A stretch of 64,000 bases of DNA from Phoronis australis (lineage: Eukaryota; Animalia; Phoronida): contig NMRA01000011.1 of the NCBI GenBank assembly GCA_002633005.1, positions 439,395-503,394 on the forward strand, given 5' to 3'. A program made the translations under genes and the position numbers. Below the pieces are notes generated by a model. It worked only from the letters and a program-made list of their open reading frames with translations, was not told the DNA's origin and searched no databases. Each line of letters starts with the position of its first letter. The stretch's first letter is position 1. This document shows, piece by piece, positions 1-64,000 of the stretch.

Positions 1-589
1 CCCATAGGTTGTGCTGTTTACAGGTGAAAAACGTTTGCCCCTAACAATCATCCAATTATCCCAACATTTATCTTCAACTGTTACTGTGGGCGTTCACCAC
101 ACATGAGATACCATCTAGGTCAACTAATGAACCACTGGTCTACAGAACAGTCTTTTGTGTAGTCATGTGTATCAAAGTTGATCTAGCGAGCTGCCACCTG
201 GGGGATGTTTTCAAAATAATACTACAGTGTTGACTAACAGGTCATGATTGTATTCGATTTTCAAGACGAAAGTTGCAAAACACCAGTTACGTATTTGAGA
301 AGCATTCACATGAAATTGACACCAAACCAATACTAAATCATCGATCAACACACTGTCAGAAAGACACCTTCATATTCCAAATCTACAGATGGTGTACATA
401 TTTTGATTTTGATCTTGAGAATGACATGGTGAAATTTAGCAAGTGTTTTCTTGTGAATGTGACAACAAATGACAGTGGCTGAACAGATCTGATCACTACT
501 GTGTCCCCTAGTTGCAATTGTATTTTTTCCATTTTGCCTCTCTATCTTCTTGTTTTGTTGGTGGATTTTTTTGAAATCTTGCCAATTTA

Positions 590-753
590 AGTAAGGTATC
601 TATTAATGAGACACCAACACCTTCCCATTTTTGAATGGATACAACCTATTTAGCGCCACCTAGTGATCATTTTACTATTTTTGAGCCTGAAAAGAATTAC
701 ACCATTTACAATGCTGTCTTGGGCACATTTCAGTGCTTTGCGTTGTCTATGTT
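590..753 (+). mobile_element. 3' fragment of HINE/Helentron-like family A
   Basis: shares tctattaatgaga, gcgccacctagtga and the 3' terminus gggcacatttca..tgcgttg with full copies; ends about 35 nt before the exon 2 acceptor. Confidence 0.55.
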
Positions 754-788
754 ACCATTTTAATGAGATTGTTAATTTTCTTTTTCAG

Positions 789-883
789 AGGAGCATTTTC
801 TATTGTCCGACGATGCGTCCAAAAAGACAGTGGTTTAGAGTTTGCAGCTAAAATTATTAACACACGGAAACTGTCTGCTCGAG
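789..883 (+). CDS. CaMKII: CaMKII exon 2 (95 nt): Gly-rich loop to AAK lysine
   Basis: tttttcag|A GGA GCA TTT...CGA G|gtaagg; translates (K)[31 protein letters not shown]; size and phases match vertebrate CAMK2 exon 2. Confidence 0.96.
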
Positions 884-2287
884 GTAAGGGCAGTTTGTTA
901 TTCAGTGTTTTAAAGAGACTTGAAGCTGCAAGGTTACTGGCAAACCGGGGTTGTAGTCTGATGACACATCAAGTGTCCTATTGTCACTGCTAGGAAAGTA
1001 TTTCTTTCATCTTGTTTTTGATAAGGAAATGCCAGCAAAAGTTTCAAGACCTGAATCGAATGCAGTTTGCTTGTTGGAGTAAGGAATGAACGCACACTTT
1101 GTAATTTTTTTTCAACAAGCCATTACAAAGCACCTCTCAGTCACCATAAACATTTAGGTTAACGCTGCCTGGGGGGCACTTAAATTGGCATGTTTGGAAA
1201 TCGGAAGTGGGCGCTTAACTAGAGATGGGCACTCAAAATGGCATTTTAAGAAAGTGGTGGGGGTTTACCCAAACGTGCGCTTAACCCGATCCAAGCAGTG
1301 GACTCTTCGTGTTGCTTAAGTGAGACTGTAGCCGGCCTGCCTCGCCTCTCTGGTGTGCTGTGGTGGTCATAAGCTAACTAAATGTTGTAATGATGGATTT
1401 TCTAATTTCACATGGTTGTGTAATATTCATTGACCTCTTGAGAAGCTTGGACACAACAGAAATGGTGAAGGTTTCCTAACAGGTTGTTCCAGCCATTTCT
1501 TAAGTTGGTTTATCGCCAATGCATCATCACTCCAGTCAAATGTTCCCAGTAATTGAATATCTTGCATCAGCTGAGCTGCTTTCTGTCTTGGGCGATTGAA
1601 TTTATTCCCCTGTCATCCCCATCAAGAAAATTATCTGTAATTTATGCTTAACTTAGCTTTGCCTGGCAATTTATTGTATTAAGTATATCTCAAACCTTAT
1701 TAACAAAAATTGGCCGTTTTTATTATGTTTCACATATGTCTGGCAATATACGTTATCTTCATTCTGGGGGAACTTCAAATACAAAATACATGTCGTCTAG
1801 CAAGAAAAAAAGATTTAGCAGAACCACCTTAGAATCGCACAACCCCATGGAAATTTGTTTACCACTCATGTGAGGTCAAAGGTTACGAAGCTGTCACTCA
1901 AATTGAATCTCCCGCCAGGCATAGTGCAGTTCCCTATGTAACCTCAGTCCTTTCATTCACTGTGTCATTATAATATTGAGTCAACGAGGTGTACATACAT
2001 ATCTGATAGAAAGATGCCAGGGAAAACATTTAGACGAAACGTAGTTTTAATCCTGAGGGAGTTGAGTGTCTGCATGCATACGACTGACCGTTGAGAACGA
2101 ATGCCTCGCGCCTCTGTGACTGTGAAAAGAAATAAATCATTGAGATTGCATATTTTGATAGGTTATTTGACATTTCGCTCTTTCAATCTCATGGTCACAA
2201 CGGGCTTTAACCACTGACTCAATTTCTGTTATCCGTTTTGTACTTGGCTTCATATCAGTCTCCCAGCATGTGGTGTGTATATCAGTG

Positions 2288-2321
2288 AACTGTTGACCTA
2301 CTTTTAAGTAGGTCAACAGTT
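2288..2321. repeat. Perfect 16-bp palindrome with 2-nt loop
   Basis: aactgttgacctactt-tt-aagtaggtcaacagtt. Confidence 0.9.
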
Positions 2322-3253
2322 GAGTCGGCTTGTCGGACTGGAGACAGTTACGAAATTAATACCAATAATTAAGTTAATTGCTCTCTGCATATTCAGTTGG
2401 CATTGCGAATGAATGTTGAAATAGCAAACATGGTTAAGGCATGTATAGGTTATATTGACCGAAAACAAGTTTTCACCAAATAATTAACCAAAGGCCTTTA
2501 GATTTGCACGTGTCCCAACTTAATTGGCTTTTACTTGGCTTCGGAAAAACGACTTAATTTGAACTTTGGAACACAAGTTTGCTGAAACTTTCCAAACTTA
2601 AAATTTATGCCTCAGTCTCAAAAATGCTTTTAGCATTTTTGATATAAAGGCCTACTGTTTGCGTAATGTAACAAAGACAAATATGTCTGCTATTTTTTAC
2701 AAAAAATACCTTACGTTTTGTGAGTTGGTTTGGCATAGAAACCAAACTAAGATAGTAATCGAAAATTACTGTCAGTGTTTTTGAAGTAACTGGTTAAGTT
2801 ATCATTTAAACAAGGTTTCATTAAAATCGACTGAGGTGTTATATTGCTATGAATGTATCTTTCTTAAAAATTAAATTTTGACTTAAAAAAGGTGTTTTTG
2901 TAATAGTGATAATGGCTCACAAAATATATTTTTATAATCCTTATTCTTTTTTCTTTCAGAAAATATGTTTTTCTGCTAGTTGACAAAGCCTGTTTCTTGA
3001 TATATGAGTTAGAATGGAGGCCATTAAATAAGGCTTGAGATAAATTTTAACTTGAACATGACCTAACTGCATATGTCTCTCACATAATTGTTGTTTTGAA
3101 GGCTGTTGGTTGAATGTGAACATTTGATTTGTCAGGTACTTAGGTTGCTTGTTAATCTACTTAATGGTTATCTTTGAATCTAAGCCAAACCTATCACCAT
3201 GTTTTTTTGCAGTTGACATGCCTGAAAGTAGTTGTGGCAGAAATAAATCAACT

Positions 3254-3560
3254 GTTTGCCCAAACACAGAAACATGTTAGACCAAAATATCAGTTTGCCC
3301 AGACACAGAAACGTGCTGGTCCAAAGTGTCTATTTGCCCAGACACAGAAAGGTGTTGGTCCGAAACGTCAGTTTGCACAGAAGCAGAAACATGTTGGACC
3401 AAAATATCAGTTTGCCCAGGCACAGAAACATGTTGGTCCAAAAGACCAGTTTGCCCAGACACAGAAACATGTGTGACCAAATTATCTGTTTGCCTTTAAC
3501 GCAAAACATGTTGGACCAAAATTTGAGTTTGCCCAGATACAGACCCATGTTGGACCAACA
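3254..3560. repeat. 39-bp minisatellite (about 8 copies)
   Basis: unit gtttgcccagacacagaaacatgttggaccaaaatatca; gives the 13-aa-periodic pseudo-ORFs. Confidence 0.9.
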
Positions 3561-3564
3561 TTGT

Positions 3565-4125
3565 CACAGAGGTAGTGGGAATACACTGCTTGAGGATGCC
3601 AGAGGTAGTGGGGGAGCACTGTTCGGGGGTGACAGGTTTAGTGGTGGGACACTGCGTGGAAATGACAGGTATTGAAGGGAAACACTGGGGATGAAAGGTA
3701 GTGGGGGCACTATTTGGGGATGACAGAGGTAGTGGGGGTGGGCAGTGCTTGGTGGTGACAGGCGTAGTAGGGGGACACTGTTTGGGGATGACATGGGTAG
3801 TGGGGAACACTGCTTGGAGATGACAAGTATTGAACGGAAACACGGGGGATGAAAGGTAGTGTGGGGGGGGGGGCACTATTTGAGATGATACAGCTAGTGG
3901 GGGAGGCATTGTTTGAGGATCACAGGTGGTGTGGGGGCAGTGCTTGGTGGTGACAGGGATAGTTGGGGGACACTGCTTGGGGATGACATCTTTAGTGGGG
4001 AGGCACTGTTTTGGGATGACAGAGGTAGTGGAATTGGACACTGTTTGGGGATGACATAAGTTGTGGGGGACACTGTTTGGAAATGACAGGTATAGTGGTA
4101 GGACACTGCTTGATGGCATAGAGGT
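3565..4125. repeat. G-rich minisatellite, unit about 31 bp
   Basis: degenerate unit gacagaggtagtggggg(a)cactgtttggggat. Confidence 0.85.
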
Positions 4126-5122
4126 ATCAGCGTATACCAAACTTGATTGTTTTATGTGCCCTAACTTTGTATGATCGTTGACTTCCACAAATATATGGAA
4201 ATTGTCTAGAATTGAACTACACTGCTAATGGTGTTTGATGTATGGTCTCCAAGAAAGCCATTTTGTTGGAAACGTTTTGTTGGGTTTAGGAAAATATGTG
4301 TTACAATGCAAATGCAGACGCTAATCTTCATTTTGGCCAATCAATTCACTATGTGTGAGAAGACAGGTGACACTTTTTACAGCAAAATTTCACAATAGGG
4401 AGGACTAGTGAAACAAAAGTTATGTAACAATTTCAAAAATCATCTTTAAGTGAGCTATAGCACATATCTGCTCTCAGACAATGCCCTGAGTAACGCTGGA
4501 AGTTTATCAACAGTGTTAGAAGCCTTTACAATAATTTTTGTTCAAAATTGTTGTATTACTGTGTGCATATTTGTACCATTTTCCTTGTCTTCATGGTTTA
4601 TGGCATGCTGGTGAATGTTTATGAAGCACTTATAATTCATATAGGGGCCAGACTGTGAGACTACGGTACTCAACAGAGTGCCATTATGGTGTCTGGTGGC
4701 TGAGCTGCTTTCTCAGTTTATTTAATGACATTATGGAAATCATTGATTTTGTTATAAACTTCCCAGCTCAAATGTGCTAGTTGTTGCAATGGCTACTGCT
4801 TCACTCTGTTTTAATAATTAATTGCGCATCATCGGCTTCTCATATTTAAAGTGATCGCGAGTGTATATGCTGGCATAAGGAGAGTGTGAATAATTCATTG
4901 GCTTGTCGTTTGTTTCCATCAACTGAGGCCACTTGTCAGAGAGGTCCTACACATGTGTTCCTTTTATGTTTATCCCTCCATTTCTGCTTGAAATCCCGAT
5001 TCCTTCATTTTTCACCAATTCCATTTTTGTGTCATAAAACAGGAGACATTTGTAGTGATATGAACAGTTTTAAGCTAAATTTCATCCCGTTTAGTTGGTT
5101 AAAAACTGAATTTGACCTTTTA

Positions 5123-5609
5123 AGGGCCTTTCATACTAACGTCGACGTGTCGATGGTTTGGGGAGTTGCGGTCAGTATGAATGCTTAACTCCGGTCCTGG
5201 ATGGCAGTTAACAGCTCCAATTAACATCGTAGTTAACAGGTGGATTTAACAGCGCAACGTCGACGCTGCGGTGCAGTATGAACGGTTAACTTTGGTCCAA
5301 TCGAAGTTATCGCCAGGTCCGACTGTTATCGTCAACAATTATAGGGTAGTGCTATCACTAATAGCTGCTTACATTTTGCTCTTATAATAACCAAAAATAA
5401 GTTTAATGTCAATTAGCAAATTGTCACAATGAAAAATATCTTAGCGTACAGCGCTACCTTGCGGTAACTTTGATGACGTCAGCATCACCTACCGTTTACT
5501 TCGAAGTTCATTTACTACGGAAGCCAGAATGAACGGTCCAGTTAACTGCGCTGTTTACGTCGACGCTCCGCTCAGACCAGCACGAAGTTAAGTCAATATG
5601 AAAGGGCCT
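5123..5609 (+). mobile_element. PIF/Harbinger-type MITE (487 bp)
   Basis: TIRs agggcctttcatactaac / gtcaatatgaaagggcct (15/18 match), TTA direct repeat on both flanks (5120-5122, 5610-5612). Confidence 0.75.
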
Positions 5610-6740
5610 TTAGTGTTCTCATAGAATCAGTGTTACAATATTCCTTTCTGTCATAGGGTTTGTTACTAACAAGAACATCAAAACTGTCACTCCGTCAGCA
5701 ACTCAAGAGAACACTTGGGGTTAAGCAAGGCTTATTTGTGATTTTTGACAATGGTGTGGGTATGGCCCGAGTTTGGGTAAACTATGTATGCATTGCCTTT
5801 GACTTCAGTTAGTTTACAAATGTCATTACGATAAGGGATACTGTGGGACAGATTTTATGACAAAAGGTCTAATTAAATTTTCATTAAGACAACTAAACGA
5901 GGTGAAATTCAGCTTTTATGTTCAGTCTTCAGCGACCATCAGCAACTGCTCACTTTAGTTTGATAGCTTTAAGGTGACTGGCCGGAAATAGGCTTGGAAA
6001 TCATTGTTTTATATTGATACAACTAAATAAGGTTGGTACAGAATTCAAGAGTCTTCCTATCACTTGCTTTTATTGCTTCTCAGCTCTTAAAATAATTTCG
6101 AATTTGAAAATGAAATCGCCATAATTTTGAAAAGCATCGTAGACCTTCATGCAAAGTTGCCAACTGTCCTACCATTGGCTGAATGGCCACATTTTTTGAA
6201 GCTTCAGCATTGGAATTTCTCACTTTTTGGACATAAGTGAAAATATTTAGAAACCCATGTTGTTATATTCTTGTCCATTTTCTGTGCTTTTGTGCAGTTG
6301 ATTTCACAGGCACAACCGAAGCCCCATTGCGGCATCTTATGTCCAAATGCACTGTTTTTCCATTTTGGAATGTTGGTTGCTATGACTATGCAAGTGATCA
6401 GAATGTGTGTTGAATGACTTGCTAACCAGTAACTTCTATGCTCAATAGACTAGCCACTTGTAGCCAGGTAATTTTCCTCATGTCTTTTGCATTGATAAAC
6501 ATTTCATTATAGCCAATAACCATTTTAAAATTGTATTAAGATAGTTTATCATTGAAGCCTATGTCACTGCTACAGTTCATGTAGCATACTCTGGTATGAG
6601 GTCTAACCTACTTGTGGTGGCTGTGAGCCCAAAATAGCTGGCTGTTTCAGTTACACCACCATATGTCTGACTTGATGAGACCTTGGTAATGTACAGCTAC
6701 TAATGATTAGTCAAAATGCAATCATTAAGCAGTTAGCTGG

Positions 6741-6822
6741 AATAATAGAGTTGGCCTAATTAATGTCAGAATAATAGAGTTGGCCTAATTAATTTTGTAA
6801 TAATAGACTTGGTTTAATTAAT
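6741..6822. repeat. Short tandem repeat x3
   Basis: aataatagagttggcctaattaat repeated at about 30-bp spacing. Confidence 0.7.
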
Positions 6823-6887
6823 ACTGTATATTCCTGTATTCCAGTTTCTTGAAGACTGTTATTTGACATTTTGATGCTTGCTTCAAA

Positions 6888-7230
6888 TTGTGATGTGCCT
6901 GTGTGTTTCAAGCAGCTTTGGAACCTGTGTCATGTGCTTTTGTGTTTCAAGCTGTTCTATAGGTCGGGTGATGGGCCTCTGTTTCAAGCAGCTCTGGAGC
7001 TCTCGTGATGTGCTTCTGTGTTCCAGGCAGCTTTGGAGTCCTGTGATGTGCTCCTCAGTGTTTCAAGCAGGTCTGATCTGGAGAGCTCACATGGTGTGTG
7101 GTGTGCTTCTATGTTTCAAGTAGATCTGGAACCCCTGTGATGTGCTCCTGAGTGTTTCAAGCAGCTTCTGTGTTTCAGGCAACTTTGGAACCTATATGAT
7201 GTCCTCCTGTGTTACAGGCAGCCATATGAT
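6888..7230. repeat. Degenerate minisatellite, unit about 37 bp
   Basis: tgtgatgtgc(t)tctgtgtttcaagcagct(t)tggaacc repeated about 9 times. Confidence 0.75.
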
Positions 7231-7786
7231 GCATTTGAAGCAGCTTGATACTAATTTAAGGTTTGGCAAATTCAATTGGAATTTGTTCTTGTTAAGCCAA
7301 GTCAGTGACTGCTTTAGGCTGGTTTCTGGGTAATTCTCCAATTTATCATATTTATTGCTTTTCGTGTGTTATTGATGTGTCTGTGATGTCAGTTTGTGTG
7401 CCTAAAGGTGGTGACAGGTTTGCTGATCCCTTATAAGGCCTTTTCCCATTGAGTTAAATCCACAAAGAGATGGTCTGATGAGAAGTGAACTTCGACTGGC
7501 ATCAGTTCTAAGCCGACATTAAAGTCAATAAAGGTTTAGTGATGCAAGGGGCAGTTTTAAACTGAAAGTTTTTACTGTACCATAAGAAATTTTTAAATAT
7601 AAAGTAAGAGTCCAGTTTCGGAAAATCCTTGAACTAGTAGAAGGAATGGTGAATATTTGTAGAAAGCAATTTTTTATGCAACTCATGCTGTTGTTGATAT
7701 CAACGTGTGCCGATAACTTAAATGCCACTGTAAAGGTGACGGTGGTGTATTGCCACTTTTAGAGGAACGTATTACCTCAAAAATGA

Positions 7787-9071
7787 TTTTATTATGCGCC
7801 GTCATCTCGGTCTGTCCGTCCGGCGTCCGTTCGTCGGGCATCCGCTGCTCTATCTCCAAAACCCCTCGACGGACGTATGTTCATGAAATTTTGCACACGT
7901 GTTCCTTTCATGGATGGGATGGCATGAGCGAACGTTTGGACGGATCCGGTGTGCCTCCTAGTGGCAAATTTAGGTTTTTACGTTTACCTCTGTATCTTCA
8001 AAGGTACGTATTTTCATAAAACTTAGTGTACTGGCATCTATTAGTGAGATGACACTATCCTTTCGTTTTCACATGGATTTGACATAGTTTGCGCCACGTA
8101 GTGGCCATTGCTATTGTTGTTGAGTCTGTTTTTTGGCATCCACCCCTCTATCAACTAAACCGCTCTAAGGATGATTGTGAAAATTGGCATATATGTTCTT
8201 ACTATGTAGAAGACGGCTGACGATGATTTTCCGACGTCTTTGAGTACTGTGGCACTTCTTAGTGGCAGTTTTTTTGCGCCCATGGATATATCTCCTAAAC
8301 TGTTTGCAAGATCTTTACTAAATTTAACATGTGTACTTCTATGATATTGACAACGAACGACAACGACTTTTGGGCGGATATGTCTACCGGTGTGCCCCCT
8401 AGTGGCAATTTTAGCTTTTTACGTTTCATACGTTGACCTCTGTACCTTCAATGGTCTTCAATGGAGTTTTGAATATAGGCATCTATTGGTGAGATGACGC
8501 TATCCTCTTGTTTTGGATGGAATTGAGGTATTTTGCACCACCTAGTGGCCATTCTTGCTGTTTTTTAACATCCCCTCCACCAACCAAAGCATTTTGAGGA
8601 TGGTTTTGAAGATTGACGTATATGTTCTCAGTGTGAAGAGGACGGTTGATAATGACTACTTTGACTACTGAGGTGCCTCCTAGTGGAATAAGTTCTGTTT
8701 TGTTTTGTTTTGCGCCCACTGCTATATCTCCTAAAGACACTGCAGGGTCTTTATTAAATTTTTTAAGTGTATTTCTATGAAGCTAACGACAGACAATGAT
8801 TACTTTCAGGCGGATCCAACGAACGCTGTGCCCCCTAGTGGCAATTTCATTTTATTCTGTTTTCCTTTGTTTCTCTGAAGTTCCTTGACAGATTTTTATG
8901 AAATTTGGTGAATAGCTTTCTATTGAAGAAGCAATGATATGTTCCCGTTTTCGGATGGATTGGAGGTTTTTTTCTCCATCTAGTGGCCATCTTTACTAAC
9001 AAACGACCGAAAAAGCTCCCCATTTGCGTTGCATTCATGGGCACATTTCAACGCTCTGTGTTGCTCTTGTT
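7787..9071 (+). mobile_element. HINE/Helentron-like family A copy (about 1.29 kb)
   Basis: 5' gtctgtccgtcc microsatellite, internal subrepeats of about 145 bp with cctagtggc, 3' gggcacatttcaacgctctgtgttgctcttgtt. Confidence 0.75.
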
Positions 9072-12000
9072 CTGGTACGCTCTCGATAAGCAAAGTGACC
9101 ATTTTGGTACAGTGGACACCCTTGGTGAGCAGTTTTCAGATACTGCTGTCTCTAAATAAAGGTCTACTGTCATTTTGTCTTCATGGTTATTGAGGCTGAA
9201 TTATGTACCTACCGCATGTATGGTAGAATATTCATTGCAATGTGGTCTGGAAACGATAACAGCTTTTTGGTGGAAAATAATGTATTCTGGGACATATATA
9301 GTAGCCAGGAGGAGATTGCGAGAAAATGGGACATGCATTGACCTCTTGAACTGGGTTTTGTTCAATTTTTCGAAACCTTTGCAAAATTGAAAGTCAGGGT
9401 AATTAGGATGTTTTGTCAGTGAAGCATATCGGTGGAGTTCAATCTAGGTTGCCATGATCTCACCTAGCAGTTATTGACAGATTCTCGATTTATTGCACAT
9501 TAAATGGCATGAAACTAAACAGAAATGTTACAGGAGAGTTATGTGACAAAATCAGAAATTGGGTTGAAGTTTCAGGGAAGGAATAAAGTTTTGGTCAACT
9601 GATGTCAGGTTGTCTTACCCAGGGGTTCTGGTGTTGGATCTGAAAGCTTGAGAGCCTTCACCCTCGTGTGTTCAACTTCAAATGGGGATTGACTCTTGTG
9701 TGTGCTGTTACCCATGTGATCTTCATCTTTCATTTTGAGAAACATTATTGTTCACAATTTGTTTTGTACGTAGTATGACTATGAAGAAAATACTCAGAAC
9801 TTCGAGACATACTGTGATTACTAGTTAGGGAATTGTTTATTTTGAACCTGTGTTGTCAAGTTTATGAGTCAATATCTGGAAAATTCCTCAGATTGCTGTG
9901 GGTGAGTGGGTTCGATTTGTGCCAACCTGGAAATGTGTGTGGATTTCTGACGCTCATCAACTACCGTAAGTCACAGCATAGGGATCGACACACAGCATGG
10001 CACAGGGACCCACCACCATGGTTTGTTTTGTTCAACCTCATTGCATGGTTTTTCAAACTCCATGTAGGTATCGGGGCAAAATCTAAATTTGTCACTGCAA
10101 CATCTCGTGTAAAGTAAAATCAGCATTGATTTGCATCACTTTCAGTTTATGTGTAATCCTTGCAATAAAACAGCATTTTTGTGGGATAGGGAAGAGTGTA
10201 CCGTATTTGTAACAGGTGTGCCTCATGATCAAGGAGGTTATAAACACAGGGCAGACATAAATTATACCATGTTGGTACCAGGTGGTGGCCTGGCTCATGA
10301 ACAGAAAGAGTCCAACATGGGATGCTCTGAGAGTGCTCAGTGTTTCTCCTGCACAGTAATACAGATGTGGCCGTTATGCACTTTCACCCTCGGTAAAGAG
10401 TAAAGGCGGTGCTTACCAAATGTTATATGCCGCTAGAGGAATATTGAGGTTTCCAAGTTATTTTCTATGAAAGTCTACTAATTTTGAGACTAGATAATTT
10501 CCAAGAAATTGTATTTTTTCTATAAGTTCTAGGCGCTATTTTTTGCTAGTAGGAATAGCATGAGAAAGTTGAAGCGATCTTTTTCAGTTGAAATCTAATG
10601 TGGTTGCTTTTATTCAAATTAATTAAGAAAAATATTATTTGTGTCCTCAAAATGTTCAACCAGTTACACGTCACTTTGTGTTGTTTTGTATGCAAATGCC
10701 ACTTTAATTTTGCTGCCTTCTCAAACTCTGCTGCAGTCTTTGCCGTGGTATGGAGTCAGCAGCATGTGGTATGGAGTCAACAGCATGTGGTATGGTGTTT
10801 CTCCCCATGAGGCCCAACATCCTGTTGTGATTGATATCAGCATGCCCACACATGAGTTTTTGTTATTTCTCGAATTAGCTTCTTCACTGTTCACGATCAT
10901 GCTTAAATACGATTGGTATGATTTGATTATCCTGGCCAATTACTGTTTTGGAGTTTAATTGCTAGTCTGGTTTTTGGATTTAATGCTTCAAAAGCAGCAT
11001 TATGGATTAAATACAGGAATAGAGCGAGGGGAAGGTTTTTACGAGATATTCCTCTCTTGCTATTTCTGTCCACAGATTAAGCCAGTTCTCCTGCTATTAC
11101 CTGTGGTTGATTGCACATCCAACTGGTCACCAATTGATATGTATGTTGTCAAATGGTAGAAACAAAATAGGCACAGCCATGCCCTGGCATTATTACTGTT
11201 GGTCTCTCTTGGGAAATAAATTTTGATCTTCTTGAACCATTAATTAATCGTCTTAGTTTCATTGAATCTGTTTAGTTTTGAGCTATTGAGGATTATCTTA
11301 AAAGAAAAATATTGTTATGTCACAAGCTGCTAGGATAGTGGAAAAGGAAAATTTCACTGTTCTACAGTAATTCCGTTCTGTGTTCTCCGTGCCAGCCGTC
11401 CAGTTTTTCGTGGAACTTTAGTTTAGTCTTCATTGTTGCCGTGACATCAACAACTTTGTTGAACTTACTATGAATAGTGGATGACATTTATTTATGATTT
11501 AGAAAAAATGCTGTGTTGCATTTAAGGAAGGAAATGCAAGTTACGTGGGAAGACTTGGTCACGATCTGACACTACCCGTAAAGCAAAAGAATCTGAGTTT
11601 CATTTTTGTTGTCCATACACACCTTTGCGCCCCTTGGCGTACTTCTATGAAGGCCAGTGTATTTACCGCGTTATGCATTGTAAGATCCGTATACTTGGCA
11701 CACTACACTATGACATGTAGATCCGGTGTGTAACACCCTTAAGGAAGTACCCTTCTTTATTGACTGTGTGTGTATTGAGGTGAATGAAGTGAGTACTGAC
11801 TCACTCTCTTTATTGGTTACTGCTATCTTGTGTGGTCAGTGTCCAGTGGTCAGCATGGCCTTAGTTTATAGGTACACTGATACTGGTCCCACATCATCAT
11901 CATTTTCTGCCTTTCACTAACTTCAGTCAAGACCTGCCTATCACTTCTCCACACAAATGAGCAGACTCTGTTATTTTATTGATTTTCCAAGCCTGTGCTG

Positions 12001-14918
12001 AGCTGGCTATAATGCTCTTAGACCAGCCAACCAGTTTTTAATCATCCAATTTTGATACTATATCTTAATCTCCTTGTACCTTTCTGATCCCGCCTGATTA
12101 AGTTTGTTTCCCTTCTCCCAGTTTTGTCCTCTCGCCATTTAAGTCAGGAGCTCTATTCTATTTTATAAATTTGCTCGAGGACTTGATATATTGTCATGTA
12201 CTTACTGACCTTTATCTACACAAATACATAATCATTCAAGTTGTGTGTCAGTTTATTTTTTTTCCCTTTTTTGTGGGTCCTTCAGCGTGCATTCTATTGA
12301 CTGACAGGTGTCTCGTTAACTTGAGAGCAAGGTGAGGACACAAAGTGATGTCGTCAAAGAATCTCGCTTATGAAATGATAGTCGTACCATCCTGAGAAGC
12401 TGAAACTGGTGGAGAGTAGTTTATAGCAGTGGAAATATACATTTATTTCTTTAAATGTTGATGCAAAAAGTGACGTCTTAGTCAACCCAGCTAGTGTTGT
12501 CCAATAAACTTTGAAATTAGACCCCAGCGCAGTTTGGGCTAATTACTTGTGTGCCCATGTTTGTTGTTGTGTTTGTACTACTACTACTACTTAAGTCTTG
12601 TTGGCCAATGTCAAAACTTTCCTAATGGGCTGTGTCCATATTGGACACTGAAGAGGGTTTAAAAATAGCTTGGCTAATCTCTGTCAACAAATGAATTGCG
12701 CTTTAAATTTAGTCCCTTTACCATCTGATAACTGTTCACAAACTGGCTAAAACTCTTTTTTTAGCTGATAGCAAAGATGCAAGTTATGTGAAGGGTGCAG
12801 TAGTTGCACTTTTTCTGAATCTTGGCTGGTGGATTGAGTTGCCCCGAAACTGCTGGCATTTTTGTTGGCACTTTTTCGCCAGACTGCTTACTTCAAAAGA
12901 CACACATGCCCAGGGGTAAAAGGGTTTTGTTTATCATCCTATTTATTTATGGTAGTGAGTGAACTTGTCTTGACTTCAATTTTCGCTTAAAGTGGCTTGG
13001 AGAAAATTTTTTTTTGAAATCAGCCCCACGAAGCACACATTTTAACCGGGAACCTTCGCCAACAGTGTGGTGATGAACTAATCCCTCCTAGATAAATGAC
13101 AGGAGTATGTTAAGCATATTTAACTGGTCAAGTCACCAGTTTTAATGTCAGTCAATGTCTGGCAGATTTCGACGAGATTTGGCGATTTGTAATGAAACCA
13201 AAAAATCAATGTTTTTGTTACAGTGGAACGCAGGATGATAGAATATCACAGGTATTGTGATGAAAAAACGAATCGGTTCTAAGCCCGCACAAAATAATGC
13301 GCATAATGTCGAGATTTGTTCTTATTTTCCCAGATATTGTTATTAAGACCATCAAAAATTCATCACAAATTGATTCTCACCCACTTGTTATCAAACAGGG
13401 GACTGACAATCATAACTTGGGAAGCATTTATATTTCAGATAAGTTCTCATTTTTTTGATAATTATGTAAACTCGTCTCAACCTACTAATTGTCGTTTCTT
13501 CCTTGCTCCATTTAGTATGATCTGCTTATATAATAGTCTTGGTAATACAGTTGCTGTCTAGTCGGAATGCGCTTATGGTGTTTTAGAATATCCCATTTAT
13601 TATCATACTTCACTTCGAAATCGAGGGTATTACTTCAAAAAATTTATCCCATCCAACAATTATACCAAAAATGTTTTTTACTGTAAAAACGATAGGTGAC
13701 AACTGCATGGGCTAATGATGAGAATTTCGCTGATCTTACCCAATTTCTGCCGAACGAGAATTCCGACTTCTGTCCTGTAATTTGAACGTGGTGGCAAATG
13801 CACTGAATTTATGAATTAAACGGAACAATTGTGAATCAAGGGTAATGAATCTTGAAAAACTGTTAGTAAATTAAAGTTTAGAAGACAACACCAACTTTAA
13901 AATGAATTTAGAGGGATTTATTGTCTGACTTTTATACTCGCAGCCGCAACTTGGAATTTTTCCAGGTCCCCAAATCGAGTGCTTAAGGTACCTAAGTACG
14001 TATCCCTTAAAGTGATTCGGGTGGTTGGGAGACAAACTAACTGTTGGCAAAAATGGCCCTTCTGCGAATAGCTCAGATGTCTGGCAAAAACGCTTGAGTT
14101 TTCGCAAATGTTTTACCGAGCAACATTGCTTTTTTTTTTCAGCTATCATGTGAACCTAATATTAGAAACTTTTAACTGCACTAGAGTGTCTAATCTAGTA
14201 GCTTGTGGGTTATTAATAAGACCTCCACCATCAACAGCTCATTGTGTTTTGATAATTAATTCCATACTTTCTATCAGCCAGTAAGCACTCTCTTCACTAT
14301 AAATGATATTGAATTTTTTCAGGATCGACTACCAAAGTCACCTTTGCTGCACAATAGCCAATCAATATCAGTTTGTACTGTTCAAATTTTCCTACAATTG
14401 TATGCTATAGTATAGCTGGTTGAAATGAGCCACAATGCTTCCCTAGTAATATGTATTGTCCCTAGATGGTTTACAGATATTCACATTCCATGATGTTTTA
14501 TGCCCTAGTTAAGTGTCACGTTCTCTTTAATTGCTGACATTTGTGCCGCTTGTCATTTTATTTGCAGATATTTTTTGCCACAGGAGTTGGTAGAAAGCTA
14601 GAGTTGATGACGTCATGATGTAGTTGTGTACATAAAGTGGCTGTAAACCGATGTTCCGTCCAAAAAGATAACTTTTGATTAATGCCTCATACTTCAACTT
14701 TTTCTTATTCAAATGAGAAATTATCTTCGGTTTGCAAAGACCTGACAGTTGATGATTGCATGAGACCATGATTGGTGCATATACTGACACGACAGGTCAA
14801 CTTGAAGAGTCTGATCTCAAGTGATAACTAAGTCATGACAGTTCTTAATTGAATGCCAGCCCTGTAATGTCAGGTTGCTTTTGTAGCCACTTTTCAAGTC
14901 TTAAAACCATGTAAAGAT

Positions 14919-15400
14919 CAGGGCTTGGAATTTTCCGCTTTTTTCAAATGTTCTGTCCGCGTATTTTATTATATTTCAGTGTAAAAAAATCGGATTTGAT
15001 ATAAAATTTCCGCGGCAAATTCCTTTCTTACCGCGGCGTTGCAGACGACGTTCACCTCGAAAAGCGGAAGTTGCTCTTTATGTTTCGGAGGAACGTAAAT
15101 TGTCAACATTGCCGGGGCATCTGGGATAGCGTGGTGGGATTGTCAATGGCGTCTCGTGTTATTGTAAACCGCGGCGACAAATACTACGGCCCTGCAGCCA
15201 AAAATGTGTGGGTTGGGAGTGGACGGACGAGCTAAAAGGACGCACACGCATGCTACTGATGGTGGTAATGTTTTTTTTTTTTAGTCCTCCCGATTTTTGT
15301 CGGGGAAAGGTTCACATCCACCACTTCAAGGCTGGGTAGCGCGCATGATTTGGGCCGTAAGAGTTTCAGCGTTTTTTGTCATTGGCCATTCCAAGCCCTG
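14919..15400. mobile_element. MITE with 13-bp perfect TIRs (hAT-like termini)
   Basis: cagggcttggaat ... attccaagccctg, flanked by the direct repeat aaagat on both sides. Confidence 0.75.
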
Positions 15401-15539
15401 AAAGATAAGCTAACCAGGCATAAGTTTTGGGCCGCGCCCCACATCTTTGGTGTAAAAAATTCTATGGATACATTTAGTGAGTCACAGTCTCACTGTGTTA
15501 ATATTGCTTGAAATGATAGTCATTACATTTAGACTCTTA

Positions 15540-18500
15540 AGGTCCTTTCATATTGACTTAACTCCGTTCTGAGCTCTGGAGCATCGGCATGAACTACGAA
15601 GTTGATGGAAGCTGAAGTTCTGTCTTGATTAACTGCACTTCATTCTGACTGGGCACAGTAAAACACGTTCAAATAAATGTCAACTGATGGATCCATTCTG
15701 ATTATGAATCAAATGTAATGATGCTAAATTTCGTTTTGTCAACTTAATGAGCTTTTTTATGCACAAAGCATTTCACCTTGCCGTGACCCTCCACTAGATG
15801 TTTGTTCACATTTTGTGTTGAAATGGTTAGGTTGATACCATGTTCCTTGAAGTTCCTTGTTTTTTCAAGATAAATTCAAGTTTCATTTGATTGCATCTAT
15901 TGGATTACTGATTATCAGTATGTGCTTGTCAAGTATATTTGCTATTTGCGTTTTACAGTACCATATTGCTTGTTAATGCTTTTAGCGCTTTCAGTCTGTT
16001 GAGTGCTGACATTAATCTCGTTAATTACTATGCTTTTGTGGGTTTTAATCAGTGATATTGATGATGGTACAGTAAAAAATGTTCTAGTTTGGGACAGTCT
16101 CTCAACATTGAGACAATGACATTCAAAGCAAAATTGAATTTTCTTGATTCTGAAAATTAGGACATGGGTGATTTTGGCATTCATGATATTTATCAAATAT
16201 CGGACACTGCATGATTTGTGTCTACAGAGTCTGAAAATGGACCTGGCAGTTGATAAAATCATCAAAAACTGGATGCTGATGCAACGTTTTCCTGACTCCC
16301 CGTAGGTGAATGATCGTTTGTTGTTGATTGTGATTCTTTAATTTGTGAAGACCAGTATTGCCTATTTCTAAAATTTGCACAAATTCTAACCTTGAGCAAA
16401 ATGATTAATTTTCCACTGTCTCATAGTGAAGAGTTTTTACTGTAAATACTTCATCTGTATAATGCCTTCATGGCTGTGGTCGTCTCGTAGGAATGGATAG
16501 TTTGGAGTTGTCAAAGTGGTAATTGCACACTCAAACGTTTTTGTTTTTAATCATTCGTGTGTTTTTCCTTCTAACAAAATCGTTTGTGAATGATTTTTTG
16601 ATAGTGAATTTTCTTTTTTATCTTTTTATTAGTAGTTATATGCTAAATTGTCATTTATTTCTGTGACATCAAGAAATGAACATTCATATATAATGTACGC
16701 AGCATTGACCTAAATGGTAGGTGACACTGTCGTAATTGAGGTAATTGCACTTAGTAGTGCTGATACATCCTGTGCGCGTGACTTTTTTAACATGGCAATT
16801 TGAGAACATTTATGTGTGATAATTGACGCAAAACCTATTTCTAATTCAATTGTTGAATATTCGAGCAAAGTACCGTATTCGCCCTAATAAGCGCCCATGC
16901 CCCTATAAGCACCCCTCACGTGTTTTCAGACTTCGCTAAAGTAAACGCCCAGCCCATGAACATGTACATGCAAAAAATGCCTTACCTACAGTTCTAAAAT
17001 TCTACAGTAACATCTTTAATTTATCAATTAGACCAGACAATCCTGAAAAAACTGTGCGCGGCATTTGTTGACCACGAGCCTCGCTGCTTCGTCGGTATTT
17101 AGCCGTCACTATACTTTTCAAACTTCGCGGCCTGCTTCAAAAAAGAGTGCAAAGGTTTTGCTGATCTTGCAAGGAATGTGTCGCACTACGGTCTGGCCTT
17201 TCAGAACAGACGCAGTGTACTTGACAACTGGATGTATCTTTCCCGTACAGATCTCCCTAAACAGGAATCCAAATTTTTTTACACATGAAAACTGCAATTG
17301 AAGACTATAAAAAAACTTGACCAGCATTAAAAGCACATGGCCAGGAAGCACACGCTAGATACATGTACCAGTCATCAAAGACATTAGTCGAGAACTATCT
17401 ATTCATGAAACTGGTAGAACAGCATCGGCAAGAAATAAATTTTGGCACTAATTTCTGGAAGTTTCTAATACCGTAAAAAACTTTTGTGTTATTTTTAAAA
17501 GGAATTATTTAATTAATCATAACTGGTGTTTTTAAAGTCAAAATGACTCACTTCCACACCCTTACACCCCGAATCTCTTGGAAAATAACTGTTAGACTGT
17601 CATGCATCCAGTCACCCGGCAACTCAATGACATTTAATATCGGCCATACCCAGACAATTCTCGAATGTTTTTTAGAAGATGAGACCAGCAAGTGCTAAAT
17701 AAAGCACATTCTGCTTGTGTTTATTTCTTTAGTTACAATGCACACCTAGATCGTTACATTGGTGTTAATCTTGCAAATGAACGCTGATGACAAGCACACG
17801 CTCCCTCACTCACACACAACACACGCAGACGAACTTCGAAATGAAATTGTCACGTGACAACGTCATGCGTGTTCGTCCAGAGATTTTTCTCGTGTTGCGA
17901 GGTACGATGTAGCGCAGATTAGGACTTAATCTGCACTTAATCCAGACACCACACGAACTTAAAATCTTAGGGACGTTATTTGGAAAACTTAAGGAGGATT
18001 TCAGGTAATTTGTTGAGTCGAAACTATTTTTATTCAAGAATTCAAGTTGCCGTATCGATGATCACAAAGCAGCGATGCATCAGTCAGTGAGTTTTCGCAC
18101 TGGGATTTTAGCACAATTTTTTGAAAAATGATCGTAATTTAACAATGAAGTTTGATAGCAATGCACTACAATTTTGTAGAAAGTCTGTCATACGTTACAG
18201 ATATGTCACAGAGTGTAAATTTGATGAATCCTAGCTTCCGATTTCACCCGTTTCGGACACCGGGTTTCAATCGCCTTAGGCTACAATAAGCACCCCCCCT
18301 CCAAAAAGAATTTTTCTAAGCGCTTATTAGAGCGAATATGGTATTAGCATATATTAGCAACGGCAATGCCCTTTAATTATTGACAATAGCAGTGGCACCT
18401 GGCGATAAGTTTGATGAGACCGAAGTTGACTGTTCATACTGCACCGTAGCGCCCACGCTTCACTGTTAAATCCACCTATTTCTTGTTCACTGTTCACTTC

Positions 18501-18573
18501 GATCTAAGCCCAAAGGTAAGTGTTCATACCTTGCCCTTAATATCAATGTGTCCACGTAGGGATGAAAAGGCCT
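15540..18573 (-). mobile_element. Inverted, interrupted copy of the 5123-5609 Harbinger-type MITE
   Basis: 15540-15660 matches the reverse complement of the right end (aggtcctttcatattgacttaact); 18398-18573 matches the reverse complement of the left part (cctggcgataag...gttcatactgcaccg). Confidence 0.6.
16873..18341. mobile_element. Non-autonomous Tc1/mariner(pogo)-type DNA transposon (1.47 kb)
   Basis: TA|ccgtattcgccctaataagcgc ... gcgcttattagagcgaatatgg|TA; 20/22 TIR match, TA TSD; no transposase ORF. Confidence 0.8.
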
Positions 18574-20468
18574 AGTGTCCATATGTACAATGAACTTGAC
18601 AACATGTCTGAATATTGTCATGTTTTGTATACCTGTCAAAATCTTTTAAAACATGACGTTACTTGTGGATACGTTGCCATGGTATCTGTTTCTCACCTCA
18701 TCTTATGATGGACATTCCAACCAAAAATGAAGTTCTGATTTTATTTTACACTAATTAGAACATGAACATATCACATTTATGGCTAGACCCACATATCTCC
18801 CACCATCATTCATGTGAGAATGACCTCCACGTGTAACTCTTGCCAGAGCAGTTCTAAGTAAAAGACTATCAAAATACATTATGTATTAGAGTTCTCACAA
18901 GAAATCAATTTTAACTAGTTTATACACGTCTAATGACTGGAAGGAAATTTTTGTTTGCCAGTGTGGCATGTCTCCATGTCAGTACAACGATATTTCAAGA
19001 TAGACGCAACATTTTAATTAGGGATACATTCACCTTAAATGTAAGCAAGTTTCATACATTTAGGGAGCTAAAAATTCCGTGGAACTGGCGTTCGCAAATG
19101 CGGGTGCTTTCAAAGAAGTCTCAAACATATAGATTTCTGGTGTTAAGCCAAACATTGGCGCTAACTGCTAGCTCAGACAAGTACTGTAAGTCCTCGACAC
19201 TGTTACTTATAAACAGTAGAAAGTACAGAAATTATTTAAAATAAAATATTATTCTTATTTATTTATAAATGTCACCTTCAGAAGATTCCAGCCTTCTAAT
19301 AAATGGTATGTTTTCTCTAAGATTCAATCTCATTGCATGAATTTGATGCCTAAAACTTAATGAAACTACTGATCCAGTTAAGTCCCAATTCCACAAATAG
19401 CCTACTCTAGAACAACTTACACTGGTGCAAGATATCCCACTCTTGAGTAAAGCGCCCACACACACACATCCAATAACTAGGGTAAGGCGAAAGTTGTCCC
19501 TCTGTACATGGCAAAGAACACCTAATGCAAGTATGTCGTGCAAAAGAAAACCCGTCTATGTAACCGCAGCTGATAATTAGTTTCACCCTACCCCACCTTT
19601 GCGACTACACACCGAGTCAAGCCTGTGGGAGAAACAAAACCCAGCTGCCATATGACAAAGTGACTGGCTTCTAACAGCAGTGGTTTGCGTGGAAATGCTG
19701 CCATCTTGGTATTTTTCCCTGCGCGGTGTCGCTTTGAGCGAGTGTTGGTTTTATTGTATCTGTGGCACTGCTTTTACTATTAATTATTACTTGGTAAAAT
19801 AGAATTGTTTGTTTCCACCTTACAGGTCGCATTTTTCGTCCCATTCTCCCAAAATTCACACATAGCCTGTTGTTCTGGAAGTACTGGAAGCCTATTGTTT
19901 TTGGTCATGATCGGATTCAATATGGTGGATGTGGTGGCCATTTTGTTTTTGATTTCATGTTCAAATGCTTGTTGAGGTCAATTTTTGACGTGCACGGCTT
20001 AAAATTGGTACAGTTATTGTAGGAAACGTGTTCTACAGATGTGCTGTAAATCATCCACTTACAGTTAAAAATGGTGGCCATTGCATTCAGGCACCTCGAT
20101 TTTCAGACTAAATTGTTTGTCTTGTAGTAAGCGCATTGTAGAACCATTTGATTCGAAATTGTGAGTAGCTGTTTTTGAGTGCCGCTTAAATGGAAGTGAT
20201 TTTCAAAATGGCAGATCTGACTCATTTTGATCAAGGTTCAATCATGCTGGGGTGCCATTTTGAACGGGACAGGAAATGATGTGAATTTTTGCATGTGGAT
20301 TCTCTAAGGTATGATCTTTCAAATGAACTGTGACATTTTTTCTCTCTGACTTACCGTTTTTGAGTTACCGTATTTGCAATATGTGAAAATTTTATGAAGC
20401 CAAGTTGTTAGATAAAATTTTGAACGGCCTTTCAGAAGATGTTTTCCATTTTTCTCTACAACGTCTCA

Positions 20469-21319
20469 TTTTTATGCACCCACATATTTATATGTGGACG
20501 CATTATGCCGTCATCTCCGTCCGTCCGGCTTCTGGCCGGTGTCCGCTGCTCTATCTCCAAAACGCTTTGATATATGTTCATGAAACTTTGCACCTGTTGC
20601 TTTTGTGGATGGGATGGCGGAGCGAACTTTCGGACGGATTCGACTACCGGTGTGCCCCCTAGTGGCAATTTTAGTTTTTTACGTTTACCACTGTATCTTC
20701 AAAAGTTTTGAATGGATTTTCATAAAATTTGGTATATAGGCACCTATTAGTGAGATAACGCTATCCTCCCATTTTCAGATGGATTTGATGTACTTTACGC
20801 CACCTAGTGGCCCTTTTTACTGTTTTCGAGTCTGTTTTTTGCGTCCACCCCTCTATCTGATCCAAACCGCTCAATGGAAGATTGTGAAAATTGGCATGTA
20901 TGTTTTTACTATGAACTGGACAGCTGAAGATGATTTTCCGACGACTTGGACTACTGTGGCACCTCCTAGTGGTAGTTTTGTTTTGCTTTGCGCCCATAGC
21001 TGTATCTCTAAAACCCACTGCAGAATCTTTATTAAATTTAGTAAGTGAATTTATATGAAGGTAACAGACGACGGCTTTCAGGCAGATGAAACGGACGCTG
21101 TGCCCACAAATGGCAATCTCATTTTGTTCTGTTTTCCTTTGTTTCTCTGAATTTCTTTGACAAATTTTTATGAAATATGGCATGTTCCCGTTTTTGGAAG
21201 GATTGTACGTATTTGTGCCAACTAGTGGCCATATTTATGATACAAATAAATAACCTTAAAAAGCACACTGTTTGCGATGCATTCGTGGGTGCATTTCAAC
21301 GCTCTGCGTTGCTCTTGTT
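20469..21319 (+). mobile_element. HINE/Helentron-like family A copy (about 0.85 kb)
   Basis: 5' subTIR atgcacccac in a hairpin with tgtggacgcat; ccgtccgtcc microsatellite; 3' subTIR gtgggtgcat followed by stem-loop caacgc-tct-gcgttg; T-rich flanks. Confidence 0.8.
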
Positions 21320-21454
21320 GAATTATATATGGGATTTTCTGATGAAGCTGGGCCTTTGTTGATTTTTGTTGGTTTAATTTCTTTTGAACAAGACTATATT
21401 TCTTACTCATTTCTGACATCTTCATTCGTCACATGATAGTTATAATCATCCTAT

Positions 21455-21520
21455 TCATCATCGCCACCACCATCATCGTCATCATCATCATTGTCATCAT
21501 CATCTCCAAATTATCATCAT
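21455..21520. repeat. (CAT)n-like microsatellite
   Basis: catcatcgtcatcatcatcattgtcatcatcatc. Confidence 0.75.
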
Positions 21521-23102
21521 TTCTGTTAGTTTTGGCAAGTGTCGCTCCTGTGATCGCTTTCATTCAAAATATCATCCGATAGGCAGCTGTAGCCCACAAT
21601 CTTGAAAATTTTCTTTTAAAAATTAGAAAATGCTATCGCTCTTAGGAGCAACACTTAGCAAATTTGAATAAAGATTTAAAAGATGAGTTCGACAGTGAAG
21701 CCAAGAACATCAGCAACCATGACCCCAATGCCTATTACACCAAAGTACAGTAAACAATAAAACTTAAAAAAAGACTCCCACTGCACCACCGTGCATCTGA
21801 TTTCGCCCAAAAACAGAAGTCCTTTAGCTATTGGCCAGATAAACGCTACACTAAAGTTCGTGTGGAGAATACTAATATGATAGGCCAATAAAGTGTAACT
21901 AGATATAATTCAATAAAAAAGAGTCACTAAATGTAGTGAGAAACTAGTTCCTCAGCCCATGTAGCGCTTGAAAAGATCGAAACACATACCAAATTTCAGA
22001 CAAATCTATCAAGGGAGGCCAAAGATACAACACAAATAGTCAGAAAATCTTGAATAACTCGAAAATGGTAAAATCTTGAGGAAGACAAATGGTGTGTTCG
22101 GATAGCCAGTGAAATGATCTATCCACAAAAAAGATTAGAAAAATCCCTCCAAAGACAGCGGAGCCATACCAAAATGATGGAAAATGGCTGTCGTAATACC
22201 ATCTTGCTTCCAATTTCAACCAAAAACAATAAAGTTCGAGCTATTACAAGTCACCTGTGTAAATCCGTGTTGATTGGTTACGAAATGCTACTTGTAGTGT
22301 GCAAACGAAGAAATTATTATTATGACAATAGCTTTAACAAAATTTCATTTCTCCATGTAATACTTTTATCCACCATTTTATATCCTAAATAAGACAATAG
22401 GCTTCTATTCCTATGATTTACAACTTAGTGGTTTGTTTGTTAAGTGCTTCATAATTTGTATTTGAACTGGGAAGCACATTACTCCTGTTTACTTTGCCTA
22501 ATCATCCCTGAACAAACCTGTGTTCAAATGAAACTGTCTTGTGCTACACTGAGGATACCTGGTCAAGTGCAATTCCGTTCTTTTTCCATTTTGATGGCCA
22601 CACCGCTTTGTTGTCAGCCATGTATCTGTGAAATTTGAATGAAGATTTTGCATGACAGCCTTGAGTTAACGGCCATGGACAATCATGTTTTATAGGCACA
22701 GGTGTGTTGTTTTTAGGTGCCATCACTGGCTGGAAAAGAAAAAATGCTGGCATGCCTGTTTTGTTGGTGCTTTAGGTTAGAAGATGGAAGCAAGGAATTG
22801 AAAAAAGTCACTGCGGCGAAATGTCCGTGGTGATGAACTGTAGTTGTCACATGATCGGCCAGAATATTGCATTTTGCATACAGATGGTGTGTTAATTAGT
22901 CACGTGAGGGTACATAGGATATGACGTGGACACAGGTTTAAAATGCACCTATATAGCTCTTGTTATGTTATTTATCACTTTGAAATAGTTAAGGGGAATT
23001 TGATAATTTACTAAATGGAATTTCCTGTTTTTCAAAACAGAAAACTAAGGTTTGTGTATACAGATTCTAAGACGACCACATTGAAGAGCACCTCTTCAAA
23101 AC

Positions 23103-23741
23103 TATGGTAATGTCAGTGACATGTTGTCTAGTGTCCTCTGAAAATACACGTCCATCTGTTCATCTATTGTCAAGTTGATGTCGGGCGTGAAATTTCATTG
23201 TCACAGTCGCAAGTCGAACAGCATGCTCCGATTAAAAAAAAGCACGAAACCAAAACACAAGTCAGTCGCGCTACAATGAAAAATTGCAGCCTTTGGTATA
23301 ATCCTCATTTGTATTTTCATTAGAAATTTTTGTTGTGCGGAACTTGATTCTTTTCTTAGATGAAGCGTGTAACACAAGATAAAGGCAAGTTAGACTTGAG
23401 AAACAATCGAGTTACGGTTCTATAATCGTTAAGACAAGGTGAAAATTTCACAGCCGGTGGTGGTGATTCTCGTCTAGCTCAAGCCTTATGTAGTAATCAA
23501 CAGACACTTTAGTTCCATGAGATTTGCGTCAAGCCGAATTTAGCGTTTCTTTTACATTTTCCTTGTCCGAAATTCATGGGACAGAAATCCAATATTCATG
23601 ATGTTGTACGAAAATCAAGTACCATTGAAAAACAGTTTCGGACCTTGTACGCATTTGGCGGACCATAAAAAACTCATTTTGAAAATATTTATTCTTGTCC
23701 CAAAATGCCGGGCCGCCCGAAAATCGTGCGACTTTACCGTA
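23103..23741. mobile_element. Possible degraded TA-flanked DNA transposon
   Basis: tatggtaatgtc ... gactttaccgta imperfect short TIRs. Confidence 0.35.
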
Positions 23742-25857
23742 ACTTAAGCTGAAGCTAGCTATTCAGACTTACTTCTATAACTTTCTGACATAACAGACGT
23801 AATCACTCCCCAAAACTTGAATAAAAGAAGTGCAGAAAATAACGTTATCCATTGGTCTTCCACTGGTTGGAACATTTAAGGTATGGAGATTAAATGGCCT
23901 AGTGCAAAGTTTTTCTAAAATGATCTTTGACTAGTGTATTTCCATCCTGCCATCCTTCCCTTCATTGGCTGAGTGGCCCTGTGTCAGTCATTGTTACACC
24001 GTTAAAGCAGTTACAGTCTCTCTCATCCAATGTGGGACCATAACAGGACCCAAGTCTCTGCAGTGCAGCATCGGCCCTGGTGTAGTATCAGCTGCTTTCA
24101 TAGGTCAGTGGAAGGTGAAGGAGGGGTATTCACAATAATCACTGTGGGTTATTGTGTGGAGATTCATTATCTGCAATCTGATTTAAACGGGGGCTTACGT
24201 AAACCCTCAGTTGGCACGTTTGTTGGATAACGTGTGCTTACACACTTTAGACTTTTTTAGAATGTACGTTCGCCAAATCGACTGTTGATGAGTTAAGTGG
24301 TAGCAACACAGATGGTGGGTAGCGGTTTCCCTCCTCGCAACAATTTCCAAACTTGTTGCGTACAGGAACGAGAATGAAAAATTGAATATTGGACAGCCAC
24401 TAGTGTGACGCAATTCTTTATGAAGAGTATCCTTATCGTGTGAAATTTACTTGAAGAAATCCTGTTATGTGTTCTGGTAACATTTTAATCGGAAAAAATG
24501 TTTGTATTGGGATACAATTTACCCGATGTTCTGAATTCCACCGAATTTGCCTGGACTAAAGCTGGGAAATTTTATTCATGAGTTGCCATGGTTTGTTTAC
24601 TCAAGTATAACATGATGTCAATGCTTTCTAATAGTAGCGACAAAAATACCGGTATTCCGGCAGTCATTGGCTCAATATTCTCTCTCGCCTGTCTCTGATG
24701 ATAATCTACTTATAATATCAGGTTTTCAGTTCTAACAGAAGTGACTACAAATCAATACTCTACAGAACTGGTTCTTCAAGCTGAGTTTCTACCTTTGAAA
24801 GATCCCTCTGTTTTAGACATGTGTAACTGCATTTCAACTTTTCTCCCTTTTTGTCATGACCTCTGCATTTGAAATTGATTAATATGTTTGTAAGTTTGGA
24901 TTGGAAATTATGTTTACGTATAACTGTTTTATTTAGACATTGTAACGTTGACGACCTGAGCTCAAGGCTTACTTAATAAGTACAATTTTAGTTTTTCATT
25001 GCTCAGCTCGCCAAACGCGACCTCAATTTATGACAACGCCGTTCACACAAGAAGTATCGAACAGTGGATGTGCTAATGGCAGCAGGGTGGAAATCTGGCT
25101 GTGCCACACAAGTTGTGATAGCTTGACACACCTAGATCATGACTGGCGTAGACATGAGCAGACCATTAAAACAGGCCAAGTTGTGTAGACAAAGCAATTA
25201 ATTGTAGCGCTGCATGAAAGAGAACTGTTACAATTCTGAAAAAAGTGCTTCATCCCAATGTGATTGATTACAAAGGTGTTGAATACAGTGGAATGACATA
25301 CAAGCTTACTTCTAACATCATTAGAAGTCTATGAATCAAAGTAACTCTACATTGAAAAATCCACAGTTTCTCACTGTAACAGTAGCGTTTCTTTGCCATT
25401 TTTTGGTCATGACCTACTTGACCTAGCCTAGCCGCCACCACGCAGTAGTAGTAGCATCGCAGTCAGGTGCATTACAAGCGACGCCTATCACACATCTTCG
25501 GTACTAAAAATTTGACGATCTCAAATTCGAAATGATGAGCTGAGATTTGACTCAACTCGCCAATAGTGAATTTTGCATTTTCTTAACATCGGACGCTGTG
25601 TTCCCTGACACAACATTGACTTCAGATGGTGTTGTTGAGATCACTAGGCTAATTTTGCCCATGCGTTTTGAAAATTCGATGATTACAGTTAAATAACTAC
25701 TATAATGCCGTCTGAGTTTAATTAACTTGTAGACTTCATCATTTTTACATCAAAGTGATGTGTGATCATGTAACCACTACTTTTTGAAATTATCACACCA
25801 ATTGACATATATAGTCTTGCAGGCGTGATGAATTGAATCTTACTAGTTTGTTTGATA

Positions 25858-26531
25858 TTTTCACCCGCTCACATCCTATGTCCACATCCTATGTCGTCTG
25901 TAGTCTGTCTGTCTGTTCCTACCTTTGCTTGTCCATTAATTATCTCAAAAACTGTTTAATAGATCATTATGACATTTGGTACTGATGTTTTAGTAGCAGT
26001 TGTTTTTCTGACTGATTCAACTACTGTGATGCACCCTGTTGGTGATATCTAAAATGTCAACAAGTTACGTATTGCTTGTCCTTTAGTTATTGATGGGTTT
26101 TGAAAAACTATACGCAAGATACATGGCGGAGAAACCCCAGCACTAGTTTGTTTTCACAAACACATCCCTGCAGCAGCACCACTTATTTTTTACAAGATTT
26201 CTTTATAGGACAATTTTTGTCAAAATGGCTTTCAGATTTTGATGAAATTTGATACAAAGATATATGATGGGTATGTGTAGGTATCGTGTAAGTATGACAA
26301 CTACGACGTAACTATGCGCCCCCTGTTGCTCATTTTACTTTTTGACAAGATATTGACGTTGATCATTGTCGAAATGGCTTGACAGATTTTTTATGGGCAT
26401 TGACTGAAAAATGTATGGCTAAGATGTGCCAGAACTGAGTCAGATTTCAGCTTTGATTTCATAGTGGTCTAATTATATTATAGGAATAATACTGAACACC
26501 TGTGGACGCATGCCGTTTGCGGTGCATTTGT
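25858..26531 (+). mobile_element. Diverged HINE-like repeat (second family)
   Basis: gtctgtctgtctgt microsatellite near the 5' end, gattttgatgaaatttg-type internal motifs, gcgccccctgttg, 3' GC hairpin gcatgccgtttgcggtgcat. Confidence 0.4.
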
Positions 26532-27289
26532 AGGTTCATTTGAACACTTTAAACTCATCTTGTTTGCTTACTGCATCATAAGTCATACTGACTTATCACA
26601 AATCCTCAATAAATCCAACTTATTTCTGAACCTGATTTTGATTTACGGAATTTAACCTGTTCTAATTTTTTCAAAATTCAAAGTTACGTAGAACCATATT
26701 GATAAGTCTGTATTTAGTCAAACATCTACAAAACTATAGTATACATTTTAACTCAATAAAAGCATATATTTTCTACAAGTAGAAATCCTGCATAAGTTCA
26801 TTTTTAATTTTTATCCATTTGCCATTAATTGGTTCTTGTAACTATGTCTTTTTATTGAAATTTAGCAAAAAAGAAAGATGCATTCATAGCAAAACTATGC
26901 TGTCAATGATATGACCAGATTGGATATAAATGATTTTATGATGAAATCTCAAAAACAAGGTTACAGTTTTCTAAATATCATTTAGTTGTTCTTCTGTCCC
27001 ACTTGTGAGTTTGATAGCCCATTATGCAAAAGTTGAACATTTTATAAATTAGTTCCTAACATTGTTGTGGAAAACTGCATTAGGTATTGTATCTGAAAGT
27101 TTCATAGATGTCCGATGAGCCATTTTTGACGTAAAATGCTTAGAACTTAGATATATTTGGACGTTTTTAATGTCTTACATAACTTTAAGGAGGATTGATC
27201 CTATATTCCATTTTTTTATGTATTGTTGCACGTCCGAGTGATGGTTCTAACTAATAATAAGTGTTGAATTTGTCATTTTTCTTTTACAG

Positions 27290-27349
27290 ATCACCAGAAA
27301 CTAGAACGAGAAGCAAGAATTTGTAAATTACTAACACATCCCAATATTG
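27290..27349 (+). CDS. CaMKII: CaMKII exon 3 (60 nt)
   Basis: cttttacag|AT CAC CAG...ATT G|gtacgt; (D)HQKLEREARICKLLTHPNI(V). Confidence 0.96.
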
Positions 27350-27820
27350 GTACGTATTTTCTTTTTCTGCTAGAGGGTGTCAAGATGTCAATAATTTTTG
27401 GCCAATAGCACTGCCGCTGCTACCATTTTTAAAACTACAAATGATGTGCCTTCGTGTAATTTGTTGGCCATGGGTTGTTACGAAGAATTCTATTGTGTGT
27501 TACCAACAAAAACATTTTTGTAACTGGTCACTCTCATGAATTCTAACATTTAACTAAAATTTGTTGTCAGATTTACCTACTTTTTGATCGGTGGCTGTTT
27601 CACGGAACCACCAACTCAGTCTTTCCAAAAATGTATTACCCTGAATTTTGTTGACATCTTCTCGTTGTCAGTCAGTCATTTTACTCAGGTGGTGACAATC
27701 TGTATGTGTTATTGTTTCTGTAAACTTAAGGTGTTTAATGCATATAAAGTTTATAAATGACATCAAAATTTGTAGGGAGAGTTTACTTTCCAAAATTTGC
27801 CCGACTTTGTCCATGCTTTA

Positions 27821-28235
27821 TTGAGTCATTCAGCCTTCAAGCTTGAGCCCTTCACCCTTCAATCTTGAGTCATCCACCTTTCATGCTTGAAACACTAATC
27901 CTTCAACCTTGAGTCATTCACTCATCAAGCTTGAGCCATCCACCCTTCAAGCTTCAGTCATTCACCCTTCAAGCTTTAGCCATTCACCCTTCAAGCTTGA
28001 GTCATTCACCCTTCAAGCTTTAGCCATTCACCCTTCAAGCTTGAGTCATTCACCCTTCAAGCTTGAGTCATTCACCCTTCAAGCTTGAGTCATTCACCCT
28101 TCAAGCTTGAGTCATTCACCGTTCAAGCACGAGTCATTCACCCTTCAAGCTTGAGTCTTTCACCCTTCAAGCATGAGTCATTCACCCTTCAAGCTTGAGC
28201 CATTCACCCTTCAAGCATGAGTCATCCACCCTTCA
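27821..28235. repeat. 22-bp minisatellite (about 19 copies)
   Basis: ttgagtcattcacccttcaagc, highly homogeneous core. Confidence 0.93.
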
Positions 28236-30521
28236 CAAACACATCAATTCGCTACGTGGAGCAAGATGTGCTGAGTTTGAAAGTATTAAGAGTCCCTTTT
28301 AATTGCTTTTGAGAAGCCTGTTTTGAATGAGCAGCAAACAGGGTCGCACCGCACGTTACACTTGTTTGCGTGACCTTCCTGTTACCCCAATTCTTTAGTC
28401 ATTCTTTGCAGTATTTCGCACCCGCTGTGTCTCTCTGTGTGTGTCGTCAGCTTATACTCTGTGGTGGCATTACTGCGTCATTTTATCTTCACTTGGGAAT
28501 GAAACAATTATGTTTCGAAATATCATGTGTCTTTTAATTATGTCGCTAGGTCAGTTACTGTATCTGTGTTCAGTTGAGAGTAGAGTTTTGTTCCGAAAGT
28601 ATGAACGCAACGGAATAAAGACTGTGAACAATGAAAAGTGTCGTGCATTTAACAAATATTGTGGAGTTAATTAGCAAAATCAATTAGCATATATGCCAAA
28701 GTTTTCGAGTGAGTTTTGTTTCACTATTCAAGTTAACCAAAATTATTACAAAAATACAGTGTCGTGCCTGTTGTTGCAACTGACACAAATGTATGAACAA
28801 TATGATTGTGTCAGTGTATGCGGATGTCATATTGTGTAGTATTGTAACATGTTGAATCCCAGAGATCATATTCAGCGAAATCCGCTCAAAGCCAATCAAA
28901 ATGGTAGAAAACAAGGACTTGACATCGTTTTAAGTTTGAACATTTTTGTAAATATTGAATAATGCTCCTGTTTTTGTGCAAAATATTGTTGGTGTCCATG
29001 GTTATTCAAGCTTGGCCAAGGTATTTAAGCTTGGGTCATTATTCAAGCTTGTTCATTTTATTGTCAGAACTCTTATATGCAATAACAGGGAGCACACACA
29101 GTGAGCTCCACTAGAGATTATTGACTATTTATAAGCCTCTCTGTAAACAGCCATTGTCAGGAATGTCAACATTTACTTGGCATAACAATAAGAAACCTGG
29201 TGTGTGATAGTCAATGATAGTCAGGTGAAACTTATGTCAGTTTATTTTTTTAAATAACTGAAGCATGACAATAATGTCAGGGGCGTGGATTCCTCAATTG
29301 TGGGGGCCCAATATCAGCTCCAGTTTCCTTTGAAAATTCATTTAAAACATGTGGAATTCCCCTCACCAGACCCAAAAAATCATCTCAGGTGATCATAAAA
29401 TCCTGGTGAGATTAGAAGCAGTCTCTGTGTGCACAGACATTCAGGGCATGAGAAGGTTTTATTGGCATGCAGACTCCTTGTGGAATAGGGCATAGATCAG
29501 TTTATTTTCTTAAGTGTAGGGGTGATTACATAGGTAATTTTCCAGGTACTTGGCACTCTCACCTCATTCCGCATACCAAAAATAATTAGCAGTAATATTT
29601 TCTCCCTCACTTATTTTGCACAATGCTACTTGATGGGAGTTTCTTGCCTAACCAAATTCGCACTCACTCAGTTTCGCAGTTACTTGTAGGATAAATTTCA
29701 TTGAATTCTCATAACGGCAGTTGGTGTTACATGATTACTCAGTTATTCTGTATTATTTAGTTTATGTGACACATCCCCACTGTCATAAAATACGTATTAA
29801 ATGTACCTTGTGTTACAATACCTGCACTGTGCCAGGTTGGTTAAGTATGAACGTCCATTAATTCATTACCTTGATGGGGATTGCCTGGTGACGCTAGGCT
29901 TGTCGATGCAACCACTGGGGAAAGTAGGTTATGTTTACATAGTATTACTGAATAATTTCACATTATCGGAAAAAGCCATCTTGTCTGTTTATATTGTAGT
30001 AGTTACTTTCACCACACTTAACTGTGGATGGTGACACTATTGTTTTAATACTGAATAATGTTGAGTGAGAGGAGGTGTGCAGTGGAAGAGCAGTCTTTAT
30101 TTAAAGCTGAATGCATTTATTATGGTGCTTGATAACCTGAATTGTGAGAATAAATAATGCAAAAACAGTTTATCAGCCTCAAGTGTACCATTATGTCATG
30201 TTGAGTTAGAAGATATGAAAAATTGGTTTCGTTATTGTCTTTGGCAATCAGAATGATTTGGTCAGCCATTGACTTACACGCATGCGATGTTATGATTTAA
30301 TGTGTCAGTATTAATAGCAAGCATAATTAATATTTTATTTATTATACATTTTGTTTTTCAATCGATGTTTTATATTCATTGGTTTCATCTCGTGCCAGTA
30401 TTTCTGTGGAAATGATTCGTTTCGGTCAACGACTGTGATATGTGTTAGGTTTAGGTGGTGGTGACAGTAGCTGGGGCTAAAGTGCTTGTGAAAATGTTAG
30501 CGTTTTAGTCAGATGGACTAA

Positions 30522-30883
30522 AATCCCGTTTAGACATCAACTTTCGGCCCGGCGCAACTGACACAGAGAAAATTGATCGGTGTCCAGCATTCGTTTACAC
30601 ACAAAACTCACTAACTGTGGCAAGATGGAAATTGTAGGCTGGAGAGTGTATCACACATGCGCAGGTTTACAAATCACAGGAGTTGAAGAGACAAAGAACC
30701 CATATTGAGGTCATTACACAATCGGAGTAGAGATGATCCTTTTGGCCTTTGCAAACGGGTGGCAAGAGTTGTCGCCGCGGTATAAATTTGCTCCAGTTCA
30801 GTCCCATTTACACACATACTTGCGCTGGAACAATTCGTTCCATGTCAGCTGATCAGTGTCAACTTTTGTAGTGTAAACGGCTC
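30522..30883. mobile_element. Possible Harbinger-type MITE
   Basis: imperfect TIRs cccgtttagacatcaa / ttgtagtgtaaacggc, TAA/TTA-like flanks. Confidence 0.45.
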
Positions 30884-32093
30884 TTAGCCCGGTCTGTGAA
30901 GGGTTGTTTTGCCATCAACTGAATCGGTTTTAAGTGAAAATAGATGTCAAAGCTTGTTCACTCTGTCATTAATTCAACAATAGACAGATGTGTCTTACTT
31001 CTGCGTATGTGCATGCTTAAAGTAAGCGGTCTGGTTACAAAAGTGTCGGCGAAAATGGCAGCAACTTTAGTCTAACTCAAAGAGCCTGTGAAGCACCAAC
31101 AAAAGTGACACGTCTTACCTGTCACATGGCTGTCACATGACTGGTATTTCGTTAGTAGTAAAAGCGCTAGAGAAAACATTTGTGTTTTTAGCCAGTTTGT
31201 GAACAGCGGTAACAGACTGGCAGTTACTGTTTATTATGAACACCGTGTTTTCCTAATGGGTTATACCATAATTTAAAAGGTTATCTTTTTGGGTGTTACA
31301 GAGATTTTAAGGAGACACAACTGGTGTTGTGTTCACTCCTGAAGGAGCAAGTAAGGCCTACTAGAGTGACATCTTCAAAGTCTTGATGTGAAGGGCCTTT
31401 GTCATTTTACCCCTTTTTCATTTTGCCCCTTTGTACTTCTGCTATTTGTATGAAAAGGTCATACCTGCTCCCTTATCTTGTCTGTGCATCTGCTCCTATT
31501 GCCAGGCAGGCAAGGAGGATGTGTTCATTACAGTACTTGTTCATGCTAGATGGTACTGTCATGGCATGACTCTGGACTAGACTCAGTGTTCACGGGGAGT
31601 CTTGATGGATCACTTCCTGCCTAGTTGGGGATGCCAAGTTGACATTCGCTTTTCAATGAATGCTCTCCTGTGTTTTCTGGCCTTTTCATTTGATGCTCAA
31701 ACGTGTTAATGTTCTTAGCAGCAAATATATTCGCATATGAGGACCCAATCCAGGTGAAAAAGTTTTGAAATTGTTTAAATTGTAAATTTATACTTGCGAA
31801 AACAACTAGTTGGTAAACTGTAAATTTTGATTTATCTTATGCCTGTTTGAAACTTGAGTACATTTTGAGTGGCGTCAGATGGTTTCTAAATCCATATCAG
31901 TGTTGGCGTTAAGGTCATCCCGTTATATTTTTACTCATTGGATTTGAAAATAGCACAAGATATAAATCCCTTGTTTCCAATGCTGAAGGTTAGTTTATGT
32001 AACATTGGCACTCAATGTGACGTCATTTGATTGTTATATTGTAGGTTGTACTGTTCCTTGACGTGTCAGCTTCACCAACCCTTTTTTTTCCAG

Positions 32094-32148
32094 TGCAACT
32101 ACACGACACGGTACAAGACGAGGGATTTCACTATTTAGTTTTTGACTT
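32094..32148 (+). CDS. CaMKII: CaMKII exon 4 (55 nt)
   Basis: ttttttttccag|TG CAA CTA...GAC TT|gtaagt; (V)QLHDTVQDEGFHYLVFD(L). Confidence 0.96.
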
Positions 32149-32783
32149 GTAAGTACAGAAAGCTTTTCTAGGTTTGACCGACATTATAATATGGATCGTG
32201 TATAATTGTCAGTTTTGAAACTGCTGCTATCGGTCATAGATGGTGTCTGACCAGGTTGAACTGTTTTTGGCAGTGAGGGATAAGTAGCATGTTTATTCCA
32301 GCTCGTGTTAAACTGCTTTTCTTTGTTTGCAATATGAAAGGACGTGGATTTTTATTTTGTAACGTTTTGCAATAAAATTGGACATTAAGAACATTTCGCT
32401 CCATTTGTCTACCCGCATATGGGTGGATTGTCCCCCCACATCTGCCTAGTTCGTAAAAATGTTTGAAAAACTGGGCACCTATTATATCTTTGCCATTTGC
32501 TATGCACACAGTCAGGTCAAACATCACCGCACTGCGATTCTCTTTTTGTGGTCTGCAGCTGTATTCCGACATTTTATCTACCTTTTACAGTTGGAGCAAG
32601 CATTAATGCTGTGAAAAGTGGATAACTGATGAGCTTCAGTGTTATTTTGGTAATATGAAGAATTCAATATCAAAATGATGAGTGATACTTATTGAAGGAG
32701 TTTCCAGTAATGTCGTTTCTTTGTTATCTGCATGTTTTTGCAATTGATCACTTGACCCTGTTCTTTAATTATTTATTTCATGA

Positions 32784-32906
<123 letters not shown>

Positions 32907-34307
32907 TAAGTAGCCTACAGTGCAAGAAAAATAACGATTTATGTGAACATTAATGCAGGATATATTTCACTGTACATTGCCCGCTGTCCATTTTGACTGG
33001 TCACACAGTTCAGTCGTTCCTTCTCCATTTTGGCTGGTCACACAATTCTGTTGTCCATGGTTCATTTTTGCTGGTCACACAATTCAGTTATCCTCAATTA
33101 TTTCTCAGCTTTACAAAGCTTCCTACAGAACTTGTCATTACCTAAGTTTTACAACAGTTGTGCTGTCTCAGTCACACTGGCGCCCCCTGGTGTTGGGACT
33201 AAGCTATTTGAATCACCTGAATTGTTTCAAAGACATTCACGAAAGTTTCTTTTCAGTTCAGCTGTCTTTCCACAAGTAATTATTAGCCAATGTGTGATCT
33301 TGTAAGGTCTTTTAGCAAGCCTGAGAACTCTGCTGTCAAAATTGAAGATGCAACATTCCTTGAAAGACTGGAAGTCTTGAGGGTTGACAGCTGACCTGTC
33401 GGGCTAAAAAGCCTTAGAAGGAAATCAGAGGCTCAGTTTTGTAGCTTATAGAAAGAAGAAACAGAATTTGGATGTTTTGTGCAGGAAAAATGTTTTCGAA
33501 AATATGGTGATCTTTATGAAAAATCACGATTTTATAGAAAAATAAAAAATGATTACGAAATGTGCACATAGCTTTTATGCAAATAATGAAATTCTGTGAC
33601 CATCAAGGATTTTGAAGATGTATAGTTTTTTGGGTGTACTAGTACGTAAAAAGTTATTTAAGAAATTTGATCGTTGGTAGGCAATGGTAACCTATTACAT
33701 TAATGGATTGGGCACTTAGTTAAAAAGTAATTTGATTACTTCACCAGGGTTGGCAATTATCTTAACCTACTGCAGGTGTAACCTGCACTGACGTAATAGC
33801 TCATTTATGGTCTGCCTCTTCCAGAGTCTGTTGTCAAGTCTTCTGACTTTTGGCTAAAACTCGGTCTACGGGTGGCTTAGTCTGTTTGTTGAAAACAGAC
33901 ATAGGCTGAAAGTCCGGAACAAACTGTCTTTCACTTGAAGTCAAGAGACAGAAAATCAGTCTGCTCGATTAAACCAAATGTTTTAAAATGCAAAAGACAA
34001 AAAAACCAACTTTTGCTGGCTATTCGTAGTCACATTTTTTACTTGTGGCTCAAGCTAAAGGATAAAATCCAATAGCAACTTGGAGAAACAGGTCCCGGGA
34101 CTCACTCTGACATGCAGTGACCACATAAAATCTGCCAAAAAATTTTAAAACTATGGCCTTATTGACCTCACAACACACATTGACGTCTGAAGTTCCACTT
34201 TTGCCATCATGCGATCACGCATCATAAATATTTACAATAATATAAGAATTGTAACAGAGACAAAGGTTACGCGATCAAAATAAGGTGATTAAATGCTGTG
34301 TTAATGA

Positions 34308-34368
34308 CATCACACCGGGGCCACACAGGTCATAAGGAGGGAACGCACGGTTAACAGCAGTGTGGTTG
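34308..34368 (+). promoter_or_regulatory. Putative splicing 'docking' element upstream of exon 6a
   Basis: complementary to 36411-36425 (14/15 pairs) and to 36174-36243 in several blocks; overlaps putative branch site ggttaac (34349-34355). Confidence 0.45.
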
Positions 34369-34387
34369 TTGACATTTTGCCTTTCAG

Positions 34388-34460
34388 TCATTGCATACAG
34401 CAGATCCTGGAAGGTGTTAATAAGTGTCACTTACACAACATCATACACCGTGACCTCAAG
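34388..34460 (+). CDS. CaMKII: CaMKII exon 6a (73 nt), mutually exclusive alternative A, catalytic HRD
   Basis: ttttgcctttcag|T CAT TGC...CTC AAG|gttggt; (S)[24 protein letters not shown]; not in the ORF track. Confidence 0.92.
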
Positions 34461-36318
34461 GTTGGTCCGCTCACATTACACCATCAGTGCTGCATTCGTA
34501 GATGTATCGCGCACCCGCCTGCTGGCGCCACTTGACTAGAGCTGACACATTGTAGACTTAGCGCTTTTAGTAGGCCTTGTTCATTCAATTTACAGTCCAA
34601 TCTGGGCATCCGTCATTTTGGGATCAATGCTTTTCAAACATCTTACATTCGATCACCAACCCATGTGACTAATATATGCATGGTTAATGTTTTATATCAA
34701 CTGCTACCTTGCGCTGTCAGCTGTGCTTCAACTTTGAGGTTGCCTGGTGCAATTTGAGAAAATTGATACCGGTGAAACATATTTATTGTGGATTAACCCT
34801 GGCTTCTGGGTTTGAATACAATCTTTTTTAAGTCACTTGATTGGTTTGTGGACCTATCTGTTACAGTCACTTGACAAATCTGGCAATGGTCTAAATTGTG
34901 GAAAATATCCGTCTGCTATCATGATGTTATCATGTACTACTACATTGTTTAATATTAAGCTTGTGAAATGGATTTCCTGGCAAAACATATTTGAAATAAA
35001 ATTGAAATGTTTAGACGATTGCGTCAAATTTTGAGACTGGATAGTGGCTGACGTTCTGGCAATCATCTATCACATCTCCGTTTCATTCAAAACACATCTT
35101 AAATATTTGAGTTTGTACACTTTAAACTAGTGCGTGATTACCATGTGCGCTCGTGATTGGTTAATATATCTTGGTGGTGCTGGAACATAAATCTTGGCAA
35201 TGCTTGTTCTTAAAATAAAGTGTGGGTAAACTTGAAACTTGAGGTTCACTCTTCCAATCTTGCAAATGAGATCGCTTGCTTAATCTTGACATAGCTTGAA
35301 CAAACTCTGAATTCCATGTTTATTCCAATATTCCAAGCTCACACAAGACCCAAACAAATCAGGCAACCCCAGAACATAACCAATTTAATCTAACACATCC
35401 AATACTGTACGTAAACATTTTTCACAGTAGACCGCGCTTTGACAATAAGTGCGGTCAAACACTTGGGCTTTCTCGCTTGGGTGACAATTAAGGCTAACTT
35501 CACTGAATGTCAGAGCTCTGAAAACATAACTGTTTACATCATCGAAATGTTCAGTTGTACATGTGGAATTCAAGATAAGCATGATATGATTGGTTGAAAA
35601 GTGTATTTCATAGAGACGAGCTATGTTCCAAATATCAGCCAATCAAATAGCGGACCAGAGGATTAGGTTTTTGAAAAAATTAAAAATGTTACCTATTGAT
35701 CGTTCAAATACAGTGTGCAGTGAAGTCAGTGGTCTTCGATGCATACGCTTGCATGGTTTTACGCTCACGAAAAATATTGCTTTAAATTTCCGTTACAAAA
35801 AACTAGTGTTATGTTTGGAGGAAATCCATTGCACAAGCTGGAATATTGCATCAAACGAGATTGGCCACTACAGTCGATAAGGCACGCTGCGCAACTTTTT
35901 TGGAACAGCTGTCAGGAAAAGGTTTTTGTCAACCAAATTGATGATCAAGCCTGAAGGACAGATTCGTTTAAATGAGCTGTCAGGTACAGAAACACAACTA
36001 GTTGTCAGTAAATGTTCAGTCAAGCTCTAAACTAAGTAGGAAAGATGTCCAGAAAGTTCAAAATGCGTGCTTAGTCAGATGTCTGAAATGTTTCACACTG
36101 CGTTGCAAGATGCTTTTTATTGGTTTTTATTTGTTGAATGGATTGTCAGTTGTTCAATCTCCTCGTTGTTGTTCAACCACGCATCAGTGGGAGGACTGCC
36201 GGACGTTGACTCCTGCTGCCAGTCAACCGTGACTCCTCCCCTTGCTGTATTTTTGGAAGGAGTGACGGGTGTTGACTCCTCCTACTGTTCATTGGCCACG
36301 CCTCTTTGATTGTTTCAG

Positions 36319-36391
36319 TAACTGCATGCAGCAGATATTAGAATCTGTGAAGTACTGTCACCAGAACCATATCTGTCATCGTGACCTTAAG
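36319..36391 (+). CDS. CaMKII: CaMKII exon 6b (73 nt), mutually exclusive alternative B, catalytic HRD
   Basis: tgtttcag|T AAC TGC...CTT AAG|gtgagt; (S)NCMQQILESVKYCHQNHICHRDLK. Confidence 0.92.
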
Positions 36392-38122
36392 GTGAGTCTC
36401 TCTACCAACACTGTGTGGCACTGGTACATGCTTGATGGCCTCGCGATGTTGGGTGCCTTTAGTGAGTGCTCTTTTACGAACAATACTGCGAAACACTAGT
36501 CGTCCTATTTCAGACTTCCCAAAATTTGTAATTCTTTTAAACTGTTTATTTGAAGCCGCATTTTGCTCTGTTTTGCTAGCTAACTAGGTATTTTACTCTC
36601 ACAAAGCCGGCCTCATGTTCCTGGCCACCATAGGATTCTCTTTCCCTTAATAACAAGAGAATCGAAACCCTTTGCATCTCAGGAAAACATTTCAGAGTTT
36701 ATTGGGGTTAGCCAACCCTTAAATTACAAATTTGAAAATGATGCATGTATGCATTGCTTGTGACTTGATTGGCTGGCTCATAAGGTAACATGTCAAGATG
36801 GAATGAGCATGGTGTTCTGCTTAAACACCGAAGCGCTTCGGTTAGGAATTCAACATTGACAGCTGAAAAGCGGCAAATGCACTTTTATGTGGCTGTAAGT
36901 TTGGAACATGAAGCATCTTGTGGCTGGCATACGACCAAAAATATTTTTTAGCTAACATGGTTCATTTTCAACTATATAATCTTAGGCGTCTTTGTTCAAT
37001 TTTGCAAATTCGAAGGTTTCATATAGTGATAATATTTGAAAGCATTCGTTCGAATGAAATTTAATTAATTGCTACTAATTTTGTGTCTACTTTGAACCTG
37101 TGAGCTGTCAATGGTGTTTTTGTTTTGATATCAACATTTACTTTCAAATTGGTTTAAAATGCAGGCATGATGCAGTACTTCTTCATCGTTCAGCACATGT
37201 ATTGTGGCAGACAAGTGATTGTTATCTTGTCATGGTAGACAAGTTAATGTTGTCAAATTTCTTAAAAAAATGAACATTAAACAACAACATCGATGACGTT
37301 TCTGTTATTTGCATCAAGGTCAGGTCAGCTTCAATTTAAAACAATAGAAAAATGACAGTTTTGGCAATTATTTGTTGTGTCCAATAAGTGAAGTTTCCAT
37401 ATGCACCATCCAGCTTTACTTGTGTGCGAGTGCTGTGTTAAACTAATTAAGTGAAGTGATGCCCATTTGTTTTAAGCAACACCCATCTCTGCTACAGTCA
37501 TTTATCGCCTGAGTGTTCAATTACACTTCAAATCATGCATTTATACATTGATTAGTCCTTCTAATTACCAAAGCAGACAAGAGGAGAAGAGCCAATATGC
37601 TAACTAGTCCATTGCTTTCTGCCTATTTTAGTTCTTAAAGGTATTCTATCAGGTAACATTTTGCTGATTGTAAGACATTCCCAACGTCTGCCAGGCCAAA
37701 ATGTTACATGTTCTCACTGCTCTAAGTGCTGACGCCTGTTGGTCACTTTGGTAATGATCAATTCATTAGTTGTTGCTCATCTGCAAAGAATGGTTCGCTT
37801 GTGAATTATAAGTACGAGTATAAGACTACTTGTCATTGCAGTAAATTCTCTGTTGAATTCAAACTTCTGTCAATTTTTGTAAGAAGTGACTGGATCTCAA
37901 AATCCCATGGTTGATGTTTTTTCCCCAAACTTATTTCAAGTATCTGTTGTTCACATTTTTATTAGTGGCAGCCTCCAAAATGGCATGCTTAGGAAATAAG
38001 AGTTGCTTTTTATTTCCATTTCTCACAGGCTTGATTTGGTTGTTGCTATAGAGCCATTTCATGAGTAATCAATTCACCTTCTCCCTCAGATCTTTAATAA
38101 TCGTGTTTTGCTTATCTTCTAG

Positions 38123-38225
38123 CCGGAAAATTTATTGTTAGCTAGCAAATTGAAAAACGCAGCGGTAAAGTTGGCTGATTTTGGTCTAGCTATTGAAGTT
38201 CAAGGAAACCAGACAGCATGGTTCG
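38123..38225 (+). CDS. CaMKII: CaMKII exon 7 (103 nt), DFG motif
   Basis: cttatcttctag|CCG GAA AAT...TTC G|gtacgt; [34 protein letters not shown](G). Confidence 0.97.
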
Positions 38226-38879
38226 GTACGTACTGAGACGTAATATTGGCTTGTAGTCTTTCTGATAATGTGTGTATTTAGGCCCATGTGCCTAGATGTG
38301 AAACTGTGTCCGTATGAGCAATATGAGAAATGAGGAAAACTAGGAAGCAAGTTTTTAAAGTGTTACGGATGTGACACTTGACTTATCTACTTATCTGTTA
38401 CAGAGTGGTTGAAATTGGCACGAGCTCAATTTAACACAAACTATTAACTGAAAAAAATGAGAGTGAATGAAAAACATGAATGACACGCAGCTTAAGACGA
38501 GCACATTACGTAAAGGTTTGTCACGTGCACCAACGTGAGAAATACTTGATTAAAAGTTCTTTGAAAAATGCATTATTTTGGACTTAAGCACACGGAGGTA
38601 AATCTGCGCATGCATGAAATGACTAGCTAGGACAAGCCAGTTTTTTAGTCTTGTGTGTAACTGGTAACAGCTATCAGTTTTTTTCCACAAGTTACTTCTA
38701 ATTTGAGAAAGGGACAAGGTAAGACCAGTTTTATAAAGACATTTGGCCTAATTAAGCGGTAATTTAGTGACAAAGGAGATCGGTTTATTGCGATGTTGTC
38801 CATCCTAAACTTAAGAACAACTATGGTACCATCTAATGCTTTGTATGTAATTGTGTTGGTGATCTTTCAGACTTTATTA

Positions 38880-39365
38880 GCCAACAACATATCAGATGTA
38901 ACCGTTTCCTTTATTAAGTAACAACGTATCGAATATAACATCTTCAATTATTATCCGACAGTATATCATATGTAACCATTTCCTTTATGGCATCTTTCTT
39001 TATTATCTGACAGTGTATCAGATATAGCCTCTTTCTTTTTTATCTGACAGTGTATCAGATATAGCATCTTTCTTTATTATCTGACGGTGTATCAGATATA
39101 GTATCTTTCTTTATTATCTGACGGTGTATCAGATATAGTATCTTTCTTTATTATCTGACAGCGTATCAGATATAGCATCTTTCTTTATTATCTGACAGTG
39201 TATCAGATATAGCCTCTTCCTTTTTTATCTGACAGCGTATCAGATATAGCCTCTTCCTTTTTTATCTTACAGCGTATCAGATATAGCCTCTTCCTTTTTT
39301 ATCTGACAGCATATCAGATATTGTCTCTTCCTTTTTCAACTGACAGTATATTAGATATAGCCTCT
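38880..39365. repeat. 37-bp minisatellite with internal palindrome (about 13 copies)
   Basis: atctttctttattatctgacagtgtatcagatatagc; tatctga/tcagata stem in every unit. Confidence 0.92.
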
Positions 39366-40614
39366 TCTGACTGCGTGTCACGTGTTTATTAATTGGTGGA
39401 ATTGACATGACAACAATTAGCTTCAGCTAGAAATGGAATTTTTTGAAATTGTGCTTGCTTTGATGAAACAAGAAGACTTAACAGTTATCATCCTACAAAA
39501 TTATGGTGTGTAGTTTTGATAGGTGTGTGAGTGACCCATTTTGATTTTAGTTTTAATGCATTCCTGCATATGATTATAATTCTTTGGTGTTTGGAAATGA
39601 TGACATCTTCTCGTCTAGAATTCAATTCTCTGCTCGCTTGTAAGTGGATTGGTATAATGGTTCCTCCTGAGATGAGAGATACATGTGCCTTGGTTAGTCG
39701 AGTACTGAAGCTAATTTCCGAGTACGTGCACAGATATTGATCCCTTGATGTGTTTGCTCTCTCTGTAGGAAAGCTTTATTCTACAAGTAATTCTGAAGAA
39801 TTTTACTTGTGGGAATAACCAATGGCATAATTAGTGGTTTGTTAATTGTTGTACTCTGTTCTAATATCAGCATTAGAGCTGACTATCAAGGTGCACTTCT
39901 GTCAGTAGTCTTCTTCAGTTTGCACTTGCTCAAATATTTACTTATGGCCTTTTATTTTTGTGTATCCTTGAGTATACTTGGGCTAGTCCCTGACCAGTTA
40001 GGTGAGAATAACACCTAAACATGATACTGCTAGTCTGACTCTTTGGGAGTATAGCTTGTCGCTAGTACTCCAGCCTCAAGGCAGCCCACCACTGGGTACA
40101 CTAGTTAAATCTTAGGTTCCTGTGATAATTTTGTGTCTTTAGCACATGTAAGTAACTGATATTCTCAATAGCAACTCTACGGCAAGTTCAAAATGTGATT
40201 GATTTTTTGTTCGAATGGCAACAGACTACTTTGTCTGCCAAAAAAGGTTGAGTTCACTGTAATTAAATGTACTTGCTGTTGGCAATGCTGCTTTGCGTCG
40301 TTGAGCCTATTTCTAACCGCTATGGACAAATTTAGACAAAATGTCTACTCAAGTCTTGCCTAAATTCAAAACGGTAATTAAGCAATTTTCCAAAACAGCA
40401 TGTTATATTCATGTACTTATTGTCCCTTTGGACAAAGTATAAATAACGAACTATGTCATGTGTTGTGAACATGCAAACTATTTGTACAATTCATATGGAG
40501 CCAGTTCATGTCCAGGCATTCTAAGTGGATGGGTACTTCTGTACAGACATTCGTTTGGACCAACGCTCTAATGTAGACAAACAAGTAGACAATCCTCTAA
40601 TTTATACAACCATG

Positions 40615-40900
40615 CTGCAGGCAATTTTGTGAAAAGGCCCTCTGGTATAGGCAAATTTATAAAAAGGCCCTCTGGCTTAGTCAATTTTGAGGAAAGGCTG
40701 TATTGTGCAGGGTATTTTGTAAATGGGCCCTCTGGTGCAGGCGATTTTGTAAATAGTCCCTCTGGTGCAGGGTATTTTGTAAATTGGCCCTCTGGCGCTG
40801 GCAATTTAATGAATGGGCCCTCTGATACAGACAGTTGTGTGAACAGACTCTCTAATACAGACAGCCATGTGAAATTGTCCTCTAGTATAGACAAGCATGG
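40615..40900. repeat. 30-bp minisatellite
   Basis: ccctctggtgcagggtattttgtaaatggg-type unit about 9 times; explains the 10-aa-periodic ORFs on both strands. Confidence 0.85.
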
Positions 40901-40973
40901 TGGTTGACCATTTAATGTAAACAAAGGCAAGCCATTTTGTATAGAACAAAATTCTGATTTCTAGTTTTAATAG

Positions 40974-41186
<213 letters not shown>

Positions 41187-41986
41187 TGATATGTATGAGT
41201 TATGTCTTGATATCTTGGGCCCCCCCGTGGTGTGTTGAATTCGCTCCTGTTACTACAGTGTCATTTGTAAAACAGTGGACAGGCCTGTTTAACATTTGGT
41301 GGAAATCAATCAGTTCGGTTGAAAGTGACGAAGGATTAACATTTAAAGAGTTGCCACCATGACCTTGTGTTTCAGAACGAATTTAATTAATATATCTTAA
41401 TTAAGAGATTTAATAGGCTTTAGTATATCCATTGCCAAGAAACAAGTCAGAAATTTGAAAACAAGTTCTGTTGTCTGGTTGTACGTAACGGGTGGAAGAC
41501 CGTTTCCATCATTCTAAGTGTAATACTGAGGAGTTGTGATTCTTCAAGTACTTGAGTGTGATGCCCGTATCCACTCTCCTTCCTGTCTGCATAATAGTTA
41601 TCCAGTTCTCGCTCAAAATCGTCCTCGTCTTCTGATCTGCTGTGTTACGCCATTGCAATTCATTGTCAAGTGACCAAACATCTTCCACCCATTACATCAT
41701 TGGGTTGGAAACTTGGAAATACCTAGTAATTTTTCTTCAAAATTAAAAACATTTGTGACTATTTGGCATAAAGAGTGTCTATTTAGATTTTATGGTACTC
41801 ATTTCATATTAGCTTACTGAAACCTCAAGAACTAAGAAAATTGCGTGGTGGGAACTCTTTGAAGAAGTGATGGCGATGTACATGTACATGTGTATGTACG
41901 CTATGTATACACACATGTATGTAGCTTTGTTCAAAAGGAACATTAAACTTTACTAGATGAGCAGTTAAAACTTGTGTTTATTTCAG

Positions 41987-42081
41987 GTGTCATCCTTTAC
42001 ATTCTCTTAGTGGGTTATCCTCCCTTCTGGGATGAGGATCAGCACAAGTTGTATGCACAGATCAAGGCTGGTGCTTTTGAC
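41987..42081 (+). CDS. CaMKII: CaMKII exon 9 (95 nt)
   Basis: tttatttcag|GT GTC ATC...TTT GAC|gtgagt; (G)[31 protein letters not shown]. Confidence 0.97.
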
Positions 42082-43275
42082 GTGAGTGCGCTAGTAGTGC
42101 CTATGTATGCAAATAGTCTTTTATGTTTACTTATAGATTGATGTAAAATGTGTTTGATATGGCTTCCTGGTTGCACATAGTATTACACAATGGGAGACTC
42201 GAAATTCATTAGGTTGTGCTAGTGTAAGAGTATCGGACAGTACATGCATTCAGTTTGTAACACAGGACGGTTATCCCACGAACTCCCCCTTCCTGATCAA
42301 CTGGCTTCTGCCGTCAGTCAGTTGTTGCACAGTAGTACCTCTCATTTGCGCATGGTAGTGCGGTGCCTATAGGATGTTAAACTTTCTATGATACTAAAAC
42401 CAACGAGTCACCAGCGTGTGTGCCAGCCAGTCGCTCCTTCCACCTTCAGTCTTAAAAATATGGGTCAAACTGGTGAATTTTGTTAAATCAATAGGCTCAT
42501 CCTTAGTTTGTTACCTGGCAGATTTGTGGAAGTCATGCAAAAAGTGAATTTCAAATTACTACGGCAGTCACTGCGTTCACGCAATTCCAAATTAGCAGAA
42601 GTAGGGGTGCTTGCTTGCATTTACATTGAATGTTTGTGTAATCCTTATGTATGTAAAGATAGATGCATGCAAACACATGAGCTGTAATTCTGTTTCATGT
42701 CTCTTTCATCCAACAATGAGACAGTGTAGTGTTACTCTGTTGCTTGAATATGGCGAGGGGCCACTGAAACAGATTGTTCGTTATCAAAGAGTAATCATGT
42801 GACGTGCGTTTTGGAACACTAGTTAGAATTCTTGTGAGACGGCTGTTCATTAAGACACTAGCACCTTTTAAGAAAACTTGACCATGTAGGGTGGGTGATA
42901 ACCTTTGTTCAGGAATTTAAAAGTGAAGGCTTTAAGCCGTAGGAGTCCGGTTATTATTTGAAAACCGGTGACCGTAGATAAGTGTAGTGTAATGATCCGG
43001 GACAGATATTTTGTAGCAGTTGCTTTGCTCTAACTTTGAATCTGTTGACTTAAATATTCCATGTTATTCTTGAGCCAGGGCGACTGCCTCTGTTCAGCAT
43101 ACATTTCCAGCTAAATGTCTTCGTCCTACGTTTAAAACATCCTGAAAAATTAATTAGCACTAAGGAAAACATTTATGACTAAATGAATTGTATAATATCC
43201 TCATTTAAAGAGTTTTTCTTAATAAGGTTAAGTTAATCCCTTGATGTTCTCTTTTCATACCTTGACATGTTTCAG

Positions 43276-43398
43276 TATCCTTCGCCGGAATGGGACACCG
43301 TGACAGCTGAAGCCAAAAGTCTTATCAACAGCATGCTGTGTGTAAGCCCATCCAAGAGAATCTGTGCATCGGACGCGCTCAAGCACCCGTGGATATGC
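43276..43398 (+). CDS. CaMKII: CaMKII exon 10 (123 nt)
   Basis: gtttcag|TAT CCT TCG...ATA TGC|gtaaga; [41 protein letters not shown]. Confidence 0.96.
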
Positions 43399-43743
43399 GT
43401 AAGACCACCACTGTCAACATGCATTAACTTATCTTAGTCCCAGTGTTTGATTACTATCCAGTTGGAGTACACAGCTGATACAGTCTAAGTACTTCTAGTT
43501 AATAGTTACATTATCAACAAGTTTTGTGTTGCCTAAAGACTTAATGATATCTTATGTAACTAGTGAGACAGACTGAGCTAGCTAATTAGCTGGATGTAAC
43601 TGATATCTTGTTTAAGAATAGCTTTGTTTTATATTTTTATCTTGTTTGTTTTATACCTGTCTCTTTTTTTGAGGTTTTTCCACCATGTGGTGATGACAGG
43701 GGAGCTAGGCAGCTGTTCTGTTGACGCATATTTCTATTTGCAG

Positions 43744-43827
43744 CAACGTGAGCGAGTGGCATCTGTCGTGCACAGACAAGAGACCGTGGAATGTCTCAAG
43801 AAGTTCAACGCCAGGCGTAAACTGAAG
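43744..43827 (+). CDS. CaMKII: CaMKII exon 11 (84 nt), autoinhibitory segment with Thr286/287-equivalent
   Basis: tttctatttgcag|CAA CGT...CTG AAG|gtcagt; [28 protein letters not shown]. Confidence 0.97.
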
Positions 43828-44377
43828 GTCAGTCATGGCTAACAGGCCACCATTTAAACTTCTTTGTTTTGTTTTGTTTTGTTTTGTCATGTGAATTCAA
43901 GTCATTGAAGTAAAAGATCTTTGGTTCATTTACTCTTTTTTATCTACAACAAGAATTAACCAGCTTTGTTTGAGATTTGTCAGACAAAAGTAGGTGAAGT
44001 GTCATTCTTTTGACTATCACTGTAAGGACATTAGTTGTAATTATTACATCCTTGATATGTTCTCAAATTCAGTTGGACCTTGCATACCCACTGCCGGCAG
44101 TGGTTGAGAAGGCAGCGAATTGACCAATGATAAAATTTATGTTTGTCATGCGTCCCATGGTGAAGAAAAAGCTTGGGACAATGAAACTCTGTTTCTAGGG
44201 TCTAGGCCTTATCTCTTGAAATATGGACATTGAAATCACCATTTCTGAAAAAATCGACATATTAAGCAAAGTCTTATCTCAGCATTACTAAGAAAATTTT
44301 GGTGTAGTTTGAAAATACAGGTTGTGGGTAGAAGAGGGTGGGTATAATGGATGGGCGAAAAGAAATGTAAAGTTAAA

Positions 44378-44648
44378 ATGATACTGATATCACATTCAAA
44401 ATATTGCCTATGATACTAATATGAAGCATGCTATTGTCCGTTATATTGACGTGACAGACAAAATACTGTCTATGATACTGATATGAAAAAGTATTGTATA
44501 TGATACTGATATGACATACTAAGCATTGTCTGCGATACTGATATGGCATAGGAAGTATGTATATAATACTGATATGACAAAGTATTGGCTATGATACTTA
44601 AAGGCCTAAGTATCATCTATGATTTTGATATGACAAAGTATTGTCCAT
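44378..44648. repeat. Degenerate minisatellite, unit about 29 bp
   Basis: tatgatactgatatgacaaagtattgtc-type units. Confidence 0.75.
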
Positions 44649-44989
44649 GGAGATAATAAAAGCTGCCATTTCAGAGTTCCCACAGCCAGCTGCTCTATCG
44701 TTATGTTCTTCGTGCAAAGTGTATAGAAATGGTTGAATAATAATATAATTTCATGTTTTGTTTTAAAATATATACAAATTGTTTTGCTTAGGGTAACTAC
44801 CTACTTTCTTTATTAAAAATTATTAAAGTAAACTTTTAAAAATACTTGTTTTCTGCCATACTTAACAAAATATTCATTGTATTTTTCTGAAAAAATATGA
44901 TTTTCACCAAGATTGCTAACTCAGAATCTCGTGTACAATTTGAGATTGTGGTTGTCTGCAATCATGAATGATTGATATCTCCATTTCAG

Positions 44990-45032
44990 GGAGCCATCTT
45001 GACAACCATGTTGGCCACTAGAAACTTCTCAA
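44990..45032 (+). CDS. CaMKII: CaMKII exon 12 (43 nt), CaM-binding segment with Thr305/306-equivalent
   Basis: ccatttcag|GGA GCC ATC...TCA A|gtaagt; GAILTTMLATRNFS, ends in phase 1. Confidence 0.96.
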
Positions 45033-45834
45033 GTAAGTGTCCATCAGACCTGTACTCTCTTACCTCACTGTTAATTGCAGTTAGTTACGTTTTGATGCAA
45101 AACTGCACGGTTGTGAATCCCATAGGTCTAACGACAGTGGTTATGAGTAGGTCTGACTCCTTTTATCGTCCCTTAGTACCCGTTACGAAACTGTTCGGAC
45201 ATCTTCCCTCTGTGTTCCTTAAAGCCACGTGCAGGTACAAGATCAGCCAAATTTCACTGAAAACAAATCGTGCTAGCGCCTGAGAAACTAGTCGCATTCA
45301 GCGCTTTATGCTATTGTGTTAACTTAGAATGCAAATTCACTGTTTGTGGCTTTAAATGACAAGTTGGCACATCACGTACTGTATTTTGGCAGCCATTGTA
45401 GCTTGTTGAGCATGCCTCAAGGTTCAACTTAATTTGTTTCCCACCAGTCCACAGTCTTGGATATTAGGGCCCCACTGTCCTGCTTCTTGATCCTCCCTCC
45501 AAATGCTGTTACATCGCTTTGATCGTGTGCCTGACAAAACCCCCGGTTGTTTGCACTAAATAGGCATTGTTTAGTTTGCAAGCTTGTGTGTGTGTGTATA
45601 AACACTGAGAAAACAATTGCACAATAAATTTGCTGGTTTGGATTCAAGTCCATCGCAAGCCTTACAATAAGCATACCAATCCATGTAGACACATCCAAAC
45701 ATTCACATTAAGTACATCCTTTGAGAGGGGTGCTGACCAAGTCGGTTGTTCCTGCTCATATACAATGATGTGAGAACTAGGTTGCTCACTATCTGCAATT
45801 AGTTCTCTTGAGTTGACTTTTACTTCTTTGAGCC

Positions 45835-46500
45835 CCTACACCTGCATATACATTCGTGGGTGTATATTGCCGTTATCTCTGTCCGGGCGTCCAGTGTCCA
45901 GTGTCTGCTGCTGTATCTCCTCATTTCATCTATGATCTTAATGAAATATGGCAGAGGTGTTCCAGCGAAGCTCATGACAGATGATGACAACTTTTGGACA
46001 AATCTGACTACCGTTGTGCCCTCTGTGGCAATTTTATTTTGTTACGCTTGCGTCTTCATGAATTGTTTTGCACCCACCGACATATGGCGCTCACATGGGG
46101 GAATGCATTATGCCACCATCTCCCCTTTTGGCTGTTGTGTGTCCATGTGGCCGACGTCCACCATGCACTGTTATGTCTCCAAAATCGCTTGGTAGACGTT
46201 AAAATTTTTCAGATGTGTTCCTATCATGGATGAGACAGCACAAGCGAATTTTTGGACAGAATTTGATCACTGTTTTACCCTCTAGTTGCAATTTCAATTT
46301 TTGGTTTCCTTGATGGGTTTTCATGAAATTTGATGAATATGTTTTTATTACAGAAGTGGTGACTCCTGCCCATTTTCAGATGGAGGCTACGTAATCTGTG
46401 CCCCTAGTGGTCATTTTTATTACTTTTGCTTCGTTTTTTTACATTGACGCTCTAATACACCAAACTTCTTGAAGAATCATGAAACTTCACAGAATTGGGA
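45835..46500 (+). mobile_element. Degenerate/nested HINE family A remnants
   Basis: two diverged 5' ends (about 45835 and 46066) plus internal motifs gtgccctctgtggcaatttt and gtgcccctagtggtcattt. Confidence 0.55.
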
Positions 46501-46589
46501 TGAGCAGGAATGGCATTCATTTTCGGCATGTCAAACTATTGAGGCACTCCCTTGGTGTCTATATCTATCAACATTCTTGATGGATTTTC

Positions 46590-46825
46590 ATGTCTTTATC
46601 ATGGTAGTGTGATCCCTGTCTCCTTATATCTTTACCGTGGTAATGTGAGGACCATATCTTTGTGTATTTACCATGGTAATGTGAGCGCCATCCCTTCATA
46701 TCTTTACCATGGTAATGTGAGCGCCATCCCTGCATATATTTACGTTCAATGGTGATGTGAGCACCATACTCTTATATCTTTACCGTGGTAAATTGACCAT
46801 CATATCCTTGTATCTTTACCATTTG
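46590..46825. repeat. 36-bp minisatellite
   Basis: atctttaccatggtaatgtgagcgccatcccttcat repeated about 6 times. Confidence 0.8.
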
Positions 46826-46908
46826 TGGTGCACATGGTGGCACACATCAACTCACTCCGTTGCTGTTGTGTAATTGATTCCTGTGCCATGACACATCAGA
46901 TGATGCCA

Positions 46909-47747
46909 TTTTATGCGCCCACATATTTATATGTGGACGCATTATGCCATCATCCCCGGGTGGCCTGCGTCCAGCGTCCGCTGCTCTATCTCCAAAATTC
47001 TTTGACAAATGTTCATGAAATTTTGCATGTGTTCCTTTCATGGATGGGACGGCATGAACGAACTTTCAGACAGATCCAACAACTGTTGTGGCCCCAAGTG
47101 GTAATTTTAGTTTTTTACGTTTACCTCTGTATCTACAAAGGTCCTCAACGTATTTTCATAAAATTTAGCATATAGGCATCTATTAGTGAGATGACGCTAT
47201 CCTCCCATTTTTGAATGGATTTGACATAGTTTGCACCACCTAGTGACGTCCACACCTCTATCAACCAAACCGCTCTAAGGATGATTGTGAAAATTGACGT
47301 ATGTTCTTACTATGAAGAGAATGGCTGATGATGATTTTCCGACGACTTTGACAAATGTGGTGCCTCCTAGTGGCAGTTTCTTTTGCGCCCGTAGCTGTAT
47401 CTCCTAAACCCACTGCATGATCTTAATTGAATTTGGTACGTAAGTGTATTTATGTGAAGCTAACAACAGACAACGACTTTCAGGCGGATCCAGCGAGTGC
47501 TGTGTCCCCTATTGGCAATTTCATTTTTTCTGTTTTCTTTTGTTTTTCTGAAGTTCCGTGACAGATTGTTATGAAATTTGATAAATAGCTTTCTATTAAA
47601 GAAGTGATGACATATTCCCATTTTCGGATGGATTGGACATTTTTGCGCCATCTAGTGGCCATTTTTATGACACATATAAACAACCCTAGAAGCACACCAT
47701 TTGCGATGCGTTCGTGGGGGCATTTCAACGCTGGGTGTTGCTCTTGT
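46909..47747 (+). mobile_element. HINE/Helentron-like family A copy (about 0.84 kb)
   Basis: ttttatgcgcccacatatttatatgtggacgcat 5' hairpin; 3' gtgggggcatttcaacgctgggtgttgctcttgt; collinear with 20469-21319. Confidence 0.8.
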
Positions 47748-48296
47748 AAAGAATTACTAGAAACTAAAGTTCACTGTAGTATTTCAATATGTAAATTAGT
47801 GTTCATTAAGCAAAACCCCACCAGCTGTCTCTTAGCACGCTGTCTGTACAATAAAATATTGTCACAATTATGCTGTTTTCCCCACAGACACTGTTCCCAA
47901 GTTATCACGTGTGTGGTGGCAGCCTCTCTGTGACTTGTTTTGTCTAGCGCCACCTTACCTTATGTTTGTGTGTCTCTGTTTTGTGTTGTATGCACTATCT
48001 AGACAGTTGTTTATGAGTTGGACTGCCATCTATTGACATGTATTGTTGCTACATATAGTCATACACTACCTAATGTGGCTGTTAGCCAGAGTGTTTGCCT
48101 GGTGTGCTATACAGTTGAAGCTCGCGCTCAGTCTGTAGTCTTTAGAATATACAGCAGTGCTTAGTGTGCACGGATGAATATGATCTCTGAAACTGTTCTC
48201 ACCATGATTTCGACAATGCATGGAGCTTACCAGACTTTTGTCTTAGACACATGGGCTTGTTGTTTGAATGAATGTGTCTACTCTTAATGTTTCTAG

Positions 48297-48314
48297 TAAA
48301 CAAAGGGGACAAGA
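48297..48314 (+). CDS. CaMKII: Candidate 18-nt linker microexon
   Basis: ctcttaatgtttctag|TAAACAAAGGGGACAAGA|gtaagt; phase 1-1, reads (I)NKGDK after exon 12; consensus donor. Confidence 0.55.
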
Positions 48315-50404
48315 GTAAGTAACTGTGGCAATGGACCTTTGTTTGTTTGCGTTTTGCCTTGTCCCTCTTAACACTTAGAATTAGGACTTGTTTGTTTTAT
48401 TTGGCATTTTCATTTTTAACTTCTCCGAAATGGTGGTTGGGAGTATCTGGGTTGTTTTGTATGTTTTGTGTTTCGAATTGTCGATTGAGGATATCTGGGC
48501 TTTCTTGTACGTTTTGTGTTTCCGTTTCTCTAGACTTGTTTACTGTATTGGTATATTTTATCATGGTCTATGTTGGCTTCGAATGATCCTTGTTTGTGGC
48601 TCTGTGTTTGCATGCCACAGTTGTACTTCAAACTGCCCCAATGAAAAGTGGCGACTTCATTATGTAACCCACATATCAATATAGCTGAAAAATAATAATT
48701 ATAAATATCGCCACCCCCTATAAGTAATGCCTGCTTAAGGTCAGTTTTTGTGCCAACTAATCCTTTTGTGAGACCAATCATTCAATAATTCGGCTACATT
48801 CTCTTGCTCAACATAGAATTACCCCCTCACCACTGAATCAGTCTTGCCTGTCTGTCAATATGTGGCGCTCTTCATCCTTTCCTTTGACTCTGACATGTGT
48901 GTCAGCCCCGCTCCAATTAAATTTTTGCTCAGATTTGGTTGAAAGTGAATTTGCCAAAGGGTTAACCAAAAAGTTTTCACAAATTTGTGAAATGAACGTT
49001 AATTAGAAGAACGGGAGAAAAATAGTTTTTGAACTTGCTAACTACCAAATCAATTCAAATTCCTTTGGGATATTTGGGGAACCACAAGTGACCTTACCGG
49101 TTATATTTCTCCTCTTTTTACCTTTCTTTAACTATGACAAATCAAATCATCTGCCATCTTGTACTCTCAGATTTTGACCTAGTGATGTCATGTGATCAAT
49201 AGTGGCGACACGAATGCCAACCAGTGAATCAAGTGAATGCTTTACTCATGGGTTCACGAGTTCATCGCTTGGTGAAAATGGTAATGGTGGAGTGACAAGC
49301 GAGTCGTAAAACGTTGAATCTTCAAGTTAATAACTTCACCGTATTATTTTTGCAGATAATTGTGTTCACGCGATTGTAATTTCGACGCGTGCAGGTTCAT
49401 ACTTGATGTGCAATTGGAGTGTGATGTATGACGCTAAATCCTACACTTCCAATGTACAAACTTCCCGCTCTGTTTAGAGTTGATTTACTGACCAATGGTC
49501 AATGAGTCAAAATATGCATCCAGCATTGTCTTTTTTTGTTTAATCCACCATGATTGGACAATTGGAACCTTATGGCACCAGGAAGTTTAGAAATAACTTG
49601 TGTCAATTAAATAGTTATGAAGCGAAAGTTATTGTGGATTTTTAGATAAGAATTTATGAATTGAGGCTGTTAAAATTGATCTGGTCTTGGCTATTCAAAT
49701 AAATTATTTTACTTTTGTATTCAGTGTAAGAATTTTGTTTAATCATGGACTTATATATTAACAAAAGTTATTAATTTCACTAGTGTTATGTAATGTGAAA
49801 TGTTCTTTTGTTTGTCATAATTGTCCATGTTCTCCATTGCGTCAATTGACTTAAATCATTTGCCAGGTGAATTCCACTGCCATGCTCTTCATTGGACAAT
49901 GTAATAAGTTTCATTCAGGGCTTTGGTAAATGCGAGGTTTGGGTAAATGAAAGCATTTGTTTGTGTACCATTGTTCCTACTTATTTGTATATTAAAGCAA
50001 CTCATTTTGGGCGCAGAGGTCTTAATTAGTCCATATAGTGGTTTTGAATTTTGGGGACTGTTGTCAATCATGGGCGTCAGTTCACACACAATGTGCCTTT
50101 TGAAATTGACATGCAAGGTCAGTGAAAGCACTTCTTTGTAAACCCGGCTCTTAGTCATACAAGTGTCCCAGTTGGCCTGTGGTTTATGGCTGAGAGGTGT
50201 TTTATTACCCCCTGTAGGTTCTGAATAGGCCAGTCAGGAATGTTGGTTTGAGGAGGGCTGCTTCTGTTCTGAACTTAAATCTGGCATTGGATCCGCCCCT
50301 GTCAGGAAACGTTGCAGCTTATGCAAATAGTCCTTTAAATTAACATGTCTTGTTAGCTTGTCAGCTTTCCTTGTAATTTGACACACTGTTTGGTGTCAAT
50401 GTAG

Positions 50405-50446
50405 GTAACCTAGCAACCGTGGCAGCCTTTGGTGGTGACAAGGGAG
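50405..50446 (+). CDS. CaMKII: Candidate 42-nt variable-linker exon
   Basis: caatgtag|GT AAC CTA GCA ACC GTG GCA GCC TTT GGT GGT GAC AAG GGA G|gtaagt; phase 1-1, (S)NLATVAAFGGDKG, no stop; perfect donor, weak polypyrimidine tract. Confidence 0.5.
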
Positions 50447-52793
50447 GTAAGTCCAGCTTGATGGCTTGTGTCCCGCTGGTGTAACGGTCTCTCTGACCAA
50501 CGTGTGTACGTATGCTCTAACTGTGAGTGATTGCATCTAGCACTGGTGGCCAGTTCCTTCAGTTGTTAAGGAGGAAAATGCTCCCTCTAGTGGTTAACTT
50601 GTAAAACGTGAGTTAATCCCCCTGATCTCAATCGTTTAGGGACCCGATTCAGTATACTTCAAAATGAGGATTTTTGTTATAAAGTCACACTGATGTGGAT
50701 TCGATTGAATTCCTCAAATTCTAGTGTTGTTTTCTGCTTAGTTCAGGAGTGTGACAGCATGAATTGAGACAAGTTCTCATTCCATGCCTTGACATATGTG
50801 CTTAATGTTGTGGCTTGTCACGTCATGACAGTCTCATTGGCTGCTCTATGCACCTTTAACTTGTCGGTCGAGGGATATTTTTGAAACGGCCATGTTGCAG
50901 ACCAGAACACATTTACCTTGCCCCAGGATGATTTCATATTTTGTTAGAGGATTGCGGGTGTAGCATTAATGGATGTTCAATGAATTAAAGACAACACTTA
51001 GTCTTTTAAACTGTTTATTTCATCTTAAGAATGATACTAGAAGTGATTATACAATTACTGCCCGCAAATCAAAAACATTTAAAGTAGGCAGATTAACAAA
51101 AGTACTAATACATAATTACAAAGGGCAATTTCCACAGTATAACAACATAACAGAATACATATGATATTGAACTATCTGATTACAAATACAAATGCTAAGA
51201 TGAATATTAAACAGACAGCACAGAAAGGCTATATCATTGAGACTTTTAAGTAAGGAAAGTTATAAGCTTGCTGTTGTAAGTGAAAGTGAATACTTTATCT
51301 ATTAGAAAAATTTTCAGATTTAAGTTAAGTTGTTGCGAAAAATAAAGTAAAAATGAAGCATGTTGATATTACGTGATATTTGAAGTGGAGGGTTCATCAA
51401 TAGTTGAATCAAGGCTGGTGTGCTGTTGAGAGAATTTGACTTTAAAGTTTGTTAAACGAAATTTGTGCAGGAAGTTCAAGAAGATGACTGTACACTGACT
51501 CACAGGATCTGTTTGTGCAGAACACTGCTTTTTTGTTACCATAATCAAGACATTACTTGTTATCTTAGTACATCTAATGCAGGGCAGTTGTTCATCTCCC
51601 TTAAGTCACCTTGAGCCAAAGACTTTCCAGGCAACAAGGTGTAGTTCATGGTTCATCAGTAACACTTCACTGAATAAAAATCAGCACTTCTAAAAGTGTA
51701 CATTGTGCATGTAATGAGGAGATGGCTAGGATGACCTCGCCTGACACCGTCAGTGTGGGATAAGCACCACTGAGGCTGTTGGAAATTTGGCTCTGTATTA
51801 CACCAATCCCCTCAACTGGTCAAGGAGTTGTTCTCCCTAGAACAGAGCGGATTTACTATGCCTTGCATATTACTGGGTATTACAAACTCTCGCCTATTTC
51901 AGACAAAAATAATAGCCAAAATAGCAATTGCTCAATTTCTCAAGGCCTTCTAACATTGAATGATCATAATTTTTCAAAAATTGTCTGTTAGTAGGTATGG
52001 CACAGAACTTGAATATGGAAAAGCATCATTCATCGAAAAATGAGAAAATAAAATGTCACGCATGCGTCATATTGTGTCCTACATTGGTAAGATCTTACCG
52101 TAATGAGCTGAAGCCTACACTGCTACACTGGACTACTCTTTCCCGGTGTTGCGTGAAAACAGTCATTTTAAGAATGCTTTATAGTTTCTGTTGTGCCAAA
52201 CATCAAAATGAGTTATACTCCTCAACACAGACTGCTTAGTAAGTGAGGTCCTATCAGTTAATTATACTTTTTCTTTTGGTCCCAAATGTTTGCCTGTTGC
52301 CTTGTGTTGACAGCGTTGTTTAAGCCCCGCCTTAGTTGTCAGTTGATGTCCAATGAGTTGCTGTTATGTGTGTTGGCCACACCTTAGTTGTCAGTCGATG
52401 TCCAGTAAGTTGCTATGTTCTGTGTGTCGGTCGTGCCTGAGTTGTCTTCCTGCATCTTGTTTTGTTTAAGGATCATCACTTTGTCTTGAAATCTTGTTGC
52501 ATGGTTACCTCACACTCATTGGTTTACCATCCCCTTCTCTGAATTATTGTAAACTGCTTCTGTCAGATTGTTTATCACATTTAAGTATTGTTGTTGTTTC
52601 ATTGAGTTCACATGTCAATTTATTTAATTCTTTACAACTTCAGCTTGTTCTTCAATTCAGTCTTTCAGTTTTTATATACCGTCCTGGACGACATTAATTG
52701 TGTATAGAAGTCTATGAAATTGTCCATAGTTGATGTTCACTGAAGGAATAAGGAATTAGCTAATCAGTTAAAGTATTATGTGAAATTTCTTAG

Positions 52794-52889
52794 AAACGTC
52801 CGTAAAATCTCAGTCGGAGCCTTCCACACCCGAGCAGAAGAAAGCTCCAATCAAATTGCTCGAGTCCCTGCAGTTGCCAACTGTCATAG
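52794..52889 (+). CDS. CaMKII: Candidate 96-nt variable-linker exon
   Basis: branch-like gctaat about 30 nt upstream; tttcttag|AA ACG TCC...GTC ATA G|gtaaga; phase 1-1, TSVKSQSEPSTPEQKKAPIKLLESLQLPTVI, no stop, GC-richer than flanks. Confidence 0.65.
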
Positions 52890-53254
52890 GTAAGAGTAGT
52901 ATGGTTATGCTGCATCACACTAACGCACACAGATCCTGAGTTTCTTGCTAACCAGTATTAGTAGACAGCAGAGACCCCTCCATATCGTTTAACAAGGAGT
53001 GCGACTGAATACTAAGGAGGAGCACAGCACTCCATGAAAAAAATAAGTAAAGCCTGTTTTGTCATTTGGTTGTAAGCGGGTTATACTGAACCTAGCAAAT
53101 CAAAGGATGCCTGCGGGTAGCTCTTTGTATCCTGTCGAAGGTTTTTCTCACATTTGTATTTCACCTTTAATCCACCGCAGGGCTGTTCTCCACATCCAGT
53201 TACCCCAAAACATTTATGTTGAAAATATCAATAATCATTTCAGGTAAACAAAAT

Positions 53255-53568
53255 GGCGAGTGAGTGCGCAGAGATGGGGTGGGACTAACAATTCTGCTGT
53301 GTTACGTGGTTGTGTGTGCAGAGAGAGTTACTACACCGCTGTGTTATTGAGTTATGAGTGTGCAGAGAGGGGGTGGAGTTAACACTCAGCTGTGTCGCGG
53401 GGGTTGTGAGTGCACAGGGTGAGGAAATGGGGCTAACAACACTGCTGTGTTATTGGGTTAGGAGTGTGCAAAGAGAAGGGGTGGGGGGTAAAAACACTGC
53501 TGTCTTATGGGGTTATCAGTGTGCAGAGGGAGGGGGTGTGGTTAACAACATTGCTGTGTTATGGGTTA
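53255..53568. repeat. G-rich satellite (unit about 50 bp), left part
   Basis: gagtgtgcagagagggggtggggctaacaacactgctgtgttatggggtta units. Confidence 0.8.
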
Positions 53569-56204
53569 TTATAAAATTTTCCAAATTTAGGACAGTGAAA
53601 AAATAAATGTTTTGAGCCTATCCTAAATTTTAGAAATAGGTACTATTGGCCATCCTAATTTCGAGAAATATGAGAAAGACGGCACAATCGACGGTTTCGG
53701 AAATCTTAGAAGCTATGCGGTTGGGTGCCAACATTTCGATTTGCGGTTTTGGACTGTTTGAACAGCCGTGCAGATTTATGATTGTTATTGCTGACAAGAA
53801 ATTCACACGATGTCCTCAATGTTACTGACTCCGAACAGAATCGACTCACCAAACTTTTTGATGGGAAATATATATACTTGTTGTGTAACACGCCTTGACT
53901 GGTCATTCACAATGTCCATTGGTACTCAACGTCTTCACATTAACTGTTCGCAAACCAAACACAAACGACACAACTGCAGTTAGCCTTGGTACAAAGCTGT
54001 ATATAAATATACAGCTTTGCACCGTTGTGGTTAAAAAAGTGGTAAGATAAAATCTGACACAAAATTAGTGTCGTTAAAAACTACAGTCTTCCTTGAGTAA
54101 ACAAAACTATTTAACAGTGTTGGAAAAAATGGCGTTCTACCGTTATTCTGCTGCTGAAAGTTGTGGAGCGATCTTTAATGACGGCTTTCGGCGCCATGAA
54201 ATATTGCGTCACCTATTGGCCAGTTTCTTTTTTCGCTGATTCTTCAATCAACTGCTGTTCTTTCACGAGCTTGCGTACACGTTACAACAAATTATTGGAA
54301 CTGGTTTCACTTCATTATAATTTTTTAGAATTCCGATACCGAAAAACCGAATTTCAGAACAAATTTTGCTTCTCCGAAGTTGTCGCGAAAATTTAGGAAA
54401 TGGCGCGTGCGCGTGACACGAGCGTATTGTTTTCAGAACAACGACATACTTTGCATTGTTAGGAAAGGCGGAGAGTTACGCAAGAAAATGACGTTTATTA
54501 CATTGTTTTTCACTTAAACGGCTGTAATGGGCAAGGTGAGTGTCGGTTGGCTCCCAGATTTTGCATGCACACCGTCCGGTCTTTAGCTTTACATGTTGAT
54601 ACAGGTTTCACGGCGCGGTGACTAGCAGAACTACCCTGGCTGTGTGCAATTTCGGGGTCTACGGAAGAAATACACGCAGTGGGACCTAGCTGTATTTTGA
54701 CGACAGTCATCATACAGCTAGCTAGCTGGCTAAACTGCAGTATATGTAACCCTGGTTTGTTTCTGGGGCAGCGCGTGCAACATACTTGCAAGTCACGTGT
54801 CACTCAAATAGACCTAAGCGAAACAGTGTTGCGACCAGCGAGATACATGTTAATAAGGACCCCACGGTCTTAACTCGATTACATGTCCGGGCATTTAATT
54901 GATAATTATAGAACTGTTGCTTTATGTGACTGGGGTATATTCAATCAATACAAGTTTGAAATTGTTATTTCAAAATATAGCTGTTTGCCAGATCGCAATT
55001 CAAACGAGGTTGAGCCGATGTAGTAACTAACCGCAAAACACCACCACGCGCAAGTAACTGTTCAAGTAGTCAGCTACAAATGCATTAGCTTAAAGCTAAG
55101 AATTTTAGACGCTAATTATGCTTTAATATAAAAGCACTTCATCCCGATAATCTCAGCCCTTGCATTCCTGGTACTTCTGTTGTAATTTTATCTGTCCTAT
55201 GTTCACTCCGGCCCGACAGCAGTGCCGTCCGCTCGTCAATAAATTCAATTTATTTTTTATGCACGTAGGCGGATTTAGATCGATCTCCACTATGGACCCA
55301 GGTTTCATTCAACAAATCACACGCCACGGGTCAAACAACCCATGAAAGTGACGGGGTACGGGTGGAAACGGAAAAACCTTGACTAAAGATTAATAGGTTC
55401 ACGCTCCGTTTGATATGGTTTCAAAATTCTAAACCTTGGTGCAAGAGAGCCCAAACATTTCGTGTAGAATACAAAATAGGCTAGTAAATAGAATGCGAGT
55501 AGGGGGACAAAGATATATTTGCAACATGAAATAGTTTAATGGAGGGACATGGATATTTGCTTTTCACAAAGTCTGTTTTAACTTGACACTGAACAAGATT
55601 GTTTCCCCGATTCGGTCGCATGCTATAGTGAAGGTCGGGGCGTCGGGAGGAAGGTAAGTGGCCGCAGGTTCACAGAAAAACATTGAATCCATGAACCTGA
55701 AATCTGACTTGATAACACAACGGTCTCATCACCGGTGCTTATTAATTAGCTGTTAATCCAAATTCAAAGCGTGACACTGTGGCGATTACGCAAAAGTCGG
55801 AGAACATACAGTTTATTTGCATAAGCTTGGCAAATGTTTTGAGTCCATGATTCCGCCGCCAAGAAAACGTTTGAGATATACACAAACCATCCACATCGAT
55901 AACTGTTGACTGCGCCATCAGTCAATACATTACACCGTCGGCAGTTTTAAACGATGTGTAAATAATCACCGTTGCTTGATGAACTTCCAGATTTACATTC
56001 AGTCCCCAATCATGCGGAAAAGCGCAGTCCTAAATGTGAGAATTATGGCCAATGCCACTAAAATTGATATGTTCGAAATTTGCGAAATATGGTAAATGCC
56101 AAAATCGACTGTGTCCCAAATTTCAGAATAAAAAAAATCACTTTGTGGTTAGATTTAGGTGTCTGAAATTCATGAGACTGTCCTAAATTCGTGAATTTTT
56201 ACCA
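53569..56204. mobile_element. 2.6-kb non-autonomous TA-flanked (Tc1/mariner-like) DNA transposon inserted in the satellite
   Basis: imperfect TIRs of about 28 bp sharing aatttaggacagt; removing it and one TA restores the satellite unit gggtTAtgagtgt; no transposase ORF. Confidence 0.7.
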
Positions 56205-56665
56205 TATGAGTGTACAGGGAGAAGGTGGGGCTAAAAACACTGCTTTGTTATGGAGATGTCAGTGTTCGTAGAGAGTGCGTGGGTTATAGTGTGCAGAGGG
56301 AGGTAGTGCGGCTAATAGCACTGCTGCGTTATGGGGATGTCAGTGTTCATAGAGAGTGTGTGGGTTATAGTGTGCAGAGGGAGGTGGTGCGGCTAATAGC
56401 ACTGCTGTGTTAAGGGGATGTTAGTGTTCATAGAAAGAGTGTGGGTGAAAAGTGTGCAGAGGGAGGTGGTGAAGCTAATAACACTGCTGTGTAATGGGGA
56501 TGTGAATGCGCTGAGAGAGGGCACGGGTCTTTCAACACTGCTGTGTCTGTATGGGGTTACGAGTGTGTGGGGAGAAGATTAACAACACCTCTATGTTCGG
56601 CCGGGGGATTACAAGAGTGCAGAGAAGGGGGTGGGGCTAACAACACTGCCGTGTTATGGGATGTG
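56205..56665. repeat. G-rich satellite, right part
   Basis: same unit as 53255-53568. Confidence 0.8.
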
Positions 56666-56699
56666 TGTTAAATTGTTACCTGGTGTAAATAGGGAGGTA

Positions 56700-56800
56700 A
56701 CTGAACCAAATGACTGAATGACTCAACCGAATGACTAAACCAAGTGACTCAACCGAATGACTAAACCGAATGACTCAACCGAATGACTCAATCGAATGAC
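56700..56800. repeat. 14-bp tandem repeat (about 7 copies)
   Basis: aaccgaatgactca/aaccgaatgactaa. Confidence 0.85.
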
Positions 56801-59064
56801 TTCTGAAAAAGATTCTAGAATACCATTGTGTATTTTGACTGTTGGGTGTGTTAGACTAGAAGGCATGGTTCATTAGTTTAGATCACTACCATAGGTAGCA
56901 CTGATAGTTTACGTTATTCACTCCAGGGGTCACCACCAAGTAACTGTGCACTTATTGAAGCTTCTTAATTCTCATGATTTGAGAGTAGTTCATAAAGTTC
57001 TCACTAATGTATCTAATCTGTTATTATACTTCACTTGTTCTCACATTTTTGCCATATTTCTCAAATTTTTGACTGTGTGTGTTTTCAATCTACAGAGTGG
57101 ATAATTTAGCCAGCTTTCTGGTGATTCTTGAATTGGTGATGAGAAAAATTGCCGGTTTCTAGAAGCAAGGAAAAACTGACCAAGAATAAGATAATTTTAG
57201 GCTGACCAAGTTGGAAAATATTTACTGGGTACCCCAAGTTGCTAATGGGACTGCTTCTTGCGACTGACCAATGGTCTCTAATAAAAAAATTGCCCAGCCA
57301 TTGATCTTGCTCTCTGACCATTGCATTAGTGTGGCCTCTATTTGATAGTACAGGTTAGTATTTTTGGTCATGCCAGATTTTTCAGTGCTGCCATTTGATT
57401 TTTCGGTGCTGCCTCTGGATTTGGTGGCACAGTTATTGTCTCCACCCCTTGACTAAAGTATAGCAGAGCAGGCAGTGTGTCCCAGATTCCTGTGTTACTC
57501 GGCCATAGCATATCTATCTTTTGCAATAATTTTCGAAGGCCCACATCTTTACGATTGGCTACATTGGAGAAACGGAAAAAGGTCAACTGCTATCCAAAAA
57601 CTATCTTTTTTTCTCCTAAATTTTTAGTGGTTCGTTAATGGCTTGGTGTTGGCCAACACTTAAATGTTGGTTGTTTGGAATGTTGAGCTGTTCATTTTGG
57701 CATGCTCACATCTGATGGACAGCAGGCCATGAGAGGCTGTTTTTTATGCGTAAATTAGGTTGGCACATGGTTAGGAAGATGAATGTATTCAACGTGCTGC
57801 GTGTGTGGGTGGTGAGGCATAAAGAAGGAGCTTGGAATAATTTTGTGATCAGATGATGGAAAATTGAGTGTCTGTGATCACACACTCCTGCTGACTGTCT
57901 TTGTAATGTGTTGGGGTGAGAAGTAGTTGGTCAACCATTTTACAAGCTCTTAGCTCCAAGTTGGTACTTAAGTAATTCTTGTATGTGGTGTCTGTTGTTA
58001 CCTGTTACTGTGTTCATGTGACTGGTTGGAGATATTGGTGATGCAAAAATGGTCAAAGGTAGGTGCAGTAGAGTTAAGGAACGTTTTGTACAACAGTCTG
58101 CAACGAAGTGAGATCTGGACAGCTACTGGGGTGGTCAGTTATAGAATCTGTCGCTGCCCTCCAGTTATTCTAGAGTTGACCATTGGACAACAATGGTGGT
58201 CTGTGATGAAGATCGTAAATGCCAAGACATCATTTCCTACACATACAATATGGTTTCTTTTTTCGCCTGTGTCAGACATAAATGTATCCGATCTAGTGTT
58301 GGGCTAAAAATGCTTTTTATTTCCTTACTTTGTTTTGCTGTCTTTCTATTTGTGACCTAAAGCTTGGTTTTGGTTTGACAATGCCTGTTCATTAAAGTTA
58401 TTTTCCATTTGAAAAATTGAGCCAAACTTGCAACTTGCTGACTTTCTGCCACATAAAAACTTGAAACTTTGCAAAACCAATCCTCACCCAAACTTCAAAT
58501 ACATCCCCACCCTGGATCATCGAAGCCTTGGTCTGCCCCTGCAGGAATGACAGTCAGCCATCTTTGTCCCACAAACATTGGTTGTGAACAAAAGCGTTCA
58601 GAGGATTCACTTCAGGTACATGCAATGCAGATCAACGATATGCAGAGCTGGAAAGAGAACAAGTGCCACTCACTGATACAGCATGTAGTGGACTTCAAGA
58701 TTAGATGAATACATGGGTGGATAAACCATAGACTATCATCAAGTTTTTATGGATAAACCAGCATAAAGTGAAAGAATTCAACTTCACAATGTTTTGTGAA
58801 CTAGATTTTATTTGATTTTCTTTCATGGTATTTAATGTGAATTAATTGAACATGAAACATTCGATGAACGAAATTAAGAAAGTGACCTTGCAACAACCTA
58901 AGACATCTGTGGTAATTGTCCACTTATCTAGCCCACACACCTCATTTTGCTCGCCAAAAATTAAATTGTTTTTAAAAATAAATTTTGTTCCTCACTTATT
59001 TCGCATATTGTTATTTGAGTAGCTCGCAAGAATTCCCTATCTTGTGATGTGTTGTCATGCTGAG

Positions 59065-60768
59065 TTTTTATGCGCCCACATATTGATATGTGGTCTCATA
59101 TTGCCGTGATCTCTGTCTGTCCGGCGTCCGCAGCTGTATCTCCTAAACCCCTCATATGATCTTGATGAGATTTGGCAGATGTGTTCCTATGAAGCTGACA
59201 ACATATGACAACGAATTTCAGGCCTCTCTGACTACCGGTGTGTCCCCTAGTGGCAATTTTATTTTTTTACGCTTACCTCTGTATCTTCGGATATCCTCAA
59301 CGGATTTTCATAAAATTTGGAAGTTAGACACCTATTAGTGAGATGATGCCATCCTACCGTTTTCAGACTGATTCAAGGTACTTTGCGCCACCTAGTGGCC
59401 ATTTATACTGTTTTCGGGTCTGTTTTTGCGTCTGCCGTTCTATCAACCGAACCGCTCTTTTTGGCGTCTGCCGTTCTATCAACCAAACCGTTCTAGGAGT
59501 GATTTTGAAAATTAGCATATATATTGATACTTTGAAGAGGGCGACTGAGGGTGGTTTTCCGACGACTTCGACAACTGTGGCGCCTCCTAGTGGCATTTTT
59601 GTTTGTTTTTGCACCCATGGCTGTATCTCCTAAACCTTTCAAAGGATCTTAATGAGATTTGGCAGATGTGTTCCCATGAAGGTGACAACAGATAACGACG
59701 AATTTCGGACCTCTCCGACAACTGGTGTGCCCTTTAGTGGCAATTTTAATTTTTTACGCTTACCTCTGTAGATTTGGAGGCTCTCAACGGTCAATGGATT
59801 TTCATAAAATTTGGCAGTTAGACATCTATTAGTGAGATGATGCCATCTTCCCATTTTCGGACGGATTCGGGTACTTTACGCCACCTAGTGGGCATTTTTA
59901 CTGTTTTCGAGTCTGTTTTTTGGCGTCCTCCATTCTATCAACCAAACCACTCTAGGTGTGATTTTGAAAGTTGGCATATATGTTCTTACTGTGAAGAGGG
60001 CGGGCGACAATGATTTTTCGATGACTTGGAATACTATGGCGCCTCCTAGTGGCAGTTTTGTTTGTTTTTGCGCCTATGACTTTATCTCCGAAATGCTCAA
60101 CAGGATCTTTATTGAATTTTGCTGGTGTATTTATATGAAGTTGACTACAGAGAATGACGACTTTCGGACGTATCGGGCTACCAGTGTGCCACCTAGTGGC
60201 AATTTTAGTTTTTTACGTTTACCTCTGTAAAAATAAAGGATCGTCAATGGATTTTCATAAAATTTGGCAGTTTAAGGCATCTGTTAGTGAGGTGACGCTA
60301 TCATCCGGTTTTTGGTAAAATTCGAGGCATTTTGTACCACCTCGTGGCCATTTTTACTGTTTTCGAGTCTTTGTTATTTGACGTCTGTCTTTCTGTTAAC
60401 CAAACCACTCTAAGGATGGTTGTGGAAATTGGCATTTATGTTCCTAGTGGGAAGAAGAAGTCTGACGATGATTTTCCAACGACTTCATCTACTTTGGTGC
60501 CTCTCTGTGGCAGTTATGTTTTTTTTGCGCTTATAGCCTCTTAGTGGCAATTTCATTTTTTCATTTTCCTCTGTTTTCTCAGAAGTTCCTTGACAGGTTT
60601 TTATGAAATTTGGTAAATAGCTTTGATGACACATACAAGTTCTCTGATGGATTCGCCATATTTTGTGCCATCTGGTTGCAAATTTTTATGTTCCAAATAA
60701 ACACCCCTAGAAGCACAACGTTAGCAGTGCATTTGTGTGCGCATTTCAACACTCCACGTTGCTCTTGT
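59065..60768 (+). mobile_element. HINE/Helentron-like family A copy with expanded internal repeats (about 1.7 kb)
   Basis: 5' tttttatgcgcccacatattgatatgtgg; internal block repeated (gctgtatctcctaaacc at 59133 and 59620); 3' gtgtgcgcatttcaacactccacgttgctcttgt. Confidence 0.8.
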
Positions 60769-61110
60769 ATCATATGTAAGAATAACACGGTCTTGTAGAA
60801 GATAATGCTCACTGGTCTTTTAAAGGGTCAGATTTGGTTTAACACTGGAAAGTGCTGTTAGAGATTGTTATTGTATGGGAGAGATTATGACCATAGCTTA
60901 ATGAAACAAAAACTGTGTTTGTCGATGGCAGGCTGTGACTGCTCAATATTTGTTAATATTTTGTTTTAATATTTATTACTGTGTCAGTATAAGTCTTCTC
61001 CTTCAATTTATCCATGTATTTTGCTGAATTCCGTACCTAAACAAAAAATCATTGAACATATGCAAAATAAGATTCTTCTATTGCTCTCAGAGTCCTGCCT
61101 TTGTTCGGAA

Positions 61111-62350
61111 CAAGAATCAAGAAACTCTATTTAATGACGTTTGGAGAACAGACTAACATTAGCCGGTTGGGCTATTTCTACGACATTAAATTTAACAGAA
61201 ACATGAACAAAATTAAACTTAAGCTAAAGGTGAAGAATAACACAGATATATAAGTGTAATTAAAAGTTAAGTTGTCGTAATCGCTGAAGTATAGACTAGC
61301 GGGTCTAATGAGCATAAACGATAATAGGTACACGTGTAAATGCTATAATTTAGATAAATCGTAAGAGAAACGATGATATACACTAATGACTGCATATTAC
61401 CTGGAGTGTTTACAAAGAGAACAGCTGCATTCGGGGCCGGTCCAGGTCCGGATCAGTCCACGGAAAATAGTGAAAGACTCTGTTGAGTGCAACATATTCG
61501 GCAGACTGTTCCAGACCGAGCAGCCTTGAATCGAAAAGATTTTTTACCATATTTGACAGATTTAACTTGAGGAATATCTAGAAGGTTGCTGTAGCGAAAG
61601 GAGTAATTGTTTTCTTGTTTCTTTAAAAGTGAAAGAAGTGTCTTGGGTGATAAGCCATAAAGGATTTTAAAAATTTCTATTGCAATAAGTCGATGTCTGT
61701 GTAGATGAAGTGTTAGTTTGTTAGCTAGTGAGAGTAGTTGTTCGTGCGTGCTAATGCCGTCGTTAACAAAACTTAGGGCTCTGAGTTGAAGTTTTTCTAG
61801 TTAGAGTGTATTTTCTTTCAAGTAAAAATGCCATGAGAGGGGCAGTAGTTGAAATTTGAAAGGATGAAGGAGTGAAAAATGGCTAGTCTACCGTTTATCA
61901 TTAGGTGGTTACCCGGGTGAGAAGTTTATACATTTGACACGCTTTTGAGGGTGTCAAACGTGTTAAACATGTAAAAAAACGTGTAATACATGTCAAAATT
62001 GCCACGCTAACGTGTAAATCGTGTAAAAACACGACACGCTAGCGTGTAAAATTTTACATGCTAGTGTGTCAAACTTTTAAAATTTGCCACGCCAGCATAT
62101 CAGACGTGTAAATTGTGACACGGTAGCGTGTCAAATGTGTAAAATTTGACACGCTAGCATATCAGACGTGTAAAATTTTACACGCTAGCATGTCAAACAT
62201 GTAAAATTTTGACATGCTACATTTTACACATTTAACACGCCACGTTTGACACGCTTTTAGGGCTTTCCAATACTCCACGTTTTAGAGCATGTCAAACGTG
62301 TCAAATTCTCACCCGGGTATTTGCTGTGAGGCTTTTTTGCAAATGTCCGA
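61111..62350 (-). mobile_element. 5'-truncated, decayed L2/CR1-group LINE (ORF2 C-terminus plus 3' UTR)
   Basis: minus strand reads DICKKASQQ..RLAIFHSFILSNFNYCPLSWHF..EKLQLRAL..IAIEIFKIL..KYGKKSFRFKAA..WNSLP..WTGPECSCSLCK, stop at 61397-61399; has an internal stop and frameshift; ttcttg-type tail near 61111. Confidence 0.8.
61912..62317. mobile_element. MITE with CCCGGG termini and internal repeats, inserted in the LINE
   Basis: TA|cccgggtgagaa ... ttctcacccggg|TA perfect 12-bp TIR; interior of acacgctagcgtgt(c/a)aaa repeats in both orientations. Confidence 0.85.
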
Positions 62351-63428
62351 TCAGCGGATACTGGGTCACCTTGCGATAACTCCGCTGAATTAGTTGTCCT
62401 AATCAGTCCAAAGATGATGGGAATGTTAACATCAAAGCTTCAATAGCAGCAGCAGTAGCCGAGTTATGGGAGAGGCTCTTTACCCTGCTAAAATGTTACA
62501 GTTCACCATTATATTCACACTAATTGTGCTTCATAACATACTCGTCATTATCATAGCCTAATTAGCCCTGTCACTCTTCATTCATATTTGATTTATTGAG
62601 CCAAGTGCTTGATAATAAGCAGATTTTAGAGGGGTTTTTGCATTCTCTTAACTATGTAATGTATAGCAGGAACTACATGACAATGCTCTTTAACATAATC
62701 TATGCTAAACAAAGTGTAATTATATTCACTGACAATTCGTAAATTTGAAAACTGAAAAATCTGCAAATAGTTGACCTTTGCACTAACGATGTGCCTCGCG
62801 GGCTCATGCAGTGTTAGCCCCCAATAACCATATAAGGACATTTACTGGACACGGTTCGGTGATTCAAGGTAGATTTTCGCCACAAAACTCGTTCTTGAAA
62901 ACATTTGGAATTTTTCAACCTACTTCATAATTTACATCACCATCATAATTGTGTTGTGTCCCTAACTAATTTAGCCGTGCAATCACAAAGATAAGGAATT
63001 AGCCTGCAAATTCAGCTTTAAATATTTTTAATTAGAAGAACTTGTTTTTTAATGTGTTTAGCTGATCTGTCAACATTTGGTTGTCTGTAGTGTTTGCCTT
63101 GTTTTTTGTGTACATCATTAAAACCTTCCCTATAGACTACAGTGGGCCACTGTGACGCGTCTTATAAAATCACTTGTACGAGCATTTTTGGGGGAGTGGA
63201 GGCAAACATGATTTCTATGTTTGATATCACAAAAAAGGTAAAGAAGTCTCCATATCTAAAGTTGTACATTTCCATGAAATTTGACTTCTAAATTTGGCTA
63301 GTTCGGCAAATTGGGCATGGATTAGAACATATTTAAAAACAATCAAATTAAATGTCTATAAAATGTGATACTGCAATTGATATATCTATGGGTTGCATCA
63401 AGACAAGCACATTAGACACATAACCTGT

Positions 63429-63462
63429 AACCAGTCTGTAAATAAGTATTTACAGACTGGTT
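63429..63462. repeat. Perfect 16-bp palindrome with 2-nt loop
   Basis: aaccagtctgtaaata-ag-tatttacagactggtt. Confidence 0.9.
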
Positions 63463-64000
63463 CTACAAGGTAGTTATGTGGTTATCCCTTGGAACACAAA
63501 CTTGTCTGAATTTTGCAAATTAAAATTGCTCCTGTGGTATTTGCAAAGCTATTGAAATTATAAATACAGTACAATGTGGTAACGAACACAGAAAAAGTCA
63601 ATAATCAAAGAAGTCATAACTATATGCGGAACTGTCCACATTTTTCAGACAAATGTCTTTTTCTAGATGCCATTTTATCACTGCGTAACTCTGCCAAAGT
63701 TGAATTCATGATTTGTGAAAAGATGTTAATGTGTAACTGATCTAGGACCTAGTTTTTTCTTGTATGCAGTTTAGAAACTAGAGAAGTCATACTTCGAGAT
63801 TTTATTCTGGCGGAAGCAGAAACAGACTAAAAGAGTCGTGTTTTTGCTAGTGTCTCTTTTTAGTGAAAGATTTCTTTAAATTGGGATCGCAAATTCTTGA
63901 GAAATGAGATCAGAACAGAGGATTGATTATTTTATTAGCTAGATGTATTTTGATCAAAACAACTGTGAAGTAGCCCATTCCACATTTCTTTCAAAACTGC

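What the first reader, a model, noticed from the sequence alone, without database searches (positions are those of the whole stretch)
34388..36391. Duplicated catalytic-loop exon 6 (6a/6b): mutually exclusive kinase-domain isoforms in an invertebrate CaMKII
Seen: two intact 73-nt, phase 2-to-0 exons 1858 nt apart, both with GT-AG and both ending in HRDLK, differing at 9 of 24 residues ([19 protein letters not shown] vs NCMQQILESVKYCHQNHIC). Joining 6a to 6b puts TAA (the first 3 nt of 6b) in frame at once; skipping both reaches TAG early in exon 7. Only one-of-two splicing gives a kinase. Established (from memory): vertebrate CAMK2D has a mutually exclusive exon 6 pair of the forms ..VNHCHL.. 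and ..VLHCHQ... Inference: the same VNxCHL versus VxxCHQ split here suggests either that the pair predates vertebrates or that it arose convergently.
Basis: partly seen in the sequence, partly recalled or inferred. Interest (0 to 1): 0.85.

Follow-up and report, generated by a model that had tools for sequence, protein, structure and literature searches.

The report
Ancient swappable kinase exons in CaMKII
An invertebrate CaMKII gene carries two intact copies of the exon for its catalytic loop; only the second was seen spliced here, but snails, octopus, a ringed worm, a moss animal and roundworms have the same two types, so the pair likely dates to the ancestor of these animals, while its link to the known vertebrate pair remains unresolved.

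Summary
Observation confirmed: two 73-nt AG/GT exons, 1858 nt apart, 9 of 24 residues different; using both or neither gives an early stop. RNA reads join exon 5 to 6b (30 reads) and 6b to 7 (38); no spliced read touches 6a. The host is probably a spiralian. The same two exon types occur in gene models of gastropods, octopus, an annelid, a bryozoan and nematodes, with the Gly-type copy upstream in 6 of 7 species whose models show both, so the pair is probably as old as protostomes and 6a a minor isoform rather than a dead copy. The human CAMK2D pair is published and dated to chordates; trees of 24 columns neither support nor reject a common origin. The scan noted a vertebrate version before (shark CaMKII-beta). 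A new member of a known kind, present in public gene models, not found in eight paper searches.

The parts
789..883 (+). CaMKII exon 2 (95 nt)
   Evidence: tblastn of mollusc CaMKII; AG/GT borders asserted
27290..27349 (+). CaMKII exon 3 (60 nt)
32094..32148 (+). CaMKII exon 4 (55 nt)
   Evidence: its 3' end is the loose end of reads entering exon 5 (table 7)
32840..32905 (+). CaMKII exon 5 (66 nt), common upstream exon
   Evidence: joint to 6b in 5, 3 and 22 reads of runs X1-X3
34370..34429 (+). Predicted RNA stem pairing the 6a acceptor (34370-34387) with the middle of exon 6a (34407-34416, 34422-34429); a lead only
   Evidence: MFE and centroid agree, z -2.35, 3 of 200 shuffles; most paired acceptor of 12 exons, but z only -1.7 and -1.2 in two other fold windows; found post hoc
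34388..34460 (+). Exon 6a, upstream Gly-type copy ([24 protein letters not shown]); donor AAG|GTTGGT
   Evidence: 20 of 24 residues identical to the Gly-type exon of Owenia and Octopus; no spliced read
36319..36391 (+). Exon 6b, downstream Ser/Tyr-type copy (NCMQQILESVKYCHQNHICHRDLK); donor AAG|GTGAGT; the copy spliced in the runs read
   Evidence: joints 5-6b and 6b-7; 20 of 24 to Schistosoma, 19 of 24 to Biomphalaria
38123..38225 (+). CaMKII exon 7 (103 nt, DFG motif), common downstream exon
   Evidence: joint from 6b in 8, 11 and 19 reads
41065..41148 (+). CaMKII exon 8 (84 nt)
   Evidence: loose ends behind exon 7 match it
41987..42081 (+). CaMKII exon 9 (95 nt)
43276..43398 (+). CaMKII exon 10 (123 nt)
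43744..43827 (+). CaMKII exon 11 (84 nt, regulatory segment)
44990..45032 (+). CaMKII exon 12 (43 nt, end of regulatory segment)

Best explanation
This CaMKII gene holds two intact tandem copies of exon 6, of which the downstream copy (6b) is the one spliced in the RNA runs read, and the upstream copy (6a) is likely a minor, mutually exclusive alternative inherited from a duplication that probably predates the split of spiralians and nematodes. Shown: each copy alone keeps the frame; both or neither give an early stop; 5-6b-7 is spliced. Inferred: exclusivity is enforced by 6b winning by default (consensus donor, open acceptor) over 6a (weaker donor, acceptor predicted to be hidden in a stem with its own exon), with nonsense-mediated decay removing double and null products; 6a is switched on in some tissue or stage not in these runs. 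Inferred: both isoforms are active kinases, because HRDLK is kept in both, and the nine substitutions before the catalytic loop tune rather than abolish activity.
For: Anatomy and frame. Splicing of 6b: 30 reads for 5-6b and 38 for 6b-7; no joint listed for 6a-6b or 5-7 (joints under 3 reads are not listed). Two types as separate one-exon isoform models of one gene: Biomphalaria 3 Gly-type of 15 isoforms seen, Physella 2 of 12 and Octopus 1 of 6 in the clusters read, Watersipora 2 of 4 with the exon, also Steinernema hermaphroditum, Haemonchus, Necator. Models that fuse both copies give the order: Gly-type upstream in Nucella, Owenia, three Steinernema species and Nippostrongylus (6 of 7 species); the seventh, Dictyocaulus, has Ser at column 9 in an upstream copy that shares W4 and M23 with the Haemonchus Gly-type. 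Matched pairing (6a-upstream type, 6b-downstream type) outscores crossed pairing in 7 of 7 protostome pairs; in the exon tree 6a sits in a group of 11 of the 12 upstream-type exons (92/79, unstarred) and 6b next to Schistosoma (94/74). 6a keeps 20 of 24 residues against annelid and octopus. Donors and acceptor folds. NMD reliance of non-3n exclusive exons: 14 of 19 clusters in C. elegans (PMC4165533, passages).
Against: No spliced read on 6a: 4, 4 and 0 reads laid in X1-X3, none only partly on the stretch; X4 laid nothing; with 25 distinct read starts at the 5-6b joint the 95% upper bound for 6a is about 11%; only 18-19% of each run was read and tissues are unknown. By plain identity 6a picks the upstream-type exon in only 4 of 7 protostome pairs (1 tie, 2 misses; Octopus matched beats crossed by 1 point). 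The AU test does not reject 6a+6b as sisters (11.3 log units worse, p 0.134). 9 of 14 shared codons are identical between 6a and 6b against 6.3 expected at saturation (P 0.10), a faint hint of a younger copy or conversion. Relatives' isoforms are gene models; I did not see their reads. Insects examined show one type only (Lepidoptera 14 of 14 listed members with the exon), and the one unc-43 entry I saw in the C. elegans catalogue (1 of 2 mentions) concerns exon 14. The stem is a single-species, post hoc prediction.
Confidence: 0.75

Rival explanations
1. [quoted passage not shown]
For: Same exon, length and phase. The chordate pair is dated to Chordata and this pair reaches nematodes plus spiralians, so one origin is the more parsimonious count. 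Matched order outscores crossed for the Anolis pair, 155 to 143. Upstream+6v1 versus downstream+6v2 is not rejected (p 0.64).
Against: Both window exons are closer to 6v1 than to 6v2, so the reciprocal rule of PMC8373072 fails. 6v1-type exons resemble the protostome downstream type (mean identity 0.72) more than the upstream type (0.62). The crossed grouping (p 0.73) and separate origins (p 0.45) are not rejected either. Both vertebrate copies have His at column 12, where all 10 downstream-type exons have Tyr. No lancelet, echinoderm, hemichordate or cnidarian CaMKII was identified among my hits.
Confidence: 0.45
2. The protostome pair and the chordate pair arose by two separate duplications of the same small exon (convergence).
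For: Diagnostic columns do not map between the pairs; 6v1+6v2 as one clade is not rejected (3.1 log units worse, p 0.45). PMC8373072 reports ACOX1 as evolving three times (passage), and its table leaves CAMK2D at Chordata after a bilaterian search of 85 chordate events. The major copy is upstream in mouse heart and muscle but downstream here.
Against: Needs two gains close in time on the two bilaterian stems; the free search missed two better trees that each split 6v1 from 6v2.
Confidence: 0.45
3. 6a is an old exon that this species no longer uses (recently silenced pseudo-exon); the gene makes only the 6b kinase.
For: 0 spliced reads on 6a; non-consensus donor; acceptor predicted to be paired.
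Against: Open frame, intact AG/GT, HRDLK kept, 20 of 24 residues as in annelid and octopus. The minor mouse exon 6B is absent from ventricle and soleus and about 10% in olfactory bulb, a level these read counts do not exclude.
Confidence: 0.15
4. The duplication is recent and specific to this lineage; likeness to relatives' two types is convergent.
For: 6a+6b as sisters is not formally rejected (p 0.134); slight excess of identical codons (P 0.10).
Against: 6a shares G9 and the N/S-I-I run with upstream copies, 6b shares M3, S9 and Y12 with downstream copies, in the same order as in 6 species; similarity between the copies ends at the splice sites.
Confidence: 0.07

Closest known systems
Mammalian CAMK2D exons 6A/6B (6v1/6v2): PMC12060085 (passages), bioRxiv 10.1101/721589 (passages), event 41 of PMC8373072 (passages and supplement rows), PMC9741552 (passages and supplement row)
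   Same: Same exon of the same gene family, 73 nt, 24 residues ending in HRDLK, two tandem copies, one per transcript, one copy dominant in the samples examined.
   Different: Different diagnostic residues; dominant copy is upstream in mouse, downstream here; the published age is Chordata; exclusivity was shown by long reads in mouse, here only one copy was seen spliced; common origin undecided.
Public gene models of protostome CaMKII (e.g. Biomphalaria XP_055875999.1 versus XP_055875985.1; Octopus XP_052823862.1 versus XP_052823863.1; Watersipora XP_067928672.1 versus XP_067928671.1; Haemonchus XGW28423.1 versus XGW28422.1)
   Same: Two exon-6 types in isoforms of one gene, matching 6a and 6b type for type.
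   Different: Annotated automatically, without comment; I found no paper discussing them.
Tandem exon duplication-derived substitutions / homologous mutually exclusive exons in general (PMC8373072; PMC5740500, passages; PMC4165533, passages)
   Same: Homologous same-length exons inside a folded domain, non-multiple of three, frame shift on double inclusion or skipping.
   Different: No steric block (1858-nt intervening intron, no branch-point-like match in its first 70 nt); both introns are GT-AG with no U12-type donor; a self-pairing acceptor stem is predicted but untested.

Membership tests
CaMKII gene | Kinase domain plus CaMKII regulatory segment | tested here: met
   Exons 2-12 match mollusc CaMKII at 82-95% where the alignment stays in the exon; best solved-structure hits of both exon peptides are CaMKII
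CaMKII gene | C-terminal hub domain | tested here: inconclusive
Homologous mutually exclusive exons | Two homologous tandem exons of equal length and phase with canonical splice sites | tested here: met
Homologous mutually exclusive exons | Junction reads for each copy to both flanking exons | tested here: inconclusive
   Met for 6b (30 and 38 reads); 0 spliced reads for 6a in 3 shallowly read runs
Homologous mutually exclusive exons | No productive double inclusion or double skipping | tested here: met
   Both give stops; no such joints listed (threshold 3 reads)
Protostome CaMKII exon-6 pair (this report) | Upstream Gly-type and downstream Ser/Tyr-type copy in fixed order | tested here: met
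   Order as in 6 of 7 species with fused models; matched beats crossed in 7 of 7 pairs; tree support modest
Orthologue of the CAMK2D 6v1/6v2 event | Same splice sites | tested here: met
   73-nt exon with the same first and last codons
Orthologue of the CAMK2D 6v1/6v2 event | Each copy most similar to a different vertebrate copy (rule of PMC8373072) | tested here: not met
   6a 19 and 6b 17 of 24 to 6v1; 16 and 15 to 6v2
Orthologue of the CAMK2D 6v1/6v2 event | Exon tree joins upstream with upstream and downstream with downstream | tested here: inconclusive
   AU p 0.64 (matched), 0.73 (crossed), 0.45 (separate origins), 37 rows, 24 columns
Orthologue of the CAMK2D 6v1/6v2 event | Bridging pairs in lancelets, echinoderms, hemichordates | not testable with these tools
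   No such named protein among the hits; animal genomes are not searchable here
RNA-structure-regulated exclusive splicing (docker/selector or acceptor masking) | Conserved, covarying pairing across species | not testable with these tools
   Only one genome's introns at hand; single-sequence predictions

The most novel reading that the evidence does not exclude
The catalytic-loop exon switch of CaMKII arose once, before protostomes and deuterostomes split: the published chordate date for the CAMK2D 6v1/6v2 event is too young, vertebrate CaMKII-alpha/beta and -gamma each kept one half of a switch that snails, worms and nematodes still carry whole, and the upstream copy is kept off by a stem in which the codons for its diagnostic Glu-Gly pair with its own splice acceptor.
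Probability: 0.35. Interest if true: 0.62.

Novelty: new member of a known kind. Interest (0 to 1): 0.45.

Why it matters
CaMKII isoform diversity is usually placed in the linker; the kinase-domain exon pair is published only for vertebrate CAMK2D, and its physiological meaning is stated to be open (PMC12060085). A pair at the same exon in molluscs, an annelid, a bryozoan and nematodes means either that the switch is of bilaterian age or that the same small exon was duplicated and kept twice. Either way, animals used in memory research (Aplysia has a Gly-type record) could be used to ask what the two kinase cores do. Limits: the kind of event is well known, the isoforms are already in public gene models, and nothing here shows a functional difference.

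Tried and rejected
No RNA holder was listed by the run search; three raw-read runs and one contig set came by species label. The contig set X4 showed only the start of exon 5 and repeats and was not used as evidence. No whole genome is held, so paralogues and hub exons could not be checked. The homologue search with 6a and its intron flank had 6 candidates and 1 hit, an unnamed ORF with a Gly-type exon. The protein atlas gave no answer. The search of representatives returned mostly vertebrate-like and insect-like CaMKIIs; 10 of them or of earlier hits were looked up by name, with no lancelet, echinoderm, hemichordate or cnidarian among the names. Third exon-6 copy: none. Steric block by a branch point near the 6a donor: first matches at +72 and +82, rejected as unlikely. 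Long-range duplex between the intron upstream of 6a (34318-34347) and the 6b donor region: -29.8 kcal/mol, matched by 2 of 150 background pairs but picked from 28 segment pairs; not accepted. Tyr in the exon-5 motif as a deuterostome sign: shared with vertebrates but also a spider, outweighed by the tree. Snail-type 15-nt microexon between exons 2 and 3: best of 67 candidates unconvincing. No structure prediction or complex job was run: both isoforms would fold as CaMKII and the tool gives no per-residue contacts. Paper searches listed nothing on the invertebrate pair; most subscription journals are not covered, bioRxiv supplements are closed, and figures (e.g. the alignment in PMC12060085) were not seen.

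Full report
What is there. The window lies inside one CaMKII gene on the + strand. Exons 2-5 and 7-12 were mapped with mollusc CaMKII proteins, their AG/GT borders checked; no hub exon was found. Between exon 5 (32840-32905) and exon 7 (38123-38225) lie two 73-nt exons, 6a (34388-34460) and 6b (36319-36391), 1858 nt apart, 50 of 73 nt identical, differing at 9 of 24 residues. Either alone keeps the frame; both give a stop at the first codon of 6b; neither gives a stop six codons into exon 7. Of 89 open AG-73nt-GT stretches in the window these two score 140 and 136, the next 4, and there is no third copy. Likeness between the copies ends at the splice sites.

Expression. Three raw RNA runs with the same species label were read to 18-19% each. 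Joints listed: exon 5 to 6b in 5, 3 and 22 reads, 6b to exon 7 in 8, 11 and 19 reads; none for 5-6a, 6a-7, 6a-6b or 5-7 (joints under 3 reads are not listed). Laid on 6a and its flanks alone, 4, 4 and 0 reads fit and none only partly, so they are unspliced. With 25 distinct starts at the 5-6b joint the 95% upper bound on the share of 6a is about 11%. So 6b is the default in these samples; use of 6a is not shown. For scale, the minor mouse exon 6B is absent from ventricle and soleus and about 10% in olfactory bulb (PMC12060085, passages).

Host. A tree of the kinase and regulatory region without exon 6 (35 rows, 290 columns) puts the window among spiralians (82/89, drawn open), next to the flatworm Paragonimus (88/90, unstarred); the bootstrap had not settled. 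6b is closest to a Schistosoma exon (20 of 24) and has Met at column 3 like mollusc, annelid, brachiopod and bryozoan exons. A spiralian, possibly a flatworm, is the best reading; it is not firm.

Relatives. Searches with exon 10 (120 of 1979 hits listed) and with the matching region of a Biomphalaria isoform (71 hits), and three cluster look-ups, show two exon-6 types in protostome CaMKII. One has Gly at column 9, usually with N/S-I-I or N/D-V/L-L/V before HRD; the other has Ser at 9 and Tyr at 12. They occur as separate isoform models of one gene in Biomphalaria (3 Gly-type of 15), Physella (2 of 12 in the cluster read), Octopus (1 of 6), Watersipora (2 of 4 with the exon), Steinernema hermaphroditum, Haemonchus and Necator. 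Models that wrongly fuse both copies give the order: Gly-type first in Nucella, Owenia, three Steinernema species and Nippostrongylus; Dictyocaulus has two copies too, its first with Ser at 9. This is the order of 6a and 6b. 6a keeps 20 of 24 residues against Owenia and Octopus. Matched pairing outscores crossed pairing in 7 of 7 protostome pairs, once by a single point; by plain identity 6b picks the downstream type in 7 of 7 but 6a picks the upstream type in only 4 of 7 (1 tie, 2 misses). In the 24-column exon tree 6a lies in a group of 11 of 12 upstream-type exons (92/79) and 6b beside Schistosoma (94/74); forcing 6a and 6b together costs 11.3 log units but is not rejected (p 0.134). Type labels were given by me from the sequences before the tree, so clustering is partly by construction; the order in fused models is the independent check. 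Insects showed one type per species in what I saw (Lepidoptera 14 of 14 listed members with the exon; several isoforms each of Rhodnius, Ceratina and Frankliniella); absence of a second exon in their genomes was not tested. All of these are gene models, whose reads I did not see.

The vertebrate pair. Mutually exclusive exons 6A/6B of Camk2d are published (PMC12060085; bioRxiv 10.1101/721589, passages). The human event is catalogued and dated to Chordata (PMC8373072 supplement rows; PMC9741552 supplement row); the authors searched 85 chordate events in other bilaterians and CAMK2D is not among those they extended. Both window exons are nearer 6v1 than 6v2. Matched order scores 155 against 143 crossed for the Anolis pair, but AU tests reject neither matched origin (p 0.64), crossed origin (0.73) nor separate origins (0.45). 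Column 12 is His in both vertebrate copies and Tyr in all downstream-type copies, a priapulid and a sponge, which would fit a separate chordate duplication, but it is one column. The bridging groups (lancelets, echinoderms, hemichordates) were not among my named hits. I put one origin and two origins at about even odds.

How it likely works. Shown: frame logic and default use of 6b. From sequence: 6b has a consensus donor (AAG|GTGAGT), 6a a weaker one (AAG|GTTGGT); the intron between them is long and has no branch-point-like match in its first 70 nt, so steric exclusion is unlikely. Predicted: the 6a acceptor pairs with the middle of its own exon in an 18-pair stem (z -2.35, 3 of 200 shuffles) and is the most paired of 12 acceptors (0.95 and 0.83), though z falls to -1.7 and -1.2 in other fold windows; the stem includes the codons for the diagnostic Glu-Gly. 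This is a post hoc lead from one species. Inferred from known cases: decay of frame-shifted products backs up exclusivity (14 of 19 non-3n clusters in C. elegans, PMC4165533; 60% of human clusters are non-3n, PMC5740500). The exon encodes the end of helix E and the catalytic loop (recalled, not computed); PMC9741552 notes that the CAMK2D region has residues next to the ATP site. With HRDLK intact in both copies, tuning rather than switching off is the likely effect; no data on the difference were found.

Novelty. The kind of event and the vertebrate case are known, and the protostome isoforms are in public gene models. Eight searches of the open library listed no paper on an invertebrate CaMKII exon-6 pair; subscription journals are largely missing. 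The one unc-43 entry I saw in the C. elegans catalogue (1 of 2 mentions) is about exon 14; PMC2265522 mentions unc-43 cassette events without naming the exon (passages). The scan's own notes held no look-alike of this stretch. Verdict: real, old, a new member of a known kind; the added point is that a CaMKII catalytic-loop exon pair reaches across protostomes, beyond its published chordate range. Interest 0.45.

Noticed in passing
protein P0004 (unnamed Logan contig): One open frame holds two tandem, slightly different copies of CaMKII exon 10, a candidate second duplicated exon in another animal. The window has one exon 10.
   Followed up: partly
proteins P0034 and P0218 (Biomphalaria, Physella): Some snail isoforms carry a five-residue insert between exons 2 and 3 of the kinase N-lobe, likely a 15-nt microexon; no convincing counterpart among 67 candidates in the window's 26-kb intron 2.
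   Followed up: partly
protein P0301 (Anabarilius CaMKII-beta): A fish beta gene model with both a gamma-like and an alpha/beta-like exon 6 in tandem.
   Followed up: partly
window 36373-36391: 6b has Cys just before HRD (HICHRDLK) where all other CaMKII exons compared have V, I or L.
   Followed up: no
window 34958-34978 and 35819-35839: 21-nt inverted repeat, 95% complementary, 840 nt apart, inside the intron between 6a and 6b; possibly the ends of a small mobile element, and pairing would shorten the intron.
   Followed up: no
window 32977-33088: Three copies of a 37-nt tandem repeat just downstream of exon 5.
   Followed up: no
window 33318-33468 and 36684-36863: Reads and contigs from elsewhere in the genome lie partly on these intron stretches, with joints between opposite strands; dispersed repeats.
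   Followed up: no
proteins P0130, P0181, P0183, P0246 (strongylid nematodes): Their upstream exon-6 copy has Trp at column 4 and Met after HRD (HRDMK); heterobranch snails also have HRDMK or HRDVK in the Gly-type copy only, so the minor copy changes the residue between the catalytic Asp and Lys.
   Followed up: no
window 32855, 32873, 32876, 38164: Exonic letter differences between runs (X2 in exon 5, X3 in exon 7), most simply alleles.
   Followed up: no
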